Below, piece by piece: positions 1-64,000 of a DNA stretch of 64,000 bases. The notes beneath the pieces are model-generated. The model was not told where the DNA came from, ran no database searches, and worked only from the letters and a program-made list of their open reading frames with translations. Numbering within the stretch: the first letter of the stretch is position 1; every line of letters starts with the position of its first letter. Both the position numbers and the translations under genes were made by a program. The stretch comes from a virus, in IMG/VR virus record IMGVR_UViG_3300043410_001024, positions 1 through 64,000 of that record. One strand, 5' to 3'.

Positions 1-2
1 TT

Positions 3-59
3 GTGGGTATGGCGTTCGTAATGATCGCGGCAGTTTTACTGATTGATTTTATTAAATAA
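3..59 (+). CDS. 3' end of a gene entering from the left edge (hydrophobic C-terminus VGMAFVMIAAVLLIDFIK*)
   Basis: Open frame from the window edge to TAA 57-59, followed by a hairpin. Partial and short. Confidence 0.3.
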   Translation: MGMAFVMIAAVLLIDFIK

Positions 60-65
60 TACACT

Positions 66-111
66 GAAAACAGGCGCAAGCCGCGTCATTGCTGTGTTTG
101 TGCCTGTTTTC
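66..111 (+). terminator. Long imperfect hairpin after the edge ORF (possible terminator or processing stem)
   Basis: GAAAACAGGCGCAAGC (66-81) pairs with GTTTGTGCCTGTTTTC (96-111) using G-U pairs. Confidence 0.4.
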
Positions 112-179
112 GCCCCTGTTATCACGCTCCAGCGTTCGCCCCTGTTATCACGCTCCAGCGTTCGCCCCTGTTATCACGC
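109..179. repeat. 26-bp tandem repeat, 2.7 copies
   Basis: TTCGCCCCTGTTATCACGCTCCAGCG at 109-134 and 135-160, partial copy 161-179. Confidence 0.95.
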
Positions 180-325
180 CTAAGCGTTCAAAATTGCCCT
201 GTAAGCCCTGCAGGTGGTGCAATGGCATTGCTTTTTTGCTTTCGTGGCGTGGTGGTGGCTTAAAACGCAAATTCTAAATGCCAGCACGTTTTTAAAATTA
301 TTTTCATTTTTTTTCGTTTTGAGTA

Positions 326-398
326 TTGACACGGGCGAAAATGTCTGTAAAATACGCAGTCAGTGGGGGGCAATTTCGCCCCCCACATCAAACGGAGC
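326..398 (+). promoter_or_regulatory. Early promoter-stem-loop-RBS cassette 1
   Basis: TTGACA 326-331, 16 bp, TAAAAT 348-353; hairpin GTGGGGGGC-AATTTC-GCCCCCCAC 363-386; GGAG SD 394-397; A/T-rich UP-like tract upstream. Confidence 0.9.
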
Positions 399-405
399 AA
401 AAACA

Positions 406-663
406 ATGGCTAAATTATCAGATTCTTACACCACGCTCGTGCCAGCGAATATCGCTGGAATACCTTGCTTATTGGGCATTGACGATTTTTATCGTCAACC
501 CGCTGATTTTGGAGCGTGTAACCGTGATGATTTTTTTGGATACGTGGAACTTGAATTCACTGTAATGGATCGAAAAGGCTATAAAGCTGATTGGCTAGTT
601 AAAAAAATCACGCCAGTAATTGATCGTGAATTAGAAAAAACAGTTTTAGAATATTTCGCCTAA
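406..663 (+). CDS. Early hypothetical protein, 85 aa (MAKLSDSY...)
   Basis: ATG 406 follows the cassette SD. The ORF-track start at 214 runs through the promoter and is not credible. Confidence 0.8.
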   Translation: MAKLSDSYTTLVPANIAGIPCLLGIDDFYRQPADFGACNRDDFFGYVELEFTVMDRKGYKADWLVKKITPVIDRELEKTVLEYFA

Positions 664-668
664 AAGAG

Positions 669-736
669 TTGACAAGGCAAAACAAGTCTGTATAATAGGC
701 AATCAGTGGGGGGCAATTTCGCCCCCCACATCAAAC
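669..736 (+). promoter_or_regulatory. Early promoter-stem-loop cassette 2
   Basis: TTGACA 669-674, 16 bp, TATAAT 691-696; identical hairpin 706-729. Confidence 0.9.
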
Positions 737-749
737 AGGGGCAAAGAAA

Positions 750-968
750 ATGAAAGCAAAAAAAGTGGTAGAAAAAGCAATCAAACTAGGTTTAATCCGT
801 TATAATGACGGTGAGTCATTTTCACCGTTTTATGGTGCGGCACGTCATGACGTGTGGTTTTCATGCGGTGCGGGCGTGAATAAAACCATTGACGCTAATG
901 ACGTTGAACAATATACAGGGCTAAAAATCGTGTCAATCAATGGCGATAGCATCGAAAAATTAGTTTAA
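750..968 (+). CDS. Early hypothetical protein, 72 aa
   Basis: ORF exactly fills the space between cassettes 2 and 3. Confidence 0.75.
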   Translation: MKAKKVVEKAIKLGLIRYNDGESFSPFYGAARHDVWFSCGAGVNKTIDANDVEQYTGLKIVSINGDSIEKLV

Positions 969-974
969 AAACGG

Positions 975-1048
975 TTGACAAGGCAAAACAAGTCTGTATA
1001 ATACTCAATCAGTGGGGGGCAATTTCGCCCCCCACATCAAACGGAGCA
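975..1048 (+). promoter_or_regulatory. Early promoter-stem-loop-RBS cassette 3
   Basis: TTGACA 975-980, 16 bp, TATAAT 997-1002; hairpin 1012-1035; GGAG SD. Confidence 0.9.
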
Positions 1049-1052
1049 TAAA

Positions 1053-1358
1053 ATGAAAGCAAAAAGATTTTTTAATGGCAGTGACAGCTACGGGCGAAAT
1101 GTTCAAGTGGCGCAAGGCGTTGACGGTTCATGGTTTTATCGTATGTATGTATTCAACGGGTACGCCCGTGCATGGTCAAAATGGGATCAATTAGATACCG
1201 ATAAACATATATCATGGGCGCATGAATCAACCAACGTCTACAGCGGTGAAGTTACACCGCTAGAAAACCCCGTGTTAATGTGGGGGTTTAATTCATTACA
1301 TGAATACGCGGATGTTCCGCGCGTAAGATTGCCAGAAAAAAAAGAGTTGACAGTATAA
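1053..1358 (+). CDS. Early hypothetical protein, 101 aa, Trp/aromatic-rich
   Basis: SD-led ATG behind cassette 3; its last codons overlap the -35 of cassette 4. Confidence 0.8.
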   Translation: MKAKRFFNGSDSYGRNVQVAQGVDGSWFYRMYVFNGYARAWSKWDQLDTDKHISWAHESTNVYSGEVTPLENPVLMWGFNSLHEYADVPRVRLPEKKELTV

Positions 1359-1420
1359 AATAATCCTGTAAAATACGCAGTCAGTGGGGGGCAATTTCGC
1401 CCCCCACATCAAACGGAGCA
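1347..1420 (+). promoter_or_regulatory. Early promoter-stem-loop-RBS cassette 4
   Basis: TTGACA 1347-1352, 16 bp, TAAAAT 1369-1374; hairpin 1384-1407; GGAG SD. Confidence 0.9.
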
Positions 1421-1425
1421 TAAAA

Positions 1426-1953
1426 ATGAACAAACCAGATTTTTTAAACGTAATGGCATCAACAAAAGGCGCGGCTATCGCGTCAATGGTAACTGATACA
1501 GCGGTAGGTGGAGTTGCCGCTAAATATAAAGCAATGGCAATCCGTAAAGTAACTACAGCATCAATTATGCTTTTCAACGGGTTGAAGGATGCTGATCCGT
1601 ACCTAAACAAAATCGCTAAAACCAGTGACAGCGATAATGCTACCGATTTTGAAAAAAGCGAAACCTTCTTTGAGCATTCACATGAATGTTATAGTTTAGT
1701 AAGCCATAAAAAAACAGGCAAGTTATATTTGTACGCGCTTTATAATAGCGCAAAATCAACGTATTACATCGACGGCAAAGAAGTTACCCGTGATGAAGTA
1801 GCCATTTTCTTGACACCTTCAGCGGCTAAAACCTTAATGGATGATAGCGGCAGGGTATATAATCTTAAAAATGACGTTTATCATTCAGCTATCATTAGAA
1901 CGATTAGCCTTGAAAATGTCGTTAAATTGACCGCCAACGGTCAAACGATATAG
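1426..1953 (+). CDS. Early hypothetical protein, 175 aa (MNKPDFLNV...)
   Basis: ATG 1426 follows the cassette SD; the track start at 1384 is the hairpin's GTG. Confidence 0.8.
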   Translation: MNKPDFLNVMASTKGAAIASMVTDTAVGGVAAKYKAMAIRKVTTASIMLFNGLKDADPYLNKIAKTSDSDNATDFEKSETFFEHSHECYSLVSHKKTGKLYLYALYNSAKSTYYIDGKEVTRDEVAIFLTPSAAKTLMDDSGRVYNLKNDVYHSAIIRTISLENVVKLTANGQTI

Positions 1954-2017
1954 CGGCAATGGTAAGGGGGCGGGTAGACCGCCCTCGTGCTGTCACGGGC
2001 GTTTAAACGCGAATTTC

Positions 2018-2043
2018 AGCACGGGCGTTGCCCGTGCTTTTTT
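2018..2043 (+). terminator. Intrinsic terminator closing the early cassette array
   Basis: AGCACGGGC-GTT-GCCCGTGCT followed by a T run. Confidence 0.8.
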
Positions 2044-2078
2044 ATGCGTGGTGGTATGGTGTGGCACGGTAATTGACA

Positions 2079-2201
2079 ATGCAGGAATCGTGCCAACGGG
2101 GAGGCGTATCATATAAAAAAATATTTGTCAAATATTTTTTACGATGCAAAAATCGTGCCAACCGAAGGGGGGGTGGCGTATATATGCAAAAATCGTGCCA
2201 A
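2079..2201 (-). promoter_or_regulatory. Three tandem sigma54 (-24/-12) consensus sites
   Basis: Minus strand TTGGCACGATTCCTGCAT (2096-2079) and TTGGCACGATTTTTGCAT (2161-2144, 2201-2184), compared with the RpoN consensus YTGGCACG-N4-TTGCW. Confidence 0.65.
2116..2140. repeat. Perfect AT-rich inverted repeat
   Basis: AAAAAATATTTG-T-CAAATATTTTTT, between the first two sigma54-like sites. Confidence 0.9.
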
Positions 2202-2217
2202 CTTTTGTTGCGGCGGA

Positions 2218-2500
2218 CAAAAATTCTTTCAAAAAACTCCCTGATTTTTCCAAAAATTTCCACAAAAATTTCCACAAAAATTTCTCCAACTTTTCTCCCA
2301 ACTTTTCTCCAACTTTTCAAAAACTTTCCTAAAAACTTGCCTCAAAAAAGGTCGATATATAGAAAAACAGGTCGATCAAAGTGTAAGTACCTTCTTCTAA
2401 TTTTTTGCGCGGCTCAGGTTTTCACACTGTGTAGGAAAAGTGGGTCCAAAGTGTAAGTACCTTGTTGAAATTTTTGGGCGGGAAAAATTTTGCGCTCCGG
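2218..2500. repeat. Non-coding low-complexity region: periodic A/T tracts and direct repeats
   Basis: CAAAAATTTCCA and CCAACTTTTCT units with about 11-12 bp period and almost no G over 2220-2345; CAAAGTGTAAGTACCTT at 2377-2393 and 2447-2463. Confidence 0.85.
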
Positions 2501-2515
2501 TATAGAAAAAGTAGG

Positions 2516-2522
2516 CTAAATA
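2516..2522 (+). promoter_or_regulatory. Putative T4-type late promoter for the kinase cluster
   Basis: CTAAATA; the same (A/C)TAAATA motif precedes most structural genes in this window. Short and AT-rich, so it could be chance. Confidence 0.45.
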
Positions 2523-2603
2523 TGAAAGGGCACTAGAGAGAGTAAGGTACCATAATTGATGGTGTTTTACTCTAGTGAGTGTAGAGATATTAAAGGACTT
2601 TTG

Positions 2604-3302
2604 ATGAGAATAGAAGAATTAAGTGGATATCGTGATAATGAGTACATGCAGGGTGCAAAGGATATATTTAAGCAGCGTCCGGCTGATAATCCTGCAACTG
2701 GCGATGATGACATAATAGGCAAGTTAGATCCTAACAAGAGTAGTTTGGAATATGCGCCATATTATCAGATGATGCAATTTAACAAGTTTTTGACTGCTAA
2801 GGGATTTCGGCAATTGGGTTCTGGGGCGTATGCTGGTGTGTGGGAGCATCCTAATCATCCGTGGGTATTTAAGGTATTCAAGAATGATGAGGCGTATATG
2901 ACTTATTATAAGTGGTGTCGTTCTCACCAGAATAACCCTAATGTTCCTAAGATTAAGGGTGGTGTGATTAAGATAAATGATGAGACTTATGCCATACGGA
3001 TGGAAAAATTATCTCCGATAGACAAGGATGTATACAATGATGTTGATCGTGCGGTTGGAGCATTTGAGTGGTATGTACGTGGTATAAAGAAGGGATGGGA
3101 CGAGGAGACTATGGAACGTGTACGAGCTGAGTTAGAAGAATATCGTGAGGCGTATCCTGGTATATATGAGATAATGGCGATGATATTTAAGAGTGGATAT
3201 CGATTAGATTTGCATTTTAACAACATCATGCAGCGTGGTGATATTCCGGTAATCACTGATCCGATAGTAGGAAGTGGTTGGGGAACTAAGGTGGAAATAT
3301 GA
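2604..3302 (+). CDS. T7 gp0.7-like Ser/Thr protein kinase, paralog 1
   Basis: G-loop LGSGAYAGV, catalytic Lys in VFKVF, hinge MEKL, catalytic loop LDLHFNNIM, ITDP. ATG 2604 follows SD AAAGGA (MRIEELSGY). Confidence 0.85.
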   Translation: MRIEELSGYRDNEYMQGAKDIFKQRPADNPATGDDDIIGKLDPNKSSLEYAPYYQMMQFNKFLTAKGFRQLGSGAYAGVWEHPNHPWVFKVFKNDEAYMTYYKWCRSHQNNPNVPKIKGGVIKINDETYAIRMEKLSPIDKDVYNDVDRAVGAFEWYVRGIKKGWDEETMERVRAELEEYREAYPGIYEIMAMIFKSGYRLDLHFNNIMQRGDIPVITDPIVGSGWGTKVEI

Positions 3303-3907
3303 AACTACGGGAATTGACTGGGTATCATAATACGCCTATCCAGGGGATTGTTGATAAGGCCAAGGATGAGTTTAGTGGTGGTAAGAAGACCAGATATGAT
3401 GCTGCGTTTAACAATTTCTATGAGTATATAAAGCAGCATGGATTTCATCGTGTTGGCACTGGTAACAATGCTGATGTATATGAGAAGGAAGGATATCCGT
3501 GGTTGTTTAAGGTGTTTAGTGGTGATCCTGCGTATATGTCGTATTACAAGTATTGTAGGGTTAACCAGGGTAATCCGCATGTTCCGCGTATTAAGGGTGG
3601 GTTGCGTAAGATATCTGGGAATACGTATTGTGTACAGATAGAGAAGTTAAATCCGTTGCCTGGAAGTGGTATGAAGTTTGTTGAGACGTTACAGAATGCT
3701 GCGTTAGGCTTGGTGGATGATGATCCGTTTGATGATGAGATGGCGGATGAATATCGGCGTAGTATTTCTCAGATTAGTACAAAGTTTCCTGAGTTGATGA
3801 AGTTACTGCGGGATTTGGTTGCGTTTAGGAATTACACATTTGATTTAGATGAGAGTAATGTGATGATGCGTGGTGTGATGCCTGTAATAACAGATCCATT
3901 TGCGTGA
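3299..3907 (+). CDS. T7 gp0.7-like Ser/Thr protein kinase, paralog 2
   Basis: VGTGNNADV, LFKVF, IEKL, FDLDESNVM, ITDP; ATGA overlap with paralog 1. Confidence 0.85.
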   Translation: MKLRELTGYHNTPIQGIVDKAKDEFSGGKKTRYDAAFNNFYEYIKQHGFHRVGTGNNADVYEKEGYPWLFKVFSGDPAYMSYYKYCRVNQGNPHVPRIKGGLRKISGNTYCVQIEKLNPLPGSGMKFVETLQNAALGLVDDDPFDDEMADEYRRSISQISTKFPELMKLLRDLVAFRNYTFDLDESNVMMRGVMPVITDPFA

Positions 3908-3917
3908 GGGGAAATAG

Positions 3918-4526
3918 ATGAAATTAAAAGAGTTAACTGGATACAAGGGTAATGCGCATTATCAGGCGGCTAAGAATACATTGGTTAGAGATAATCCGGA
4001 GGATGAGAATCGCAAGCAGTTTAACAAGTTTAAGGAGTATATGGTTGCGAATGGATTCGAGTATATGGGGACTGGTGCGTATGGGACTGTATATGAGAAG
4101 CCTGGGTATCCGTGGTTATTTAAGTTATTTAAGGAAGATCCTGCGTATATAGAGTTTATCCAGTATAGTAAGGCGCATGCTGACAATCCTCATTTACCGA
4201 AGTTTAAGGGTGGTATAATAAGAATCAATGCTGATACTTATTGTATCCGGACTGAGAAATTAGTTGATTTACCGTATGAGAATTATAGAAAGTATATGGA
4301 TTATTTTACTGCGGTGTTTGCGGTACTACAAAACCGGGTTGACAAGAATGATTCGATGTATGATGAGTTGTATCGTGAGTATCAGCAGTTTAGTCGTAAG
4401 CATCCGAACATATATGAGATATTGAAATACATATTTACGGAAAGTTCGTACCATCCTGATTTGCACAATGGGAATTTAATGATGCGAGGGAGTACGTTAG
4501 TGTTTAGTGATCCGGTAGCGATATAG
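3918..4526 (+). CDS. T7 gp0.7-like Ser/Thr protein kinase, paralog 3
   Basis: MGTGAYGTV, LFKLF, TEKL, PDLHNGNLM, FSDP; SD GAGGGG. Confidence 0.85.
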   Translation: MKLKELTGYKGNAHYQAAKNTLVRDNPEDENRKQFNKFKEYMVANGFEYMGTGAYGTVYEKPGYPWLFKLFKEDPAYIEFIQYSKAHADNPHLPKFKGGIIRINADTYCIRTEKLVDLPYENYRKYMDYFTAVFAVLQNRVDKNDSMYDELYREYQQFSRKHPNIYEILKYIFTESSYHPDLHNGNLMMRGSTLVFSDPVAI

Positions 4527-4547
4527 CCCTCTTACGAGGGCTTTTTT
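4525..4547 (+). terminator. Intrinsic terminator after the kinase cluster
   Basis: AGCCCTC-TTAC-GAGGGCT followed by TTTTT, at the convergent junction. Confidence 0.8.
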
Positions 4548-5629
4548 ACGGGTTGTTGAAGTGCTGCTTGTCTAGCTTGCATATCGTTTGCTTGTGCGTC
4601 TGGGTTTCGGCTAATAGTAGGACCGATAGCTTTCCAGCCACGTTTTTGCATTAGTTGAGCTTGTTGTCTACCGTTTCTGAAACTTGGGTGATTCAAATCT
4701 TCTTCTGCGGACAGTGGGTCATTCGGGTGACCTAATTGGTATTTTAGGCCAGCGTTATGACCTGGGCAGTTTGGGTCGGTTGCATCAACACATGGATGGA
4801 AATCGTTTGGTCCTTTGGGTGGTTTTGGTCCATACCTAAAAAAACTTCCGTTTCCCATAGCTTCAACAATATCTTTATCGATTGATTCATAGATCTCATA
4901 CATGAAGTCATCTTCATCCCCATAGGTTACATTCTTTGCCATAACTAGGCCACCGATTTGAATAACTAGGTCAGCTTTGATAACTGGTTCTTGTGTTTTT
5001 CTATCGTAGAAATAAGAATGTCGTTCTGGGTCCATACCAACTTGAGTCCACTCTGGGTTGGATAATGCGTCTTGTGCGATTAATCTAGCTTGTTCTACGG
5101 TTGATGGGATGTATAAACCATTCATAGTAGCAAGTGGATTTTTATCTACTTTTTTACCTTTATCTGAGCGTCCCCTAGCGATATTCAGTGCACCTTTTTC
5201 TGGTACTTCAAACGTAACATTTTTAATAATAGCGGTGGATGCGTGTGCGATTGGATCACCAGATGCATTATGAATAGTTGGAATCCACACTCCCTTAGAT
5301 TTATAAGCTGGGATATCTAGTCTAAGTTTAACGGGTGTACCAGCTGGGATTTGTGTATTAAGTTTATCACGTTGGTTAACTTTCAGCGTGTTATACATGG
5401 TATCATCATCGGCGGATGGTGGTAGTTCATCATACGCCGACACTGGTTTATATTTGTTAACTAGACGACGATATTCGGTTTTATCAATTTCACCGTGCCG
5501 TAGTTTTTCGGCAGCCGCTGTTAATTGTGGAATACGGTCAGTAACGTTTTTGAAGTGTAGGTTACGTCTATCAGGTGCGACATAATCATCTTCTTCGGTA
5601 TTTTCGGTTAGAATGTCAAATATTTTCAT
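4532..5629 (-). CDS. Hypothetical protein, possible internal head (injected) protein
   Basis: 365-aa ORF; N-terminus MKIFDILTE resembles a capsid-targeting leader; globular core RLDIPAY...QVGMDPERHSYFYDR. Confidence 0.7.
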   Translation of the reverse strand: MKIFDILTENTEEDDYVAPDRRNLHFKNVTDRIPQLTAAAEKLRHGEIDKTEYRRLVNKYKPVSAYDELPPSADDDTMYNTLKVNQRDKLNTQIPAGTPVKLRLDIPAYKSKGVWIPTIHNASGDPIAHASTAIIKNVTFEVPEKGALNIARGRSDKGKKVDKNPLATMNGLYIPSTVEQARLIAQDALSNPEWTQVGMDPERHSYFYDRKTQEPVIKADLVIQIGGLVMAKNVTYGDEDDFMYEIYESIDKDIVEAMGNGSFFRYGPKPPKGPNDFHPCVDATDPNCPGHNAGLKYQLGHPNDPLSAEEDLNHPSFRNGRQQAQLMQKRGWKAIGPTISRNPDAQANDMQARQAALQQPVKKPS

Positions 5630-5637
5630 AATATTAT

Positions 5638-7008
5638 TTATATATTGTTCAACAGGTTTCTTAGTTTTGAGCTTTGGACTTCTGCGGTAACTTTTGGTTC
5701 TTCGATAGTGGATCTTTGTCTAATTGAGTTAAGAATAGCTGATCCTGCTGATTGCATAGGTTGGTTACCGAATTCATCATCAACGTCTGCGTCGGTGATT
5801 CTAAGTGAATCGATACAGAAAGATAAATCGATTTTTTGCCCTGTACCAGAACTATTACGAGTTTTCATAAGTTGAATTTGGTATTGTCCGCGTTCGCGCA
5901 TAGCTCTTGAGGTAAAGATACCGAATACGTTATCAGCTGTCATAATTTTAGAAAGACCGCCAGAGATATGGCTATGGTCGAATTCAACTTCTTCTACTGC
6001 GCCACGGTTTAGCTGAGATGCGGTGACTAATAAGCAATTCTTTTCTACTGCTAGGTTTCTAAGTTCTTCCGAGACGTACTTATCTTTGATGAAAAGGTCA
6101 GCTGGGCTGATTTTCTTCGAGAGTGGCATTAGCAAATCTAGGTAATCTACTAACAGTACATCAATTTTTCTATTAGTTTTTATTTCATATTCTTTTAAAT
6201 ATGATCTTACGTCATTGGCATTTTTGCCGGATGGCATATATTTGACTTGCAGTGACCCAGCTTTTTTACCGATGGTTTTAACTTTAAGTTCTACGTTATC
6301 GATTTGTTTAAAGATATCTCTGGATGGTATACCGGTAATCATGGAATCGATACGCATTGAGACTAGTTCTTCTGAGAGTTCTAGTGTAAGGTAAAGAACA
6401 TTAAGACCGGCTAGTGCCCAGTTAACGCCAAGATTTGCTAGGAATAGTGATTTACCTGCGCCAGAACCACCGGCAAAGATATTAAGTTCACCGCGATTCA
6501 TACCGCCGAAAAGTTTATCATCGACGTTTTTCCAGCCGGTTGATACTTGGCCATTTTTATCTTTGATTTTTGAAAGACGTTTTTTAGGGTCTTCGAAGTA
6601 ATCGGTACCCATATCTTTTTGTAGACCGACTTGGACTGCGCGTTTAATTTTATCTTCGACTGTACCGTATTCACCTTTTTCTAATAAATCGGCTGATTCG
6701 ATGATTGCGCGTTCTAGTCCTTTATGTCGGGTGAATGTTTCAAATTCGTTTAACAACCAATCAAAATTTTCTGCGCGTAAGTTAGCAGGTGGTGCAAAAT
6801 TAGCTTTGGTGGTTGCGTTTACGATTTCGAAGGTTGGGATTACATTATAGACATCAACATATTCTTTAATGAATTCTGCTGGTAATTGTAACTTTTTATC
6901 GAATAAAGTGTGGTCAAAAATTGATTGACATCTAACAAATGATTCTGGGTCCACTAGCATCATTTCTAGGTATAATTTTTGTACATCGAATCCATAATTT
7001 ACATTCAT
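5638..7008 (-). CDS. 41: DnaB-like replicative helicase (T4 gp41-like)
   Basis: Walker A AGGSGAGKS, LTLELSE, Walker B LLVDYLDL, TASQLNR, KTRN. Confidence 0.95.
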   Translation of the reverse strand: MNVNYGFDVQKLYLEMMLVDPESFVRCQSIFDHTLFDKKLQLPAEFIKEYVDVYNVIPTFEIVNATTKANFAPPANLRAENFDWLLNEFETFTRHKGLERAIIESADLLEKGEYGTVEDKIKRAVQVGLQKDMGTDYFEDPKKRLSKIKDKNGQVSTGWKNVDDKLFGGMNRGELNIFAGGSGAGKSLFLANLGVNWALAGLNVLYLTLELSEELVSMRIDSMITGIPSRDIFKQIDNVELKVKTIGKKAGSLQVKYMPSGKNANDVRSYLKEYEIKTNRKIDVLLVDYLDLLMPLSKKISPADLFIKDKYVSEELRNLAVEKNCLLVTASQLNRGAVEEVEFDHSHISGGLSKIMTADNVFGIFTSRAMRERGQYQIQLMKTRNSSGTGQKIDLSFCIDSLRITDADVDDEFGNQPMQSAGSAILNSIRQRSTIEEPKVTAEVQSSKLRNLLNNI

Positions 7009-7034
7009 ATAAGCCCTCCGTGGCTGTTATTACT

Positions 7035-8480
7035 TTAATTAAAAACTTTTACATTATAAGTATTTTCAAATACTTTAGAATCTCCTATGGTATTAACCAT
7101 TGGATGACCCTTAATATTCAGACTAGTATTGAGAAGCATTGGGCATCCGGTTTTAGAATACCACTCTTCCAATAGAGTTCTTACTTGTGGGTCGGCATTT
7201 TTTCCAACAGTTTGCACACGGCTGGTTCCATCAGCATGTACTATTCCTGGGAATTTATCTGGATATTTGCAAGTGGCGGTATATTGCATATATCGATTAT
7301 CGGTACTGATAAGGTCGAAATGTTCTGACGCGTGTTCCTCCAACACCATTGGTGCAAATGGACGAAATGCTTGTCTATCTTTAATTGTATTAACCCTATC
7401 TTTGATATTTGGTACACGCGGGTCAGCGATTAAGCTTCTGTTACCTAATGCGCGGGGTCCAAATTCTGCTTTACCTCTTGCTATACCACAAACTTGATTA
7501 GCGATAAGATATTCCACTATTTCTGCATTAGTGGAATGATACCCGATATCATATCCAATATATGGGTTAAACCGTATTCTATTTTTGGTATGTGCTAGCA
7601 CTGTTCCGATTGCGCTTCCTGCATCACCAGGATTTGGCATAATCCAAACATTATTAAAATATTTGTAAGCCAGTGGGTTGGCACTACAATTCAATGCGCA
7701 TCCACCCATGAATACTAAATTATCACTTGGAACTAGTTTTTTTGCCAGCTCTAGTGCATCTTTGAACATTCTATTATACACTAATTGTGTTCCAGATGCA
7801 ATATCAAAATAATCAGATACAGTTAAGTCTGGTGCCCAATCTAAGCAGCCACGGTGTAAATTCCGTCTAAACTTAAAATTATCAGCAACAAAATCGTCAT
7901 AGATGCGCTGTTCAAGTTTATTACCACCGTATGCTGCCATCCCCATTAAGATATATTCATCTTCGTTTGGTTTCAACCCAACTCGTTGAGTCATTGCGCT
8001 ATAAAACAGACCAATGCTATTGGGATAATTTTGAGACCATATTTTTTTTAATTTGTTTCCAGTACCATGCCAGATTGTCATGGTTTCAAATTCACCAATT
8101 GCGTCTATCACTAATATACAAGCATCAGCAAAGCTACTGGTATAATAGCCTGCAGCGGCGTGGCTATGATGATGTGCGGTATATGTAATTGGTACATTTA
8201 GATGATAAGTGGATAGATATTTTTTGATATTATTATCATCAAATTTTAATCCTTGCCCAGCTACTAGTTGTCTAATTGATTTAAGTAATGGGCGTTCATA
8301 CCAGTATATTTTTGATGGGTTTCCAAACTTAGATGCATAATTTATTAATTCATCACAAAGATTGGCATCATTTTTAATGCCGCTAAATCTTTCACTATGA
8401 CTAGCAAAAATCAAATTGTTGTTATCAAATACAGCAAGTGCGGCATCATGGCTATTTGCACTAATTCCCCATGTTATCAT
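7035..8480 (-). CDS. Carbamoyltransferase (NodU/CmcH/TobZ family)
   Basis: HDAALA, ERFS, HHHSHAA, DAIGE, EYILMGMAAYG, GGCALN, GDAGSAIG, EFGPRALGNRS, FRPFAP, HADGTSRVQTV, LLNTSLN. Confidence 0.95.
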   Translation of the reverse strand: MITWGISANSHDAALAVFDNNNLIFASHSERFSGIKNDANLCDELINYASKFGNPSKIYWYERPLLKSIRQLVAGQGLKFDDNNIKKYLSTYHLNVPITYTAHHHSHAAAGYYTSSFADACILVIDAIGEFETMTIWHGTGNKLKKIWSQNYPNSIGLFYSAMTQRVGLKPNEDEYILMGMAAYGGNKLEQRIYDDFVADNFKFRRNLHRGCLDWAPDLTVSDYFDIASGTQLVYNRMFKDALELAKKLVPSDNLVFMGGCALNCSANPLAYKYFNNVWIMPNPGDAGSAIGTVLAHTKNRIRFNPYIGYDIGYHSTNAEIVEYLIANQVCGIARGKAEFGPRALGNRSLIADPRVPNIKDRVNTIKDRQAFRPFAPMVLEEHASEHFDLISTDNRYMQYTATCKYPDKFPGIVHADGTSRVQTVGKNADPQVRTLLEEWYSKTGCPMLLNTSLNIKGHPMVNTIGDSKVFENTYNVKVFN

Positions 8481-8590
8481 TTGTAAATAAATGGGTCACG
8501 TTTGCGCATTTCTTCTATACGTTTTTTTAATTCTTGTTTTTCTTTATACCATTGAAATGGATGGAGTAAAATATATATAAATGTTCTCAT
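8477..8590 (-). CDS. Small 37-aa protein missed by the ORF track (MRTFIYILLHPFQWYKEKQELKKRIEEMRKRDPFIYK)
   Basis: Fills the primase-carbamoyltransferase gap exactly, with ATGA overlaps at both ends (8587-8590 and 8477-8480). Confidence 0.75.
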   Translation of the reverse strand: MRTFIYILLHPFQWYKEKQELKKRIEEMRKRDPFIYK

Positions 8591-9561
8591 GTTGTTTCCT
8601 TAAACCATTGTTTTGCCCGAACCGCAATTGCGGCGGTTCCTGATTTTTTTGCTGTTACAATTAGCCATAATGTTGCCAATCTTCCTAATTGTACAACGGC
8701 ATCATTGATATCTTTAATACCAGGTGGATAATCTGGCATTGATACTGACCAACCATATTCCAACGCTTTACTTACTAGTTTTTCACCAGCGGCATCACGG
8801 TCGGGTACTAGAACGATTTCTTTTCGTAATTGTTTTAGTAGAATATCTTGTTGATCTTTAATTTCTGAACCTAGTAATGCACAGCCGCTAATACTAATTG
8901 CGTCGATTGGACCTTCGCATACAATTACAAAAGTTCGATTATCGGTTTGTGCATCTAGGTTAAACACATAACCCGGTTGTTGTTCTGCGAGATATCTAGT
9001 TTTATCATTATTAACTGCCCTAGCGGTATATCCTACAATTTTTCCTTTGTAATAATACGGCATAATAAGACGATTATTAAATCCTGTTCGTGGGGTCCAG
9101 TAAAAATTATAATCTTCTAAGAACAAGTTTCGGGTGTTCATATACTCTAAAACTGGGAATAATTCTTCTGGTACATCATTAATAAAGTCTAAAATTGGTT
9201 TTGCATCTAACGGTAACGCACGAGCATCGAATCGTGGGATTGATGGGATGGTGGTGGTATCCGAATGTTCGTGTAAGTATTTGATAGCGGCAAAAACTAA
9301 TTTAGTTACTAGATCGTCTGGGACATTAAGGTGTCGTAAAAATGCTTTCATATTTTTACTAAGTTGGCGACCTGGCTGCCAACTACACTTGAATCCACAA
9401 TTAAAGCAATGGTATGAAATTGCGTCGCCTTCATTTACAATGAACCCACCGCGTTGGCGAGTATCATTGCAACATACGGCATTGAAAGAAACCCAGCCAC
9501 TTGGAGTGGTTTTCCGTTTGGCTGGGAGATATAATTGAATGGTATCTGTGATTAAGTTCAT
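8587..9561 (-). CDS. 61: DNA primase (T4 gp61/DnaG-like)
   Basis: Zn ribbon (AVCC...YHCFNCGF), TOPRIM motifs VCEGPIDA, VPDRD, KDINDA. Confidence 0.9.
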   Translation of the reverse strand: MNLITDTIQLYLPAKRKTTPSGWVSFNAVCCNDTRQRGGFIVNEGDAISYHCFNCGFKCSWQPGRQLSKNMKAFLRHLNVPDDLVTKLVFAAIKYLHEHSDTTTIPSIPRFDARALPLDAKPILDFINDVPEELFPVLEYMNTRNLFLEDYNFYWTPRTGFNNRLIMPYYYKGKIVGYTARAVNNDKTRYLAEQQPGYVFNLDAQTDNRTFVIVCEGPIDAISISGCALLGSEIKDQQDILLKQLRKEIVLVPDRDAAGEKLVSKALEYGWSVSMPDYPPGIKDINDAVVQLGRLATLWLIVTAKKSGTAAIAVRAKQWFKETT

Positions 9562-9567
9562 TATGCT

Positions 9568-9596
9568 ATTATACTATAGCACAATAATTTTGTCAA
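9568..9596 (-). promoter_or_regulatory. Consensus sigma70 promoter of the primase operon
   Basis: TTGACA (9596-9591), 17 bp, TATAAT (9573-9568); 6 nt from the ATG. Confidence 0.85.
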
Positions 9597-10671
9597 CCAT
9601 TCCTGAGTAATTAATACCTGATACAACATAGGTATGAGTTCCAGTTGATGCAACGCCATCTATTGATATTGCTGCAATTGAACTGATTGTATAACTAGAT
9701 GGGGCGGTGGATGAGTTACCGTTGACGCCGGTAACGGTTATAAACAAATCGTTTACTGTGTCAACACCGCCTAATTGGGTACCTGGTACTCGTATGATAG
9801 CGCCAGTGGTATAACCGGTACCAGCATTACGAATAGTAACAGAATATTGGCCGCCTGATTTAACGACGTCGAATGATGCGCCAATTCCATTTACTGAAAG
9901 TGATTGATATGACACTCTAAAATATGAATAGTCATTAATTGGTACTGATGCGGCAAATGGTATTATACCTGTATATTTTCCATCTTGAGGTGTTTGTGTC
10001 CAAGAGCCAAATGGTTTACCAGCGGCTTTGAATGCTTCAACATTTATCGTGTCATTTTTAGTTGCATCGATCCATATTGACCCGACGAATCCAGTTACGT
10101 GGATTTCAAAGGACATAGTGGCTGATGGAATTGCTTCGTATGACTTACAAGGAATTGCTGATGAATGATAAATTGGCACGCCATTTAAATCAATTTCAGC
10201 GGTAAATGTATCAAACACGCGAGATGGTTTTGTTTTTGGCATAGCATTATTGGCTAGTTGTAAATATCCAACTGCGCTAAATCGTGCATCGGCATATAAC
10301 ATTACTACATCTTGATTATCTTTAGTTGCAGTTACGCTATATACTAGGGATTGTTCAGACAATCCAGCTAAATCAGTAGATGGAATAGTTACAGTTGAGA
10401 TACCTTTTAGGTCGGTTGGTGCTACAGTATAAGGACTGTTAGGCAATGCGTTCCCGGAAACATCCATTACATTCATTTGGATGTCGGAAAAAATTGTTAA
10501 GTCTATGCGTTTTTGGTCAGCATTCTTGATATCGAATTCGATGGTGTTATCGATACCGTTATATATTTTGATAGTTCGTTGGTACACGTTAGTAAACTCC
10601 ACTGTGAATCCTGCCAAATCAGCAAGTAGTTCTATTCTATTTGGATATAAATATCTTGATATTTTTTGCAT
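9574..10671 (-). CDS. Putative virion structural protein (beta-rich)
   Basis: 365-aa ORF preceded by an ATAAATA late motif; contains a GTGYTTG...GTQLGG module also seen in the fibre genes. Confidence 0.65.
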   Translation of the reverse strand: MQKISRYLYPNRIELLADLAGFTVEFTNVYQRTIKIYNGIDNTIEFDIKNADQKRIDLTIFSDIQMNVMDVSGNALPNSPYTVAPTDLKGISTVTIPSTDLAGLSEQSLVYSVTATKDNQDVVMLYADARFSAVGYLQLANNAMPKTKPSRVFDTFTAEIDLNGVPIYHSSAIPCKSYEAIPSATMSFEIHVTGFVGSIWIDATKNDTINVEAFKAAGKPFGSWTQTPQDGKYTGIIPFAASVPINDYSYFRVSYQSLSVNGIGASFDVVKSGGQYSVTIRNAGTGYTTGAIIRVPGTQLGGVDTVNDLFITVTGVNGNSSTAPSSYTISSIAAISIDGVASTGTHTYVVSGINYSGMVDKIIVL

Positions 10672-10704
10672 TAGTTAGTATCCGGCTGGTTTTCATGTTT
10701 ATAG

Positions 10705-10732
10705 TATTTATCGTATACTGTGATGATAAATA
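10705..10732. promoter_or_regulatory. Divergent pair of late-promoter motifs
   Basis: ATAAATA on minus (10711-10705) and on plus (10726-10732), between divergent genes. Confidence 0.65.
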
Positions 10733-10754
10733 TAGCTTACACTATATAAAATAA

Positions 10755-11129
10755 ATGACGACATTAAGAAATGAAATAGAACAGAATCTACCATATGTTA
10801 GTGTATTAACATATGGTGGTAATGAATATATAGGAATAATTATAAATCAAGATCAATATGTAACAAGCTTTTACGATTTTGGTACATTGAAATCACCGTC
10901 TGAAAAGGCGCAACTATTAGATATTGGTGAGATTTGGTGGTGGGAATCTAACAGACAATTCCCCATATCTATCTTTTGTAGGGATCAAATACAACCATTT
11001 AATTATTCTATAAAAACTTTTAATAGCAAGGACACCCGTATAATTTTAGGTCCAATAGTAAATATAATGGACTTAACCATTAAACGGGCGAAACGAAAAT
11101 CTATTACGCTAGTAAGAAAAGTCAGATAA
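10755..11129 (+). CDS. Conserved-looking hypothetical phage protein (WWWESNR motif)
   Basis: 124-aa ORF behind a late motif; basic C-terminus. Confidence 0.7.
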   Translation: MTTLRNEIEQNLPYVSVLTYGGNEYIGIIINQDQYVTSFYDFGTLKSPSEKAQLLDIGEIWWWESNRQFPISIFCRDQIQPFNYSIKTFNSKDTRIILGPIVNIMDLTIKRAKRKSITLVRKVR

Positions 11130-11702
11130 TTAAAGCAATGATTCGGTGATAAGATTCATTTGTACTATCACCGCAACTGCGTAAGAAATTGCGTGTGATT
11201 TTTTAAAATAATATTCACCTGTGGTTGGCGGCACCCATACCTCGTTCATCACCGTGGTCCAATCTTTCCCAATCAGATAGCGTTTCGCGGGGCGTATCAT
11301 TGCTAGGACTGCAGCTAATTGTTCCACCGAAGTCGGCAATGTTTGTTTCAGAATATCGGTATGCCCGTTCAAATGAAATAGTAGATTCACAAACTCTTCG
11401 TTTACTAAAAGTTCCCATATGGGCTCAGTCTCCATCAGTTTAAGTAAATGGTCGTTATCCTTAACGCCATTATATACGTGGACATTTAAGAAGTCAATTT
11501 TAAAATATCCACGTGATTCTGCTTCTTTGTAATCAATTGTGCTTAAATTTGTAATAGGATTATGTGGTATTTGTTGTACATATATTCCAGAGTTATGTGC
11601 AACTAAGTTTGTTTCGGTGGTGCGCGAGGCAATAATGTGTGGTAAGAAGTCCAATGCGGCTTTTCTGTCATAAAAATCAATATCGATATCAGGTGTTTTC
11701 AT
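11130..11702 (-). CDS. Minimal DNA polymerase III alpha (DnaE/family C) catalytic-core-like protein
   Basis: PDIDIDF, GYFKIDFL, LAMIRP and FKKSHAISYA correspond to DnaE PDFDVDF, GLVKFDFL, ALFRPG and FNKSHSAAYA; only 190 aa. Confidence 0.85.
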   Translation of the reverse strand: MKTPDIDIDFYDRKAALDFLPHIIASRTTETNLVAHNSGIYVQQIPHNPITNLSTIDYKEAESRGYFKIDFLNVHVYNGVKDNDHLLKLMETEPIWELLVNEEFVNLLFHLNGHTDILKQTLPTSVEQLAAVLAMIRPAKRYLIGKDWTTVMNEVWVPPTTGEYYFKKSHAISYAVAVIVQMNLITESLL

Positions 11703-12379
11703 AGATTAGCATCTTTTACTAATTGTGTTACTATTTCTAAATCGGCTGGGTTACGTCTAAATTTTAATAACCAATACTGCGGGTCGATTGCGGAATTGAT
11801 CATATTTAATTGTTGGTCATCAAATTTTTTCAACATTGATTTTCCAGATTGGCAATTCAATACTAGCCAAGGACTAATTTTACCATCTTTGATATCAAAT
11901 GCTGCGCGGGATAAACTGGCATCATGAAAATATTTATCCCAATTTGTATTATGTGCATCAGCCCACGATATCATAGTTGATATACTGCGTTGCAATGCGG
12001 TTTCAACATTTTCACGTTTAAGTAGTTCTATAACGTACTTATCATACACTTCTTCATGACACCAATGATCTAATTTAATACTATTGGTAATTATATATTT
12101 TATGAAATGGTCTGGATATAATGGTTTTACGTTACTAACATAGCTACCAAATTTAACAAATGCGGTATAATATTGACTATTGCAAAAATCCTCATATGTT
12201 TTTTCTTTTGAGTTTTGCACAGTTTTGAAAAATTTTTTGAAAGTATCAAATGCAATCATTACGTGTTTTTCATGCTGGGCAAGTGCGCGACGTTTCTTTT
12301 CGCATACATGAACCATTAGCGTACTTTCACGTAAAAAACCATGATTGCAATACTTGCATACATATGGTTTTTCTGTCAT
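11699..12379 (-). CDS. Hypothetical protein with N-terminal zinc finger
   Basis: YVCKYCNHGFLRESTLMVHVC; ATGA-coupled to both neighbours. Confidence 0.75.
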   Translation of the reverse strand: MTEKPYVCKYCNHGFLRESTLMVHVCEKKRRALAQHEKHVMIAFDTFKKFFKTVQNSKEKTYEDFCNSQYYTAFVKFGSYVSNVKPLYPDHFIKYIITNSIKLDHWCHEEVYDKYVIELLKRENVETALQRSISTMISWADAHNTNWDKYFHDASLSRAAFDIKDGKISPWLVLNCQSGKSMLKKFDDQQLNMINSAIDPQYWLLKFRRNPADLEIVTQLVKDANL

Positions 12380-12852
12380 TTTAAAAGTTTCTTTGATTGT
12401 TTTTCATCTAATCCCAATTCCATAGCTAATGACGTTATTTCATTATCTGTGTACATTGATGCCAATAATTCTAATTCATCCATTTTGTAATTTGGATAAA
12501 GTTCTTGTAAGAATTTTATTTTTTTGTCTACATTATCGGTTTTCTTTTTATAGCCAATCCATTCGTGATAGAATACTTTACCATTTAGGTTACACATACA
12601 TAGCAACATCCATAGGAGTTTTGGATGTTGCTGTAAGGTATGCCAATGTTTATTAAAATATTCATTAACAGTTAAAACAAAATGTTCTTTTGTTTCCCTA
12701 CCACCAGATTTAACATTGCTGATATAACGATTCAGCCGGAATAAATCACCTTTAATTACTTTTTTATTGTCGTCATCGGATGCATCCCAGAGTTCTTTGA
12801 CATTTGTATCAACTGCTGCAAGTATTTCTTTTAATAGTAGGGTGTCTGTCAT
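12376..12852 (-). CDS. Probable clamp-loader small subunit (T4 gp62-like)
   Basis: Size, helical pattern (LNRYIS...VNEYFN...HEWI...LQELY) and replication-block context; recognition is tentative. Confidence 0.5.
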   Translation of the reverse strand: MTDTLLLKEILAAVDTNVKELWDASDDDNKKVIKGDLFRLNRYISNVKSGGRETKEHFVLTVNEYFNKHWHTLQQHPKLLWMLLCMCNLNGKVFYHEWIGYKKKTDNVDKKIKFLQELYPNYKMDELELLASMYTDNEITSLAMELGLDEKQSKKLLK

Positions 12853-12898
12853 AAATGTATTATTGTTGAATAGTGGTATGGTATTGGATATTATATCA

Positions 12899-13405
12899 TT
12901 ATAATAATTTATCCATGTGAATTATTTCACTTTGTCTTGAAACTTCTTTAATAAAGTAAGCACATTCTGGTTGTTCACCGTATCTTAACGGGGTTGCCAA
13001 TAGTTGCCCACTTTTCATTTTTGGAAAATACCATTTTATATCAGTATAGAAATTTACTATTTCAATTGGGTAAAATTCTAGCCTATATGAACTCAATGGA
13101 TTATATACCAATGCATCAAAACCACGGTCATTTAAACTGGTAAGTGGTATGATTTCTATATTTGCTGCACAAGTACTATCACCGACAGCAATGCACCAAT
13201 CTAGGGGCATTGTAATTTCTTTATTACCAATTCTAAGAACCATTGCCGGTGAATTAAATGATTCTAGAAATATTAATGGAACAAAAAAGAAATCTGGGTC
13301 TAATGGATTACTGTTATCTAATACACCAAATCTTGTGGAATCGTCCACCTCATCTGGTAAATTGTTTAATGAGAAAGTATTATTTTCAACTGTTAATATA
13401 TTCAT
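12899..13405 (-). CDS. Conserved hypothetical protein downstream of uvsW
   Basis: 168 aa from ATG 13405 (MNILTVENN), just past the uvsW stop; beta-rich. Confidence 0.75.
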   Translation of the reverse strand: MNILTVENNTFSLNNLPDEVDDSTRFGVLDNSNPLDPDFFFVPLIFLESFNSPAMVLRIGNKEITMPLDWCIAVGDSTCAANIEIIPLTSLNDRGFDALVYNPLSSYRLEFYPIEIVNFYTDIKWYFPKMKSGQLLATPLRYGEQPECAYFIKEVSRQSEIIHMDKLL

Positions 13406-13409
13406 TATA

Positions 13410-14876
13410 CTACTTCCAGTCAAGTTTTTCAATAGTAAATGGGTATTTTGCTTCTTTGTAAAACTTTTTACGTTCAGTTAGATGTTTCTTTGCATATTTA
13501 CATGTTGAGGTAACATCCCAAATTTGCACAAAATCTTTATCCTTAGCTTTTCTAATACCACGACCGATACTTTGGATTACTCTAGTAAAACTTTTACCAG
13601 GTTCAATTAATACTAAGTTAAAAATTCTAGGAATATTCAAACCAACAGCCGCGACGCCATAGGTTGCGATAATCACTTTATCGTCACTAGTTGATACCTC
13701 ATCATATTCGCTTTTTCTATCCTTAGTTTTAACTTCACCAGAAACAAAAACAGAATTAGGAATTAAGGTTGTTAACAATTTGCCGGTATCAATCCGATTG
13801 ACCAGTATTAGTGTATTACCAGTTGGTGTAACTATGTTATTTAAAATATCACTAATATAAGTTATTCTATCTTTATTTGTTACTAGGTATTTTATTTCAT
13901 CTGCGTATGAACGAAATGTTTCAGTGTCCAATAGCTGTAAAACGTTGACGTGGCACTGTGATAACACCCCCATATCTTGTAACTCATGGGCTTTAATACC
14001 ACCAACCACTTGCCCGATACTTGCAAAAATACTTTGATATTCAAATGGCTGCTTTGGCACTGTGCCAGTTAATCCCCATCTTATTGGTGCATTTTTTAAG
14101 TTCTGTGTTAAGAGATTTTTTAACACTTCTGCTTTTGCCATATGAACCTCATCAACGATTACGCCACAAACTCCATCTAGGAATTCAGCGAGCGTAACAA
14201 TATCAGCTTCATGGTTTTTACTTTTTTTATCTAATACATTAAGGCTTTGCCAAGTGCATATTGTATGGGTTTTACCTAAATCTTTTCTATCACCATAGTA
14301 AACACCAACGTCTAAACCACAGTTTTTGTAGTCTTCCTCGGTTTGTTCAACTAAAGATTTATTAGGTACAATAACAATACTTCTACCAAATTGTTCACAC
14401 AATTTTGACAGGGTGGCGGTGGTAATAGTTTTACCGGCACCAGTTGCGATTTCCTGTAAACTTTGTGGGTACTCTAGGAATTTATTAATGGCGGTTACTT
14501 GATAGTCACGCAACATAATAGGTTCACCAGCAAACTGATGGCCGTCTGGCCACACCACGCCTTGGTCTGCCCAATATGTTTCGGTAACTGGTGTGAACTG
14601 TAGGTTATATGGTTTTCTACAATCGGCTACGTCATCGATTGATATCCCCATTTTTCCTAAAATATTTAAGATTTCTTCAAGATGGCAGAGGTATCCTGAC
14701 CCGCCAACCCCAAACAATGAGACAAATCCATCCCATCTTCCAAGTTTAAATGCTGGTTGATGTCTAGCATATGGGATTTCATATTTAAAATGCGATGATA
14801 ATCTTTTTCTAGCATCCAATGGGAGGTTTTCGAATTTAAGATTTACTTCATCTTTGATGACTAAGCGTACTGTCAT
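13410..14876 (-). CDS. uvsW: SF2 DNA helicase UvsW
   Basis: LRDYQ, ATGAGKT, DEVH, GLTGT, QSIGRGIR; next to uvsY and uvsX. Confidence 0.93.
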   Translation of the reverse strand: MTVRLVIKDEVNLKFENLPLDARKRLSSHFKYEIPYARHQPAFKLGRWDGFVSLFGVGGSGYLCHLEEILNILGKMGISIDDVADCRKPYNLQFTPVTETYWADQGVVWPDGHQFAGEPIMLRDYQVTAINKFLEYPQSLQEIATGAGKTITTATLSKLCEQFGRSIVIVPNKSLVEQTEEDYKNCGLDVGVYYGDRKDLGKTHTICTWQSLNVLDKKSKNHEADIVTLAEFLDGVCGVIVDEVHMAKAEVLKNLLTQNLKNAPIRWGLTGTVPKQPFEYQSIFASIGQVVGGIKAHELQDMGVLSQCHVNVLQLLDTETFRSYADEIKYLVTNKDRITYISDILNNIVTPTGNTLILVNRIDTGKLLTTLIPNSVFVSGEVKTKDRKSEYDEVSTSDDKVIIATYGVAAVGLNIPRIFNLVLIEPGKSFTRVIQSIGRGIRKAKDKDFVQIWDVTSTCKYAKKHLTERKKFYKEAKYPFTIEKLDWK

Positions 14877-14877
14877 G

Positions 14878-14914
14878 CTACAATCCTTGTAGTGTTCATT
14901 TTCATCCTTGAAAA
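14878..14914 (-). promoter_or_regulatory. Two GGA-loop hairpins over the uvsW ribosome-binding site (CsrA/RsmA-type)
   Basis: UUUUCA-AGGA-UGAAAA (14914-14899) and CUACAA-GGA-UUGUAG (14892-14878). Confidence 0.55.
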
Positions 14915-16027
14915 TTATCTGTTAAAAAACGACCCCATCAATGGAGGCTCGTAAGAGGCGGTGATTATTAAATCACAAAATTGTTTTGCGTAATTGGCAA
15001 CAGCATTTACACGTAGTTCATTATCAATTACCAATACTGCCATAGGTTTCCAACCGGTACTAAGAAATATTTTAGGTAATTTATTTTGTTGGCACACCGC
15101 TATATTTGTTTGTTCATCCAAACGAGCATTATACTGCTTATTACTAATAAGTGTATTAAACTCACAATCGCCGTCCTTCCGGTGGTATACACCAACATTT
15201 TCAATTTTATGGTGGTCAATAGCTGAAGATAATTCGCATAACCATTTATATGATGAAGTATAACTAGATGATGGTAATACAACCATCAGCGGCAATCTTT
15301 GTAAATATAATATAGAGTCTATTATATCATGGATTGGATTTTTATGCAAGTCAATCCATACATTTGCCGATGATCTATATGCGATTTTTTCAGTTAGATT
15401 AGTCGCAGCTGGCGGGTCCGGTAAAACATATTGATGATACAGTCGGCGATCATAGTTTAAGATGATATCATCAAATTGTGCAATCCCCATTTCTGCTGGT
15501 GTAAACTTATCTTTAGCATCTTGCAAATTCCAGCTTTTAATTTCATTATATAAATCCATTATGGGTTTATCAATTACAAAACCGTATGTAAATAATGCAT
15601 CAATCAAATAAACCAGTCCATGTTCGGTTAGTTTTGTTGTATACCACGATCCTGGACATTTGATATTAAATGCCAATGGTGAGTTTGTAAGTATTCTACG
15701 AATTCCATTAGAATATGTAAATTTTATTTCAATACACTTATTACCATTTTCATCACGAATCAAGTTAATGGTGCGTTCGGTGAAAATACGTTTAAATGGT
15801 TGTGACCAAATTGGTGTTTCTAATGCCAATACTAGGTCATCAGAGAATTTGGTAAATTCATCAACATTATCTTTATATAATATTAATAGGTAGTTTGCTT
15901 GGTTTTCGGTTAAAAACCCATGCGATTTTATATATTTCTTAAACCCATTAAGAACTCGCATAGATTTTTTATCAACCGTTGGGATATTTTCTGGTAAATC
16001 AAATAATATTTGATCTAATGTTTTCAT
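14915..16027 (-). CDS. Hypothetical protein, 370 aa
   Basis: Long ORF between uvsY and uvsW; no recognised motif. Confidence 0.75.
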   Translation of the reverse strand: MKTLDQILFDLPENIPTVDKKSMRVLNGFKKYIKSHGFLTENQANYLLILYKDNVDEFTKFSDDLVLALETPIWSQPFKRIFTERTINLIRDENGNKCIEIKFTYSNGIRRILTNSPLAFNIKCPGSWYTTKLTEHGLVYLIDALFTYGFVIDKPIMDLYNEIKSWNLQDAKDKFTPAEMGIAQFDDIILNYDRRLYHQYVLPDPPAATNLTEKIAYRSSANVWIDLHKNPIHDIIDSILYLQRLPLMVVLPSSSYTSSYKWLCELSSAIDHHKIENVGVYHRKDGDCEFNTLISNKQYNARLDEQTNIAVCQQNKLPKIFLSTGWKPMAVLVIDNELRVNAVANYAKQFCDLIITASYEPPLMGSFFNR

Positions 16028-16038
16028 ATATTAAAATA

Positions 16039-16494
16039 TTATAGAGTTGCATCTTCCAACCCAGCGCACCGTAATTTTACAATGTTTGTAATTTGCCATT
16101 GTTTTTGATCAAGTGCTTTTGTAATGCCGAGCCATTTATTTCTAACTAATGCAAATTGATTGACAAGTTTATTGAATTCAACCACATCAGCCTCACCATC
16201 AACGTATTTTTCGCAATCTCGACTACTTAACATTCTGTTGTAATTTTCAAGATATTTACGGTAGGTTTGGCTGCGTAGTTGTTTCAGTTCAATGTTAAGA
16301 TATTCAAGGATAGCTTCAATTTCTTGAAGCTGTCCATATCTATGTTCAACTATGCCAGGCATTGCAGCAGCTGCTCTTTCAACATTTCCTTGAATTTTAC
16401 ATTCAAGTTTTGCTGATTCCAATTCACGATCATAGAAATCAATACAATCGGGAAGTTTAGTTGGATCTTTTGCTACCACATTATACCAGGCCAT
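16039..16494 (-). CDS. uvsY: Recombination mediator UvsY
   Basis: Helical 151 aa with KYVDGEADV and KALDQKQWQITNIVKLR; position downstream of uvsX. Confidence 0.85.
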   Translation of the reverse strand: MAWYNVVAKDPTKLPDCIDFYDRELESAKLECKIQGNVERAAAAMPGIVEHRYGQLQEIEAILEYLNIELKQLRSQTYRKYLENYNRMLSSRDCEKYVDGEADVVEFNKLVNQFALVRNKWLGITKALDQKQWQITNIVKLRCAGLEDATL

Positions 16495-16730
16495 TAGAAA
16501 TCCAATTCGTCGTAGTCATCAGTATCTGGTTCTTCATCATCTTCCAGATAATATTCAATTGCGTGATCCAATACTGAATCAGTGCCAATCGCTGCTTGCA
16601 ATGTTCTATCCCGAACTCCACTATCAGCTAACAGTTCGATATATCGTTCAGCAACGATATCTAATTGTTTCTTATCAATGTAGTCGGAAAAGAGCATCCA
16701 TACTTCGCCAATTTGCGTTTCATTAAGCAT
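16494..16730 (-). CDS. Small acidic hypothetical protein
   Basis: 78 aa, SD AAGGA, acidic tail, coupled to uvsY. Confidence 0.75.
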   Translation of the reverse strand: MLNETQIGEVWMLFSDYIDKKQLDIVAERYIELLADSGVRDRTLQAAIGTDSVLDHAIEYYLEDDEEPDTDDYDELDF

Positions 16731-16733
16731 TTA

Positions 16734-17807
16734 TTATTCCTTGTTTTCAATATCAATAATTTCGTCGTTAGATTGGTTTTTTGTCATAAGGTTATCAAAA
16801 TCATTCATAACTCTTATCAAAGAATTATTTTCATTTTTCATCCAAGCTTTTCTGAATTGTTTAATGAATGTTCCATCAGATAATGTACAAGATAAACTAT
16901 TACCATCTTTTGTTAATATTTTTTGTGTTTCAAAAAACTCAACTAACCCAGAGGTTGGATTCATACCAGTTGTATATGGTATTCTGACCTCTAATGTTTC
17001 AAATGGTTTTGCATATCGAGTTTTCATAATTTTACATGCTGCACGAATACCATTAACAGTAGATGTTTTATTTCCATCTTCATCTTCTTTTAATTTTAGT
17101 TTTTTCATTGCTACAACAATAGAACTAGCATAGATAAAACCTTGACCACCAGAAATTTTATCATCCGGGTCAAACATATCCTGAGATGCATAACTATGAT
17201 TAGTTGCGACTAAGCCAACATTATGACTACCGAACATATTTACACAATTTCTGACTAAAGCGGTAAGTGCCTTAGGTTTTCTACCCATATCACCTTTAAG
17301 GTCGCCATCGTCAAATTGTTTAATATCAGTTGGTGTTAATAACATACCTAGACTGTCGATTACGAATAATACTTTTGGTTTAGTATCCTCTGGCATTTCT
17401 TTATAATCGATCATAAAAGTACTAATAGTTTTAGCAACATCATCAATCATAGCCATAGATAATTTTAACAACTTATCCTCGGAAGTATCCACGCCTAGTG
17501 CGTGAAGCCACGCCTCATCTAATGCGTTTTCACTATCAATAAGAACAACATAAATGCCTTGTTCTTGGGCGTGTCTGATAATGTTTCCAGAACAAATATA
17601 ACTTTTTCCAGCACCGGAATCGCCAGCAAAAACTGTTACTTTTCCGAGTGGAATACCTTTGTGGAAATCTGAACTAATAAGATAATTTAGAGCAAAGTTT
17701 CCAGTTGATACCCAATCAGTTGGGTCATTGAAACCTACACCTAAACCATCGATGCTTTTTGTTAATGTTTTTCTAAATTTTGTTAAATCAAATGCGCGTG
17801 ATGCCAT
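16734..17807 (-). CDS. uvsX: RecA-like recombinase UvsX
   Basis: Walker A AGDSGAGKS, IDSENA, VIDSLG, ISGGQG, KTRY. Confidence 0.95.
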   Translation of the reverse strand: MASRAFDLTKFRKTLTKSIDGLGVGFNDPTDWVSTGNFALNYLISSDFHKGIPLGKVTVFAGDSGAGKSYICSGNIIRHAQEQGIYVVLIDSENALDEAWLHALGVDTSEDKLLKLSMAMIDDVAKTISTFMIDYKEMPEDTKPKVLFVIDSLGMLLTPTDIKQFDDGDLKGDMGRKPKALTALVRNCVNMFGSHNVGLVATNHSYASQDMFDPDDKISGGQGFIYASSIVVAMKKLKLKEDEDGNKTSTVNGIRAACKIMKTRYAKPFETLEVRIPYTTGMNPTSGLVEFFETQKILTKDGNSLSCTLSDGTFIKQFRKAWMKNENNSLIRVMNDFDNLMTKNQSNDEIIDIENKE

Positions 17808-17821
17808 CCTTGGCTCCTATT

Positions 17822-17852
17822 AAAAAAGGTGAGGGAGGAAACTACCTCCCTC
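17822..17852 (-). terminator. Intrinsic terminator after gp32
   Basis: GAGGGAGG/CCTCCCTC stem followed by a U run on the minus strand. Confidence 0.75.
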
Positions 17853-17865
17853 AACGAGAAATCAC

Positions 17866-18879
17866 TTACTGAGCTGCGTTGCGATTACGAATTGCAAGCA
17901 AGATATCTGCGGCGCGATTGTCAGCAGATGCGGTGGGTGTTTCAACCTTTGTTACTTGTGGTTCTGTTACGTCATCATCCCAAGGTAAGGATGATTCAAC
18001 AACAGTAGGAGCAACTGACACGGGTGCAGTTGGTGTTGGGGTGGATACAGCTTTCACTGGGTCACCAGTAGCTTGGTTTAAACTAGCTGGTTTGTAGTAT
18101 TGTCCCCACCGTGCAGGATCATAAGCTTCGCCATCGACTGATGCTTCGAACATTTCTTTGATGATGGCTAATTCAGCAGAAGTTGGTTTCTTAGGTAGAA
18201 ACTCTGAAAGATTGTGCAATCCATGACTCTCAATTGATTGTAATTCATCGGTAGACAATGGACGAGTTCTGCGTGACCAGGTTGATGTTGAATAATCAGC
18301 ATAACCACCTTTTGAACCTTTTTTCAAACGGAAATCTAATCCATTAATGTAATCAGTTGGTGAATCATCACCGAACTCTGGGTCCATCAATGCAGCACGA
18401 ATAATTGTAAAAATTTGTGGACCAATGATGAATCTTCTGATTGGATTTTCTGGCGCATCCTTTTCAGCAAGGCCATCCTCTGTTACAAATCCTTGGAAAA
18501 TATATGAACGTTTCATCCAATATTTTCTTGCGATAGGTTCTAATGCTGGATCTTTAAACCAACCACGAACTTCTGATAAGATTGGGCAATATGTACCATC
18601 GTTATACATCTCAACGCAAGGTACTTGAACTGTGACTTCTCTTGAATCGGTTTCACCTTTAATACCGGCGAATGGGAGTTTAATCATAGCACGTTCAACC
18701 CAAAAGAACGTATTGTTTTGATCTGCATCGGGGAGGAATCTGAATACTGCTTCCTTACCTTCTTGAATATTCCAGAATGGATAGATTGAATTGTCACCAG
18801 AGAAACGATTGTTACTGTTGGTGCCACGTGTTTCCGCTTGTTTTAATTTTGCACGAATTTCTGCTAATTTGTTTGTCAT
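17866..18879 (-). CDS. 32: Single-stranded DNA-binding protein (T4 gp32-like)
   Basis: RFLPD, VPCVEMY...CPI, KRSY, GLDFRL, GGYADYSTS; low-complexity tail. Confidence 0.9.
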   Translation of the reverse strand: MTNKLAEIRAKLKQAETRGTNSNNRFSGDNSIYPFWNIQEGKEAVFRFLPDADQNNTFFWVERAMIKLPFAGIKGETDSREVTVQVPCVEMYNDGTYCPILSEVRGWFKDPALEPIARKYWMKRSYIFQGFVTEDGLAEKDAPENPIRRFIIGPQIFTIIRAALMDPEFGDDSPTDYINGLDFRLKKGSKGGYADYSTSTWSRRTRPLSTDELQSIESHGLHNLSEFLPKKPTSAELAIIKEMFEASVDGEAYDPARWGQYYKPASLNQATGDPVKAVSTPTPTAPVSVAPTVVESSLPWDDDVTEPQVTKVETPTASADNRAADILLAIRNRNAAQ

Positions 18880-18985
18880 AATATAAGTCCCTTTAATATA
18901 TGCCTAAATGCCTATTAGTCAAACAACCCTGTTTGACCTATGCCTAAGAACCAAACTATCCTGTTCAGTTCTAAAGTATGTGATT

Positions 18986-19014
18986 ATTATATCGCATACT
19001 AATCATCTTGTCAA
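18986..19014 (-). promoter_or_regulatory. Consensus sigma70 promoter (proximal) for the gp32-uvsX-uvsY-uvsW operon
   Basis: TTGACA (19014-19009), 17 bp, TATAAT (18991-18986). Confidence 0.88.
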
Positions 19015-19069
19015 CTATTATTTTTAGTTAATTTGGATGAATTCTTGATTTGGCTAACCAAAAACACAT

Positions 19070-19098
19070 ATTATATTCTTGATTAGCCGTGTTGTCAA
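19070..19098 (-). promoter_or_regulatory. Consensus sigma70 promoter (distal) for gp32
   Basis: TTGACA (19098-19093), 17 bp, TATAAT (19075-19070); same AATAATAG upstream context as the proximal promoter. Confidence 0.88.
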
Positions 19099-19101
19099 CT
19101 A

Positions 19102-19962
19102 TTATTTTATTTTTGCTAATTCTACAATTCTAGCTAAATTGTCTTTGTCTTTATATGAAATTGATTCATGATGTCCTGCACGTGACCCGCTAGCAATACT
19201 AAGTGCTTCCGGCTCTCCCGGATATTGCCGACCACTGCCTGGATTTTCATACTCAGCTTTTACTGCTGCAACATATTTTGGATCACGCATGCCTGTCATA
19301 CCGTGCGCTTTAGCTACTTTATCGTTGTTATATTCTGAATCAAACATTGAGCCAAAGTCTGGAAATTCATCAGGTGAAATTGGTGTTACTGATCCCGAAG
19401 GTTGTGCAGCAGGTGTTTGAGGTTGCGCTACCGGCCCAGAGTATTCAGGTGTTTCAGAAGGCATACCAGGACCGCCTAAATCTGCAGGTAACGGCGCATC
19501 AGGATTATTTTTTCTAAAACTAGCAATTTGATACTTCTTTAACAATTCTGGATTCTCATCGGCCATTGCTCCAAAGTTCCAAGTTTTAACATTTGGATCA
19601 GAAGAATCTAAGCCTGGTTCATTTGGATCTAAGTATTTAGTGCTATACGGTTCCTCTTTCCAGTCAGAATAATCTGGATCAACATCTTGCTCGTTAGGCT
19701 TAACCGGAGCTGCCGGTTGAGCTGCAGGCTGCGCGGTTGGCGTGTTCAGCGTTGCGGTTCTAGCAGCGGATTGTGCTTGCCAATCCATTGCTGCTTTGGT
19801 TTTAGGACCCATTATACCATCTGGTTTTAACGGGTATCCTTGTGCAATCAAATCTTGTTGTATTTTTAATACCGCCGGATCTGATTTAGCTTCCATCATA
19901 GCCATTTTCCCATTTAATCGATTGACCCTAGCAAGTAATGTTTTTTCGGTAATCTTTTTCAT
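19102..19962 (-). CDS. Low-complexity protein with peptidoglycan-binding-like domain; putative internal head protein
   Basis: VLKIQQDLIAQGYPLKPDGIMGPKT (PG_binding_1-like); N-term MKKITE; C-term LARIVELAKIK. Confidence 0.7.
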   Translation of the reverse strand: MKKITEKTLLARVNRLNGKMAMMEAKSDPAVLKIQQDLIAQGYPLKPDGIMGPKTKAAMDWQAQSAARTATLNTPTAQPAAQPAAPVKPNEQDVDPDYSDWKEEPYSTKYLDPNEPGLDSSDPNVKTWNFGAMADENPELLKKYQIASFRKNNPDAPLPADLGGPGMPSETPEYSGPVAQPQTPAAQPSGSVTPISPDEFPDFGSMFDSEYNNDKVAKAHGMTGMRDPKYVAAVKAEYENPGSGRQYPGEPEALSIASGSRAGHHESISYKDKDNLARIVELAKIK

Positions 19963-19966
19963 AGTT

Positions 19967-21145
19967 TTACAATCTTGCTAATTTTAAAATTCTGGATAGT
20001 TCATCTGATTCTTTGAATACTTGAACTTCCGATGATTTTTGAGGGGGTTCGTTAGCTGCTGGTGCCGCTGCTGGCGCAGGTGTCGCTGCTGGTGCCGCTG
20101 CTGGTGCAGGTTGTAAACTTTGAAAGTTTGGTGTAATAGCGGCGGCCGCTTGGTTAGCAACTGGTTGTGTACTTCCTGCTGTAACTGGTGGCGTCGTTGT
20201 ATCCGCGTTTACTTTTGCATTTGGGAACACTTGGTGAACTTTTTGTGCAATTACAGCCGGATCAGTTCCAAGTTTTTTCATTTGGGCAACATATTCATCG
20301 GCTGATTTTTGATTGGCAGCTGCATAATCTTGTTCAATTTTAGAATGATTATTGTATATAGAATCGTATGCTTCTTGGGTTTTTGGACCCCAAATACCAT
20401 CAACATTAAGTTTAGCACCTTTTGAATTTAAGTCTTGTTGAAGTGCCGCAACTTTTGGATTCATACCAGCACCACCGTGTCCACCACCGTGTCCACCAGT
20501 TTTTCCACCATGTTTTGCACCACCTTTTGGTTGTGCGGCGGTTTGACCTTTGGGCGGTGTTCCACCACTAGTTGCACCATTATATACACCAGATACAAAA
20601 TCGCCAACACCTTGTGCCATATTCGCTGCTGTTTTACCAACTCCTTGTCCAATATCACCTAAGTGATTTGCTGCATAACTTAAATCATCACCAACATTTG
20701 ATGCAAATTTGGTAATTGGATCATACCAATGCCCACTAGCATCTTGCGCTGGTTGTGCTGCGGTCGCACCTTGTTGTTTAGGTGGGGTTACAGGAGGCAG
20801 TGGGTTGTTAATAGCGTTGTCAACAACTCCACCTGGTATACCGCCTTGCGGTTGTATACGAGGACTTGTTTGTGTTGATGCAGGGTCAACTGGGAATGGT
20901 TTAACATTTCCAGATGGCGAATTTGTTCTCGATGGATCTGCATGACGCTCACCAGGTTTTACCGCCGATGGGAACATCAAGTTGTTGTTCGGGTTTTGAT
21001 CGCCACCGTATTGCCCTTGTGAGGGCGATGCTGGTGGATTAAGTTGTAACTCATTTGGGGATGGTTTAAGTGGTCCCGCCTCGTTCACCTTTGCACGAAG
21101 CTGTGCAACTCTATCTATTAATTGGCTTTCTGTAATTTTTTTCAT
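19967..21145 (-). CDS. Paralogous Pro/Gln/Gly-rich protein with peptidoglycan-binding-like domain; putative internal head protein
   Basis: VAALQQDLNSKGAKLNVDGIWGPKT; N-term MKKITE; C-term ESDELSRILKLARL. Confidence 0.7.
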   Translation of the reverse strand: MKKITESQLIDRVAQLRAKVNEAGPLKPSPNELQLNPPASPSQGQYGGDQNPNNNLMFPSAVKPGERHADPSRTNSPSGNVKPFPVDPASTQTSPRIQPQGGIPGGVVDNAINNPLPPVTPPKQQGATAAQPAQDASGHWYDPITKFASNVGDDLSYAANHLGDIGQGVGKTAANMAQGVGDFVSGVYNGATSGGTPPKGQTAAQPKGGAKHGGKTGGHGGGHGGAGMNPKVAALQQDLNSKGAKLNVDGIWGPKTQEAYDSIYNNHSKIEQDYAAANQKSADEYVAQMKKLGTDPAVIAQKVHQVFPNAKVNADTTTPPVTAGSTQPVANQAAAAITPNFQSLQPAPAAAPAATPAPAAAPAANEPPQKSSEVQVFKESDELSRILKLARL

Positions 21146-23238
21146 TTATATATTCCTGCAAATCTTTTGATTTTATCCAGCTCACTTTCCATAACTGGTT
21201 CTTCTTGCATATAAATCATCTTGTCAAACATATGTTTTTCACGATTATCGGTATCGATATCATCTAACGAGGTCGGTTCGACGCTGGCATCCGTACTTGG
21301 ATCTTTTTTAGTGATGAATAACAATGCTTGTTTGACGTCATCCTCGGTTGCGGATGGGCATTCGCCATCTTGAAACGCTTTGACAACTTTAATTTTAGCA
21401 CGAGTTCCACCGATTGTAAAATTTTTGTCGGTGGCATTCCAGAATCCTGAAATTACTTTGAGTAATTCATCAACCCCAGATGACCGCGATTGTTCTTTAT
21501 TTGATGAAAATCCGCATTCTTCATTATCTAATCCGCATTCTTTAATTGCGTCACGAATAGTAATTCCTTCAGCAATTATAGAATCTAACGTTGCACCAGC
21601 CATTTTCGCTTTAATAAATTTAGCTCGCATTTTAATACTTTCCGCAACTGGAGCTGGTGGAACTGTTGCACCCATTGGTGGTGCTGGAGGCATTTCTCCA
21701 CCCATTGGTGGTGCTGGAGGCATTTCTCCACCCATCGGTGGTGCTGGTGGAACTTCCCCGCCCATTGGTGGCGCGGGTGGTGCTTCCCCGCCCATTGGTG
21801 GTGCTGGAGGCATTTCTCCACCTGCCGGTGGTTCCGCGCCAGCCGGTGATTCTCCACCAATTTCAGCTGGGGATTTTGAATCCAAGTTAGGTAATAACGG
21901 GATTATTTCTGGTTCTTTATCTAGTAAGTATTGTTTAAGTTCGTTTCTAATTTCAGAATCGGTCTTAAGAACAGAGATTTTATTAGTGAAACTTCGGTCA
22001 TCGATAAGTCCACGTAATGCTAATACCCCGGCTTCGCCACCAGCTAATTCTGATGAAAGAAGTATATTTAAATCTTTGATTGCTTTATTTCTAGCACCAG
22101 GCATCTCGCTAAACAATTCATCTTTATCCTCACTAATAATTCGATTTAAGAATGTTTCTAGTATTAAAGATGGATTGTATGATGAAATCTTATTAGGGCG
22201 GGGTGCAACTGATTCTGACAAAAGATCATCGATATCACTCATATCTAGTTCACGCACTGGCAACGAACTGGTTTCCATAATATTATATAAGTATGGGAAT
22301 ACTTGTTTAATATCTTCATTAAATGAACGTATAGTTAATCTATCTTGCCAATCTTGCATTATAGATTCTGGTATTTCTTGTGCGTCATATTCTTGGAAAT
22401 TTTCAGCAAATTGTTCATAATATGATTTACGTTGTAATTGTTGAACTTCTTTTTTTACAGCATCAATACGTTCAACCACTTTATCAGTAATTGTTCCCAT
22501 TGCTTCTGACAATTGAGTTTGGCGACCAACGTAATTTTTAAATTTGCGTAATTGTGTAAGTTCTTCACTTAAACCAACAATGTGTCGGCCAATTGAATCA
22601 TATGGGGTACCGCCATGTTTAATATGTTCGGCAATTGCTCTTGCACCGTGCAAGTGTTTATACGGATATTTGAAGCGTTCACCATCACTATTTTCTATAT
22701 AAATGCTTTCGATATTCATAGAGCGACCGGCAGCAAGATTTGGATTTACTGGCTTATTGTGTTTTACAACCAACTTAGCCTCGCCTAAATCTTGGTAGCT
22801 GATACGGCTCGTACCAAACATTTTGTTTTCCATCATTGTAAATTCCTTTGGTTTTGCACGAAATTCATAATCGCGTTTATCTAAGTTACTTTTACCGATG
22901 TTTTGCACGTCGTAATTTAATAACCGTTTTTTAGCGAATAATCTGAATGAACGTAGAAATGTATACAAATCATCATCAGCTGCCATAGAGGTTTCTGATA
23001 GGTTTGATAGCTCGTCGCTTAGTTGAATTACAACCCCATCATCTTGATCTAATGTAATAGCAATCGTACCAAGAGGTTCGCCATTATGTTCATATTCGAA
23101 TTCAAAAAATCTGGCGTTTGGAATATCTGTTTTTTTACTTAAAACTTCAGCATTCTCATCTCCCATCTTAATTTGTGGGAAACGTGTTCTAATTTTGCCA
23201 TAAAGATCTTTGGCAACTTGATCTAAATTATTGTCCAT
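21142..23238 (-). CDS. Large virion/prohead-associated protein with Pro-rich linker
   Basis: 698 aa, late motif directly upstream, many hydrophobic-x-E sites, C-term ESELDKIKRFAGI; next to the terminase. Confidence 0.7.
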   Translation of the reverse strand: MDNNLDQVAKDLYGKIRTRFPQIKMGDENAEVLSKKTDIPNARFFEFEYEHNGEPLGTIAITLDQDDGVVIQLSDELSNLSETSMAADDDLYTFLRSFRLFAKKRLLNYDVQNIGKSNLDKRDYEFRAKPKEFTMMENKMFGTSRISYQDLGEAKLVVKHNKPVNPNLAAGRSMNIESIYIENSDGERFKYPYKHLHGARAIAEHIKHGGTPYDSIGRHIVGLSEELTQLRKFKNYVGRQTQLSEAMGTITDKVVERIDAVKKEVQQLQRKSYYEQFAENFQEYDAQEIPESIMQDWQDRLTIRSFNEDIKQVFPYLYNIMETSSLPVRELDMSDIDDLLSESVAPRPNKISSYNPSLILETFLNRIISEDKDELFSEMPGARNKAIKDLNILLSSELAGGEAGVLALRGLIDDRSFTNKISVLKTDSEIRNELKQYLLDKEPEIIPLLPNLDSKSPAEIGGESPAGAEPPAGGEMPPAPPMGGEAPPAPPMGGEVPPAPPMGGEMPPAPPMGGEMPPAPPMGATVPPAPVAESIKMRAKFIKAKMAGATLDSIIAEGITIRDAIKECGLDNEECGFSSNKEQSRSSGVDELLKVISGFWNATDKNFTIGGTRAKIKVVKAFQDGECPSATEDDVKQALLFITKKDPSTDASVEPTSLDDIDTDNREKHMFDKMIYMQEEPVMESELDKIKRFAGIYK
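21653..21822 (-). repeat. 30-bp coding tandem repeat, (PPAPPMGGEx) about 5.5 copies
   Basis: CCCAT(T/C)GGTG recurs at 21671, 21701, 21731, 21761 and 21791. Confidence 0.95.
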
Positions 23239-23242
23239 TTTG

Positions 23243-23249
23243 TATTTAT
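23243..23249 (-). promoter_or_regulatory. Late-promoter motif 4 nt before the ATG
   Basis: ATAAATA-CAAA-ATG. Confidence 0.6.
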
Positions 23250-23256
23250 CCTTGTG

Positions 23257-24849
23257 TTAATAATACGATGAAACAAACACTGGCAATGGTGGTTCCCAGT
23301 CTTCATCCAATTCCTCAATACTCAATGTTTCAAAAATACTTGGATCCCATTCAGCTAATACAGAACTCATTCGTACAACCAACAATACCGCTGATACTAA
23401 ATCATCATGTGCCCCTTGTTTAGCTTTAAAACTAACACCAGATGCAATAAACGTCTTTAATTCACTAATGAATGCACGACTGTTTATTTTCATTTTATCT
23501 TCTTCTATTAAATATTTTAATCTAGCACAAGACGAAATCTTGTTACCAAATGTTGTGTTAAATCCTTTTCTAAACTTTTTAACGTGGCCCTTTTTCATTG
23601 GTTCACTTAGAAATAATCCAGGAAAAGATTCCTCACCAAGATTTTCAATTGTAATAAGCGCACTATCACCAACAGTATTATTTTCAATAGACCAATAGAT
23701 AGAATTAGTATTATCGATTCCAATTTCAGTTTGAATATATTTTAATACTTCTCGAAGCATAATACATTGTGTGTGAATAGGCGTTATGTTATGCTGCCAT
23801 TCTGCAATTTGTGTAAAACTAGGTAATTCAAATACCTCAATACCAGAAAAATCACCCCCAGTACCCAAGCACGGATCTAATGCCACCATATATAAATTAC
23901 CAGGTGTTGGCTTTTTAAACCAACGAACTTCACCCATTTTAAATAATGGTTCTCGCCCGATTAACTCTGTTAATTTAAGACTGTTAATAAGTGTTTCATC
24001 GTATACCAAGAATTCGCAGTTAAATTCTCGTCTAAATCGTTCTTCACCAATACGACCAATTTCGTCTCTTTTCCAATCCTCGTCTCGGTCTGGGTGTTCC
24101 CACCAGTCAGCTTTATATCCATAAAACCCATTTCGTCCAATACCATCTTGACGTTCGTTTCCATATTCATCGAACAAGTCTTTACTTTCTTTCCATATTA
24201 ATGCAAATTGGTCTTCATCTGAATTTGGGGTTGATGTAATAATCGCCCGTCCACCAGTTGATAATGTTGGTGAAATAGATGTCCAAAACTCATTGGCAAT
24301 ATTGGGTTGCACGAATGCAAACTCATCGCAATACAATAAAGAAATAGAAAGACCACGACCTGTGGTACCAGTGGTTGTTTGACTTATTATTCTGGAACCA
24401 TTATCGAATTCCATACTTCCTTTGTTATAGCTAGTTACACCAGCTCGTAAGTAATCTGGACACAATTCATATCCATATCTAATACGTTGCATAATCTCTT
24501 GCGCACCTGTAAATTTATGCGCGGCAACCAAAATAGTTTGATCTGGATGGAACATCGCATACCATAATAGATACGCGGATGCGCATGTGGTTTTACCAGA
24601 TTGTCGCGGTAACATATTAACATTAAATCGACGGGTATGATAACTATTCAAAAGTCCAATTTGGTAATCAAATGGTTCGAAAAGTAATTTACCACGAGTT
24701 GGGTGTTGAATATGAAAGAAGTTTTTTGAAAAATGGATGTAACCATTTTCAGTATCCATACAGGCTAACATATCTTGTATATGTTGTTCTGTCCATTGTT
24801 GTTTGATGTGTGCGCGTTTTGTTAGCGCATTATCGACATTTCTGCCCAT
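23257..24849 (-). CDS. 17: Terminase large subunit (T4 gp17-like)
   Basis: LPRQSGKTT, LLYCDEFAF, ITSTPN, FRREFNCEF, ALDP, HDDLV; uninterrupted. CTAAATA at 24874-24868. Confidence 0.96.
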   Translation of the reverse strand: MGRNVDNALTKRAHIKQQWTEQHIQDMLACMDTENGYIHFSKNFFHIQHPTRGKLLFEPFDYQIGLLNSYHTRRFNVNMLPRQSGKTTCASAYLLWYAMFHPDQTILVAAHKFTGAQEIMQRIRYGYELCPDYLRAGVTSYNKGSMEFDNGSRIISQTTTGTTGRGLSISLLYCDEFAFVQPNIANEFWTSISPTLSTGGRAIITSTPNSDEDQFALIWKESKDLFDEYGNERQDGIGRNGFYGYKADWWEHPDRDEDWKRDEIGRIGEERFRREFNCEFLVYDETLINSLKLTELIGREPLFKMGEVRWFKKPTPGNLYMVALDPCLGTGGDFSGIEVFELPSFTQIAEWQHNITPIHTQCIMLREVLKYIQTEIGIDNTNSIYWSIENNTVGDSALITIENLGEESFPGLFLSEPMKKGHVKKFRKGFNTTFGNKISSCARLKYLIEEDKMKINSRAFISELKTFIASGVSFKAKQGAHDDLVSAVLLVVRMSSVLAEWDPSIFETLSIEELDEDWEPPLPVFVSSYY

Positions 24850-24895
24850 GTTATAATCTCCATACTTTATTTAGTGTATAGGATTTACATAAGAC

Positions 24896-24919
24896 AAAAA
24901 AATAGCCCCGAAGGGCTAT
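24896..24919 (-). terminator. Intrinsic terminator with UUCG loop
   Basis: AUAGCCC-UUCG-GGGCUAU followed by a U run. Confidence 0.85.
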
Positions 24920-24925
24920 GATTTG

Positions 24926-25507
24926 TTAACGATTTTTGATTTCTCTATATAATCTATGTAAGTTATTAATTAGTGATTCCGCCATTGGGTTTTCACCACC
25001 ATTAACTTTTGGTGGGGCGGCTCTACCTTTACTTGCTAAGTCATCACCGGTTGCGGTAATCGCAGAAATAGCGAGAGTTGTGGGGCCAAGTCCACCGGCA
25101 ATAGAATTACCAAACGTTTCGTCTGCGTGTTCATCACCACCATCGTCATCGACGTCAAATTCTGGTTCATCGATATTGTGTTGTGATAATTCATCTGGTG
25201 CGATTTCTTGTTCATCACCGTGTTTAATAACCATCATATCTTCGATACTAGGTGAACTAAATTCGCTATCACCACCAACAACCATTGTACCGTGAGCTGG
25301 GTCATCTTTTGGTTTGTCCATATTACGTAAGACATCCAAGATGTCACGGATACCACCGGCACCTTGACCACTAACGGTAATATTCATATTGACTGAATCT
25401 TGTTGTGGTTGGTGTCCCATATCTGGACTACCGCCGCATCCGCATTCATCTAGCTGCTTACCAGAATCAATTGCGTTAAGTTTTTTATTTAAATCGACAA
25501 AGTTCAT
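24926..25507 (-). CDS. Acidic low-complexity protein; putative prohead core/internal protein
   Basis: 193 aa, LDE and MAE sites, helical ends; in the head block. Confidence 0.65.
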   Translation of the reverse strand: MNFVDLNKKLNAIDSGKQLDECGCGGSPDMGHQPQQDSVNMNITVSGQGAGGIRDILDVLRNMDKPKDDPAHGTMVVGGDSEFSSPSIEDMMVIKHGDEQEIAPDELSQHNIDEPEFDVDDDGGDEHADETFGNSIAGGLGPTTLAISAITATGDDLASKGRAAPPKVNGGENPMAESLINNLHRLYREIKNR

Positions 25508-25508
25508 A

Positions 25509-26129
25509 TTATTTTCCTGTTTTTGCAGCTGTTGGTTTTTTAGTTGTTCTTGAACCTATTATGCTGTTACTTGTGGTTGGTTTACTACATTGCATATTTG
25601 ATTTTTCAGAATGTTGCGTTTGTGGAAATAACTCATCGTTTATACCAGAATATTGTTCTAATTTTCTAGATATTGAGTTTAGTGATGATAGGAAACTCAT
25701 CTTATGGTTTTCACCAACTAAGTTTTGATTACATTCTGATTCGTAATCTGTGCCGAGTAATGCGTTATATTTTTTATCATAATGTGCGGTATTCAACTCT
25801 TCTTCAGCAGTTTCAAATTTATTGCGGACGCGAATATTTGACAATGGTGTTGACAGTGCTTCTGAAATATTAGTTGCAATCTGCACACATGTCACTGGAT
25901 AGTTCGTACTAATATCATATACCGATACGCTGATATTTTTTTGATCTGGGAAATCCACTTGGGTTTCTTGGATTGGTGTTGTTTTTGCAGCAGACACGTG
26001 TTCTACTTTATATGTTTGTAGTGCAGTTTTTATTTTATCTGCCATATCTTTTGGTTGTTCACCAACTATTTTCAACTTAAATTCATAATTTTGTTTTGAT
26101 TCTAAGAGGTATTCTTTAAATGATTTCAT
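25509..26129 (-). CDS. Putative prohead core/internal protein
   Basis: N-terminus MKSFKEYLLE resembles the T4 internal-protein leader MKTYQEFIAE; late motif 26154-26148. Confidence 0.7.
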   Translation of the reverse strand: MKSFKEYLLESKQNYEFKLKIVGEQPKDMADKIKTALQTYKVEHVSAAKTTPIQETQVDFPDQKNISVSVYDISTNYPVTCVQIATNISEALSTPLSNIRVRNKFETAEEELNTAHYDKKYNALLGTDYESECNQNLVGENHKMSFLSSLNSISRKLEQYSGINDELFPQTQHSEKSNMQCSKPTTSNSIIGSRTTKKPTAAKTGK

Positions 26130-26150
26130 AGTTTAATCCTAATAGTGTAT

Positions 26151-26627
26151 TTATTTCATATTCTTTAATTTTTCAATTAAGCTATTTCGGTCGGTTACCA
26201 CAAACCCATCCCCTGCAATATTCACCCCTTTATCGTCAGTTGTATCATTATCCATTTTTTGTTTTTTAAGTTGCAATTCAATCATTTTAAGTTTTTTATC
26301 AATTTTGGCTGATTTGGCATCAACCGCATTTTTTAGCATACTTGATGCAACCTCAAAGATTCGAGCTGAATATCTTGCTTCAACATTCATACCCAGATCC
26401 ATTAAATCGTCATACGCATCAGTTGCGCGTTGTGCTAACGCATCAAACTCTTGGTCACTACCCTCACCTAATCCTTTTACAGCAGGTAATGCGGCTGAGA
26501 TTTTATCAAATTCAGATATATCTCTAAAGTTTACGACTGGCTCGACTGGAGTACTGCGTTTTGGTTCTGTGGGGATGAATTCTTTGTTACTAGGTAAGTT
26601 TAGTATTTCTTCAAGTTTTTTAGTCAT
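26151..26627 (-). CDS. 16: Terminase small subunit (T4 gp16-like)
   Basis: Coiled-coil ARIFEVASSML, C-term VVTDRNSLIEKL; near gp17 and gp4. Confidence 0.75.
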   Translation of the reverse strand: MTKKLEEILNLPSNKEFIPTEPKRSTPVEPVVNFRDISEFDKISAALPAVKGLGEGSDQEFDALAQRATDAYDDLMDLGMNVEARYSARIFEVASSMLKNAVDAKSAKIDKKLKMIELQLKKQKMDNDTTDDKGVNIAGDGFVVTDRNSLIEKLKNMK

Positions 26628-26636
26628 AGGTTATCC

Positions 26637-27077
26637 TTATTGTTTTCCGCCTTGGTGGAATATATCGTTTTCATTTAATACTCTAAATCGGATACCCTGT
26701 TGTCTACACCATGCAGTGGCAGCTTGCCATTTTGCTTGATTTTTAATAAACTGTTTTTGGTTTGATATACTTTTACCAACCTTTTCTAACAATTGTTGAC
26801 TAGATGGTTTTATTTCAATAAGCTCTACTTGTAGCTTGTTATTATTATCAAGATATTGAATAAAAAAATCTGGTACGTAAACGGTATTTCTGTTAGTTAG
26901 TGGGTCTCTATAAGGAATAGTAATAGCTTCACTTGCCCATTTTTGAATTGCTTTGTTTTTATCACAAAAGTTCATAAAGTGTAATTCCCAAGAACTACGA
27001 TACATTGGTTTTTTATTACCAACGTATTTTTCTGGGTGTTTCATATTAAAAAAACCTTTTGCAAATTTATGTGCCAT
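26637..27077 (-). CDS. 4: Head completion nuclease (T4 gp4-like, TnsA fold)
   Basis: KYVG, YRSSWE, WASE, YVPDF, IEIKP, NQAKW, FRVLNE. Confidence 0.92.
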   Translation of the reverse strand: MAHKFAKGFFNMKHPEKYVGNKKPMYRSSWELHFMNFCDKNKAIQKWASEAITIPYRDPLTNRNTVYVPDFFIQYLDNNNKLQVELIEIKPSSQQLLEKVGKSISNQKQFIKNQAKWQAATAWCRQQGIRFRVLNENDIFHQGGKQ

Positions 27078-27079
27078 TG

Positions 27080-27445
27080 TTATACCAATATGTTTCGTGT
27101 TTCATAATTATCAGCAATTGGCTGTATTCTATAACCGAGAACACTTGTTTTATCTCGGTTTGCATTTAGAACTTGCGCCACTAGTTGACTTAGTTGGATT
27201 TCGGGTAATCCTTTTAACGTATCTAACAATGTAAATACATTAACATTATCAGTTCTTGCTTGAGTAAGTAATACTATTGCGGTTGATCTAGCGCTGTCAA
27301 TATCAAATTCTCTTTTTAAAAAGAACCCAACCACAGCATCGATTTCATCAGTTGGAAAACTAATTGTTTTAGTAAAATACTTATCATAGAACTGTCTGGT
27401 ATTTAATAATTTACCATTGTTTGTTAGTGCAGTTGTATCAATCAT
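27080..27445 (-). CDS. Hypothetical structural-block protein
   Basis: 121-aa ORF tightly packed in the late operon. Confidence 0.7.
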   Translation of the reverse strand: MIDTTALTNNGKLLNTRQFYDKYFTKTISFPTDEIDAVVGFFLKREFDIDSARSTAIVLLTQARTDNVNVFTLLDTLKGLPEIQLSQLVAQVLNANRDKTSVLGYRIQPIADNYETRNILV

Positions 27446-27455
27446 CTATCGTTTC

Positions 27456-28412
27456 CTATATTAACTTGTTCAGTGATGCTGGTGTCGCACTCATAGTATC
27501 CCCAGTTGGGAATAATACATCCGAAACCCCACCAATATTATTACCATTAGATGAACCAGTGGCGGCACGTTCGGCTGCGGTTTGCGCACCGATTGCATAA
27601 GTTGCGATCTGTGCAAGTTGTGATGCAGTTGTCTGACTAGCCACATCATTAATCGCTGCAGTATTTGGATATGTTTGTCCATATAAAGGTGATGGTGTCA
27701 AATCATAATGCTGTGCTGCAAATCCTTCAGGCCCAGATGTTTCAGTAATTGGTCCGGCACCATAAGCAACCGCTTCATATGCAAGCTTCATAGTATAATC
27801 TTGTGGTTGATTACTACTATGGTCAACTTTATTATGATTCCAATGTGTAATAACTGGGTTGATTAATCTATAGCTATTGTACATATGGCCTGACATTTGA
27901 TACAATGTAACATAATTAAAAAATGGAACTGTACTTCCATTATCTAAACCATATTTTCCATGTATATACGATGGACCTTGTGTTGCATTTCTACCATATG
28001 ATTTACCAGTTGCCGCCACGGTTGGGTCGCTATAATAATATAAGTAGTAATTTTGCCATAATTGATTAATAATATTAGCACTATCATCGTGGAATGTAAT
28101 TTGTGTCTCACCGTATTTATGGGTGGTTTGAATTACTTTTTTTCTATTATATTGATTAGCGGTTTCGGCGGTTACGTTAAAGATTGGTAAGTCCGCAGTT
28201 TTGACTAAAATATTAATTTCATTCCTAAACATAGTTCTTAATTTTATATCCTTTAATGCTTTTGGGTTTATCCCAAATGCAACATGGAATAGAAATTTTG
28301 GTTTAGGAAAAAGTCTAAATTGATCATCAACGAATATACGAGCAGCAGTTTGTCTATCTCGTAGGATTATCGTTGGGTCTGGTTTTAATTGGTCATTAGG
28401 TGTAAAAGGCAT
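27456..28412 (-). CDS. Tail-tube-fold baseplate/tube initiator protein (gp48/gp54-like)
   Basis: PKPKFLFHV, VKTADLP, NQYNRK, ITFHDD, LINP, LAYE. Start moved to ATG 28412 because the 28577 start crosses the gp19 stop and terminator; ATAAATA at 28423-28417. Confidence 0.75.
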   Translation of the reverse strand: MPFTPNDQLKPDPTIILRDRQTAARIFVDDQFRLFPKPKFLFHVAFGINPKALKDIKLRTMFRNEINILVKTADLPIFNVTAETANQYNRKKVIQTTHKYGETQITFHDDSANIINQLWQNYYLYYYSDPTVAATGKSYGRNATQGPSYIHGKYGLDNGSTVPFFNYVTLYQMSGHMYNSYRLINPVITHWNHNKVDHSSNQPQDYTMKLAYEAVAYGAGPITETSGPEGFAAQHYDLTPSPLYGQTYPNTAAINDVASQTTASQLAQIATYAIGAQTAAERAATGSSNGNNIGGVSDVLFPTGDTMSATPASLNKLI

Positions 28413-28453
28413 AAAGTATTTATGCAAAAAATAAGTTACATTTTTGAAGACAT

Positions 28454-28478
28454 AAAAAAACCCACCGAAGTGGGTTTT
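28454..28478 (-). terminator. Intrinsic terminator after the tail tube gene
   Basis: AAAACCCAC-UUCG-GUGGGUUUU followed by U residues. Confidence 0.85.
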
Positions 28479-28494
28479 CTTACGCATATAATTG

Positions 28495-29124
28495 TTATAT
28501 TGTTGCGTAACCAGTATCCGCAGGACGGTCTGTACTTTCGTATCCAATACCTTCGCCGTATTCAGAAAGTTGAACACAGTTATCTGGTTGAATCATCAAG
28601 TCGATTGTCATGTATGCGGCATCACCGTAGCTTAATGCATTATATTGGGTACTTTGGATATAACATCCATAGCATTCCCATGCTTCTAACACAGTTGCAC
28701 CGTTTGAACCATTTCCACCATCTAGCATTTCAATTGTCATTTTGAACTTGTAATCACCACCAGATGCGGCTGAACTTTGTTCATAGAAATCAAATTGTTT
28801 TTGATTTTGCTGGCCGACGAGTTTTGTAACTTCGCCAGTAGCATTATCACGAATTTTAACAGAGATTGGTTTCCAGGTTGGTTTACCGGCGTAATTGATT
28901 TTACTGTTGTAAACCTCAATTACTTTGTTTTCAAATTCCACATTTGGACGTGCAGCCTCTGAAACTTGTTTAGTAATTTCAGTGGTGTCTGCTGACTCTG
29001 CACCAAATCCAGTAAAGGTAATTCGGAAACGGTATTTCAATTTTGGCATCAAGGTGCCTTCGGTATCTGACCCATTATCTGATTCTAATGGAACCGAAAA
29101 TTTATTTAATGTTGAACTAGCCAT
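28495..29124 (-). CDS. 19: Tail tube protein (T4 gp19-like)
   Basis: MPKLKYRFR, ARP, YAGKPTW, WECYGC; immediately downstream of the sheath gene. Confidence 0.88.
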   Translation of the reverse strand: MASSTLNKFSVPLESDNGSDTEGTLMPKLKYRFRITFTGFGAESADTTEITKQVSEAARPNVEFENKVIEVYNSKINYAGKPTWKPISVKIRDNATGEVTKLVGQQNQKQFDFYEQSSAASGGDYKFKMTIEMLDGGNGSNGATVLEAWECYGCYIQSTQYNALSYGDAAYMTIDLMIQPDNCVQLSEYGEGIGYESTDRPADTGYATI

Positions 29125-29137
29125 TTATATCTCCTTA

Positions 29138-32100
29138 TTAACCTAGTGCTTTAATTTCGCCAGTATTTTTTAAACGTAATGGAATGTAAATGAATTCCAC
29201 TGATTTAACTGGTTCAATAGCGACGTCCAAATATAGTTCATTACGATCTATTCTTGCTGGGGTGTTATTTGTTTCATCACATACCACCACATAGTCATAT
29301 AAAGCACGTTGTCCCACTAATTCAAGTAACAGTTTTTCTGCTGCATAAGCTAGTTCCGCACGAGTGCGTGGGTCGTTAGGTTCAAATAAATATGGTTTTG
29401 CAAGAACTGCAAATTGTCTACGTAATTGGATTACTAAACGTGCAACATTAATTCTATCTAAAGAACTTGCATTTTTCGCGCGTGTATATTGTGCAAAGTT
29501 AACAATACCAGCACCGTTGATAAATGTAATTGCATTTACTTTAATACTAGCTAATGTATCACGTTGACCAACATTTAATGCAACAGTTTTGAACTCGCCT
29601 TCTGATGTAATATAACCAACACTATCAGCGTTAGTAATACCACCACGACGTGTACCCGCTGGTGCAAACCAAGGATAACTTGCGTTGTCACTTAATGCAA
29701 TTGTACGGAGCATCATATGACTTGGTGGAACCGCAATGTTATTACCTAAGTTGTCACTTGTGTAACCCCAAGGATAGAAAAATGCCAAGTATTCATCACT
29801 TGAAACTAACCCACGTTCATTATCTTCCGCAGCACCATTTTGGTTGTTACCCCAATTACTTAACGATGTTGCATCTGGTGCTAATCTAGCAGGTGTGTCA
29901 GCGACGACGAATGCCGTAATTCCACGGTCATAATTCAAGTTTTTCATTTCACCAACAAGCTCTGAGTAGCCAGGGCATGCTATCAAATTGAAAATTCTTG
30001 ATTCATCATCACGAATTTCTTGGTTAGAGTTAACTAATGCTTGTAATGCTTGTACTACAACAGTTCGTTGTGCTTTATGACCAAATGTTCCAGCGCCGTC
30101 GATTTGATTAGCAGCTTCACTAATCCATCTGTGTGGATAATATGGTGCTACGTAATCAGGTTCGCCAAATGTGCCAGATGACCCCATGTATTCATTTGAA
30201 TTACGGAGGTTACGAGCTGTTAGATCAACATAATTGTGAACAAATTTCTTCACGTTGAATCCACTTCTACGTAAGTTCCATAACAACATACCTTTTGGAT
30301 ACAATGCTGGGTCTGGTGCATCGAAATCTAAGAAATCATTTGTCAGCAATACTTCAATGCTGCTAGCATCAGCTGATTTACCATCAGTATTCCATCTTGC
30401 ATCGTGGAAAAGAATACCAGTATCGGTTGATTGATCAGTTGTATCAACTAAAATCCATTTCTTAGGGTTAGCTTGGAAACGATAGATAGCTGGGTAATTT
30501 TCTAAATCAGACATATCAATCCATAAATCACCGTTTTTCAAACGAGTTGAACCATCTGATTGTGTCGTTGGTTTAGTTGCACTTACAATAGGACCGTTAA
30601 CGTCGGTTGCACCTACGCCTTCGCCTAAGTCAGCGTTACGATATCCAATCCATGTGGTACCATTATGAACCATAATATCAACATCATCTGTAATACTATT
30701 GTACCATAATTGGCCATTTGCGGTCGTTGCTGAAATTTCCGAAGCACTTGCAGTTGCAAATCCAGCGGTTTTATCATCTGACAATGCAGTCCACAATGTA
30801 GCGATATAATTATCATTCATATCACCATATAAATTGGTCGTTGGCGTTAAACCAGTATTGGGATCAATCGCACCAAATAACACAGCGAATGGGGTGTTTG
30901 TTCCATCTGCAATTTTGATATCACCACCATTTTCATGTTGGATAACTAATTGATTTGTTGCAACCGCAACGAATGCGGTAACTGAACCACCCAATGAATT
31001 AATAGCTGTCGCTAATGCTTCTGCATTTGCGATAGCTGAATCTGCACCAACGCTTAATAGTACGTCAGTTTCAGAGTGGTCAACCCATGTGTTACTTCCA
31101 GTAGCACTTTCACTAACTGTAAAAGAAACCATAGTGTGTGAACCAAATGTATTATCAAGAATTGGAATACTTTTAATAGTGGTTGGTCCAACTGTTCCAC
31201 GTCTGTAAATTTTAAAGTTAGCCAATACTGGATCACTATCCAAATCATTGTATTTGACATACAATGTGTTTAATGGTAAATTGATACCACCACCGGTTGA
31301 ATCCAATGCTGCCAATGCAGTGATGTGATCTTTATATAGCAATGGTGTATTAGGACTTGACCATGCTTGAACCGCTGAATTATAACGAGTAACAGTCCAA
31401 CTTGCACCCAAATTAGGTGTGGTCGTTTTAATCCAGATTGAACCAGTTGGATTATTATCATCTGATAATCTGTATGCTGGTGGTTGGGTATGTGGTGCAA
31501 TTGTCAATGCAGGTGCATTGTAAGTTGCAGCAGTCATTCCTAATGCTGACAACATATTACCACTAATTGAAATAGTGGTTGCATCTGTTGAATATAATGT
31601 CAATTTTCCATTAATTGATGCAGCTTTTACCCCGGCGATTGATTGAGCATTAATGTAAGTTACTAGCGCATCTAACGTTGCACCAGTACAATTTACAGTG
31701 TTAATAGTCAATGTCGATGCGTTGGTTCCATTGGTAACTGGTGATGAAATTGTTCCTTGAACAGTAGGCCAAGATGCCGCCCATGCGTCTGAGCCAACCT
31801 CAACCCAAGTTCCAGCATCAGCTGCGCCAACATAGGTTGCTGGTTTTTTAAACCATAATTTAATTAATGTGCTTACCGCTACTAAAGCATAGCTACCAAC
31901 AGGTGCGCCAATACTTGATTTAGGGGTATTTTCAACACCATTTACAGTATCAACTTGGTTGATGTCAGTAATAACCAATGGGATTTTGTTTGTAAAAGTT
32001 TGCCCACCGATTACGTCTGCGGTTGCAGAATTCCACTCAAAAATACCATATTTAGAATTTTTGATGTCGAACCAAAATGAACCATCAACTGGTTTACCAA

Positions 32101-32482
32101 CTGGCATAATTGATGTTTTATTCAGTTGGGCTAAATCAATATCAGCACGTACAACATATGCACGATTACTAACACCAAGATAGCTATATGCTGCCTGTAA
32201 TCCATATTCATTTTGTTCTCCAGCATGAACAGGATTGTTGTTTGCATCTGTAATAAATTTGGGAATACCAAATGTATCAGATAAATCTTTTTGGCTGGTA
32301 AGTAAATATACTTTTCCAGCATTTGCTTTTAATGTTCCAGGAGCAGTACCTGTCGCAGCACCATTTTGTTTATTTTCTTCTGATGCAACAATAATCAATG
32401 GTACGGTACCAGGTGCGGCAGAAGTGTAAAAACTTTCGTCAATTACTTGAACACTAACGCCAGGTGAACTAAGTTGAGCCAT
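29138..32482 (-). CDS. 18: Contractile tail sheath protein (T4 gp18-like) with large internal insertion
   Basis: SPGVSVQVIDES, FG.P, FYPW, WFAPAGTRRG, DRINVARL, FEPND, VCDETNNTP, IEPVKSVEFIYI. Confidence 0.95.
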   Translation of the reverse strand: MAQLSSPGVSVQVIDESFYTSAAPGTVPLIIVASEENKQNGAATGTAPGTLKANAGKVYLLTSQKDLSDTFGIPKFITDANNNPVHAGEQNEYGLQAAYSYLGVSNRAYVVRADIDLAQLNKTSIMPVGKPVDGSFWFDIKNSKYGIFEWNSATADVIGGQTFTNKIPLVITDINQVDTVNGVENTPKSSIGAPVGSYALVAVSTLIKLWFKKPATYVGAADAGTWVEVGSDAWAASWPTVQGTISSPVTNGTNASTLTINTVNCTGATLDALVTYINAQSIAGVKAASINGKLTLYSTDATTISISGNMLSALGMTAATYNAPALTIAPHTQPPAYRLSDDNNPTGSIWIKTTTPNLGASWTVTRYNSAVQAWSSPNTPLLYKDHITALAALDSTGGGINLPLNTLYVKYNDLDSDPVLANFKIYRRGTVGPTTIKSIPILDNTFGSHTMVSFTVSESATGSNTWVDHSETDVLLSVGADSAIANAEALATAINSLGGSVTAFVAVATNQLVIQHENGGDIKIADGTNTPFAVLFGAIDPNTGLTPTTNLYGDMNDNYIATLWTALSDDKTAGFATASASEISATTANGQLWYNSITDDVDIMVHNGTTWIGYRNADLGEGVGATDVNGPIVSATKPTTQSDGSTRLKNGDLWIDMSDLENYPAIYRFQANPKKWILVDTTDQSTDTGILFHDARWNTDGKSADASSIEVLLTNDFLDFDAPDPALYPKGMLLWNLRRSGFNVKKFVHNYVDLTARNLRNSNEYMGSSGTFGEPDYVAPYYPHRWISEAANQIDGAGTFGHKAQRTVVVQALQALVNSNQEIRDDESRIFNLIACPGYSELVGEMKNLNYDRGITAFVVADTPARLAPDATSLSNWGNNQNGAAEDNERGLVSSDEYLAFFYPWGYTSDNLGNNIAVPPSHMMLRTIALSDNASYPWFAPAGTRRGGITNADSVGYITSEGEFKTVALNVGQRDTLASIKVNAITFINGAGIVNFAQYTRAKNASSLDRINVARLVIQLRRQFAVLAKPYLFEPNDPRTRAELAYAAEKLLLELVGQRALYDYVVVCDETNNTPARIDRNELYLDVAIEPVKSVEFIYIPLRLKNTGEIKALG

Positions 32483-32524
32483 AATATATTCTCCATAAAT
32501 ACGTTCTATCTAGATCTGTAACTG

Positions 32525-32532
32525 TATTTATA
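32525..32532 (-). promoter_or_regulatory. T4 late promoter consensus for the sheath/tube operon
   Basis: Exact TATAAATA 42 nt upstream of the sheath ATG. Confidence 0.75.
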
Positions 32533-32606
32533 GAGATTTTAGTTTTTATCGCATTTAGCACCCATAAAAAAGGGCAAAAAAGGTTTGAATTTTGTTAAAT
32601 ACTGGC

Positions 32607-32936
32607 ATGAGACCATTATGTTCGTGTAGATCCTATCCAGTTGCCATTAATTATATAAAAAATGGCCGAACCTATTATCGTAAAGTATGCGAAAGCTGTT
32701 TGAAAGGGAAAAGAGTTAATTGCAGGTGGGCTCAAGTTGGATACACTAAGAAAAGCCAATGTGATAAATGTGGATTCAAATCACCATACTCAGAGGTTTT
32801 TAGAGTATTCCACGTTGATGGTGATTTGAATAATTGTAGACCTAGTAACTTAAAAACAATTTGTGCAAATTGTCAAGTTCTGTTACACCGTGAAGGGATT
32901 ATTTGGAGGCAGGGGGATTTGAAGCCAGACTTGTAA
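32607..32936 (+). CDS. Cys-rich HNH-like zinc-finger protein
   Basis: CxC/CxxC pairs, HVDGDLNNC...NLKTICANC; ATG 32607 lies 5 nt after TTAAATA. Confidence 0.75.
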   Translation: MRPLCSCRSYPVAINYIKNGRTYYRKVCESCLKGKRVNCRWAQVGYTKKSQCDKCGFKSPYSEVFRVFHVDGDLNNCRPSNLKTICANCQVLLHREGIIWRQGDLKPDL

Positions 32937-33546
32937 TTAAGTCATCGAGTTGTGCATATAGTTCTTCTATAGAACCATCATTCTCAATTACATGATCGAG
33001 TTCTGTGACAAACCATGCCCATTCACTAGGATGAACTTTTTTTGATAATCGTGCGCCAACTCTGGCGGCATATGCGTTATCAGATAATGCATTTTCTGCA
33101 TCGATTCGCCAGTCCGGTTCAAAGCCACGTTTAATACGTATTATAGTACCACCGGCATCTCTGATTGATTGAATTTCATTTGGAAACCGGCAATCTGATA
33201 TTACAACATCACCGGTATAGTGTTTCATTTTATTGGCTAAACTGGCAATCCAGATTTCATTATGAAATGAATCGCGTCCAAGTGTGGTTCCCCATTCGCG
33301 TAACATTGAGCGAGGCGATACCTCAAATCCTAGTCGTTCACTCCACCAGGTATCTGGTTCTTCCCGCCATGCACGTGACGCTGGTGTTGCACCATCAAGT
33401 AATAGTCTGTTCCATCCAAATATACTAGATAACACATCTTTCAAACTATTTGCAAATGCTTCCTGTGTAAAACTATGATGTCTTACTAAGTAATCAGATG
33501 CTGTTGTTTTACCTGAACCAATTAAACCTACAATTCCTATAATCAT
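32899..33546 (-). CDS. 1: Deoxynucleoside monophosphate kinase (T4 gp1-like)
   Basis: GIVGLIGSGKTT, FANSLK, WGT, ISDCRFPNE, HPSE, IENDGS. Confidence 0.92.
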   Translation of the reverse strand: MIIGIVGLIGSGKTTASDYLVRHHSFTQEAFANSLKDVLSSIFGWNRLLLDGATPASRAWREEPDTWWSERLGFEVSPRSMLREWGTTLGRDSFHNEIWIASLANKMKHYTGDVVISDCRFPNEIQSIRDAGGTIIRIKRGFEPDWRIDAENALSDNAYAARVGARLSKKVHPSEWAWFVTELDHVIENDGSIEELYAQLDDLITSLASNPPASK

Positions 33547-33567
33547 TTTATATCCTTATAAAATTAT

Positions 33568-33596
33568 ATTATACCATATAAGATTTATTATGTCAA
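33568..33596 (-). promoter_or_regulatory. Consensus sigma70 promoter for the dNMP kinase
   Basis: TTGACA (33596-33591), 17 bp, TATAAT (33573-33568). Confidence 0.85.
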
Positions 33597-34382
33597 TTAT
33601 CCAATAACAAATGTGTACGGCAAGCCACCAGGTACAAGATTTTCAATTTCTTTTTCAAGTTTTTCAATTTCTTCTTTTGCTGATTGCAATAATGCCGAAC
33701 CGTTTAACGTAATACCACCAGATGGTCCTGCGATACTAGCAAATAAACTTCTAGCTTCACCGAGCATAATTTTACAAGTGGCTAGTGTATAATCGCGTAG
33801 CCATTGTTTAGCGTAAATATCAGTCAATAATACAAAATCTGGTCGATAGTTATATGTTTGAACTAATATCTGCTCACCGTTTGCAAATGGTCGTTGTAAA
33901 ATAGTCAATGTATGGTTCTGTGCTTTCCATTTAAATTCGATAAAACTACCAAACATTCTACCAACTAGTTTTTGATATCCGGCAAACATATCGTATGTGG
34001 CAAGACCACCCATCATACTTCCACTTAGTAAGTATGTATTAGTGTATGCTAAGTTAAATGGTTCGAACAATGTACCACCTGCTCCCATTCCAGAGCGAGA
34101 ACCAATCGCTCTGCGATACACTTGTCTAACTTCAACTACCTCATTTGGTAATCGATATTCATTTTGGTCTTGAATGAGTTCAAGAAACATGTAGCTTTCT
34201 TCTACCGCATTTGAACTGCGTTGTCTAAATTTGTTAATAGCTTTATCTAAAGCTGTTTCATAATGTATTGGGTCGAGGTCGATGTCAATCATTCCATCGC
34301 CTAGCATTGCTTTTACGTAATCAAATACTTTGTTACGTTCTATAGTTGGGGTGGAATCATTTGAGTTATAATCATCAGTCAT
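33597..34382 (-). CDS. 13: Neck protein (T4 gp13-like)
   Basis: LGDGMIDIDL, WLRDYTLA, GGITLNG, EIEKLEKE. Confidence 0.85.
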   Translation of the reverse strand: MTDDYNSNDSTPTIERNKVFDYVKAMLGDGMIDIDLDPIHYETALDKAINKFRQRSSNAVEESYMFLELIQDQNEYRLPNEVVEVRQVYRRAIGSRSGMGAGGTLFEPFNLAYTNTYLLSGSMMGGLATYDMFAGYQKLVGRMFGSFIEFKWKAQNHTLTILQRPFANGEQILVQTYNYRPDFVLLTDIYAKQWLRDYTLATCKIMLGEARSLFASIAGPSGGITLNGSALLQSAKEEIEKLEKEIENLVPGGLPYTFVIG

Positions 34383-34399
34383 GTTAAATCTCCTATGTA

Positions 34400-34416
34400 T
34401 ATTTATACGATAAATA
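34400..34416. promoter_or_regulatory. Divergent late promoters for gp13 and gp14
   Basis: TATAAATA on minus (34407-34400) and ATAAATA on plus (34410-34416). Confidence 0.75.
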
Positions 34417-34439
34417 TCTTAATACTAGAGGATTACCAA

Positions 34440-35849
34440 GTGCCAAGATTGAGTATGTATAAGCCGGAGAAGGGCAATAACTACAGATTTATAGATCGTC
34501 AGATTTCACAAATGTTTCAGGTTGGTGGAACTGATGTGTATGTTCACAAATATTTAGGACCAAAAAATCCGGACGAGGGAACAGCAGACCAACCAATTTA
34601 TGATACAATCAGAGAAACTAATATCCAAGATTTATTATTTTTAGAAAATCGTGACCGTCATTATGAAAAAGAAATTTATAGAATTCGTGGTATCTATAAT
34701 GTACAAAACATTGACTTCAATTTAAGCCAATTTGGACTATTCATTGACAATGATACATTGTTCATGACCGTTCATATTAATGATTTTATAAATTACTTGG
34801 GTAGAAAACCATTAAGTGGTGATGTAATGGAGATGCCACATTTACGTGATGATTTTGCGTTAAATGATTATGACATTTCATTACCCAGATATTATGTAAT
34901 TGAAGATGTGGGACGGGCAAGTGAAGGATTTAGTGCGACCTGGTATCCACATTTGTATCGTTTAAAATTAAAGAAAATAACTGATGCACAACAATTTTCT
35001 GATATTTTAGATCAACCAGCAGGTGAAGCAACTGACATGACCTTGCGGGAATTACTAAGTACAAAAACAAAAGAATTAGAAATTAATGATGCAATAGTAC
35101 AGCAATCCGAAATAGATGCACCGTTAAGTGGTATGGAAACTAGACATTATTATACTATGGCGGTTGATCCATCCACTGGGACAACCTTATTAAACACGGT
35201 TGATATGGACACGCTCGATGCAAGCGTTGCATCATATTTAGCTAGTGAAAACAACAAAAGACCAGTTAGGTCTGGTTATTGTGGATATTTATTAGGTGAT
35301 GGATATCCAATGAATGGCTATGAATTCGGTAGAGGAGTGACATTCCCAGCAAATCCTGGTCCGGATGACTTTTTCTTACGTGTTGACTTTTTACCAAATA
35401 GGTTATTTAGATTTGATGGAATCCGTTGGACAATGGTCGAGGATGCAATTAGAACTACAATGACCAACAATGATACTCGTAATACACAAAAAACTGGCTT
35501 TATTAACAATACCAAATTCACTTATGTTGACAAAGTTGCAAGTGATATTATTACATTGGACGCGGATACATTTGTCATTAACACTAATATATCATACCAA
35601 GAATCGCCATATGTTGTATTTAAATGCGAAGGTATTAATGTGTTAGATTTTGCATTAGCCGATTACCCAGATATCTATAGCTCGTATATGAATAATAATG
35701 TTGCTAAATTACAAATAACCTTACCACTAATTAACAATGAACAAGTGGTAATCCCATATGCTGGTAAATGGGATGTAACATTATATACACATAGAGAAGC
35801 ACAACGTCAAAGTATCTCTAAAGTATTAAAACCACGTGCAGATTTATAA
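34440..35849 (+). CDS. 14: Neck/head-closure protein (T4 gp14-like) with C-terminal extension
   Basis: GTG start after SD GAGGA; DLLFLENRDR, LSQFGLF, GDVMEMP; sits between gp13 and gp15. Confidence 0.75.
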   Translation: MPRLSMYKPEKGNNYRFIDRQISQMFQVGGTDVYVHKYLGPKNPDEGTADQPIYDTIRETNIQDLLFLENRDRHYEKEIYRIRGIYNVQNIDFNLSQFGLFIDNDTLFMTVHINDFINYLGRKPLSGDVMEMPHLRDDFALNDYDISLPRYYVIEDVGRASEGFSATWYPHLYRLKLKKITDAQQFSDILDQPAGEATDMTLRELLSTKTKELEINDAIVQQSEIDAPLSGMETRHYYTMAVDPSTGTTLLNTVDMDTLDASVASYLASENNKRPVRSGYCGYLLGDGYPMNGYEFGRGVTFPANPGPDDFFLRVDFLPNRLFRFDGIRWTMVEDAIRTTMTNNDTRNTQKTGFINNTKFTYVDKVASDIITLDADTFVINTNISYQESPYVVFKCEGINVLDFALADYPDIYSSYMNNNVAKLQITLPLINNEQVVIPYAGKWDVTLYTHREAQRQSISKVLKPRADL

Positions 35850-35892
35850 CCAAACTTTTATGGAGGCAACGGTTTGACACCGTTGAAATATT

Positions 35893-37359
35893 ATTCAACA
35901 TTTTTATGATGGGCAAATACGAAGATATATTACCCAAACAATACGTATTTTAAGTAATTTCACTGTTAGATACAACGATGGAACTTTGTCTAGGGTTCCT
36001 GTAATGTACGGTGATATGGATAGACAAGCCGCTAATATTCTTCGCCAAAATAGTGAAAATAAAATCAATTCAGTTCCCCGTATGTCGGTATATATTAAAG
36101 AATTAGAATTAGATAAAACACGACTTGCGGATCAAACCTTCATTGGTAGAAAAAATATTAGAGAGCGTGGCGTTTCAAATGGTCGATATAATAGCTCAAC
36201 TGGTAGAAATTACACAATCGAACGTATAATGCCAACACCATTTAATCTTACAATGAACGTTGATATATGGACCGCAAATACAGACCAAAAGTTACAATTA
36301 TTAGAACAAATTTTAGTGTTGTTCAATCCTAGTTTAGAGATTCAAACCAACGATAACTATATTGATTGGTCTAATATATCTGTGTTAAACTTGAAAAATA
36401 TTGTATGGTCTAGTAAAAGTGTACCGGTTGGCACTGATTCACCAATTGATATAGGGACACTGACCTTAGATACCCCGATATGGATTAACCCACCTGTTAA
36501 GGTAAAACAACTTGGTATTGTTACCAATATTATTACATCATTATATTCGAGTGCATATACAAGCAAGACTGGATATATTGAGGGTCTTGGTACAGATGCC
36601 GCACATCCAACTGTTACTATGCAGTCACTTATGGAAAAGATTGTTACAACTATCACTGATTATAAAATAGAAGTGTATAATGGTGTTGTTATGTTACTAG
36701 AAAGTTCATTACAGGCCAATAACATAAGCGAGTTACCAACTCGTCATGGTTCGGCAATAAGTTGGTTAGATGTATTTAATAAGTATCCAGACCAATTTCA
36801 CGCTGGTGTCAGTCGATTATATTTGGTTCAGCAAGATGGGAATGAAATAGTTGGTACAGTTAGTTTAAATGAATCAGATCAAACACAACTACTAGTTGAG
36901 TGGGACCCAGATTCACTTATACTAGACACATTGATTGATACAAATGGATATATGTATGGCGACTCGCAATTTGACCAAACCACCGCTCGTAGTAAAGTTG
37001 ATGCAATCATTGATCCAACCACTTACAATCCTAAACGACCATTAAAAGAATCAGCTGACCAACCAATTCCACTTGGTATTAGATATTTAATCATAGAAGA
37101 CATTGGTAATGAATCAAATGTCGATGGCGCGGATGCGTGGAAATCCTTAAATGGTGATGATTTAGTTGCACATGCGAATGACTTAATTGAATGGGATGGG
37201 GAACGCTGGAAAGTAATCTTTGATTCTATAAACGAAAATGATACAATGGTATGGCAAACCAACATATATACAGGTGTACAGTATCTATGGAATGGTGCCG
37301 CATGGGTGATATCATTTGAAGGAATTTATGATGTTGGATATTGGCGTTTAGAATTATAA
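35893..37359 (+). CDS. 15: Tail sheath stabiliser/terminator (T4 gp15-like), probable ATT start
   Basis: Frame open from the TGA at 35884: IQHFYDGQIRRYI...VPVMYG...PRMS...PFNL...QLLEQILVLFNP. The typical gp15 FY..QIRRY N-terminus lies upstream of the first canonical start (TTG 35986). Confidence 0.8.
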   Translation: MQHFYDGQIRRYITQTIRILSNFTVRYNDGTLSRVPVMYGDMDRQAANILRQNSENKINSVPRMSVYIKELELDKTRLADQTFIGRKNIRERGVSNGRYNSSTGRNYTIERIMPTPFNLTMNVDIWTANTDQKLQLLEQILVLFNPSLEIQTNDNYIDWSNISVLNLKNIVWSSKSVPVGTDSPIDIGTLTLDTPIWINPPVKVKQLGIVTNIITSLYSSAYTSKTGYIEGLGTDAAHPTVTMQSLMEKIVTTITDYKIEVYNGVVMLLESSLQANNISELPTRHGSAISWLDVFNKYPDQFHAGVSRLYLVQQDGNEIVGTVSLNESDQTQLLVEWDPDSLILDTLIDTNGYMYGDSQFDQTTARSKVDAIIDPTTYNPKRPLKESADQPIPLGIRYLIIEDIGNESNVDGADAWKSLNGDDLVAHANDLIEWDGERWKVIFDSINENDTMVWQTNIYTGVQYLWNGAAWVISFEGIYDVGYWRLEL

Positions 37360-37364
37360 AAACA

Positions 37365-37823
37365 ATGGAAAATATAGCTAAAGATAAAATAGTATGCAGT
37401 GGTGCGTTAATTTATTCAATTTCAACAAGTAGGGTATTATTGATTCAAAAAGCCGCTGGTAAACATCAAGGTTCTTGGGGTTTAGTTGGCGGTACTAATT
37501 TGATTCATGAAAATCCGTGGCAAGGATTACATCGTGAGATAGAGGAAGAAATTGGGTTTTTTCCAGAGTTTATTAAAGTACTACCATTAGAAAAATTTGT
37601 GTCCAATGATAGTATTTTTAATTTCCATACTTACTTTTGTTTAGTTGAGAATGAGTTCATACCAATTTTAAGTGATGAACATTGTGGGTGGGCTTGGTCC
37701 ACTATTAATTCAGCACCAAAACCATTGCATCATGGTTTGCGAACTAGTTTTTCAAATAAAATAATTAAAGCAAAATTGCAAACCATTTTCGAGTTATGTA
37801 CCATAATAAACGCTAGTGAATAA
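37365..37823 (+). CDS. Nudix hydrolase
   Basis: Nudix box WGLVGG...E...GLHREIEEEIG, EHCGWAW, LHHG. Confidence 0.9.
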   Translation: MENIAKDKIVCSGALIYSISTSRVLLIQKAAGKHQGSWGLVGGTNLIHENPWQGLHREIEEEIGFFPEFIKVLPLEKFVSNDSIFNFHTYFCLVENEFIPILSDEHCGWAWSTINSAPKPLHHGLRTSFSNKIIKAKLQTIFELCTIINASE

Positions 37824-37848
37824 AAAAGGCCCGGTTAAGGGCCTTTTT
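37822..37848. terminator. Bidirectional terminator
   Basis: AAAAAAGGCCC-GGTTAA-GGGCCTTTTT between convergent genes. Confidence 0.88.
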
Positions 37849-37849
37849 G

Positions 37850-40800
37850 TTATGCTTGGGCTTCACCCCATCTTAATACTAAGTTACACGGAATAGTACC
37901 AGAACCTGATGCACGATATATGTTAATTGCAAGTACGTCTGGTCCATTTGGGTAACACCCTCTACCACCTAATACTGTATTAGTTAACTCTTTCAATTGA
38001 CTTAAATCTAATACACTTTGTGAGCCAGGTGCAGCAATAAATGAGAAAATCTGTTCTCCCGGTTGCGCATACGGTGGCTGTCCAAATTTAAAGGTAACTT
38101 GTGTTGTTCCTGGAACAATAGTTGTAACACTATCAGATGATTGGTTAAAACTTACTTTATAATACTGTGTTCCAAAAAATGAAACTAGTTGCACACTGTT
38201 GGTATATGTACTACCAGGGAAAATTCCTCCACTCGCAACCTCGGTACCAGTTGTCGCATTGGTGCTTTCCCAACTTGACTTTTGGAAGAAAATTTGGCTG
38301 GTTTTAACCGTTTGATAACTGTTCGTGACAGTGGCGGTTGTTGTTCCAGACACAGTGGCATTAGTATTTTTACTTAATGTAATATAATAGTAACTTACTG
38401 AATTGTAAGTACCCCAAAAGGTTATAGCATTAATAACAGTTCCCGATTGGATACCTGATGCAGCTGTGATTGCTTGGCCAGTCGTTAACCCTTGACTAAT
38501 ATAAGATGCATAATTGGCCGATGTAATATAAATGTATGGTGAATTATTTTGAATTGATCTTGAGTCACCAGGAACAAGTTCAATAGCAATTGAGCCAGTT
38601 AAAAATGCCGCAGTTGTAATAGATGCGGTTGATTGTGTTGCACCACCAGCCCATACAACCGACCCACCTGATACCACCTGACTAAAACTAGGTAAACCAC
38701 CGGCACCGGATGATTGCAAACCATTCCACGCTACGTCCGTCACGTTAGACGGATAGTTTTGGGGATTTAATACTCCTTCAACAATGATACCACCAGTACC
38801 ACTATCTGCGGTAATTTCAAGCGCTTGAAGCAATAATTGGGCACGATTAATTAAATCTCTATCTCCCAGATCACCAATCAATGAATTACTTACACTAGGG
38901 GCAAGACGAATCATAAACGCGGTTTGTTTAGTGGTAGATACTGGGATGTTTGTACTTTGATAGTTAAACAAGTAACCACGATCGGAATCAAATCCACCAT
39001 CTTGGATAAATGCACTACCCCAATGGCTGATATTTGGCGTGGCTGTTTGTGCAACTTGGATTACACCAGTAGTTGAAATATGAGATGATGCGGAACCTGC
39101 TGAAAACACACGATTAGCCCCGGCTACATAATGTGTAATAGTTGCAGCACGCACACACCCGGTCAAATTACCTGGTCCGGTCGATGCACTTTTTCCGGTA
39201 TATCTAATAAACTCGTTATCTAAATATACGGTACCGGCGGATGGGAATAATGTTAAATCTGAAATTGGCAATGATGTGTCTGATGCTGATACGGCAGCAG
39301 TTAACTGGCTTCTTGCACCTTCGTTAATTACTTCATATCGTACTGGACTATTACCCGATCTTTGATACGCTTCTCTATTTAAGTTATTATTACGCATTCT
39401 ATGGGCGAGTATATAATTACCCTCATTTCCACGTAACATCCAATCAATAAACCCGGCACCATACCAAGTCCATTGCAAACCAATCATTTGCATTTTACTT
39501 ACATCAATTTGATATCCGCTTGGATTAAATGGGCCATTAGAACCATCACATCTGTCAACATTCCATTTAGATTGTGGGACAATTGTTTCTAAGGTTTTTG
39601 CAATCTTAATACCACTACTAATGTTGGTACCACGGTAATCAGGCGAAATTGTTAAACTTGTGTCCGACACTAATTGTGTTACCACATGCGTCATCCCACG
39701 AATAACTATTCTATCACCTTCGATTAATTGTGACAAGAATCTAGTTGATATACCTGATACAACATTGCTATCAGGGGTTACTGTTACCGTACCTGATAAT
39801 TGAAACGTACTTGATCTACGACCAAGACTAAATGTTTGCCCATCATACTGGAAAAATTGTCCATTTTGGTCATCAAAAGTACCAGCACGAACGATAGCAC
39901 CAGTCCAATTCTTGACACACATATAACACGGGCCTTCTAATAATGCGGTCGTTGCACCAAGAACTGACGTTGCGGTTACAGTTAACGATCTTTCATCAAT
40001 AATACTAACTACTTGGTATGTTCCAACATACCCTGATGTTATAATACCAAATAATTGCACAGTTGCACCAACTTGGCAGCTATGATCGACGTCATCCGTA
40101 ACAATAGTAATTGTGCTACCGATAGATGTACCACTTGCGGTGACACTTTTTAAATCGTAGTTTGGGGCGAATAATGCACCGGTGTTATAGTTAACTGCTT
40201 TACCAGATTGGTAACGAATATATTTTTTACTCATACGTATTGCGTGTGCACCATACGAGGGACCACCGGTACCTAAAATAACACCGCCATCGATTGGACG
40301 ATGTTGGAAAAATGCATCCGGGCGAGCATAAATAGTTGCGCCAATAGTACCAGTGATAACAGCGGCACCTCTACAAGTGTAAGTGAAGGTGGTCAAACTA
40401 GGCGTTGTTTCAACAAAGATTGGACCGCCAGCAATTGCATGATTTTGTGTATTACTTGAATCACTTGTTATTACAACCATAAGTGTGGTACCTGGTAGAA
40501 ATCCATGCGCCGCTGGAAAGGTAACTGTAATAATTGGGGTCGCATCCGCAGAATAAGTAAACAATGGGGCACTCACTGAAGCACCTGTATAAAATCCGGC
40601 TTTACGTAATTGCAAATATGACGAATACAACGAATCACCATTTGTTGTTCCAACTTTTGCTTTAGCATAGTATGTAAAAGTTGTGGTGGATGCAGTTGTA
40701 TTAATGATAAAACTACCTTCTGCACGACTGAAACCAGAAATCCCAGAGTTAAGACCTTTAATAGTAAACGGTTGACCAGCAGTCATTCCATGAACAGCAC

Positions 40801-41344
40801 TAGTGGTAACTGTAATTAAACTTTCACCATTACTAGCATCAGTGGTAATAGCACTAACATTCATATCCGTACCGGGAATCTCGAAAACACTTGGATAGCC
40901 TCTCATCATACTAACTGCTTGCCATTTAGTAGGCTGTAGTCCGTATTCAAAGTCAGCATCAAGCATACTAACAGGTTGTGCAATACGAGTACGTTCAAAT
41001 GCATCAGTACCCATTGGCCAGGGCCGAACTGTCATTTCAGGTTTTTCGTAAAAAATTTGTATAGCATCGGTGCTGCTATGTGTTGCAGTATTAACTGCTA
41101 ATGTTATAGTCGTAATCCCATCATGATTTTCAAGTACATTCGTAAAATTAGTATCAGCTGCTCTACTAAAGGTTACAGTGGTACTTGCATTTGTTGTATC
41201 CGCAAAATTGTATAGTATAATGTTGCGTGTGGTATTAGTGATAACTAATAGTTGATTCAGGTCGTACTTTCCTGGTATTTTTATCGTGCCTACACCAGCA
41301 TTTCCTGGGGTAAAAACATATTGTCTAATCTGACTTTTAGCCAT
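37850..41344 (-). CDS. Large structural protein (fibre/baseplate-associated), 1164 aa
   Basis: Thr/Gly/Ser-rich beta repeats, DADFEYGLQPTKW, RYQSGK, WYGAG; late motif 41378-41372. Confidence 0.75.
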   Translation of the reverse strand: MAKSQIRQYVFTPGNAGVGTIKIPGKYDLNQLLVITNTTRNIILYNFADTTNASTTVTFSRAADTNFTNVLENHDGITTITLAVNTATHSSTDAIQIFYEKPEMTVRPWPMGTDAFERTRIAQPVSMLDADFEYGLQPTKWQAVSMMRGYPSVFEIPGTDMNVSAITTDASNGESLITVTTSAVHGMTAGQPFTIKGLNSGISGFSRAEGSFIINTTASTTTFTYYAKAKVGTTNGDSLYSSYLQLRKAGFYTGASVSAPLFTYSADATPIITVTFPAAHGFLPGTTLMVVITSDSSNTQNHAIAGGPIFVETTPSLTTFTYTCRGAAVITGTIGATIYARPDAFFQHRPIDGGVILGTGGPSYGAHAIRMSKKYIRYQSGKAVNYNTGALFAPNYDLKSVTASGTSIGSTITIVTDDVDHSCQVGATVQLFGIITSGYVGTYQVVSIIDERSLTVTATSVLGATTALLEGPCYMCVKNWTGAIVRAGTFDDQNGQFFQYDGQTFSLGRRSSTFQLSGTVTVTPDSNVVSGISTRFLSQLIEGDRIVIRGMTHVVTQLVSDTSLTISPDYRGTNISSGIKIAKTLETIVPQSKWNVDRCDGSNGPFNPSGYQIDVSKMQMIGLQWTWYGAGFIDWMLRGNEGNYILAHRMRNNNLNREAYQRSGNSPVRYEVINEGARSQLTAAVSASDTSLPISDLTLFPSAGTVYLDNEFIRYTGKSASTGPGNLTGCVRAATITHYVAGANRVFSAGSASSHISTTGVIQVAQTATPNISHWGSAFIQDGGFDSDRGYLFNYQSTNIPVSTTKQTAFMIRLAPSVSNSLIGDLGDRDLINRAQLLLQALEITADSGTGGIIVEGVLNPQNYPSNVTDVAWNGLQSSGAGGLPSFSQVVSGGSVVWAGGATQSTASITTAAFLTGSIAIELVPGDSRSIQNNSPYIYITSANYASYISQGLTTGQAITAASGIQSGTVINAITFWGTYNSVSYYYITLSKNTNATVSGTTTATVTNSYQTVKTSQIFFQKSSWESTNATTGTEVASGGIFPGSTYTNSVQLVSFFGTQYYKVSFNQSSDSVTTIVPGTTQVTFKFGQPPYAQPGEQIFSFIAAPGSQSVLDLSQLKELTNTVLGGRGCYPNGPDVLAINIYRASGSGTIPCNLVLRWGEAQA

Positions 41345-41385
41345 TTAAAATGTCTCCATTTGTATTTTATATATTTATTGCGTCA

Positions 41386-42162
41386 TCATCCACAACTTGC
41401 AAAAAATGATAGCATTCTTACTTGTTCTACATATCGTTTAGTAGATAACTCGTTTCGATTACTATTCCAATTTTCATCAGGGGTTGTAACGGATGCAGAT
41501 GTAAATCGCCCAGGCGCGGCGGTTAATACACCAATTGATACGTTGTTTATTGAGCCAAGCGCGGTTGGTGTTATTGTTATTGTTCCAGTACCGGTTGGAC
41601 TAAAGTTTATAGTTTGATTAATTGCGGTCGCATTAATACTGGTTGAATTTAAATATAAGGTACCAGAACCACCAAATGTTACATTACCATTAGGCGAAAC
41701 CGTTACATTACCAGTTGGGGAAACGGTCACACTTCCAGTTGGGGAAACCGTTACATTACCAGTTGGTGACAACGATACTAGCCCAGTAGATGTACAAGTC
41801 AATGATGTAAAGTTACCAGATGCCGCCACGGTTCCACCAATTGCCACGTTGTTAATCACCGATGTATTGGATGGATTTAAGTTAACCGTACCAGTTACCA
41901 TTTGCAAAGTACCAGATAACGCTACCGTTCCAGCGACGGTCAAACCAGATAGTGTACCAGGTATAGAGGTAATACTAGCCCCTAGCGCAGTATGGGTGAG
42001 CAATGGGTCACCGTTATAACTAATATACGCACTACTAGTTAACTCAAGTCTATTACCAGTAACTGTAACTGTTTGAGTTAATAAATTGCCGTCAGCATCA
42101 ACTATAAAATATGGACTAACGTATCCTGATGCCGATCTAAATAATTCCGAAACTGTAACCAT
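41386..42162 (-). CDS. Fibre-like structural protein with INNV.IG...G.FT repeats
   Basis: Repeat shared with the two upstream genes; (SPTGNVTV)-type tandem repeat. Confidence 0.7.
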   Translation of the reverse strand: MVTVSELFRSASGYVSPYFIVDADGNLLTQTVTVTGNRLELTSSAYISYNGDPLLTHTALGASITSIPGTLSGLTVAGTVALSGTLQMVTGTVNLNPSNTSVINNVAIGGTVAASGNFTSLTCTSTGLVSLSPTGNVTVSPTGSVTVSPTGNVTVSPNGNVTFGGSGTLYLNSTSINATAINQTINFSPTGTGTITITPTALGSINNVSIGVLTAAPGRFTSASVTTPDENWNSNRNELSTKRYVEQVRMLSFFASCG

Positions 42163-42171
42163 AATATTCCT

Positions 42172-42852
42172 TTAGCACATTATCATACCGTATGCAGCGG
42201 CAAGCGTAGCCGCATATCCGATAGTTAACGGACTATTTGCACCGGATGGTTGTGTTGTCAAAGTGACAGTTGTAAATGTTCCAACTGCCGGTGTTATACT
42301 ACCAATTGTCATGTTGTTAATCGAACCCGTAATAGTCGGGTTGATTGATAATACACCAGAACCAGTTGGACTAAGAGTAATAGTTGAATTATTTCCAGTA
42401 CATGACAAATTACCAGTAACGGTCAGTGAGGTAAATGTTCCAGCGGCCGGAACGTTTGCACCAATTGTTACATTATCTATACTACCAGTTGTCGCTGGAT
42501 TAATAGCAACGGTTCCTGATCCGGTTGGCGAAATTGTTACATTTCCAGTACTTGGACTTAATGAAACCGAGGTGGTTGCTGTCAATGTGGTAAATTGTCC
42601 ACTTCTTGGAGTTGTTAGTCCAATAGTGGTATTGTTAATAGAACCAGTGGTTGATGGGTTTGCGGTTAACTGGTCGGTAACTGTTAAACTTGCTAATGAA
42701 ATTACACTACTAGCATTAAAAGTAACCGTATTCGTTGTACTATTAGTGGTAATAGAAATCCCATTTCCGCCCACAAGTGTTAATGTATTGTTAATTGGAG
42801 TTAAACTGATAGTTGGTTGCCCAGCCACTCCCAAGTATGTATAACTGTTCAT
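42172..42852 (-). CDS. Fibre-like structural protein with GSINN.TIG repeats
   Basis: Three copies of GSI(N/D)N.TIG...G.FT.LT. Confidence 0.7.
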   Translation of the reverse strand: MNSYTYLGVAGQPTISLTPINNTLTLVGGNGISITTNSTTNTVTFNASSVISLASLTVTDQLTANPSTTGSINNTTIGLTTPRSGQFTTLTATTSVSLSPSTGNVTISPTGSGTVAINPATTGSIDNVTIGANVPAAGTFTSLTVTGNLSCTGNNSTITLSPTGSGVLSINPTITGSINNMTIGSITPAVGTFTTVTLTTQPSGANSPLTIGYAATLAAAYGMIMC

Positions 42853-44015
42853 ACGCCTGCTCCAAGCAAAATAGAAGTTAGTTGTTGTTGTTTAATAAGA
42901 GAATTACCCGTATTTGCTATTTGGGTAATAGTCATTGATGAAAATCTTCCAGATGCCGGTACAGTATTACCTATAATAGTGTTATCTATAAATCCAACGA
43001 CTGGAGATATCAAAACAGTATTGGTACCTGTTATAGAAATATTTTGATTTCCATTTAATATTAAATTAGAATTATTGGTTATTGATGAAAATTTACCAGT
43101 TTTTGGTACATTTGCACCTATTATCATTTTATCACAATCACCAGTATTGGCTGGGGAAATAGTCAAGGTCCCGGTTGGTGCTATTGATACATTTTGTGAT
43201 GTGTTTAATATCGTTGTATCGGTGGACGTCAATGACGTAAAAGTACCACTCACCCGTTGAGTATTTCCAATAGTAATATTATTAATTTGGCTTGTGATCG
43301 CCGGTGATATTACAAAATTATTTGAAACAGAAATACTTCCATAGTTTGATATATTAAATGTTAAACTAGATAATGATGAGGCAAATGACAGATTATTATC
43401 AGAATTAGCAAAATTTAATTTAGTTAAAATAAAATCTGCGGAAAGTGTTGATTGTCCTGGCGATGCTATATTACTAATACTGGTAATAGATACTGTCCCA
43501 AACTCATTTACAGCAATATAATTGTCTGGTAAATTACTATACCAATTTCTATACGTACCTAGTTCACCACCTAAGCTATCACTTCTTCCAGTGATGTCTG
43601 GAATTTGTAATGTGTTAATTCTTTCAGAATAAGTTGCTTTGTATGTTAATATAATATTGACTAATGGGGTGATTGTATCAGAATTGTTGTATGGTGTTGC
43701 AATCACTGAAACTGCGGATTCATTAACTGTTGCTGAGAACTTAACCAAATCACGCCCAGAGTTAGTTCTACCATATACTAATACACTGGCAAAATTTACT
43801 CTAGCGGTAATTGTTACATTAACATGCTCAATGTCATTAGGGCCATATTCAATAACTATTTTATAGTCTGCACTTGAAAAATCACCTACATTCCATTTAT
43901 CAAATACAGTAGCTTCTGGGATTTTTACTACAGTACCTGTATACGATAAGTTTAACCCTCGTTTGAGTTTAAGAGTATTTTTCAACCCTGTTAAAAAAAA
44001 ATTAGAAAACGTCAT
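42849..44015 (-). CDS. Fibre-like structural protein
   Basis: N-terminal globular domain followed by the same repeat; CTAAATA at 44042-44036. Confidence 0.7.
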   Translation of the reverse strand: MTFSNFFLTGLKNTLKLKRGLNLSYTGTVVKIPEATVFDKWNVGDFSSADYKIVIEYGPNDIEHVNVTITARVNFASVLVYGRTNSGRDLVKFSATVNESAVSVIATPYNNSDTITPLVNIILTYKATYSERINTLQIPDITGRSDSLGGELGTYRNWYSNLPDNYIAVNEFGTVSITSISNIASPGQSTLSADFILTKLNFANSDNNLSFASSLSSLTFNISNYGSISVSNNFVISPAITSQINNITIGNTQRVSGTFTSLTSTDTTILNTSQNVSIAPTGTLTISPANTGDCDKMIIGANVPKTGKFSSITNNSNLILNGNQNISITGTNTVLISPVVGFIDNTIIGNTVPASGRFSSMTITQIANTGNSLIKQQQLTSILLGAGV

Positions 44016-44059
44016 AATATCTCATTGTTGTACTGTATTTAGTCAGTTTTTAAGCTGAT

Positions 44060-44092
44060 AAAAATCCCGCATACTACTAAATATGCGGGATT
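44060..44092 (-). terminator. Probable terminator after the 44105 gene
   Basis: AATCCCGCATA/TATGCGGGATT stem with a short U run on the minus strand. Confidence 0.6.
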
Positions 44093-44104
44093 GATTTTAA
44101 ACTA

Positions 44105-44686
44105 CTATTCCGCAGCTGGTGTATCAGTTACTACAGTATCATCAACTGATACCTCGTCAACTGGTTCGTTGACAATTGTTGGTTCAATCTCGGTTGGTAA
44201 TGTACCGTTTTCAATCATCTCAGTAACTATTTCATTGTTTACAATAGTTAATGGGATTACAGATGCAGGATCATAGATTTTCCAATTTACTGTTAATTCA
44301 TCCCACTCATACAATTTACCATCAGTTGGGTACGGAATTGGTGCTTCAAAACAACAATTTTTGGGATTAAATTTCCAACTTTTAAATGCAAGAGGATTAG
44401 ATTTCCATCTTTCTTTTGTATCCTCTTGCATTTTCTTCATTTCAGTTTTTGTCAGTTTGGAAATGTTGTGAACATCATGAACAACACCATCTATAAACTC
44501 ATAGGTGGTCCCTTCCAATTTTTCATAAACTCCCAATTCAGGAACATCATTTCTTTGAAATTTTGCACAACCTTCTGGAATATTATTTTCTAAATTAATA
44601 CCTGGAAAAATATATTGTAAATTACTACCAGCGATTGGATGGCCAACTGGTTCACCGTTTTCTAATCTAATATATAAATTAATCAT
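44105..44686 (-). CDS. Putative tail fibre assembly/chaperone-like protein
   Basis: W....CCFEAPIPYPTDGKLYEWDE...W motif, of the kind found in small genes next to Gly-rich fibre genes. Confidence 0.55.
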   Translation of the reverse strand: MINLYIRLENGEPVGHPIAGSNLQYIFPGINLENNIPEGCAKFQRNDVPELGVYEKLEGTTYEFIDGVVHDVHNISKLTKTEMKKMQEDTKERWKSNPLAFKSWKFNPKNCCFEAPIPYPTDGKLYEWDELTVNWKIYDPASVIPLTIVNNEIVTEMIENGTLPTEIEPTIVNEPVDEVSVDDTVVTDTPAAE

Positions 44687-45675
44687 GATATATCTGCCGT
44701 GTATGTTGAAGGGAATAATCTTCCTGGATTATTAACATCGATCGGTACAGTTGTCCATATTAGCTTAACAGCACCCCAGCCTGCCTTTCCAGGGTTACCT
44801 GGCCAGGATGTACCAGGACCGCCACTGCCACCGCCATATAATCCTCCCCAGCAATTACTATTTCCACCTTCACCACTGCTTGTTGCTGGGTTCTCACCAC
44901 TCATTCCTCTAGAACCTCCACTTCCGCCTGCACCACCACCACCGTAACCCGCAGTAGTTGTAAAATTAATAGTATTGCCACCAGTATATTGATTACCGTG
45001 CCACCAGCCGCTAGCTGTATCACCTTTACCATGTATACCGGTACCACCACCCGCACCTGTGCCGTATGTCGAACTATAGGATCCGCCGCCGCACGAGCCG
45101 CCTGAGTTTGCCGCAGGCAACGAATTAGTATCGCCACCATTCCCTGTATAGCCACCCGCGCCACCGCCGCCATTCCAACTTGATGATGTGCCGCCAGCGC
45201 CGCCCCCGTCACCGTACCAGCCACCGCCGTAACCGTTCTTGTTTGGCCCGGATGAATCGGATCCGGAGGTGGCGTTTCCGCCGCCGTATCCAGCAACGGT
45301 AGTTGTAGATATAAAATAGCTATTTCCGCCTAGTCCGCCATTCTTAGCTCCTCCGTCACCAACAACAACAGTATATGATGTTCCTGGTATAACTGGGATA
45401 TTATTCTTCCAACCTAGGCCGCCACCTGCGCCAGAACAATTTGACCAACCGGTATATCCACCACCACCTCCACCGATACATACAACCGAAACTACCGTTA
45501 CTGAACCTGGGCAAACCCAAGTATACGATCCTGGTCTAGAATAGGTTATTTGGCCACAGTTATCTTTGGTTAATGGGATTACACCACTGGTAGTACCAGC
45601 GGTGCTTGTAAGCTGTGTAAAACCAGTGGTAGTATTAGTCAAACCAAAAGAATTAGAAAATTGTTTAAAAAACAT
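44683..45675 (-). CDS. Glycine-rich fibre/adhesin domain protein
   Basis: YTWVCP..V..VSVVCIGGGGGG, GGGLGWKNNIPV.PG, GAVKLIW. Confidence 0.75.
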   Translation of the reverse strand: MFFKQFSNSFGLTNTTTGFTQLTSTAGTTSGVIPLTKDNCGQITYSRPGSYTWVCPGSVTVVSVVCIGGGGGGYTGWSNCSGAGGGLGWKNNIPVIPGTSYTVVVGDGGAKNGGLGGNSYFISTTTVAGYGGGNATSGSDSSGPNKNGYGGGWYGDGGGAGGTSSSWNGGGGAGGYTGNGGDTNSLPAANSGGSCGGGSYSSTYGTGAGGGTGIHGKGDTASGWWHGNQYTGGNTINFTTTAGYGGGGAGGSGGSRGMSGENPATSSGEGGNSNCWGGLYGGGSGGPGTSWPGNPGKAGWGAVKLIWTTVPIDVNNPGRLFPSTYTADIS

Positions 45676-45677
45676 AA

Positions 45678-48600
45678 TTATTGACTCTCCTTGATAGTTA
45701 ATAACACTGCAATAACATTTGGGGTATCACATGATGCTTTAATACTATAACCATTTGGAACTTGATAAACAGTTTCACTACGGAATAACCCAGTTGTGGT
45801 ATCGCTTGGACTAAGTGTCTGACCATTGTTTAAATAAAATACGTTACCAGCATTATCATCTAATGTTAAATAGAATTTGACATCGTCTGGTAATCCGTAT
45901 GCGGTGTAAGTATTATTAAGTGATGCGGTTGAGTTATATAACTGCCATGAATTTTTACCAGTTCTGTATAATACAATCCATCCACTACCAATTGTCGCAA
46001 CTTGGGTTGATTGATAAGTGGTCGAATCAACGGTGTTAAAATTATAGTTAAATGCTTGTTGGTCAATTTGTGCTGTGTTTTGTAAAGTAACAGCATATCC
46101 CATTTTACTGGCAACGATTTGTGCCCATCTATGGCTAGTATATAACGATACGGTCATCAAACTACCCGTTGCTGATGATAATGTTAATGCACTTCCACCG
46201 ACTGACGTACTTACTGAAAACGTGGTAGAGGTAAATCCAGATAATACATAGTACGTTGTACCAGCGCCTATACCACCGTATGCAGTACCATTAAATCTAA
46301 CCGCCATATTAGTATACATACCAGTTGTACTTGCAACGGTGATTAAATTTCCAGTAGAATTAGTTGATAAAACTGATTGTGGCGCCCATTGGGTGTAATA
46401 TCCTTGCCAATCATTTAAACGACCATTAATTGACGCATATATTCTTGGGGTTCCGAGATATTCATCATACATCATTGCAACTTGCGTACCAGATTTAGAA
46501 CCACAATGAACATGCATTGGTGTACCCCATCCTTGAGTAACTTGGCTTTCACCACCGGTTTTTCCATTTAATGGGTAGGCCGTTGTGGTAAAACTACTTA
46601 AGTTGGTGGCAACCGCATATGCAGCACTCATACCATGCAGTGCATAGTTAGCGGCACTACTAGGGAAGTATGATCCAATTATTCTCCATAGCCCTCTTGA
46701 GAAAGTTAACGAGCACGGGGTATCTTGAATCAATTTGAAATTTGGCCGATAACCGATAGTCCAGGTACCGTCACCGAAATTCATACCAGTGTTACCCAAA
46801 TCACTCCATGTAGAACCATTAAACAACCCCATACGCATAAAGGTTCCACTGCTACCCATGTACAACAAATACGCCATTTCTGTGGTGGCTGTTGCACTCG
46901 TTTGTTCACTAAAGTATACCATGTTACATAGTGCACCGCCACTCATACCTACTAAATTTTGTTGTGATTTTAAAGTTGGTAATTGGGTATAAGATGTCAT
47001 TGCTTCAGTAACTAACGCGAGACAGTTGTTACCAAATGTGCCATTAGTGTTATGTGGCCCGTAGCTTGTATGTGGATACACTCTATTCCCATATTCAATA
47101 CCGATTAGTAATCTACCGGTTGGTGTTACTTGGATTTGGGTTGCGGCATAAATGTAATTTAATGATGCATTCATTGAGCTGAGAAGTACTTCACTCAATA
47201 CAACACCAGATGTATTCATTGCGTAAATTCTACCACCTTGGCATACCATCCAGCATCCTGCCGGTTCATTCCACGCATATCCCTCACCGTAGTCATATCC
47301 CCATGGCAAGTAGTTACCAGTGTGGGCGGTTTGGCCAACGCTTGTGGTACTACCAGTCGAATTAATACGTGCTTTGTAATTGCCAGATGCGTTTGCATTA
47401 ATAGTTGCAGGATCATAATATATGTATAATGGGCGACTATTAAATGGATACCATTTAGTCGAATAGCGAACAGTGTTAACACTTTCACTTAATCCATTGA
47501 TTAAATTAGTTGCCACACCTGCACTATCATAACATACTAAACACCCGTATTCACCAACAAATACAACTCTTTCATCACCCCATTGGTAATGTTCAGATAT
47601 ACTCTTCATAGTAGTGTGTTGTGTCGTAAGCTGGGTTCTGGTGTTAGATAATGTCGTTGAGCTGGTTTGACGATAGAAAGTCACTAATCCGTCAGACGCG
47701 CCAGTTCCAGTGGTGGCTGCAATAACTGCGTTAACGTTGGTTCCTGTCGATAAACACGCACATTCTAATCCAGAGTGGGCGGAACTGACAGCGGTTAATG
47801 ATACAGCGGTGGCTGCACTGGTCCATGCGTTAGTACTTGAGTTAAAGTTGAATGCAATTGCTTGGCTAGCGGTGGCAGAGGTTGTTACTGCAAACAAGTA
47901 AGGGGTAACGTTTGCTGTTGCAGTTTTTACCATTTTACACATACCAATATTGTATGTTGATTGTGCAATACCAAGACTTTGTATAGAACCTGCAGTAGAA
48001 ATTGCGCCAGTGTTTGCCATGTTAAATGCCTGCGCACTCCAGTTACCAACCGCCGTACCTGATGCAACAATTACTTTATCAGTATTGTCTGGGACGATTT
48101 CAAGTGCAAATGGATATGCATTGGCGTTCCCAAATGCGGTTGACATATCTAAACTGGTAACAAGGTGGTCAACAGTGTTACCCGTAATAGTAAATCTCAT
48201 TAAATATTTAGTAGTACGTTGTTGGCAAACAACTGCCACTTTAGTTGCGGTAAGTGCAATTGCTCTCCAGCAAGGTTGTTGCCAGGAGGTTGAACTACCG
48301 TTAGGTGCAGACCATAAGTTATAGCTAAAATCACTAAACCAAGCAACTGGTAACGTGTGGTTTTGGATTGGTCCAGCCACGTATTTGTTAGTTTGATATT
48401 CAACAATTTGTGTGTGGATCATATTTCCACCAAAGAAATCTAAACTTCCACAACGGTGATGTGAATGAGGAAGGAAAAATAACAATACACGATTTGCACT
48501 TAATTGTACTTGATACGGTTCACCCCATCCGTATGTGCTTGCGCCACTATAACTAATAATAGGATTAACATTTGAACCAAATGGTGTCCATTCTTGTGCA

Positions 48601-48770
48601 CCGCTAGCGGTTGAGTTAATTGTTGCATTATTTTGCACACCATTGATATTAACTGCACGTAACTCTGCGCCTGCACCAGTGGCGTTTGTGTAAACAGATG
48701 ATAATGTACTAGTAATTGTATTATTAATTACTGATTTGTTAATTGTTGGTGCTGTATATATTCTACCCAT
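45678..48770 (-). CDS. Large structural/receptor-binding protein, 1030 aa
   Basis: Thr/Ser/Asn-rich beta protein in the fibre cluster; its termini resemble the small adaptor proteins. Confidence 0.7.
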   Translation of the reverse strand: MGRIYTAPTINKSVINNTITSTLSSVYTNATGAGAELRAVNINGVQNNATINSTASGAQEWTPFGSNVNPIISYSGASTYGWGEPYQVQLSANRVLLFFLPHSHHRCGSLDFFGGNMIHTQIVEYQTNKYVAGPIQNHTLPVAWFSDFSYNLWSAPNGSSTSWQQPCWRAIALTATKVAVVCQQRTTKYLMRFTITGNTVDHLVTSLDMSTAFGNANAYPFALEIVPDNTDKVIVASGTAVGNWSAQAFNMANTGAISTAGSIQSLGIAQSTYNIGMCKMVKTATANVTPYLFAVTTSATASQAIAFNFNSSTNAWTSAATAVSLTAVSSAHSGLECACLSTGTNVNAVIAATTGTGASDGLVTFYRQTSSTTLSNTRTQLTTQHTTMKSISEHYQWGDERVVFVGEYGCLVCYDSAGVATNLINGLSESVNTVRYSTKWYPFNSRPLYIYYDPATINANASGNYKARINSTGSTTSVGQTAHTGNYLPWGYDYGEGYAWNEPAGCWMVCQGGRIYAMNTSGVVLSEVLLSSMNASLNYIYAATQIQVTPTGRLLIGIEYGNRVYPHTSYGPHNTNGTFGNNCLALVTEAMTSYTQLPTLKSQQNLVGMSGGALCNMVYFSEQTSATATTEMAYLLYMGSSGTFMRMGLFNGSTWSDLGNTGMNFGDGTWTIGYRPNFKLIQDTPCSLTFSRGLWRIIGSYFPSSAANYALHGMSAAYAVATNLSSFTTTAYPLNGKTGGESQVTQGWGTPMHVHCGSKSGTQVAMMYDEYLGTPRIYASINGRLNDWQGYYTQWAPQSVLSTNSTGNLITVASTTGMYTNMAVRFNGTAYGGIGAGTTYYVLSGFTSTTFSVSTSVGGSALTLSSATGSLMTVSLYTSHRWAQIVASKMGYAVTLQNTAQIDQQAFNYNFNTVDSTTYQSTQVATIGSGWIVLYRTGKNSWQLYNSTASLNNTYTAYGLPDDVKFYLTLDDNAGNVFYLNNGQTLSPSDTTTGLFRSETVYQVPNGYSIKASCDTPNVIAVLLTIKESQ

Positions 48771-48797
48771 TTAAAAAAATTCCTTGTTATCTATTAT

Positions 48798-49118
48798 TTA
48801 TACAGTTGATGTTTCGATTCCATACACAACCGCAGAAACAGATGTTGCACTTGAGTATGCTACAATTCGTTTAGTTGCATCTAGTACTAAACCGGTTCTT
48901 TCAACCACGCCTTTAGGTGGTATCGTTACATCGTATTCAATATATTCATTAGCGGCGGGTGATGCTGATGTCGCAAGTGCTAAACGAACTAATACTGAAG
49001 ATGAACCTCTGTTGCAAATTGAAACTGTTACCACAGCAAATGTTGTTGCAGGAACGGTATACAAGGTTGTATTTGTTGTTGCTGCTAGATCAGATGATCC
49101 TAAAATTCCTGATGCCAT
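48798..49118 (-). CDS. Small beta-sandwich structural adaptor, 106 aa
   Basis: SD GGAG; TLYTVP...SICNR...YIEYDV.IP; paralog of 62398-62727. Confidence 0.75.
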   Translation of the reverse strand: MASGILGSSDLAATTNTTLYTVPATTFAVVTVSICNRGSSSVLVRLALATSASPAANEYIEYDVTIPPKGVVERTGLVLDATKRIVAYSSATSVSAVVYGIETSTV

Positions 49119-49148
49119 TATATTTCTCCATATTTTATAATTTTGGCT

Positions 49149-49176
49149 ATATTGCTACTCCGAAGAGTAGCAATAT
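49149..49176 (-). promoter_or_regulatory. 12-bp intergenic UUCG hairpin without U tail (mRNA stabiliser/processing)
   Basis: AUAUUGCUACUC-UUCG-GAGUAGCAAUAU between co-oriented genes. Confidence 0.6.
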
Positions 49177-49183
49177 CTATTTT

Positions 49184-52100
49184 TTATACTAAAAAGTATG
49201 ATAATGATAAAGGTGAACCATCGACCCCACCTATAAAATTAAATTTACTTGTTGCATTAATCTGTACACCTGTTGTGGTCGATATAGTGTTACCTGAAAC
49301 AAACACAGTACCAGCGGTTAATGTATTTACATTTAATGAACTACCGCCACCACCAATTTGACTATTAATGTATGATTTAATTGCCTTTTGTGTCGGTACT
49401 ATACTATCACTATTTAATGTAAAGTATGGGTCAGTTGAGAACGATGTAATCGTTGCACTTGTACCACCTAATGTTACCGAACCAATAGTTAATTGATTTA
49501 ACCCAGCAATGTTAAATGCATCAGCATTCAATGTTGCAACCCCAGTTGACTGTTGAACTGAGAATAAGTTCCCAACGTTAAAGTTACCATCTTGGTCAGT
49601 ACTAGTAAAGAATACGCGTCCACCACCAAATTGTACAGTTTGTTTAGTACTATCAACCGCTAAATTTGGTGTACCTGGGTAATTTGTATTTGCAATATTA
49701 CCTGTACCAATGTTCAAGAAGTCATGACCAGTTAATCTAACTTGGCTATATTTAATACGCATTGTTGCAGCTGTCGTATGAGTAGGTGCAAGTGCGGTTG
49801 TCATAGCCGGACTAACTTGTATTGTTGCATTATATGGTGCGATTCCACCGCCTGAACTTAAATAGTTTGTGATAGCAACGACTTTATATACGGTTGAATT
49901 ACCAGCGAATACAACATTTGAACCTGCAATTGGTTGACTTGTTAATCCTGATACGTTAATATAACTGCCAATTTGGTACATATCAGCATATCCATTACCG
50001 GTTACGGTGGCGGTTGATGATGCATATTGTGTTCCTCTATTGGTAAATGTTGGATTAGCTAATACACCAGTCCCAGTTCTAACTGTATATGTAAATGCTG
50101 TTGTTGCGTTTGGATCAGTAATAGTTAATGTTGGCGTTGAACCATAACTACTTCCTGGTTCAATAATTCTAAATTCACTAATAGCACCATTTGCTACTTT
50201 TACACGTCCTCTAGTTGTTGTACCAATATTTAAATAATATCCAGTTGTTGACGATTGTGGTAATAAAACCCATCTTGGTATATTATTAGGATTTCCAAAT
50301 ACAATCACAGAATTAGTTGAGCTTGGAATTGTTCTAGAAGTCCAAAATACCCCATCTTCGGATGTTTGAAAACTGGTTACTGCTCCTGTATAATTAATCC
50401 CTGCAAATATTCCTTGACCATATCCAAGTTTGTATGCACTGTCAGGATGTCTAGAATCGTACCAAGTAATACCATCAAAAGAGTATGCTGACCGTTCCGG
50501 TGCTACCGCTACAAATCGGCCATTACCGTATGTAACAGTTGACCAGTTAGCAACGCTAATAGTAGTCGCAGTCCAAGTTGCGCCGTCATTTGTTGAATAC
50601 GCTGCATAAGTTGAACTAAGTGCCATAGTGACCCATATTCCTGCACCGTAAGCTGGTGCTATCCAGTTAGCCGATACTACTGGTAAAGCGCCACCTGCTG
50701 TCCATGATACACCACCATTTGTTGAAATGTTGGTGGTTCCTGCGTATGCTACACCAACAAATATACCATTTCCGCTACCAAATGCATGTGATGTACCTGT
50801 TGTAAATGCACCACCTGCTGTCCACGATGTACCACCGTTTGTTGAATAACTTGTGATATTACCTGACCGTGCAATCCATGTGCCTACACCACTAACAACG
50901 CCATATTTAATATCCTGCCAAATAGCTGAAGAAGTTAACGCACCTCCTGCTGTCCAAGTAATACCGTCGGAACTAACTAATGTTGCCGTACCGGATGTTT
51001 CTGATACCGCTACATATTTTCCGCCTGCACCAACACCACTATATGTAAAGTTATTAATTACGCCAGTACCGCTAACTACGTTGGTTACTGTAATTGTAAT
51101 ATTATTAGTTGCGGTTCCACCTAAACTTGTTCCTGCAATTGTTAATGTATTACCAATTGCATATCCGGTACCACCAGAAACCAATGTTACTGCATATGCA
51201 ACACCAGTTCTTACAACTGTAAATGTTGCACTAGAACCCGCGCCACCTGTTACACCTACCGCTGCGTAAGTTCCATTTATATCCCCATATGCGGCGCTTG
51301 ACCAAGCGTTTGATGTAATGGTTGTTGCAGTTGCGGAATACGCAGGAGCACTAAATTTAATTCTTGGTTCAATGGTATAAGTGGTTGTAACATCTAACGC
51401 GGATGCAATAGATGTACCAGAAACAGCATGATCCCATCCTGCTGCGTGTACTGTTACAGTTTGTGATGATGTATCACTTGAAATATCAAATACTGTTCCA
51501 GCAGCAATTGTACTAATACTAAATTGTGTGGTACTTGAAATAGTTTTAACGTAATATAAAGTATTCGCTGAAATATTAGCAAGTGCTGCACCAAAATAAA
51601 TCGGCATGTTTGCGGTTAACGTACTCGTACTTGCAACTGTGATTAAGTCCGAACTTGCAGTTGTAGCAGTTGCGGTCATATCAGGGAAACTTTCTTTCGC
51701 AACTAACGCAATTTTTGAACCTGAGTTGTAACTTACAATGTAACCACTTTGTCCAGCACCAGCGCCACCATTTAACTGAATTCTCATACCGGTATATGCA
51801 GAACTAATTGCACTATCAGTTGCCGCAATGGTGATTTGTGTTGTATTACCAGCTTGTCCAGTATTTGATGTTGTTACATAGTTTGCACCATTTGTTAATA
51901 AACGAGTTTCATATACAGCATTATCTCTAAATTCATTACCAACTGTTGTAACGCCGTAACCAGTACCAACGAATGAGTAAGTTGCGGTATTATATCCGGT
52001 ACCAGCATTTAAGTATTCAACACGATAAATTTTATCAACCGCATTAGTTACAACATTTGAAATAATTGCTTGACTAGAACGATTGTTAACGGTCGCGGTC

Positions 52101-55100
52101 AATGCTGTTTCAGATGAATCAACTCCCTCCGCAACAGTACCGTATGTACCGTAAGAACTATTACCATTTGTTGCACGAATTTTACCACCATTTTCAGCTA
52201 GGTAACCAATATGTCCGTAGTATGAAAATACCGATACCAATTCAGTCAATGCATTCGTACCTGTACACCACACACCGATACCATCACTTATAATTTGTGT
52301 AAAATCATTAGCAACAATTGAACGATTTCCACCGTTATGCAAAGTACCGTCAATTTTTAATCCAGTACAAGCAGTACCAAAAGTGGTTACATTTTGAATA
52401 TATGGACTGCGAGACGTAATCCAAGCACGCGAATCTGCGGTACCCCATCCTGGGTCTAAACTAACATAAGCACCAGCGGTTGGACGTTGTGTTCCATATG
52501 CATTAGCAGTTCCTAAAGTTCCAGATAATCCTTGTACAGTTAAGTTACGAATACCAGTTGCATTACGCACATAGAACATATCTTCTAATACTGATGTTTG
52601 TACGCTCCGTCTATAATAACGAGCCGCCAATAATGTTCTATAGTTTCCAGTATAAACTAGATCGTATTTCATTGCGTTAACTAATTCTCTAACGTCACGC
52701 GCACAAGCGGTGGAATCATATGATAATTTTATAGTAAACGACATTCCAGAGGTTGCTGACCATGTCAACGCTGTACCACCAGAGGTTGCCGCAACAGTGA
52801 TAACATTAGCTGCCGAGGTTTTAACATAGTATACAGTTCCGACCACGATACCTGATGCGCCAACGGTTCCGCTAAACACAACTGGCATACCGACCGCAAA
52901 GTTAGTTGAACTTGCAACGGTAATATTACCATTAGTCGCGGTTGCTGACACGGTTGTGCTGTATGTATAATTTGTATACGCAACAGCTTCTTGAGCCAAG
53001 AATTCTTTATTTGCTTCTAATACTTCAACCGCGTCATAGTATGCTTGTGTTGCGGTTGGTGTGACAGTACCAGTTAAAGATGGTGCTGAACCAGAACTAT
53101 TAATGTAATAGTTAATATAATCTTTATAATTAGTAAATAACGCAACAGCTGCCGTACCCACAGTTGAATTACTTGCTGGGCGGGTGGTAACTGGTGTTAA
53201 CGCATTTCCAGAGGTTGGGGTCACTGTTAAATTTTGTACCAAATTTGAGATAATAGCACTTAATCTGGTTACTGCGGCTAAACTATATGTTGTATCAGTT
53301 GTTGCAATTGCTGTACTTTTTGGTCTAATATTTGATGAACGTAATTCGTCACCAACTAACGCGGTGTTAGCAGGTACAATAATTGGCAATGTTTCATAGT
53401 AGATACCAGTTTTTACAAAAATTGTATAAGTTGTATTAACAACCGCTGGAATATTAGTATTAACACCTGCAGTAATTGCATCGGTGATAACTTTAACTAA
53501 GTTTGTTACTAATGTGGTAACACCAGATTCCAATGTTTTTGTCGAATCACTAACACGAGTTACAGTTGCTTGATATGTTGTACCAGGTGCAGTGTTTGCA
53601 ATAACGGCATTAATTACTGATACCATTTGATTGTATCCAGCAACGTCTTGTGTTTTTTGGTTAGTCAACTGTGTATATGTTCCACCAACATAAGCTTGGG
53701 CGGCGGCCACTGAACGAGCATTACCACCGTGTGATAAGTCGTAAACTAATGCATCGATTACATAACCAATATCTCGTTCACAAGTTGCTTGAACGTAAGA
53801 GAATCCTGCAAATGGTGCGATACTATTTGTAACTTGATAGTTAATCCATGCGATTACTTCTTTTTGGATATAACTTCTGTTTCTTGCCAGTAAATAAGAA
53901 CCATTTGGATTTAATGCCCCTCTTTCAACTTGTTCGGTTGCATAACGTACAGTTAACCAAGGACGATCTAGGGTAACACCATAATCTGGTGCTGGGTTAT
54001 TTACACCGGCGGGACTAACATAATATACTTGGTCAATAACACCAAAGTAGCTCCACGATGGAACTAATGATGACGAAACTTTTAAAATTTGTCCAGCGGC
54101 ACCAACAGCTAATCTTGCTGGTCCAGATTGACTCATATAAGGAATATCACCAGTGGTGGTTAACACAGAGGTTGATGAACCAGCTGATAATACGTTCCAA
54201 TATGTACCAGTTGAATCGTTATCTGGTCTGTTTATAGTAGCACCGGTATGCGCCAAAATACAAATATAAGAGTTTGCACCAAATGATACTGAGTCGCCAG
54301 CAACATATCCAGTCGAGGTTGCCCAAGTTGCAGCATACCCAGTCGCGGTAATAGTTGCAATTGCACTACCAGAAATTGTGGCAATTGTAATTAAGATATC
54401 GTTAAATGGACTTAACCCACCAACTTGTGTACCTAAAATTTTAATAGTGGTCGATGCGCTATAGCCAGTACCGGGTGCATTCAAGGTAACTGAATACGAT
54501 GTACCGACAGTGCTTACGTTAAATGTGGCACTGTTACCTGTTGCTGTTACGTTAGTTCCAGCCACAGCGGTATATGATTTATTAACGTTTGCCCATTTAA
54601 TACCAGAATTCAATCGTGACCAATATGTTAAATTAGGAGGTGTATTACCTGAACTTGATGTATGGTCTAAAACGGCAACATAAGTGTATCCACCTAGTCT
54701 TGTAACATTACCAACTTGATAAGATTGTGCGGCTGCCCAATCACCAATAAAGTTAAATCCAGTGGTAAATAATCCCCAGTTCGAGGTGCTTGTAGACGGA
54801 ATTGCGTTGCTGTTTATTGTTTTACTAATATAAGAATACCCGCCATACCCAACGATGTCACCTGGTTGATAAGTTGTAGCACTCGACCATGTATTCTCGT
54901 AAGTCAACCCTTCGATAAATCTTGCCCAGTTTGCCTCAATAAATGATGCACTTGACGTATGATAGGTTGTACAAATCCAAACATCTGCGCCAAAATTAAC
55001 TAAGTCATTAGCTTTATATCTAACAGAGCTACCACTCCATTGACCTAAGTAATCAAACCCTTTGTGGTATACATCCCAGTACCCAATATTAGTTTCTAAT

Positions 55101-55582
55101 CCCAATGTTGCGGTTGCAGCTGAAACGTGATTGGTGTTACAAACGTATACAATACCCCCATATTTTACTACTTCATTTACTCTGTATTTTGTTGACGTTG
55201 TCCACGTTGATTGCCATTTAAATCCGGTGGCATATACATCCCAACTACTTGCATTGGCGTCTAAACCTAATGCGGTGGTTGCAGCTGATGTATGTGTTGA
55301 TGTACAAATATATAATTTTCCACCATATTTCACTACATCATTTAATCGATAGTATGTATTAATAGTCCAATCTGACATCCATGCAGTACCATCAGATACC
55401 TGGTTCCATCGTGTTGGAACGTTACTAATATCTGTAGTAAAATCTGCAGAGCTGGTATGCCCAACGATACATACGTATGTTTTACCACCATTTCTAACAA
55501 TATCGTCTTTTAAATATGCGGTTGAAGCTGCCCAAGCGCCCTTCCATATAAAACGTATTCTACCTAATTTAAATTCAGCCAT
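49184..55582 (-). CDS. Giant tail fibre/virion protein A, 2132 aa
   Basis: N-terminal W..Y..D.V.YGG..Y.C...H repeats (CBM5/12-like), pectin-lyase-like core (SPYIQNVT, ANDFTQ), BNR-like S.DG.TW repeats, C-term SQVRLTGHDFL module; late motif 55620-55614. Confidence 0.8.
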   Translation of the reverse strand: MAEFKLGRIRFIWKGAWAASTAYLKDDIVRNGGKTYVCIVGHTSSADFTTDISNVPTRWNQVSDGTAWMSDWTINTYYRLNDVVKYGGKLYICTSTHTSAATTALGLDANASSWDVYATGFKWQSTWTTSTKYRVNEVVKYGGIVYVCNTNHVSAATATLGLETNIGYWDVYHKGFDYLGQWSGSSVRYKANDLVNFGADVWICTTYHTSSASFIEANWARFIEGLTYENTWSSATTYQPGDIVGYGGYSYISKTINSNAIPSTSTSNWGLFTTGFNFIGDWAAAQSYQVGNVTRLGGYTYVAVLDHTSSSGNTPPNLTYWSRLNSGIKWANVNKSYTAVAGTNVTATGNSATFNVSTVGTSYSVTLNAPGTGYSASTTIKILGTQVGGLSPFNDILITIATISGSAIATITATGYAATWATSTGYVAGDSVSFGANSYICILAHTGATINRPDNDSTGTYWNVLSAGSSTSVLTTTGDIPYMSQSGPARLAVGAAGQILKVSSSLVPSWSYFGVIDQVYYVSPAGVNNPAPDYGVTLDRPWLTVRYATEQVERGALNPNGSYLLARNRSYIQKEVIAWINYQVTNSIAPFAGFSYVQATCERDIGYVIDALVYDLSHGGNARSVAAAQAYVGGTYTQLTNQKTQDVAGYNQMVSVINAVIANTAPGTTYQATVTRVSDSTKTLESGVTTLVTNLVKVITDAITAGVNTNIPAVVNTTYTIFVKTGIYYETLPIIVPANTALVGDELRSSNIRPKSTAIATTDTTYSLAAVTRLSAIISNLVQNLTVTPTSGNALTPVTTRPASNSTVGTAAVALFTNYKDYINYYINSSGSAPSLTGTVTPTATQAYYDAVEVLEANKEFLAQEAVAYTNYTYSTTVSATATNGNITVASSTNFAVGMPVVFSGTVGASGIVVGTVYYVKTSAANVITVAATSGGTALTWSATSGMSFTIKLSYDSTACARDVRELVNAMKYDLVYTGNYRTLLAARYYRRSVQTSVLEDMFYVRNATGIRNLTVQGLSGTLGTANAYGTQRPTAGAYVSLDPGWGTADSRAWITSRSPYIQNVTTFGTACTGLKIDGTLHNGGNRSIVANDFTQIISDGIGVWCTGTNALTELVSVFSYYGHIGYLAENGGKIRATNGNSSYGTYGTVAEGVDSSETALTATVNNRSSQAIISNVVTNAVDKIYRVEYLNAGTGYNTATYSFVGTGYGVTTVGNEFRDNAVYETRLLTNGANYVTTSNTGQAGNTTQITIAATDSAISSAYTGMRIQLNGGAGAGQSGYIVSYNSGSKIALVAKESFPDMTATATTASSDLITVASTSTLTANMPIYFGAALANISANTLYYVKTISSTTQFSISTIAAGTVFDISSDTSSQTVTVHAAGWDHAVSGTSIASALDVTTTYTIEPRIKFSAPAYSATATTITSNAWSSAAYGDINGTYAAVGVTGGAGSSATFTVVRTGVAYAVTLVSGGTGYAIGNTLTIAGTSLGGTATNNITITVTNVVSGTGVINNFTYSGVGAGGKYVAVSETSGTATLVSSDGITWTAGGALTSSAIWQDIKYGVVSGVGTWIARSGNITSYSTNGGTSWTAGGAFTTGTSHAFGSGNGIFVGVAYAGTTNISTNGGVSWTAGGALPVVSANWIAPAYGAGIWVTMALSSTYAAYSTNDGATWTATTISVANWSTVTYGNGRFVAVAPERSAYSFDGITWYDSRHPDSAYKLGYGQGIFAGINYTGAVTSFQTSEDGVFWTSRTIPSSTNSVIVFGNPNNIPRWVLLPQSSTTGYYLNIGTTTRGRVKVANGAISEFRIIEPGSSYGSTPTLTITDPNATTAFTYTVRTGTGVLANPTFTNRGTQYASSTATVTGNGYADMYQIGSYINVSGLTSQPIAGSNVVFAGNSTVYKVVAITNYLSSGGGIAPYNATIQVSPAMTTALAPTHTTAATMRIKYSQVRLTGHDFLNIGTGNIANTNYPGTPNLAVDSTKQTVQFGGGRVFFTSTDQDGNFNVGNLFSVQQSTGVATLNADAFNIAGLNQLTIGSVTLGGTSATITSFSTDPYFTLNSDSIVPTQKAIKSYINSQIGGGGSSLNVNTLTAGTVFVSGNTISTTTGVQINATSKFNFIGGVDGSPLSLSYFLV

Positions 55583-55632
55583 TTAGCTACTCCAAAAATC
55601 TTTGTTGTTTTTATATTTATCTGTTATCATAA

Positions 55633-58600
55633 TTACGTCCAGCTTTGCTTAAAATAATTCATTGCTAACATGGTACCAGTAACACCGTTTTTGAAATTCA
55701 TTTTATTGTTAATCTTAACGGCACCAGAGGTAGTTGAACCAATTTTATATGGTCCAATTTGAACAGTACCTGCGGTAAGAACTGATGTTTGTGCGTTAGC
55801 GCCGCCAGCACTAATCGCTCTAGCAACATATGTTTTAATCGCACGTTCAGTTGGAACAATACTATCACTATTTGCAACAAAATAGGAATCAGTTGAAAAT
55901 TGGGAAATTGATACTTGGTTTACACCAACTTGTACTCCACCTAATGATAAAGATGTTATTCCATTTAAGTTAAATAAATCAGCTGAAACAGTAACAATAC
56001 CAGTTGCCTGTTGTACACCAAACAATCCACCAACATTAAAGTTACCATCTTGGTCAGTTGAGGTTACGAATACTCGACCTAGGTTATTTTCTTGAACTTG
56101 CTTAAATGATGCGGCGGTTGTAACATCAACATTTGGATAATTAGTGGTTGTTTTATTACCAGTACCAATTAATAAAAAGTCATGACCAGTTAATCTTACT
56201 TGGCTGTATTTCTGTCTAATAGATACCGATGTACCGTGAACCGGTGTTAATGCACGATCAATAGCTGGGCTAATCTGAAGTGTGTATGATGAGAATATAT
56301 CAGTAGGTGGGGTGAAATTCTTGGTATATCTTGCAAAATTTGATATTCTCAAATTATCCATATAACCAACAAATCCTAAACTTGTACCACCGACTCTATC
56401 AAGTTTTAATGAGGTGGTTGATAATGCCCCCATACTTCCATATTCTATACCGTTTACAAACACACGAATCGTATTACCATATTTAACAACAGCATAATGC
56501 GCCCATTGGTTGATGGTATCCGGTATTGTAAACATACCAGTAACATCAGCTAATTGTACCCGCCAAGTTGTACTATTTCCATACCATCCGATAGCTTCTG
56601 AACCAGCAACTTGGGTAACCATAGTATAACTACCGCCAGCCACAGCTGTTCTTTTTAACCACACCTCCCAAGTAAAATCACTAGAAATAGTAATTTGTGT
56701 AAATGCAAAATTGCCACCAATCGGTGGGAAATATAAAGATCCCGAACCAGTGTATTTTTCGGCATTACTAACAGTCACTCGATCAACAATATTACTCATT
56801 GATACTTGCGATAATGAATGATCAAGTAAATCATCGCCAGTTAAAAATAGCACAACATTACTAAAATATGGGTCAGGGGGTGTTGCCGACACGCTAACGA
56901 CTTTATATTTTGTTGAATCATTAGCAACCACTAAACTTGAACCCAAACTAGGTTGATAAGTTAGATTACTAACGGTTAAGTATTTTGATGTTTGATTTAT
57001 GTCCGCATACCCACTTCCACCGATAATTTTACAAGTGGTGGTCGATGTTTGATATTTGGACCCACGCGAGATAAACGACGGGTTGCCTAAAACACCGTTA
57101 CCCGTGCGACAAGTTAGCACCGCTGCGGTTGTTGCATTTGGATCTGTAATTGTTACCACTGCTGAACCAGCTGTATATCCTTGCATATAAACTGATGCAA
57201 CTGTTTGAGATACATTAACCGTGTAACTATTCCCAGCTATACCGGTTGCGGCAGCAGTTTGACTGATATTAATGGTATATCTTATTCCAGAAATAATTGT
57301 CGAAGTTTGGGTAACTGATGCACTTACAGTCCAAGTACTGTTAATACCAGCCCCACTAATATTTGAAACTATATACGTTCCAGTTGGGATAGCACCGCCG
57401 GTGAGTGTCATACCTGCATATATAACCCCGGACGTCATTGCTGATACTGTAAGTGTGGTACCAGATATAGAACCTGTAAATATAGCTGAATCAGAACCAG
57501 TAATTGTAGAACCAGACACAATCCCGTTTCCAGATAGTACAAGTCCAGTTGTAATGATTCCACTAGTAATATTTGTAATAGTTAAACTAAAATTAGATAT
57601 GAAACCAACGAAAGTTGCACTATTCTGAGCTGTTATTGATGTATTTGCTGAAATATTACCATACGCACCACCCAATAACATTCCAACAAGCGGATTGGTT
57701 AACGAGCTAACCGATGTTACTGATAACGTTGTTCCGGTAATACTTCCTGTAAATTGTGATATTGACGGATCAGATAGATATCCACTACCAGGATTCCATA
57801 GTTTAATACCACCAATCTTTCCTGATGCGGTAATTACTCTACCAACAGCTGGGGTTCCCAACGTAATAGCTTGGGTATTACCAGTCGTATCAATAACAAT
57901 GGCGGTTGGTACATTTGAAATAGAACCAATGGCGACATTATTCCATAGGTTATTTGGTAATGTTTGTAATACCCATACAATACCGTCCGTACTGGTTGCT
58001 GAATTAACTGAATTAGATATAGCAAAGAACATACCGTGATTATAGGTGATATTCGTCCATGCTGCACTAATAGGCAATGTTGACGCAACCCATGTAATTC
58101 CATCTAATGAGTATACAGCATTGGTTCCACTATTTGCGATTGCAACAAATCTACCGTTACCATATATTAAACTTGCCCAAGTTGCGGTCGTTGGTAATGT
58201 TACTGTGTCCCATGTTATTTCAGTTGCCGAATATGAAACTTGGTTTGTATTCCCAGATGCGAATGAAACATATATACCAGCACCATACGCAATAGGACCG
58301 CCAGCAACGGATGGTGAACCCAACGCGGTCCATGTTATTCCATTAGTCGATGTAAGCAATTCAGTGGTACTGTTGGTTGATGAATATCCTAGTGACTGAA
58401 TATACGCGGATGCAGATGAACCTATTTCAAGCTGTACACCCCAGAAATATATACCAGATACACCATCTCCTAAAAATCCATAATTACCGTTTGACAGATA
58501 TAATGCAATATAAGTGGCTGTGACATTTAACGTAAAGGTAAAAGAGCATCTATACCAACCATTATCAAGTGGCGTTACCGAATAAGAAAGCGGTGTTCCT

Positions 58601-61600
58601 TCACCAGGATTAAAGTCCATCGTTGCTGTTAACGACGATAAATTAAAATCAGCAACAACCGAACCATTAACACTCAATCTAAAACGTTTTGATGCATAAT
58701 CATCACTTTTTACAAATACCGATGCGGTATATGGGACGTTATCAGTAATAGAATAGTATCCAGATTGAATGTAGTGAGTAGATGTAACTGCGGTAGCAAC
58801 AACTTTATCAGCGGTCATATTACCATCAGGTGCGATAGCAGCATTTGAGACAACCGTGGTCTGTGATAGGGTTGGCCATCTAGTGGCGTTGGCCAAATCC
58901 TCAGATCTTCCTGTTATATTAGTTCTGGTTGCATTAAAACTGACAAATGCAACTTTAGATCCTGCAGCAATAATTGGCGTGTTTGAACCCGACGGCCGCA
59001 ACGTTCCACTGGTCCATACCATCCCATCCGTTGAATATCCGTATACATTTCCAGAATTATTGATGGCAACGAATGTGTTAGATGCACCCGCAAATGCGAC
59101 CGTTGGCGAATTGAATCCCACTGTTCCAGTCCCAGTTGCCCACGAACTACCAGTGGTTGAGTATGCCATAACCCCAGAAGCGATTCCGCCAACCGTGACA
59201 AATTTACCATTACCATATGCAATTGCCGAGGTATTAGCAGCAGAACTAGTTGCGGTTAATGTAATTGGTGGTGTTGAGAAAGTAACACGCGGTTCGATAC
59301 TGTATACAGTTGTTGAATCCAATACGGATGCAATAGTTGTTCCAGGAATAACATGATCCCATCCAGCAATACCAGTGCTTTCTTTATAAATAGTTGCAAC
59401 TTTACTAACAGAATTATATGATTGAATATATCCATATTGTCCCACCCCAGTACCGCTGGTTATAATAATTCTCATACCAACGTAATTCGCTGAGGTTCTT
59501 TGATCATTGGATGCAATAGTAATAGTTGTTGATGTACCGCTTTGTGCTTGGTTCCCACCAGTAAGGTACCCATTACCACCTGCACTATATGTGGAACCAG
59601 TAACAAATGCTTCGAATATTGCATTATCTCTAAATTCATCAAACAGAACCGATACACCAGTACCAGCACCGCTAAATGTTGCATATGGCTGCGATTGTAA
59701 TGAATATCCTTGTCCAGCATTTGAATATTCTAACACTAAAATTTTATCTTGTGCCTGTCCTGCAAAGGATGACGCAACTTGTGCATTTTGGGTTCTATTG
59801 TTAACCGCACCAATTAATGGGCTTTCATTTGGGTCATATCCTTCAGCAACTGTACCGTAAGTACCATAAGAACTATTACCGTTAGTTGCACGAATTTTCC
59901 CACCATTTTCAGACAAGTAACCAATGTGGCCATAATACGAAAATACGGATACCAATTCGGTCAAGGCTCCACTACCGGTACACCAAACACCAATCCCATC
60001 ACTTAAAATTTGTGTAAAATCGTTTGCAACAACTGAACGATTACCACCATTGTGTAATGTACTATCGACTTTTAAACCAACACATCCTGACCCAAATGTA
60101 GATACATTTTGAACATATGGTGATTTCGTGGTAATCCAAACTGATGAATCAGTCGGTCCTGTACCTGGGTCTAAACTAACATATGCACCAGCGGTTGGGC
60201 GGCTTGTGCCATATGAATTGGCTGCACCTAATGTTCCTGATAAACCAGATAAGGTCATATTTCTAATTCCAGAACCATTTCTAACATAGAACATATTTGA
60301 TGTTGTGTATCCACTTGCTGGCTGGACTACTGTGCTTCTAATTTCATCGCCAACTAATTCTAATCCAGCAACCACCGTAATTGGTAATATTTCACTGTAA
60401 GTACCAGTTTTAATAAACAAGGTTGCACTTGGTACATTTAAACTTGCAATATAATCACACGCATATTTTATTGTTTTAAACGGTTGGTCTAAAGTGGTTC
60501 CTTTTGTTGTTGCATCGGTACCAGTTGGTGCCACGTAAAATACATTAGAGGTTACACCAAATTTTTCCCAATATGGCAATGTATTTGATTTATAAGTGGT
60601 TCCATCCGCACCTATATGAACTGGAATATATGTACTTTGGTATGTTATCGTGTCACCAGTTGCCGTCATTGGTTCATTAACCGCACCACTAATCAATAAA
60701 TTCCAATATGTGTTAGTCGTATCGGCAATCGGGTTATTACTAGAACTTGAGGTGTGCTTTAAAATACATCTATAGGTCGATGTATTATACGAGACTAAAT
60801 CACCAAGTACATATGTATTATTAGCGAGCCACGCGCCATGCCATTCATTACCGGATATAACTAAAGTCCAAAAGCCAGTATTAGTTGTTTCTGTATTTAA
60901 ATTATCTAAAATACAAACATATAGCTGTCCATTACGTCTTACCACATCACCAACATAATACTGAATGGATGATACCCAATCCCCTTTAATTCTAAACCCG
61001 GTGGTTAATAATGTCCAGTCAGATGGGCTAGCACTCGGAACTGCATCAGTATTATGAGTTTTACTAATATAATTGTAGCCGCCGTAACCAACGATATCAC
61101 CGGGAGCATAATTGTATGTTATAATTTCAATAAACTGTATTTGTATCAATGATGCTATAGTTGTTGCATTAATAGTGTTTAACCTAATATCAATACCTTC
61201 TTCTATTATAAATTTATAGATAGTACCATTGAATTGTACAATATCATTATGTCTATACCATACACTTGGTAACCACTCACTAGGAGAAAGTGAGGTAGAA
61301 GAAAGCCAGGCGTCTCTAAATTTTACACCTGGTACATATAACGTCCAGTTAATTGTTTGAAATGTTGCAATAGAGGTGTGGTCGGTTGTACATAACCAAA
61401 TATCAGCACCGTACTTTACAATGTCTTTAGCTTTATAAACAGTTGATGCAGTCCAAGTGTATTTGTAATCTATACCTTGAGTAACAATTTCCCATCCCCA
61501 ACTTGGAAACCCAATTAGTGGGTCTGCCTGATGCGTAACTATACATCTATAAATAGTTCCGCCATATCTTGTAATATCGCCTTTTTGGTATGCAGTAGTA

Positions 61601-62019
61601 ACCAACCATTCGCCTCTCCAATTATCAGTTTTAAGATAAACTGACCATTTTGATGAATCGGTGGTTAATCCTGAGAGATCATCAATATGTGCGGTAGAAG
61701 TATGCGAGGTAAGACAAATGTACAAGAAACCATTATATCTAACTATATCACCTTGGTTATAAAACGTCGAAAAATTCCAACTACTTTTCCATGCATACCC
61801 ATCAAACCACAAAGTCCAATATGGTTGGGCGGTATCTGGTTCTGTCAAAGTATTAATATGATTCAAATCTGTGTAAAAATTTGGGCTAGCGGTGTGACCT
61901 ACTAAACAAACGTATGATTTCCCACCATAACGAACGATATCGTCTTTTATATATAATGTACTAGCAGTCCAGTCACCTTTCCAGGTAAATCTTATTCTAT
62001 CTAATTTAAATTCAGCCAT
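55633..62019 (-). CDS. Giant tail fibre/virion protein B, 2128 aa, paralog of A with a LamG/ConA-like insert
   Basis: Same architecture (MAEFKLDRIRF); extra DFTWEVW...WAHYAVV...VFVNG...GYMDNLRIS and ....WGVQLE modules. Confidence 0.8.
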   Translation of the reverse strand: MAEFKLDRIRFTWKGDWTASTLYIKDDIVRYGGKSYVCLVGHTASPNFYTDLNHINTLTEPDTAQPYWTLWFDGYAWKSSWNFSTFYNQGDIVRYNGFLYICLTSHTSTAHIDDLSGLTTDSSKWSVYLKTDNWRGEWLVTTAYQKGDITRYGGTIYRCIVTHQADPLIGFPSWGWEIVTQGIDYKYTWTASTVYKAKDIVKYGADIWLCTTDHTSIATFQTINWTLYVPGVKFRDAWLSSTSLSPSEWLPSVWYRHNDIVQFNGTIYKFIIEEGIDIRLNTINATTIASLIQIQFIEIITYNYAPGDIVGYGGYNYISKTHNTDAVPSASPSDWTLLTTGFRIKGDWVSSIQYYVGDVVRRNGQLYVCILDNLNTETTNTGFWTLVISGNEWHGAWLANNTYVLGDLVSYNTSTYRCILKHTSSSSNNPIADTTNTYWNLLISGAVNEPMTATGDTITYQSTYIPVHIGADGTTYKSNTLPYWEKFGVTSNVFYVAPTGTDATTKGTTLDQPFKTIKYACDYIASLNVPSATLFIKTGTYSEILPITVVAGLELVGDEIRSTVVQPASGYTTSNMFYVRNGSGIRNMTLSGLSGTLGAANSYGTSRPTAGAYVSLDPGTGPTDSSVWITTKSPYVQNVSTFGSGCVGLKVDSTLHNGGNRSVVANDFTQILSDGIGVWCTGSGALTELVSVFSYYGHIGYLSENGGKIRATNGNSSYGTYGTVAEGYDPNESPLIGAVNNRTQNAQVASSFAGQAQDKILVLEYSNAGQGYSLQSQPYATFSGAGTGVSVLFDEFRDNAIFEAFVTGSTYSAGGNGYLTGGNQAQSGTSTTITIASNDQRTSANYVGMRIIITSGTGVGQYGYIQSYNSVSKVATIYKESTGIAGWDHVIPGTTIASVLDSTTVYSIEPRVTFSTPPITLTATSSAANTSAIAYGNGKFVTVGGIASGVMAYSTTGSSWATGTGTVGFNSPTVAFAGASNTFVAINNSGNVYGYSTDGMVWTSGTLRPSGSNTPIIAAGSKVAFVSFNATRTNITGRSEDLANATRWPTLSQTTVVSNAAIAPDGNMTADKVVATAVTSTHYIQSGYYSITDNVPYTASVFVKSDDYASKRFRLSVNGSVVADFNLSSLTATMDFNPGEGTPLSYSVTPLDNGWYRCSFTFTLNVTATYIALYLSNGNYGFLGDGVSGIYFWGVQLEIGSSASAYIQSLGYSSTNSTTELLTSTNGITWTALGSPSVAGGPIAYGAGIYVSFASGNTNQVSYSATEITWDTVTLPTTATWASLIYGNGRFVAIANSGTNAVYSLDGITWVASTLPISAAWTNITYNHGMFFAISNSVNSATSTDGIVWVLQTLPNNLWNNVAIGSISNVPTAIVIDTTGNTQAITLGTPAVGRVITASGKIGGIKLWNPGSGYLSDPSISQFTGSITGTTLSVTSVSSLTNPLVGMLLGGAYGNISANTSITAQNSATFVGFISNFSLTITNITSGIITTGLVLSGNGIVSGSTITGSDSAIFTGSISGTTLTVSAMTSGVIYAGMTLTGGAIPTGTYIVSNISGAGINSTWTVSASVTQTSTIISGIRYTINISQTAAATGIAGNSYTVNVSQTVASVYMQGYTAGSAVVTITDPNATTAAVLTCRTGNGVLGNPSFISRGSKYQTSTTTCKIIGGSGYADINQTSKYLTVSNLTYQPSLGSSLVVANDSTKYKVVSVSATPPDPYFSNVVLFLTGDDLLDHSLSQVSMSNIVDRVTVSNAEKYTGSGSLYFPPIGGNFAFTQITISSDFTWEVWLKRTAVAGGSYTMVTQVAGSEAIGWYGNSTTWRVQLADVTGMFTIPDTINQWAHYAVVKYGNTIRVFVNGIEYGSMGALSTTSLKLDRVGGTSLGFVGYMDNLRISNFARYTKNFTPPTDIFSSYTLQISPAIDRALTPVHGTSVSIRQKYSQVRLTGHDFLLIGTGNKTTTNYPNVDVTTAASFKQVQENNLGRVFVTSTDQDGNFNVGGLFGVQQATGIVTVSADLFNLNGITSLSLGGVQVGVNQVSISQFSTDSYFVANSDSIVPTERAIKTYVARAISAGGANAQTSVLTAGTVQIGPYKIGSTTSGAVKINNKMNFKNGVTGTMLAMNYFKQSWT

Positions 62020-62030
62020 GTATTATCTCA

Positions 62031-62387
62031 TTATATTCCACTTGGGTACTGATATTTCATATCAGTACGTATTACTAAATTTCCAGAACTGTCAATATAG
62101 TAATATATGTTTCTGTCATCCCAACGATATTGTTCATAATTTAAATTTTCATATGTTAAATTATGATATACGTCTCTACCTTCAAAAAAATCAACACCAG
62201 TTTCAAACTCGGTGAAATTATCGGCTGGGTCACCTTCATTGTTAATTGTAATCGAATCAACTCTGCTTAATTGATTGATTTTAGCTAGGTAAAGTTCACC
62301 ATCATCAGTTCTGCGAAATGCATAAAGGTAGTTAGGACTATCCCCTTTCAAATCTGATTTTTCATTACCTAAAAAATAATTACTCAT
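62031..62387 (-). CDS. Hypothetical structural-cluster protein, 118 aa
   Basis: ATG 62387 after SD AAGGA; Y.FRRTDDGELY, YYYIDSSGNLV. Confidence 0.7.
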   Translation of the reverse strand: MSNYFLGNEKSDLKGDSPNYLYAFRRTDDGELYLAKINQLSRVDSITINNEGDPADNFTEFETGVDFFEGRDVYHNLTYENLNYEQYRWDDRNIYYYIDSSGNLVIRTDMKYQYPSGI

Positions 62388-62397
62388 TGTATTATCC

Positions 62398-62727
62398 TTA
62401 TACGATTTCAGCATAACTGATAATTACATCAACACTTGATGTGGTATCACTTACGATTTTGAATAGACAGTTTTCTGCTATCACTAGTTTTTCACCATTA
62501 GTAACAAGTTTTGCACTATTATATGGTGATATTTTTAATTGTTTTATAAAATATACTTCATTTAAACTTGGATCAACCATAGTTACGTCGATGAATACAT
62601 CATCATCGGTAACATTTGCAACGTTGCATCCAATCACGGTATATCTGGTAATTCCAGTTGGGCTTAATAATGTAACTGCCGATGTCCCAATTGATTTTTG
62701 TATTTTTGTTCTTAAAAAAGTTGCCAT
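62398..62727 (-). CDS. Small beta-sandwich structural adaptor, 109 aa
   Basis: TVIGCNVAN, GEKLVI, SVDVIISYAEI; paralog of 48798-49118. Confidence 0.75.
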   Translation of the reverse strand: MATFLRTKIQKSIGTSAVTLLSPTGITRYTVIGCNVANVTDDDVFIDVTMVDPSLNEVYFIKQLKISPYNSAKLVTNGEKLVIAENCLFKIVSDTTSSVDVIISYAEIV

Positions 62728-62731
62728 TTTG

Positions 62732-64000
62732 TTATCCGAAAATTAGTGCCGATGCTAATCCCATGTCTTCGGCGGTTGAAGCGGATATCCCGCCAGAGTT
62801 ACCAGCAATACTAATCCATGAAACACCATCAAATATTTCAACCATCACCGATTGGGTATTGAAACGTATCATTCCAGTTTCAGTTACGGTTGGCCGATCA
62901 TGTAAAGTATCACCACTTGGTATCACCACCCCGTTCACCCCAGTAAATTTTACATATCCAGTACCAGTTTGTAAAAATTCTGTGATAGCATTTGATGCAA
63001 CATTAGTTATTGTGTTGGTGTTAACGGCTAGATTTCCAAATCTAACTCTACCAGTACCAGTCGTGGTTAAATTTATATCAGTGTTAGTTGCAATGGTACT
63101 AATGGTATTACCATTAATGTCCAAACTAGATGTTTGTATTTTTTGTGCAAACAATTTTGTACTATCAATAGTCGCGGTTAAGTTATTATTTGCATAAAAA
63201 TATAAGGTATTATCATTTGCACCAGGGGTTGCTTCGGCTAATATTCTAGTATTACCACTATTATCAATTACCCCACTTAGTTGTAACCAATATCCATTAT
63301 TATACCCTTCATATCTTGATAAGGTGGTATTATAGCGTATCATACCATTAGCTGGTGTCAATGGGCGTTGGACGGTCGTGCCAACTGGTATTGTTATACT
63401 GCGAGTACTGTTTATTACAACACCACCAGTTCCCTGTGTGGTTAATGTGATATTAGTATCAGTTGCAATACTTTGAATAGTATTGTCCTGAACTTTTAAT
63501 CCTTCTATTATTACGTTACCAGTACCATTTGCATATAATTCTAAATCAGTATTAGTTGGTGTGGTGTATATCGAATTACCAGTTATTGTTATTTGTGGTA
63601 ATTGTAAATACCCGGTAGCTGTTATGTTGCCAGTAACGGTAGCAGTGCCACTAGTGGTGAAATTACCAGTTTGGTTAATGTTACCAGTTTGGCCGATATT
63701 TCCAGTTATGTTGACACTTTTTAATGATGAGGTACCAGTTGTTACGGTTAAGTCATTTGTTACAGTAAGACTTTGATCGATTTGTACATTGTTACTAGGT
63801 ATATAAATCCGGCCAGTACCATTGGCAATAAGTTGTAAATCATCATTTGCGTTGGTGGTACTAATCGTGTTACTGTCAATCACCAATGTATCAACTTCAG
63901 CACGACTTACATAAACATTATTCCATCTATAAGTTGGGGTTCCCAAATCATAAGTTGCAGTAACTGATGGCACAATATCACTGTTAATACCAGCCACAAA
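62732..64000 (-). CDS. Fibre/structural protein, 5'-truncated at the window edge
   Basis: Frame open to 64000; repeats N.I.T..TN.D..L...GTG.V and two P.GT...RP...GMIR(Y/F)NT modules; ends LASALIFG. Confidence 0.75.
   Translation of the reverse strand, partial: FVAGINSDIVPSVTATYDLGTPTYRWNNVYVSRAEVDTLVIDSNTISTTNANDDLQLIANGTGRIYIPSNNVQIDQSLTVTNDLTVTTGTSSLKSVNITGNIGQTGNINQTGNFTTSGTATVTGNITATGYLQLPQITITGNSIYTTPTNTDLELYANGTGNVIIEGLKVQDNTIQSIATDTNITLTTQGTGGVVINSTRSITIPVGTTVQRPLTPANGMIRYNTTLSRYEGYNNGYWLQLSGVIDNSGNTRILAEATPGANDNTLYFYANNNLTATIDSTKLFAQKIQTSSLDINGNTISTIATNTDINLTTTGTGRVRFGNLAVNTNTITNVASNAITEFLQTGTGYVKFTGVNGVVIPSGDTLHDRPTVTETGMIRFNTQSVMVEIFDGVSWISIAGNSGGISASTAEDMGLASALIFG

Follow-up and report, generated by a model that had tools for sequence, protein, structure and literature searches.

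Why should a virus carry three tandem boxes of sigma54 promoter type that point at the 3' end of its early genes, with no gene of their own downstream? The question arises in a gene-free gap of 650 bp near the left end of IMG/VR record IMGVR_UViG_3300043410_001024, a contig of 99,681 bp whose positions 1-64,000, at its left end, form the stretch of DNA that was analysed and is called the window here. As far as sequence can establish it, the boxes are high-quality sigma54-type sites under selection. The reading placed first is that they are docking sites for host sigma54 holoenzyme, that is, enhancer-dependent -24/-12 elements that fire leftward, and taken as a whole this reading has about an even chance of being right.

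The phage and its gene-free gap

The contig has a CheckV completeness of 27%, which at 99.7 kb makes the virus a jumbo phage. From its sequence it is classed as a T4-like jumbo phage with a distant relationship to Pseudomonas phage PA5oct. Among cultured phages, PA5oct has the nearest helicase (52% identity), and those of Agrobacterium phage Atu_ph07 and Xanthomonas phage XaC1 are also close. PA5oct, Atu_ph07 and XaC1 infect Proteobacteria, which as a rule are rpoN+, and a host with sigma54 is presumed for this phage. PA5oct has no synteny with the contig beyond the helicase, and thus offers no usable comparison of the sigma54 region. In addition, megablast of window positions 1-6000 against cultured phages gave no match, and the window's kinase gene, used as a query against viral contigs, found no relatives.

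The boxes sit between four early cassettes of PeSL (promoter-early stem-loop) type on the left, a layout of T4-type phages (PMC2839356, PMC4122927), and three genes for T7 gp0.7-like protein kinases on the right, which form the right border of the gap. The sigma70 promoters of the early cassettes are mosaic (TTGACA-N16-TATAAT or TAAAAT, at 326, 669, 975 and 1347), and an identical 24-nt 5' hairpin is present in four copies, one per cassette. The first early ORF (406-663) matches the Pfam family YuA_Gp49 (E 7.5e-13); phage YuA is itself reported to use a sigma54 promoter, and the presence of this match beside the boxes is probably a coincidence. Just 5' of the first cassette, close to the contig start, are three 26-bp tandem direct repeats TTCGCCCCTGTTATCACGCTCCAGCG (109-186), two of them identical and the third 88% identical.

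On the other side, G exceeds C very strongly in the kinase paralogues (skew 0.3-0.45), which sets them apart from the remainder of the window. Beyond them lie replication genes on the minus strand, the helicase and a carbamoyltransferase among them; the helicase, primase and other replication genes begin 3 kb from the sigma54 region. The carbamoyltransferase gene, of the NodU/CmcH type (7035-8480; phrog_1601, E 1e-94), is found between the primase and helicase genes, and may have a role in DNA base modification. The features that concern the argument are, from left to right:

326-1953, plus strand: four one-gene early cassettes, PeSL-like, each made up of a small ORF with its RBS, a sigma70 promoter and an invariant 5' hairpin
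2018-2046, plus strand: intrinsic terminator closing the early array, with a 9-bp stem (7 GC pairs) and a T-run on the plus strand
2062-2077, plus strand: reversed sigma54-like box TGGCACGGTAATTGAC; GG is kept and GA replaces GC at -12 (TTGA)
2079-2096, minus strand: sigma54 site 1 TTGGCACGATTCCTGCAT; 1 mismatch in the 16-nt core, predicted +1 at ~2069
2106-2145: A+T stretch of 40 bp, at least 85% A+T, containing the perfect palindrome; candidate DNA-unwinding element or operator
2116-2140: perfect 25-bp palindrome, with arms at 2116-2127 and 2129-2140
2144-2161, minus strand: sigma54 site 2 TTGGCACGATTTTTGCAT; 0 mismatches, predicted +1 at ~2134, the edge of the A+T stretch
2162-2177: G-run on the plus strand, a C7 run on the motif strand, beginning at the predicted +1 of site 3
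2184-2201, minus strand: sigma54 site 3 TTGGCACGATTTTTGCAT; 0 mismatches, predicted +1 at ~2174 (A, then C7)
2244-2335: A-tracts repeated in tandem about every 12 nt, a probable case of intrinsically bent DNA
2350-2356 and 2370-2376: two GGTCGAT direct repeats, 20 nt apart, kept in relatives with and without boxes
2377-2393 and 2447-2463: two 17-bp direct repeats CAAAGTGTAAGTACCTT, kept in relatives with and without boxes
2604-4526, plus strand: three tandem T7 gp0.7-like protein kinase genes (phrog_15752; E 1.4e-19, 3.3e-12 and 2.3e-11)

Sigma54-type boxes in the window, its relatives and other viruses

An earlier, sequence-only reading of this DNA had reported three sigma54 consensus sites on the minus strand, a fourth, degenerate copy facing the other way, and a perfect 25-bp palindrome between sites 1 and 2, and its description proved accurate. 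The motif TTGGCACGATT(C/T)(C/T)TGCAT occurs at 2096-2079, 2161-2144 and 2201-2184, the reversed copy at 2062-2077, and the palindrome at 2116-2140. When scanned with the pattern TGGCACG-N4-TTGCW, allowing at most one mismatch, two sites match the consensus at 12 of 12 positions and the third at 11 of 12, the sole mismatch, in site 1, being the first T of TTGC. The GG-N10-GC arrangement is exact in all three, and variation between the copies is confined to a spacer position and to that same T, leaving GG and GC untouched. The reversed box, with its GA at -12, lacks GG-N10-GC, and forms a face-to-face pair with site 1 across a gap of 2 nt; its TTGACA was also considered as a sigma70 -35 element, and rejected because no -10 element lies at 16-18 nt.

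The same scan of the window and of the whole 99,681-bp contig, again with at most one mismatch, found one further site, a weak intragenic one at 46476, and no intergenic sigma54-type site elsewhere in the 99.7 kb. Dinucleotide shuffles (n=100) gave a mean of 0.55 hits per window and a maximum of 3, and none of the 100 reached the observed 4, ruling out a chance origin of the boxes. The spacing between boxes is 40 and 65 nt, and sites 1 and 2 resemble local duplications of a 'C-run + box' unit; a weaker copy of the G-run is present at 2097-2106. The boxes were also tried as PeSL cassettes, and rejected as such, having no sigma70 hexamers, no such stem-loop and no attached ORF.

As the sequence-only reading had it, the sites face the terminator (2018-2046) and the 3' end of the early cassettes (326-1953), and they have no credible leftward-reading gene downstream. 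The latter claim holds, since the only ATG ORF in the sense direction is one of 39 aa on the minus strand (2112-1993) without a Shine-Dalgarno sequence. An Rfam search of window positions 1-5000 gave no match. The downstream sense gene or defined RNA that would mark a sigma54 promoter was thus not found at this locus, and the next genes lie on the opposite strand.

A search with the helicase as query retrieved 80 related viral loci (66-80% identity), and alignment of the gap showed that five of the closest relatives cover the homologous region. The gap follows a shared plan that, in the relatives' orientation, starts with a GGTACTTA motif and a conserved block of ~25 nt, continues with tandem A-rich repeats of 11-12 nt, phage-specific in sequence, and a C-run, then with 55-60 nt of almost pure A+T containing TTGTCAAGAA, and ends with a second C-run, a hairpin and the converging early genes. 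Two relatives, L023 and L006 (the latter a clade member as judged by its non-coding region), have a single, perfect box, GTTGGCACGATTCTTGCAT and GTTGGCACGATTTTTGCAT respectively, in the same place and orientation as window site 3, directly preceding the C-run and the near-pure A+T. Helicase identity to the window is just 77-80% in relatives that have the orthologous site intact. The sequence-only reading had staked its proposal on the spacing within homologous repeats, and both GG-N10-GC and orientation are kept in L023 and L006.

In L021 and L042, the box is wholly absent, not degraded, and the surrounding repeats, C-run and AT-rich block are retained. Of the five closest relatives spanning the gap, then, two have no site, which implies that the box is dispensable for the region's conserved role. 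In its place is the element GCGAATAATTCTCATTTACA, which was examined as a sigma70, T4-middle or T4-late promoter, none of them convincing; it could be a promoter of another type. In L023 (15340-15500), a unit of 'element + C-run + TATCA + AT-rich TTGTCAAGAA' is present twice in tandem; GCGAATAATTCTCATTTACA opens the first copy and the sigma54 box opens the second, so that the two elements are positional alternatives. The tandem-repeat block keeps its place and its A-tract-rich period of 11-12 nt in all relatives with an entirely different repeat sequence (window 2244-2335; L021:9870-9995; L023:15170-15310; L006:1420-1495), which suggests selection for DNA shape (curvature) and not for a binding sequence. 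The larger clade members G003-G005 have no excess of sigma54 sites elsewhere in the genome.

The motif extends well beyond this clade. The exact 18-mer is present in 16 other viral contigs that, in the loci compared, share no proteins with this contig; it lies within 2 kb of the contig end in 10 of the 16 loci, and in two unrelated jumbo contigs it is positioned immediately 5' of a gene, in the sense direction. Arrays, defined as two perfect boxes 10-40 nt apart, were found at no fewer than 120 viral loci, whereas 596 Gb of bacterial and archaeal genome sequence gave 75 loci, many situated on short MAG contigs; these are raw counts, not scaled to the size of the viral collection. The excess of arrays in viral over bacterial DNA points to selection. 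Among the matches listed, 357 distinct perfect viral sites have Y before TGG in 83%, R after TGGCACG in 70% and W after TTGC in 87%. The positions that the search left unspecified in the viral boxes follow, in this way, the extended sigma54 consensus, reported as YTGGCACGrNNNTTGCW by Barrios and colleagues in 1999. In paired boxes, the spacers of the two halves differ and GG-N10-GC is kept in both, which argues for selection on the sigma54 positions and not for hairpin or palindrome pairing.

The architecture of the window's array also recurs. Among the viral matches listed, 51 of 68 (+,-) neighbour pairs have a face-to-face gap of 1-5 nt, a mode that includes the 2-nt gap of the window pair; clusters reach 12 sites, and many boxes are spaced 25-29 nt from start to start. 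The '+---' order of the window is found in other viral arrays. With a crude ORF caller, and again among the matches listed, 64 loci point at a same-strand gene, 36 at the 3' end of an opposite-strand gene, the type to which the window's array belongs, and 17 at nothing nearby, so that orientation relative to neighbouring genes is weakly biased. Such dense packing, with its 25-29 nt spacing and overlapping pairs, agrees neither with promoters that simply fire in series nor with a sponge of maximal capacity.

In the case of G002 (IMGVR_UViG_3300025121_000011; locus L018), a complete jumbo phage of 335 kb that is unrelated to the window, 25 sites with at most one mismatch are concentrated in one 22-kb region (258-280 kb), the reversed-pattern control giving 0-2. 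Their density is about one per 600-1000 bp; face-to-face pairs, separated by 3 nt, prevail, and apparently there is one per small-gene cassette. A different arrangement, in another phage type, is seen at L015 (650-2300), where 7-9 boxes lie in ~2.2 kb near the contig end, and likewise at L005, L008, L009, L011, L012 and L019; there, the boxes are mixed with at least 10 GTCAA-N6-TTGAC palindromes, five 12-nt tandem repeats and one sigma70 promoter.

The sigma54-type identity that the sequence-only reading had proposed is upheld by the perfect matches, by the excess over chance, by the conserved place and orientation of the site in two relatives, and by the pattern of conservation in phage arrays, including the extended consensus.

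Proposed leftward promoters and competing roles

Binding of sigma54 holoenzyme at these sites is likely, whereas the proposal that they work mainly by firing leftward transcripts is a tentative one that would sooner fail than succeed. On that proposal, host holoenzyme would bind the boxes as stable closed complexes once phage DNA enters the cell, and an AAA+ activator, probably the host's, would trigger leftward firing from ~2174, ~2134 and ~2069. A non-coding RNA would result, beginning with a C-run, passing through the AT-rich palindrome and reaching the last early cassette in antisense, with the likely effect that early-cassette expression is opposed or shut off, and possibly that the AT-rich element is opened. 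There are precedents for parts of this scheme: sigma54 holoenzyme is described as binding promoters in an inactive state, and orphan and antisense sigma54 sites as widespread in E. coli (PMC4591121), and a sigma54-like promoter in a phage is ascribed to YuA (PMC10914365).

The terminator at 2018-2046 is a poor one for leftward transcripts, and no minus-strand terminator was called leftward of the sites until 1644. However, the predicted RNA is C-rich and G-poor, and would hence be a good substrate for Rho, so that the antisense RNA might be short. It is also predicted to fold strongly (z -4.9); this was rejected as the sign of an RNA gene because the folding stems from the palindromes and the terminator, and is equal on either strand. 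Counted against the leftward-promoter reading are the lack of a downstream gene, of an Rfam match, of an activator gene and of an activator or IHF site, the retention of the repeats without boxes, and the two of five relatives that are box-less.

For the activator, searches of the 99.7-kb contig (~27% of the genome) with PF00158 and PF04552 gave no match. PF04552 (sigma54) likewise had no match in five array-bearing contigs, namely G002 and four others, or in five large clade members. With PF00158, one weak match was obtained in the five array-bearing contigs (14 bits, a 420-aa protein of G002), and weak matches in the large clade members were to a 758-aa protein of G003 (31.3 and 12.8 bits) and a 361-aa protein of G004 (19 bits). 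These are read as generic AAA+ proteins, since the family was also matched in 14 of 14 control genomes, archaea included. A GAFTGA-type motif is absent from all phage sequences examined, including the contig fragment (~27% of the genome). With no activator encoded in the sequence examined, the activator, if the sites fire, is probably the host's or non-canonical.

The sequence-only reading had also suggested that bent DNA and 17-bp direct repeats upstream of the boxes would fit an enhancer layout. Its observations stand, in that the A-tracts (2244-2335) and the 17-bp repeats exist, and these and the other repeats at 2350-2463 lie at activator-site distance from the boxes, which is about 80-200 bp for sigma54 promoters. 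The enhancer interpretation fared less well: the A-tracts and 17-bp repeats are kept in the box-less L021 and L042, and so are not tied to the boxes, consensus scans for IHF, DnaA, NtrC and NifA across 1950-2620 found nothing, and no activator gene was recognised. Of the roles that the sequence-only reading had offered (roadblock, decoy, injection pause, origin primer or antisense off-switch), sequence analysis singled out none. Leftward promoters nonetheless rank first, followed in order by a parking or sponge function, a transcription-activated origin, the site of another protein, and a neutral remnant.

The lack of an activator gene, both in the contig and in the complete 335-kb G002, and the lack of a gene 3' of the boxes are what a parking or decoy function would lead one to expect. 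Here, the boxes would never fire, and would instead hold host sigma54 holoenzyme in the closed, inactive complexes described for its promoters (PMC4591121). They could act as an insulator or roadblock at the early-gene boundary or, at high copy, as a sponge that draws sigma54 from host stress and defence regulons. Arrays of up to 12 boxes, many of them 25-29 nt apart among the matches listed, would be awkward for serial firing, and the weak bias in array orientation (64 same strand, 36 opposite, among the matches listed) also agrees with parking. The same packing cuts the other way, however: where pairs overlap face to face or boxes follow every 25 nt, polymerase could not fill every box simultaneously, which speaks against a simple maximisation of capacity. 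Three to four sites per genome make a small sponge, the boxes of other phages are mostly 5' of same-strand genes (among the matches listed), and two close relatives are without the site. Parking is judged unlikely, but less so than the readings that follow.

A transcription-activated replication origin, in which leftward sigma54 transcripts open or prime the element at 2106-2145, is improbable. At the primary origin of T7, two promoters in tandem (phi1.1A and phi1.1B) adjoin an AT-rich region; T4 oriF and oriG each pair a middle promoter with an unwinding element downstream of it, where an R-loop primer forms. In the window, a promoter-like box is found directly 5' of an AT-rich element, the predicted +1 of site 2 (~2134) abutting the 40-bp stretch of at least 85% A+T with its perfect palindrome, and the same order of box, C-run and 55-60 nt of near-pure A+T is seen in L023 and L006. 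Like many origins, the gap is moreover a conserved block that lacks genes and has phased A-tract repeats, and replication genes begin 3 kb away. Yet in L021 and L042 the AT-rich block is present and the sigma54 box is not, so that another promoter would be needed there, and none was identified. The scan of 1950-2620 found no DnaA box, and GC skew in the contig fragment gave no origin-type signal, the strong skew at 2400-4400 tracking the kinase genes. In addition, stable R-loops are favoured by G-rich RNA, and the leftward RNA would be C-rich.

More improbable still is that the boxes have nothing to do with sigma54, and are iterons or operators of a phage DNA-binding protein (an initiator, partition, packaging or repressor protein) that merely resemble -24/-12 elements. 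In favour of this, the copies are identical beyond the consensus, with a spacer of ATTY and an extra flanking G that L023 and L006 also have, site 1 and its partner form an inverted repeat (GGCACG-N20-CGTGCC), and other repeat families surround the boxes in the gene-free region. A lineage-specific protein, however, would not explain the same bipartite motif in unrelated phages that share no proteins in the loci compared, nor variable positions that follow the extended sigma54 consensus and paired halves that keep GG-N10-GC with different spacers. A bipartite half-site of 16 nt would also be unusual for a transcription-factor dimer, on general knowledge. Iterons in particular were rejected, because the spacing (40 and 65 nt) shows no regular helical phasing and the motif is also arrayed in unrelated phages.

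The least probable reading, a shade below the last, is that of a functionless remnant of a mobile regulatory cassette or local duplication, a set of neutral passengers in a fast-evolving repeat region, which would suit the presence or absence of the site between close relatives, the duplication-like sites 1 and 2 and the recombinational shuffling known for PeSL-type cassettes such as those adjoining (PMC2839356), but not consensus positions kept in three copies (0, 0 and 1 mismatches) despite diverged flanks, or an orthologous site intact at 77-80% helicase identity.

Sigma54 boxes and known regulatory systems

Sigma54 promoters are regarded as a bacterial device for tightly gated genes, and their presence as gene-less tandem boxes in the control region of a phage appears to be new. 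The only sigma54 promoter reported in phages that a literature search found is the single one of YuA, and no publication on phage arrays of tandem sigma54 boxes came up in it. The gene-less boxes of the window, together with at least 120 viral arrays and few bacterial ones by raw count, suggest that phages make use of the one form of host polymerase that, once bound to DNA, awaits an ATP-driven signal. Such use could give phages a novel means to time infection, to sense host stress, to prime replication or to disarm host responses.

A broader proposal, which is speculative and rather doubtful, is that tandem sigma54 boxes are a widespread, undescribed phage device for capturing host sigma54 polymerase, without a phage activator, on phage DNA as it enters the cell or replicates, and that they mark the early-to-late boundary in this phage. 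If so, the device might be a sponge that silences sigma54-dependent stress or defence programmes of the host, or it might take its timing from a host activator that senses stress; in this phage, it would act against the early cassettes or on an adjacent origin.

Compared with bacterial sigma54 promoters such as glnAp2 and pspA, the boxes have the same bipartite -24/-12 structure and an exact GG-N10-GC, and two of the three copies match fully. The bacterial promoters differ in having a downstream gene and a recognisable activator, whereas no downstream gene, recognisable activator or IHF site, or activator gene was found for the phage boxes. Furthermore, the phage boxes are three in tandem with an overlapping reversed copy, placed in a non-coding region and antisense to the neighbouring genes.

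In the case of Pseudomonas phage YuA, for which a sigma54-like promoter is reported (Ceyssens et al. 2008, as cited in PMC10914365), the likeness lies in a phage that depends on host RNA polymerase and has sigma54-type beside sigma70-type promoters. YuA, however, is a small siphovirus in which one sigma54-like promoter, driving genes, has been mapped, whereas the present phage is a T4-like jumbo phage with a tandem orphan cluster aimed at the 3' end of genes. The map of sigma54 sites in E. coli (Bonocora et al. 2015, PMC4591121) contains orphan consensus sites that bind holoenzyme and likewise have no obvious target, some of which are antisense. Those sites are single and scattered within chromosomal genes; the phage boxes, by contrast, are tandem and lie in a viral intergenic control region.

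The likeness to the origins of T7 and T4 is one of arrangement, with tandem promoters followed by an AT-rich palindromic stretch, near replication genes. Here, the promoters would be of the host sigma54 type and the origin is a candidate, and some relatives keep the AT block without the promoter. Finally, the boxes share with PeSL cassettes the character of regulatory repeats placed in a T4-like phage's plastic early region, and PeSL-like cassettes (326-1953) adjoin them directly on the left.

Follow-up and report, generated by a model that had tools for sequence, protein, structure and literature searches.

Three tandem genes in the window, the 64,000-nucleotide stretch of viral DNA that we analyzed, encode kinases of the T7 gp0.7 type, and each kinase begins at its N terminus with a short tag (M-[KR]-[IL]-x-E, then L) that is reminiscent of the propeptides of T4 head proteins. 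The best explanation for this arrangement, to which we give about an even chance of being right, is that the kinase triplet would be expressed late, loaded into the phage head through the tag, clipped by a gp21-type protease and injected into the next host. In this account, we infer the timing of expression, the loading, the cleavage, the injection, the kinase activity and the targets.

Three T7-type kinases in one operon

Kinase 1 (2604-3302, + strand, 232 amino acids) starts with MRIEEL, has the catalytic loop DLHFNN and ends in a segment beginning TDPIV; its start codon was picked by homology to relatives, and an SD sequence, AAGGA, lies 6 nt ahead of the ATG. Kinase 2 (3299-3907, + strand, 202 amino acids) starts with MKLREL and has the loop DLDESN, and kinase 3 (3918-4526, + strand, 202 amino acids) starts with MKLKEL and has the loop DLHNGN. 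The first two genes overlap by ATGA at 3299-3302, a 10-nt gap (3908-3917) parts the second from the third, and genes 2 and 3 are preceded by the SD sequences GGTGGA and GGGGAA, respectively. A terminator-like hairpin at 4525-4542 (+ strand), shared with a convergent gene, closes the operon. The sequence-only reading had proposed a single operon of three tandem paralogs with the leaders MRIEELSGY, MKLRELTGY and MKLKELTGY and a terminator downstream, and the reading frames, their spacing, the SD sequences and the hairpin all agree with it. Pairwise identity among the three kinases is 35 to 40%. An Rfam search of positions 1 to 6000 of the window gave no match.

The gp0.7-type identity, likewise proposed from the letters, holds by profile, by alignment and by fold. 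All three proteins match phrog_15752 (E values of 1.4e-19, 3.3e-12 and 2.3e-11 for kinases 1, 2 and 3), hhalign pairs their family with the T7-like kinases at 99.8% probability (E value of 6.6e-27), and the Pfam family PF27024 is precomputed on close homologues of the window kinases. A Pfam-A copy that does not hold PF27024 returned no match for the kinases, and a profile search of PDB sequences yielded only chance PARP15 matches (E value above 0.2). The AlphaFold2 model of kinase 3 (pLDDT 94.4, pTM 0.89) retrieves T7-like phage kinases from BFVD with Foldseek (E values from 6e-11 to 1e-7, TM scores of 0.55 to 0.67), and every Foldseek match in the PDB is a kinase or an aminoglycoside kinase. 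The same holds for the top 50 VIA matches of kinase 3, with middling Z scores of 5.1 to 6.8. The kinase 2 model (pLDDT 84) also adopts a protein-kinase-like fold.

The residues expected of a working kinase are in place, as the sequence-only reading had it. Two family alignments, one of 8 and one of 87 members, retain the G-loop (G51/G53), the beta3 lysine (K69), the catalytic-loop residues D181 and N186 and the D198-P199 pair; among the 87 sequences each is invariant or conserved to at least 97%, and none is missing from any of the three copies. The D-x-x-x-x-N pattern represents the catalytic loop, and a D-P motif replaces DFG; like the G-loop and the beta3 lysine, both features are shared with T7 gp0.7 (T7K; phrog_15752/phrog_2828; PF27024). 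Unlike T7 gp0.7, the window kinases have no C-terminal shut-off (DNA-binding) domain, which was also anticipated: their chains stop 3 to 15 residues past the D-P motif, giving lengths of 202 to 232 amino acids versus 359 to 373 for the T7-like kinases. They further differ from T7 gp0.7 in occurring as three diverged tandem copies in a T4-related jumbo myophage, in carrying the tag and in lying outside a sigma70 early operon. Kinase-only T7K homologues, in which the Val of the DPV motif is not conserved, are known from the jumbophages Munch (Salmonella) and G17 (Escherichia) (PMC13645617). The window kinases are similarly kinase-only proteins of a giant myophage; the Munch kinase, however, is encoded by a single gene in a sigma70-promoted operon of small open reading frames and starts with MTKQEIF, without the tag.

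Taken together, these features predict that the products are active Ser/Thr(/Tyr) kinases of the T7 gp0.7 type in minimal form, each consisting of the kinase module only. The sequence-only reading further suggested that the DLDESN and DLHxxN loops might confer different sets of substrates. One or more copies might instead be an inactive pseudokinase acting as a decoy or scaffold. The chief candidate would be kinase 2, since in this protein and its orthologues an Asp replaces the family His of the catalytic loop (DLDESN), at the position where classical kinases have the catalytic-loop Lys. We regard this as very improbable: none of the three copies has lost the catalytic Asp, the Asn, the Asp-Pro that binds Mg, the beta3 Lys or the G-loop, and the kinase 2 lineage is conserved across samples at 67 to 97% identity, with homologues of 81 to 97% identity occurring in metagenomes. 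A loop of similar form, D-x-x-D-S-N, is known from aminoglycoside kinases.

Promoters and expression timing

Upstream of the kinase operon lie four small genes (326-1953) driven by four perfect or near-perfect sigma70 promoters. This early-gene cassette array is closed by an intrinsic terminator at 2018-2038 (+ strand), a GC-rich stem of 9 bp with a T-run behind it, which stands between the small genes and the kinases. No sigma70 consensus is found in the 560-nt spacer that follows (2040-2603), its best match reaching 9 of 12 positions, in line with the earlier claim that the kinases lack such a promoter. The late-type motif CTAAATA was also correctly noted upstream of the operon (2516-2522); the octamer that contains it, GCTAAATA (2515-2522, + strand), is late-promoter-like but is a weak variant of NATAAATA, from which it differs at the second position, and 81 nt separate it from the ATG at 2604. 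A stable hairpin (2531-2577, + strand) is present in the 5' leader predicted for the kinase mRNA, and the RNA of 2528-2612 folds at -23.5 kcal/mol (z score of -3.86), with 0 of 200 shuffles folding as well. The spacer also contains a weak sigma54-like site in the forward direction at about 2063-2078, and its repeats have no other occurrence in the contig.

The window belongs to a 99.7-kb contig, about 27% complete, that derives from an uncultured T4-related jumbo myophage. Describing the source as a T4-like myophage was thus broadly right, with the refinement that the contig is a jumbo-phage fragment whose large terminase shares 53% identity with the PA5oct enzyme. The contig encodes a gp55-like late sigma factor (contig positions 86352-87182), and its late genes carry a late motif either 17 to 42 or 4 to 5 nt from the start: NATAAATA is found 17 to 42 nt ahead of the sheath, terminase, fibre and hub genes, and ACTAAATA 18 to 20 nt ahead of the terminase gene and two more late genes. 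Among relatives, NNTAAATA lies ahead of the first kinase gene in 11 of 16 cases, compared with about 31 of 181 other open reading frames (p = 2.5e-5), whereas the Munch and T7-like kinase genes sit inside sigma70 early operons. These observations suggest that the kinase operon is not read from the early sigma70 promoters and would be transcribed later, most likely by gp55-type machinery. Alternatively, the operon could be driven by read-through from the four strong early promoters or by the sigma54-like site.

The N-terminal tag and its bearers

Among 87 relatives, the tag M-[KR]-[IL]-x-E-L is conserved on a par with the catalytic Lys and Asp: E5 is found in 86, L6 in 81 and an I or L at position 3 in 84. 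In the kinase 3 model it is the least confident part (mean pLDDT of 70 for residues 1 to 10 versus 96 for residues 11 to 20). Conservation extends beyond the proposed cut (G8, Y9, K10, P13 and Y15) into a confidently folded helix. Other family members have longer tags, such as MKTFSDFITE-L, MRATEFITE-L and MRINEIITE-L, and the tag also stands at the start of proteins with a non-kinase first domain, such as P0072, P0018 and P0011. It is kept within fused kinase arrays and behind long N-terminal domains, a retention that fits cleavage sites and a structural role equally well.

We considered whether the block could be an mRNA signal for leaderless translation and rejected this, since its codons differ synonymously among the three kinase genes, SD sequences precede genes 2 and 3, and the tag persists in the internal units of fused proteins. 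Similarly, an I-N-E-L at residues 18 to 21 of the T7-like kinases is rejected as a counterpart of the tag by hhalign, which pairs the R-x-x-P of the T7-like proteins with the K-x-x-P that lies downstream of the tag in the family; the T7-like kinases therefore lack the tag.

An enzyme able to remove such a tag is predicted in the phage itself. As the sequence-only reading had presumed, the contig encodes a gp21-type prohead protease of the S77 family (contig positions 72442-73068, - strand; PF03420, 85.9 bits; phrog_207, E value of 1.4e-57), located in the T4 gene order of portal, gp67-like, gp68-like, protease, scaffold and capsid genes. The core protein at the gp67 position starts with MILRELFY, and a 299-amino-acid late protein of the contig starts with MKINEL. 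The convergent neighbor of the kinase operon (4532-5629, - strand, 365 amino acids) starts with MKIFDILTE and is a further candidate for tag-bearing head cargo. This neighbor has a weak L5 gp82-like match, and a protein atlas search with it returned nothing above 0.78. Its start resembles the MQINDILTE of a protein of G002, a complete relative of 518 kb, and BLASTP detected no significant similarity between these two proteins. Ahead of its ATG, at a distance of 5 nt and with no SD sequence, lies TATAAATA (5635-5642, - strand), a leaderless late-type arrangement.

In G002, the tag opens 31 of 664 open reading frames, compared with 22 matches at the 3312 Met positions inside proteins (p = 1e-16). 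Late motifs are overrepresented at the tagged frames (p = 0.003), all of which lack a sigma70 site. The identical 8-residue tag MKLNDLFE is found on a kinase and on a nonhomologous, cytidylyltransferase-like nucleotidyltransferase, and MRATEFINE, MKANEFINE and MRASEFIVE occur on unrelated proteins. The set of tagged enzymes comprises the kinase, nucleotidyltransferases and proteins with weak GNAT and ART matches.

These tags are reminiscent of several T4 propeptides. The T4 ADP-ribosyltransferase Alt provides the model, as an enzyme that modifies the host and is synthesized late, packaged in the prohead, processed by gp21 and then injected; its N terminus, MELITE-LF, shares the I-x-E-L shape of the kinase tags, and gp24 starts with the tag-like MAKINELLRE-S. 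Alt has another fold and chemistry, and its packaging and cleavage were shown experimentally, whereas the window kinases are known from their sequence. The T4 capsid-targeting sequence (CTS), MKTYQEFIAE (PMC8442874), is likewise a portable tag ending in I-x-E that sits on unrelated proteins and is removed by an S77 protease. T4 propeptides span 7 to 65 amino acids, and the CTS (10 amino acids) has its targeting residues at positions 4 and 7, according to a review. The window tags, with 5 residues and no aromatic at position 4 or 7, are shorter than any of these propeptides and do not match the CTS in length or targeting residues, albeit the Alt tag (MELITE) is itself short. Near-copies of the CTS that do fit occur in relatives, for example, MKTFSDFITE and MRATEFITE in the kinase family, and G002 has the near-copy MRATEFINE. 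The cargo differs as well, enzymes in the window versus the small basic proteins of T4.

A possible head-borne kinase payload

The claim that the kinases are late and capsid targeted is supported in part. In its favor, the tag is family-wide and portable and resembles T4 propeptides (those of Alt, gp24 and internal proteins); relatives carry late motifs; and the early T7-like and Munch kinases are untagged. On the other side, the motif in the window is weak and 81 nt off, the tag is short and has no T4 targeting residues, and it is kept in fused arrays. In the pathway that we propose, the operon would be transcribed late, most likely by gp55-type machinery rather than from early sigma70 promoters, and the tag would do what the propeptides do in T4 Alt, gp24 and the internal proteins, bringing each kinase into the core of the prohead as it assembles. 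The phage gp21-type protease would then cut the tag after the Glu. The head-borne kinases would enter the next host with the DNA and may phosphorylate host and defence proteins ahead of any phage transcription.

Two other readings of the timing and the tag have to be weighed against this pathway. The kinases may be ordinary cytoplasmic enzymes, early or delayed early like T7 gp0.7, reached by read-through of the terminator at 2018-2038 or by an unrecognized middle promoter, and the N-terminal block may belong to the kinase module, for instance as a T-G-Y docking or autophosphorylation element. The position of the operon, directly 3' of the early cassettes on the same strand, agrees with this, as do the continuation of the conserved block into a confidently folded helix, its persistence in the inner units of kinase arrays fused together and behind long N-terminal domains, and the early status of the T7K and Munch kinase genes. 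We nonetheless consider early cytoplasmic kinases somewhat unlikely. A strong terminator and the 560-nt spacer part the kinases from the early genes, and in relatives late-type motifs directly precede the kinase genes. Moreover, related or identical tags occur on nonhomologous proteins and on the gp67-position core protein, the tag opens P0072, P0018 and P0011 ahead of non-kinase domains, and the I-x-E-L element is absent from the T7-like kinases.

The kinases could also be late yet unpackaged, acting in the cytoplasm against defences that sense late proteins or in assembly control, with the tag serving in chaperone recognition or turnover. The late-type motifs of relatives and the enrichment of such motifs at tagged genes would suit this case equally, which we nevertheless judge improbable, because the tag agrees both with the cleavage rule of the head protease that the phage encodes and with the propeptides known from T4 head cargo, and the gp67-position prohead-core protein is tagged too. 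In addition, the tagged enzymes (kinase, nucleotidyltransferases and the weak GNAT and ART matches) mirror those found or predicted in virions, as described in two reports (PMC10665884, PMC5512222).

The first of these lists kinases and cytidylyltransferase(s) detected by mass spectrometry in virions of the T4-like cyanophages S-CRM01, S-TIM5, S-CBWM1 and S-CREM2; the kinases are described there as APH/ChoK/Rio type, and the available text reports no tag or processing (PMC10665884). Our search of S-CRM01 for the window kinase family found no member at an E value of 0.01. The second concerns the polyvalent proteins of Iyer et al. (2017), predicted to be packaged and injected, which combine kinases, ARTs, GNATs and Pol-beta nucleotidyltransferases (PMC5512222). 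Relatives of the window kinases similarly fuse 2 to 6 kinase units or join kinases to Acb1, and in one relative three kinase units are fused to Acb1, an anti-defence context. The window kinases, unlike polyvalent proteins, are three separate genes. The polyvalent-protein kinase clade has no C-terminal subdomain and belongs to other host lineages, and the available text describes no T4-type tag for it (PMC5512222).

Beyond the window, we tentatively propose, with slightly less than even confidence, that T4-related jumbo phages may load arrays of one to six T7-type kinases into the capsid by means of short, interchangeable clip-off tags, as separate genes or as polyproteins cut at the tag, together with nucleotidyltransferases and further enzymes that modify their targets. 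If so, host and defence proteins would be promiscuously phosphorylated from DNA entry onward, ahead of all phage transcription, and an arms race over the range of substrates would explain why the arrays have expanded repeatedly and independently. The kinase family comprises 4,710 clusters at an E value of 0.001, a size that makes it a broad candidate layer of phage counter-defence. A tblastn search of 50,697 phage records with kinase 3, a long family member and the Rhizobium kinase detected only a few distant cultured carriers, and we found a proteome for none of them. Cultured carriers include Rhizobium phage RHph_I1_18, whose second kinase opens with a tag of the internal-protein type that ends in IAE, and Otagovirus phages, of which Astolliot has five copies, so the idea is directly testable.

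The anti-defence role of T7K is established: it disarms defence systems (PMC13645617). It does so by mass phosphorylation, yet it has to be synthesized after entry. A kinase delivered in the capsid, if our proposal is correct, would act before the host senses or cuts the incoming DNA. This would extend the principle of T4 Alt and the internal proteins beyond the few proteins concerned so far to a payload of kinases, and the short tags would offer practical handles to load foreign proteins into giant phage heads.

Identity and setting of the kinases

The contig (99,681 bp, the window being its first 64 kb) is rated 27% complete and is therefore a jumbo-phage fragment, from a whole genome of roughly 370 kb. 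It carries genes for a contractile sheath, a tail tube and a large terminase (sharing 53% identity with its Pseudomonas phage PA5oct counterpart), for UvsX, a gp32-type SSB, DnaB and a primase, and for a gp55-like late sigma factor. The head module is T4-ordered: portal, gp67-position small protein, acidic protein, gp21-type S77 prohead protease, scaffold and major capsid protein. In this broad sense, the label "T4-like myophage" of the sequence-only reading is correct. The primase and helicase genes flank a gene for a NodU/CmcH-type carbamoyltransferase (7035-8480, minus strand; phrog_1601, E 4e-94).

The three tandem kinase ORFs (2604-3302, 3299-3907 and 3918-4526, plus strand; 35-40% pairwise identity) match the T7 gp0.7-type family phrog_15752 with E values of 1.4e-19, 3.3e-12 and 2.3e-11, and PF27024 is precomputed on their closest metagenomic homologues. 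Profile-profile alignment of the family with T7-like kinases gave 99.8% probability, and the AlphaFold model of kinase 3 (87-sequence alignment, pLDDT 94.4) matched T7-like phage kinases in BFVD (E 6e-11 to 1e-7). In an independent structure search with this model, the 50 best chains were all kinases, at middling Z scores (5.1-6.8). Across family alignments, the G-loop, β3 Lys, catalytic Asp and Asn, and the Asp-Pro in place of DFG are invariant or nearly so, in agreement with the claim of gp0.7-like paralogs that keep their catalytic motifs. Since the proteins end just past Asp-Pro, the T7 shut-off domain is absent, also as claimed. The proposed single operon was confirmed: an ATGA overlap joins genes 1 and 2, 10 nt precede gene 3, genes 2 and 3 have Shine-Dalgarno (SD) sequences, and a terminator (4525-4542) closes the unit. 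Kinase-only T7K homologues have been reported in jumbophages, without assigned function (PMC13645617); our literature search found no paper on T4-type clip-off tags on T7-type kinases or on their tandem arrays.

A conserved N-terminal tag

The kinases start with MRIEEL, MKLREL and MKLKEL, a tag with a proposed cut after Glu5. Met1 and Glu5 (86 of 87 family members), Ile/Leu3 (84) and Leu6 (81) show conservation as strong as that of the catalytic Lys and Asp. The three genes encode the tag with different synonymous codons; therefore, the constraint acts at the protein level. The kinase 3 model is least confident at residues 1 to 10 (mean pLDDT 70, versus 96 for residues 11 to 20). Similar N termini occur in T4 Alt (MELITE-LF) and gp24 (MAKINELLRE-S) (NC_000866), both gp21-trimmed head proteins (T4 review), and longer tags in some family members (MKTFSDFITE-L, MRATEFITE-L and MRINEIITE-L) nearly copy the T4 capsid targeting sequence, MKTYQEFIAE (PMC8442874). 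In Rhizobium phage RHph_I1_18, the start tag of the second kinase has ten residues and ends in IAE. In contrast, T7-like kinases lack the element, and the kinase of jumbo phage Munch, whose gene belongs to an operon of small ORFs with a sigma70 promoter, starts with MTKQEIF, unlike the tag.

The tag is also found on unrelated proteins. On this contig, it begins the gp67-position core protein (MILRELFY), a 299-aa late protein (MKINEL) and the convergent 365-aa neighbor of the kinases (4532-5629, minus strand; MKIFDILTE). In G002, a complete, terminally repeated relative of 518,643 bp that encodes an S77 protease and its own kinase triplet, the pattern starts 31 of 664 ORFs, compared with 22 of the 3312 internal Met positions (p 1e-16). 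No sigma70 site was found within 120 nt of these 31 ORFs, and a late motif lies directly upstream of ten (p 0.003). MKLNDLFE is common to a G002 kinase and a cytidylyltransferase-like protein; MRATEFINE, MKANEFINE and MRASEFIVE occur on unrelated proteins (a 58-aa, a 249-aa and a multi-HTH protein), and MQINDILTE begins a protein that weakly matches an ADP-ribosyltransferase. Family members that open with a domain other than the kinase also carry the tag at their start.

Tagged genes cluster at G002 198961-210788 (loci L043-L044), and among their products are a cytidylyltransferase-like protein, a nucleotidyltransferase of the Pol-beta type and one protein that weakly matches GNAT; by its predicted content, this looks like a cargo-enzyme locus. 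In the window, two paralogs starting with MKKITE (19102-19962 and 19967-21145, minus strand), with weak endolysin or peptidoglycan-binding-type matches (phrog_2649), lie directly downstream of a gene for a virion structural protein and may be further tagged cargo. In virions of T4-like cyanophages, mass spectrometry has detected kinases of other families along with a cytidylyltransferase (PMC10665884), and packaged multienzyme "polyvalent" proteins with kinases, ARTs, GNATs and nucleotidyltransferases have been predicted (PMC5512222).

Promoter motifs and the upstream spacer

Upstream of the kinases is a predicted early cassette array (326-1953) of four small one-gene cassettes. Each has a perfect or near-perfect TTGACA-16-TATAAT promoter (TTGACA-16-TA(T/A)AAT), an RBS and the same 24-nt hairpin, and a terminator (2018-2038) closes the array. 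Beyond it lies a spacer of 560 nt that has no genes and in which no sigma70 consensus was found, bearing out the earlier claim for the operon. ATCGTGCCAAC occurs in it three times (2087-2202); its reverse complement is the sigma54 consensus TGGCAC-N5-TTGCA, on the minus strand and facing away from the kinases. A weaker forward sigma54-like copy, TGGCACGGTAATTGAC, at about 2063-2078 (plus strand), faces them. Over 2244-2333 and 2377-2475, the spacer also has short tandem repeats (runs of 12-nt units of the ATTTCCACAAAA and CAACTTTTCTCC types) and a pair of 29-nt repeats that include GTAAGTACC. A third variant, GTAAGGTACC, is the loop-proximal stem of a stable hairpin predicted in the kinase 5' leader (z -3.86). 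None of these repeats was found elsewhere in the contig.

On this contig, NATAAATA lies 17 to 42 nt before sheath, fiber, hub and other structural genes, and the variant ACTAAATA 18 to 20 nt before the terminase gene and two others. This placement, together with the gp55-like sigma factor, points to the T4-type late promoter class. In a second arrangement, the motif stands 4 to 5 nt before the ATG without an SD (the convergent neighbor, a virion protein and the gp67-position gene). The late-type motif claimed upstream of the kinases is present (GCTAAATA, 2515-2522), but as a weaker variant 81 nt from the start codon. It appears clearer in related loci: across 19 of them, NNTAAATA precedes 11 of 16 kinase first genes, mostly at 5-nt spacing, versus about 31 of 181 other ORFs (p 2.5e-5), and GATAAATA and AATAAATA lie 25 and 22 nt upstream of the two kinase genes of the closest relative (82% identity to kinase 2). 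Motif-to-ATG spacing across related loci is bimodal (4 to 7 and 16 to 27 nt). NNTAAATA lies only 4 to 7 nt before the ATG, without an SD, at window 5635-5642 and about 23243, at contig 74371 (all minus strand) and in 21 G002 genes; if it acts as a late promoter of the T4 type, transcripts would begin at the AUG or beside it, and the late mRNAs would be leaderless.

Kinase arrays and possible roles

The family comprises 4,710 clusters at E 0.001 (172 at E 1e-30), and the suggested survey of relatives did uncover copy-number variation, with single, tandem or fused copies. A 1249-aa ORF (L011:5998-9747; same in L017) has six kinase units in a row, each beginning with [IL]-x-E-L-x-G-Y-K after an acidic linker bearing a second [LM]-x-E, and ACTAAATA lies 7 nt before its start. 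Other fused members have five, four or three units; the metagenomic protein P0014 (1769 aa, starting MLLSEL) joins three to an Acb1 anti-CBASS phosphodiesterase domain (PF23474, E 2.8e-23) at its C terminus. In the tree, the three copies of the window split long ago and have diverged, and the ortholog of kinase 2 is one of the copies in the closest relative. The triplets of two other phages correspond copy for copy as orthologs, and the six-unit fusion is an expansion specific to its lineage. This pattern therefore indicates repeated expansion of the arrays. Family kinases are also encoded by cultured T4-like phages: Pseudomonas phage Astolliot (L006, L032) has five in two clusters, and RHph_I1_18 (L007) has two in tandem.

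The main alternative to a virion-delivered payload is that the kinases act in the cytoplasm, early or delayed-early, the N-terminal block being part of the kinase module. In favor of this alternative, the block runs on into a folded helix and recurs at internal positions of fused arrays, promoter evidence in the window is weak, and the five-residue tag lacks the T4 targeting residues. Conversely, the tag's conservation, its portability and the late motifs of relatives favor the payload, and we consider the cytoplasmic explanation possible but the less probable of the two. That the kinases are late but unpackaged seems unlikely, and that one copy is a pseudokinase very improbable.

The best-supported reading, to which we give about an even chance, is that of head cargo, as the sequence-only reading proposed. 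The kinases would be made late in infection, loaded into the head by the tag and trimmed by the S77 protease. Injected with the DNA, they would phosphorylate host and defense proteins at once.
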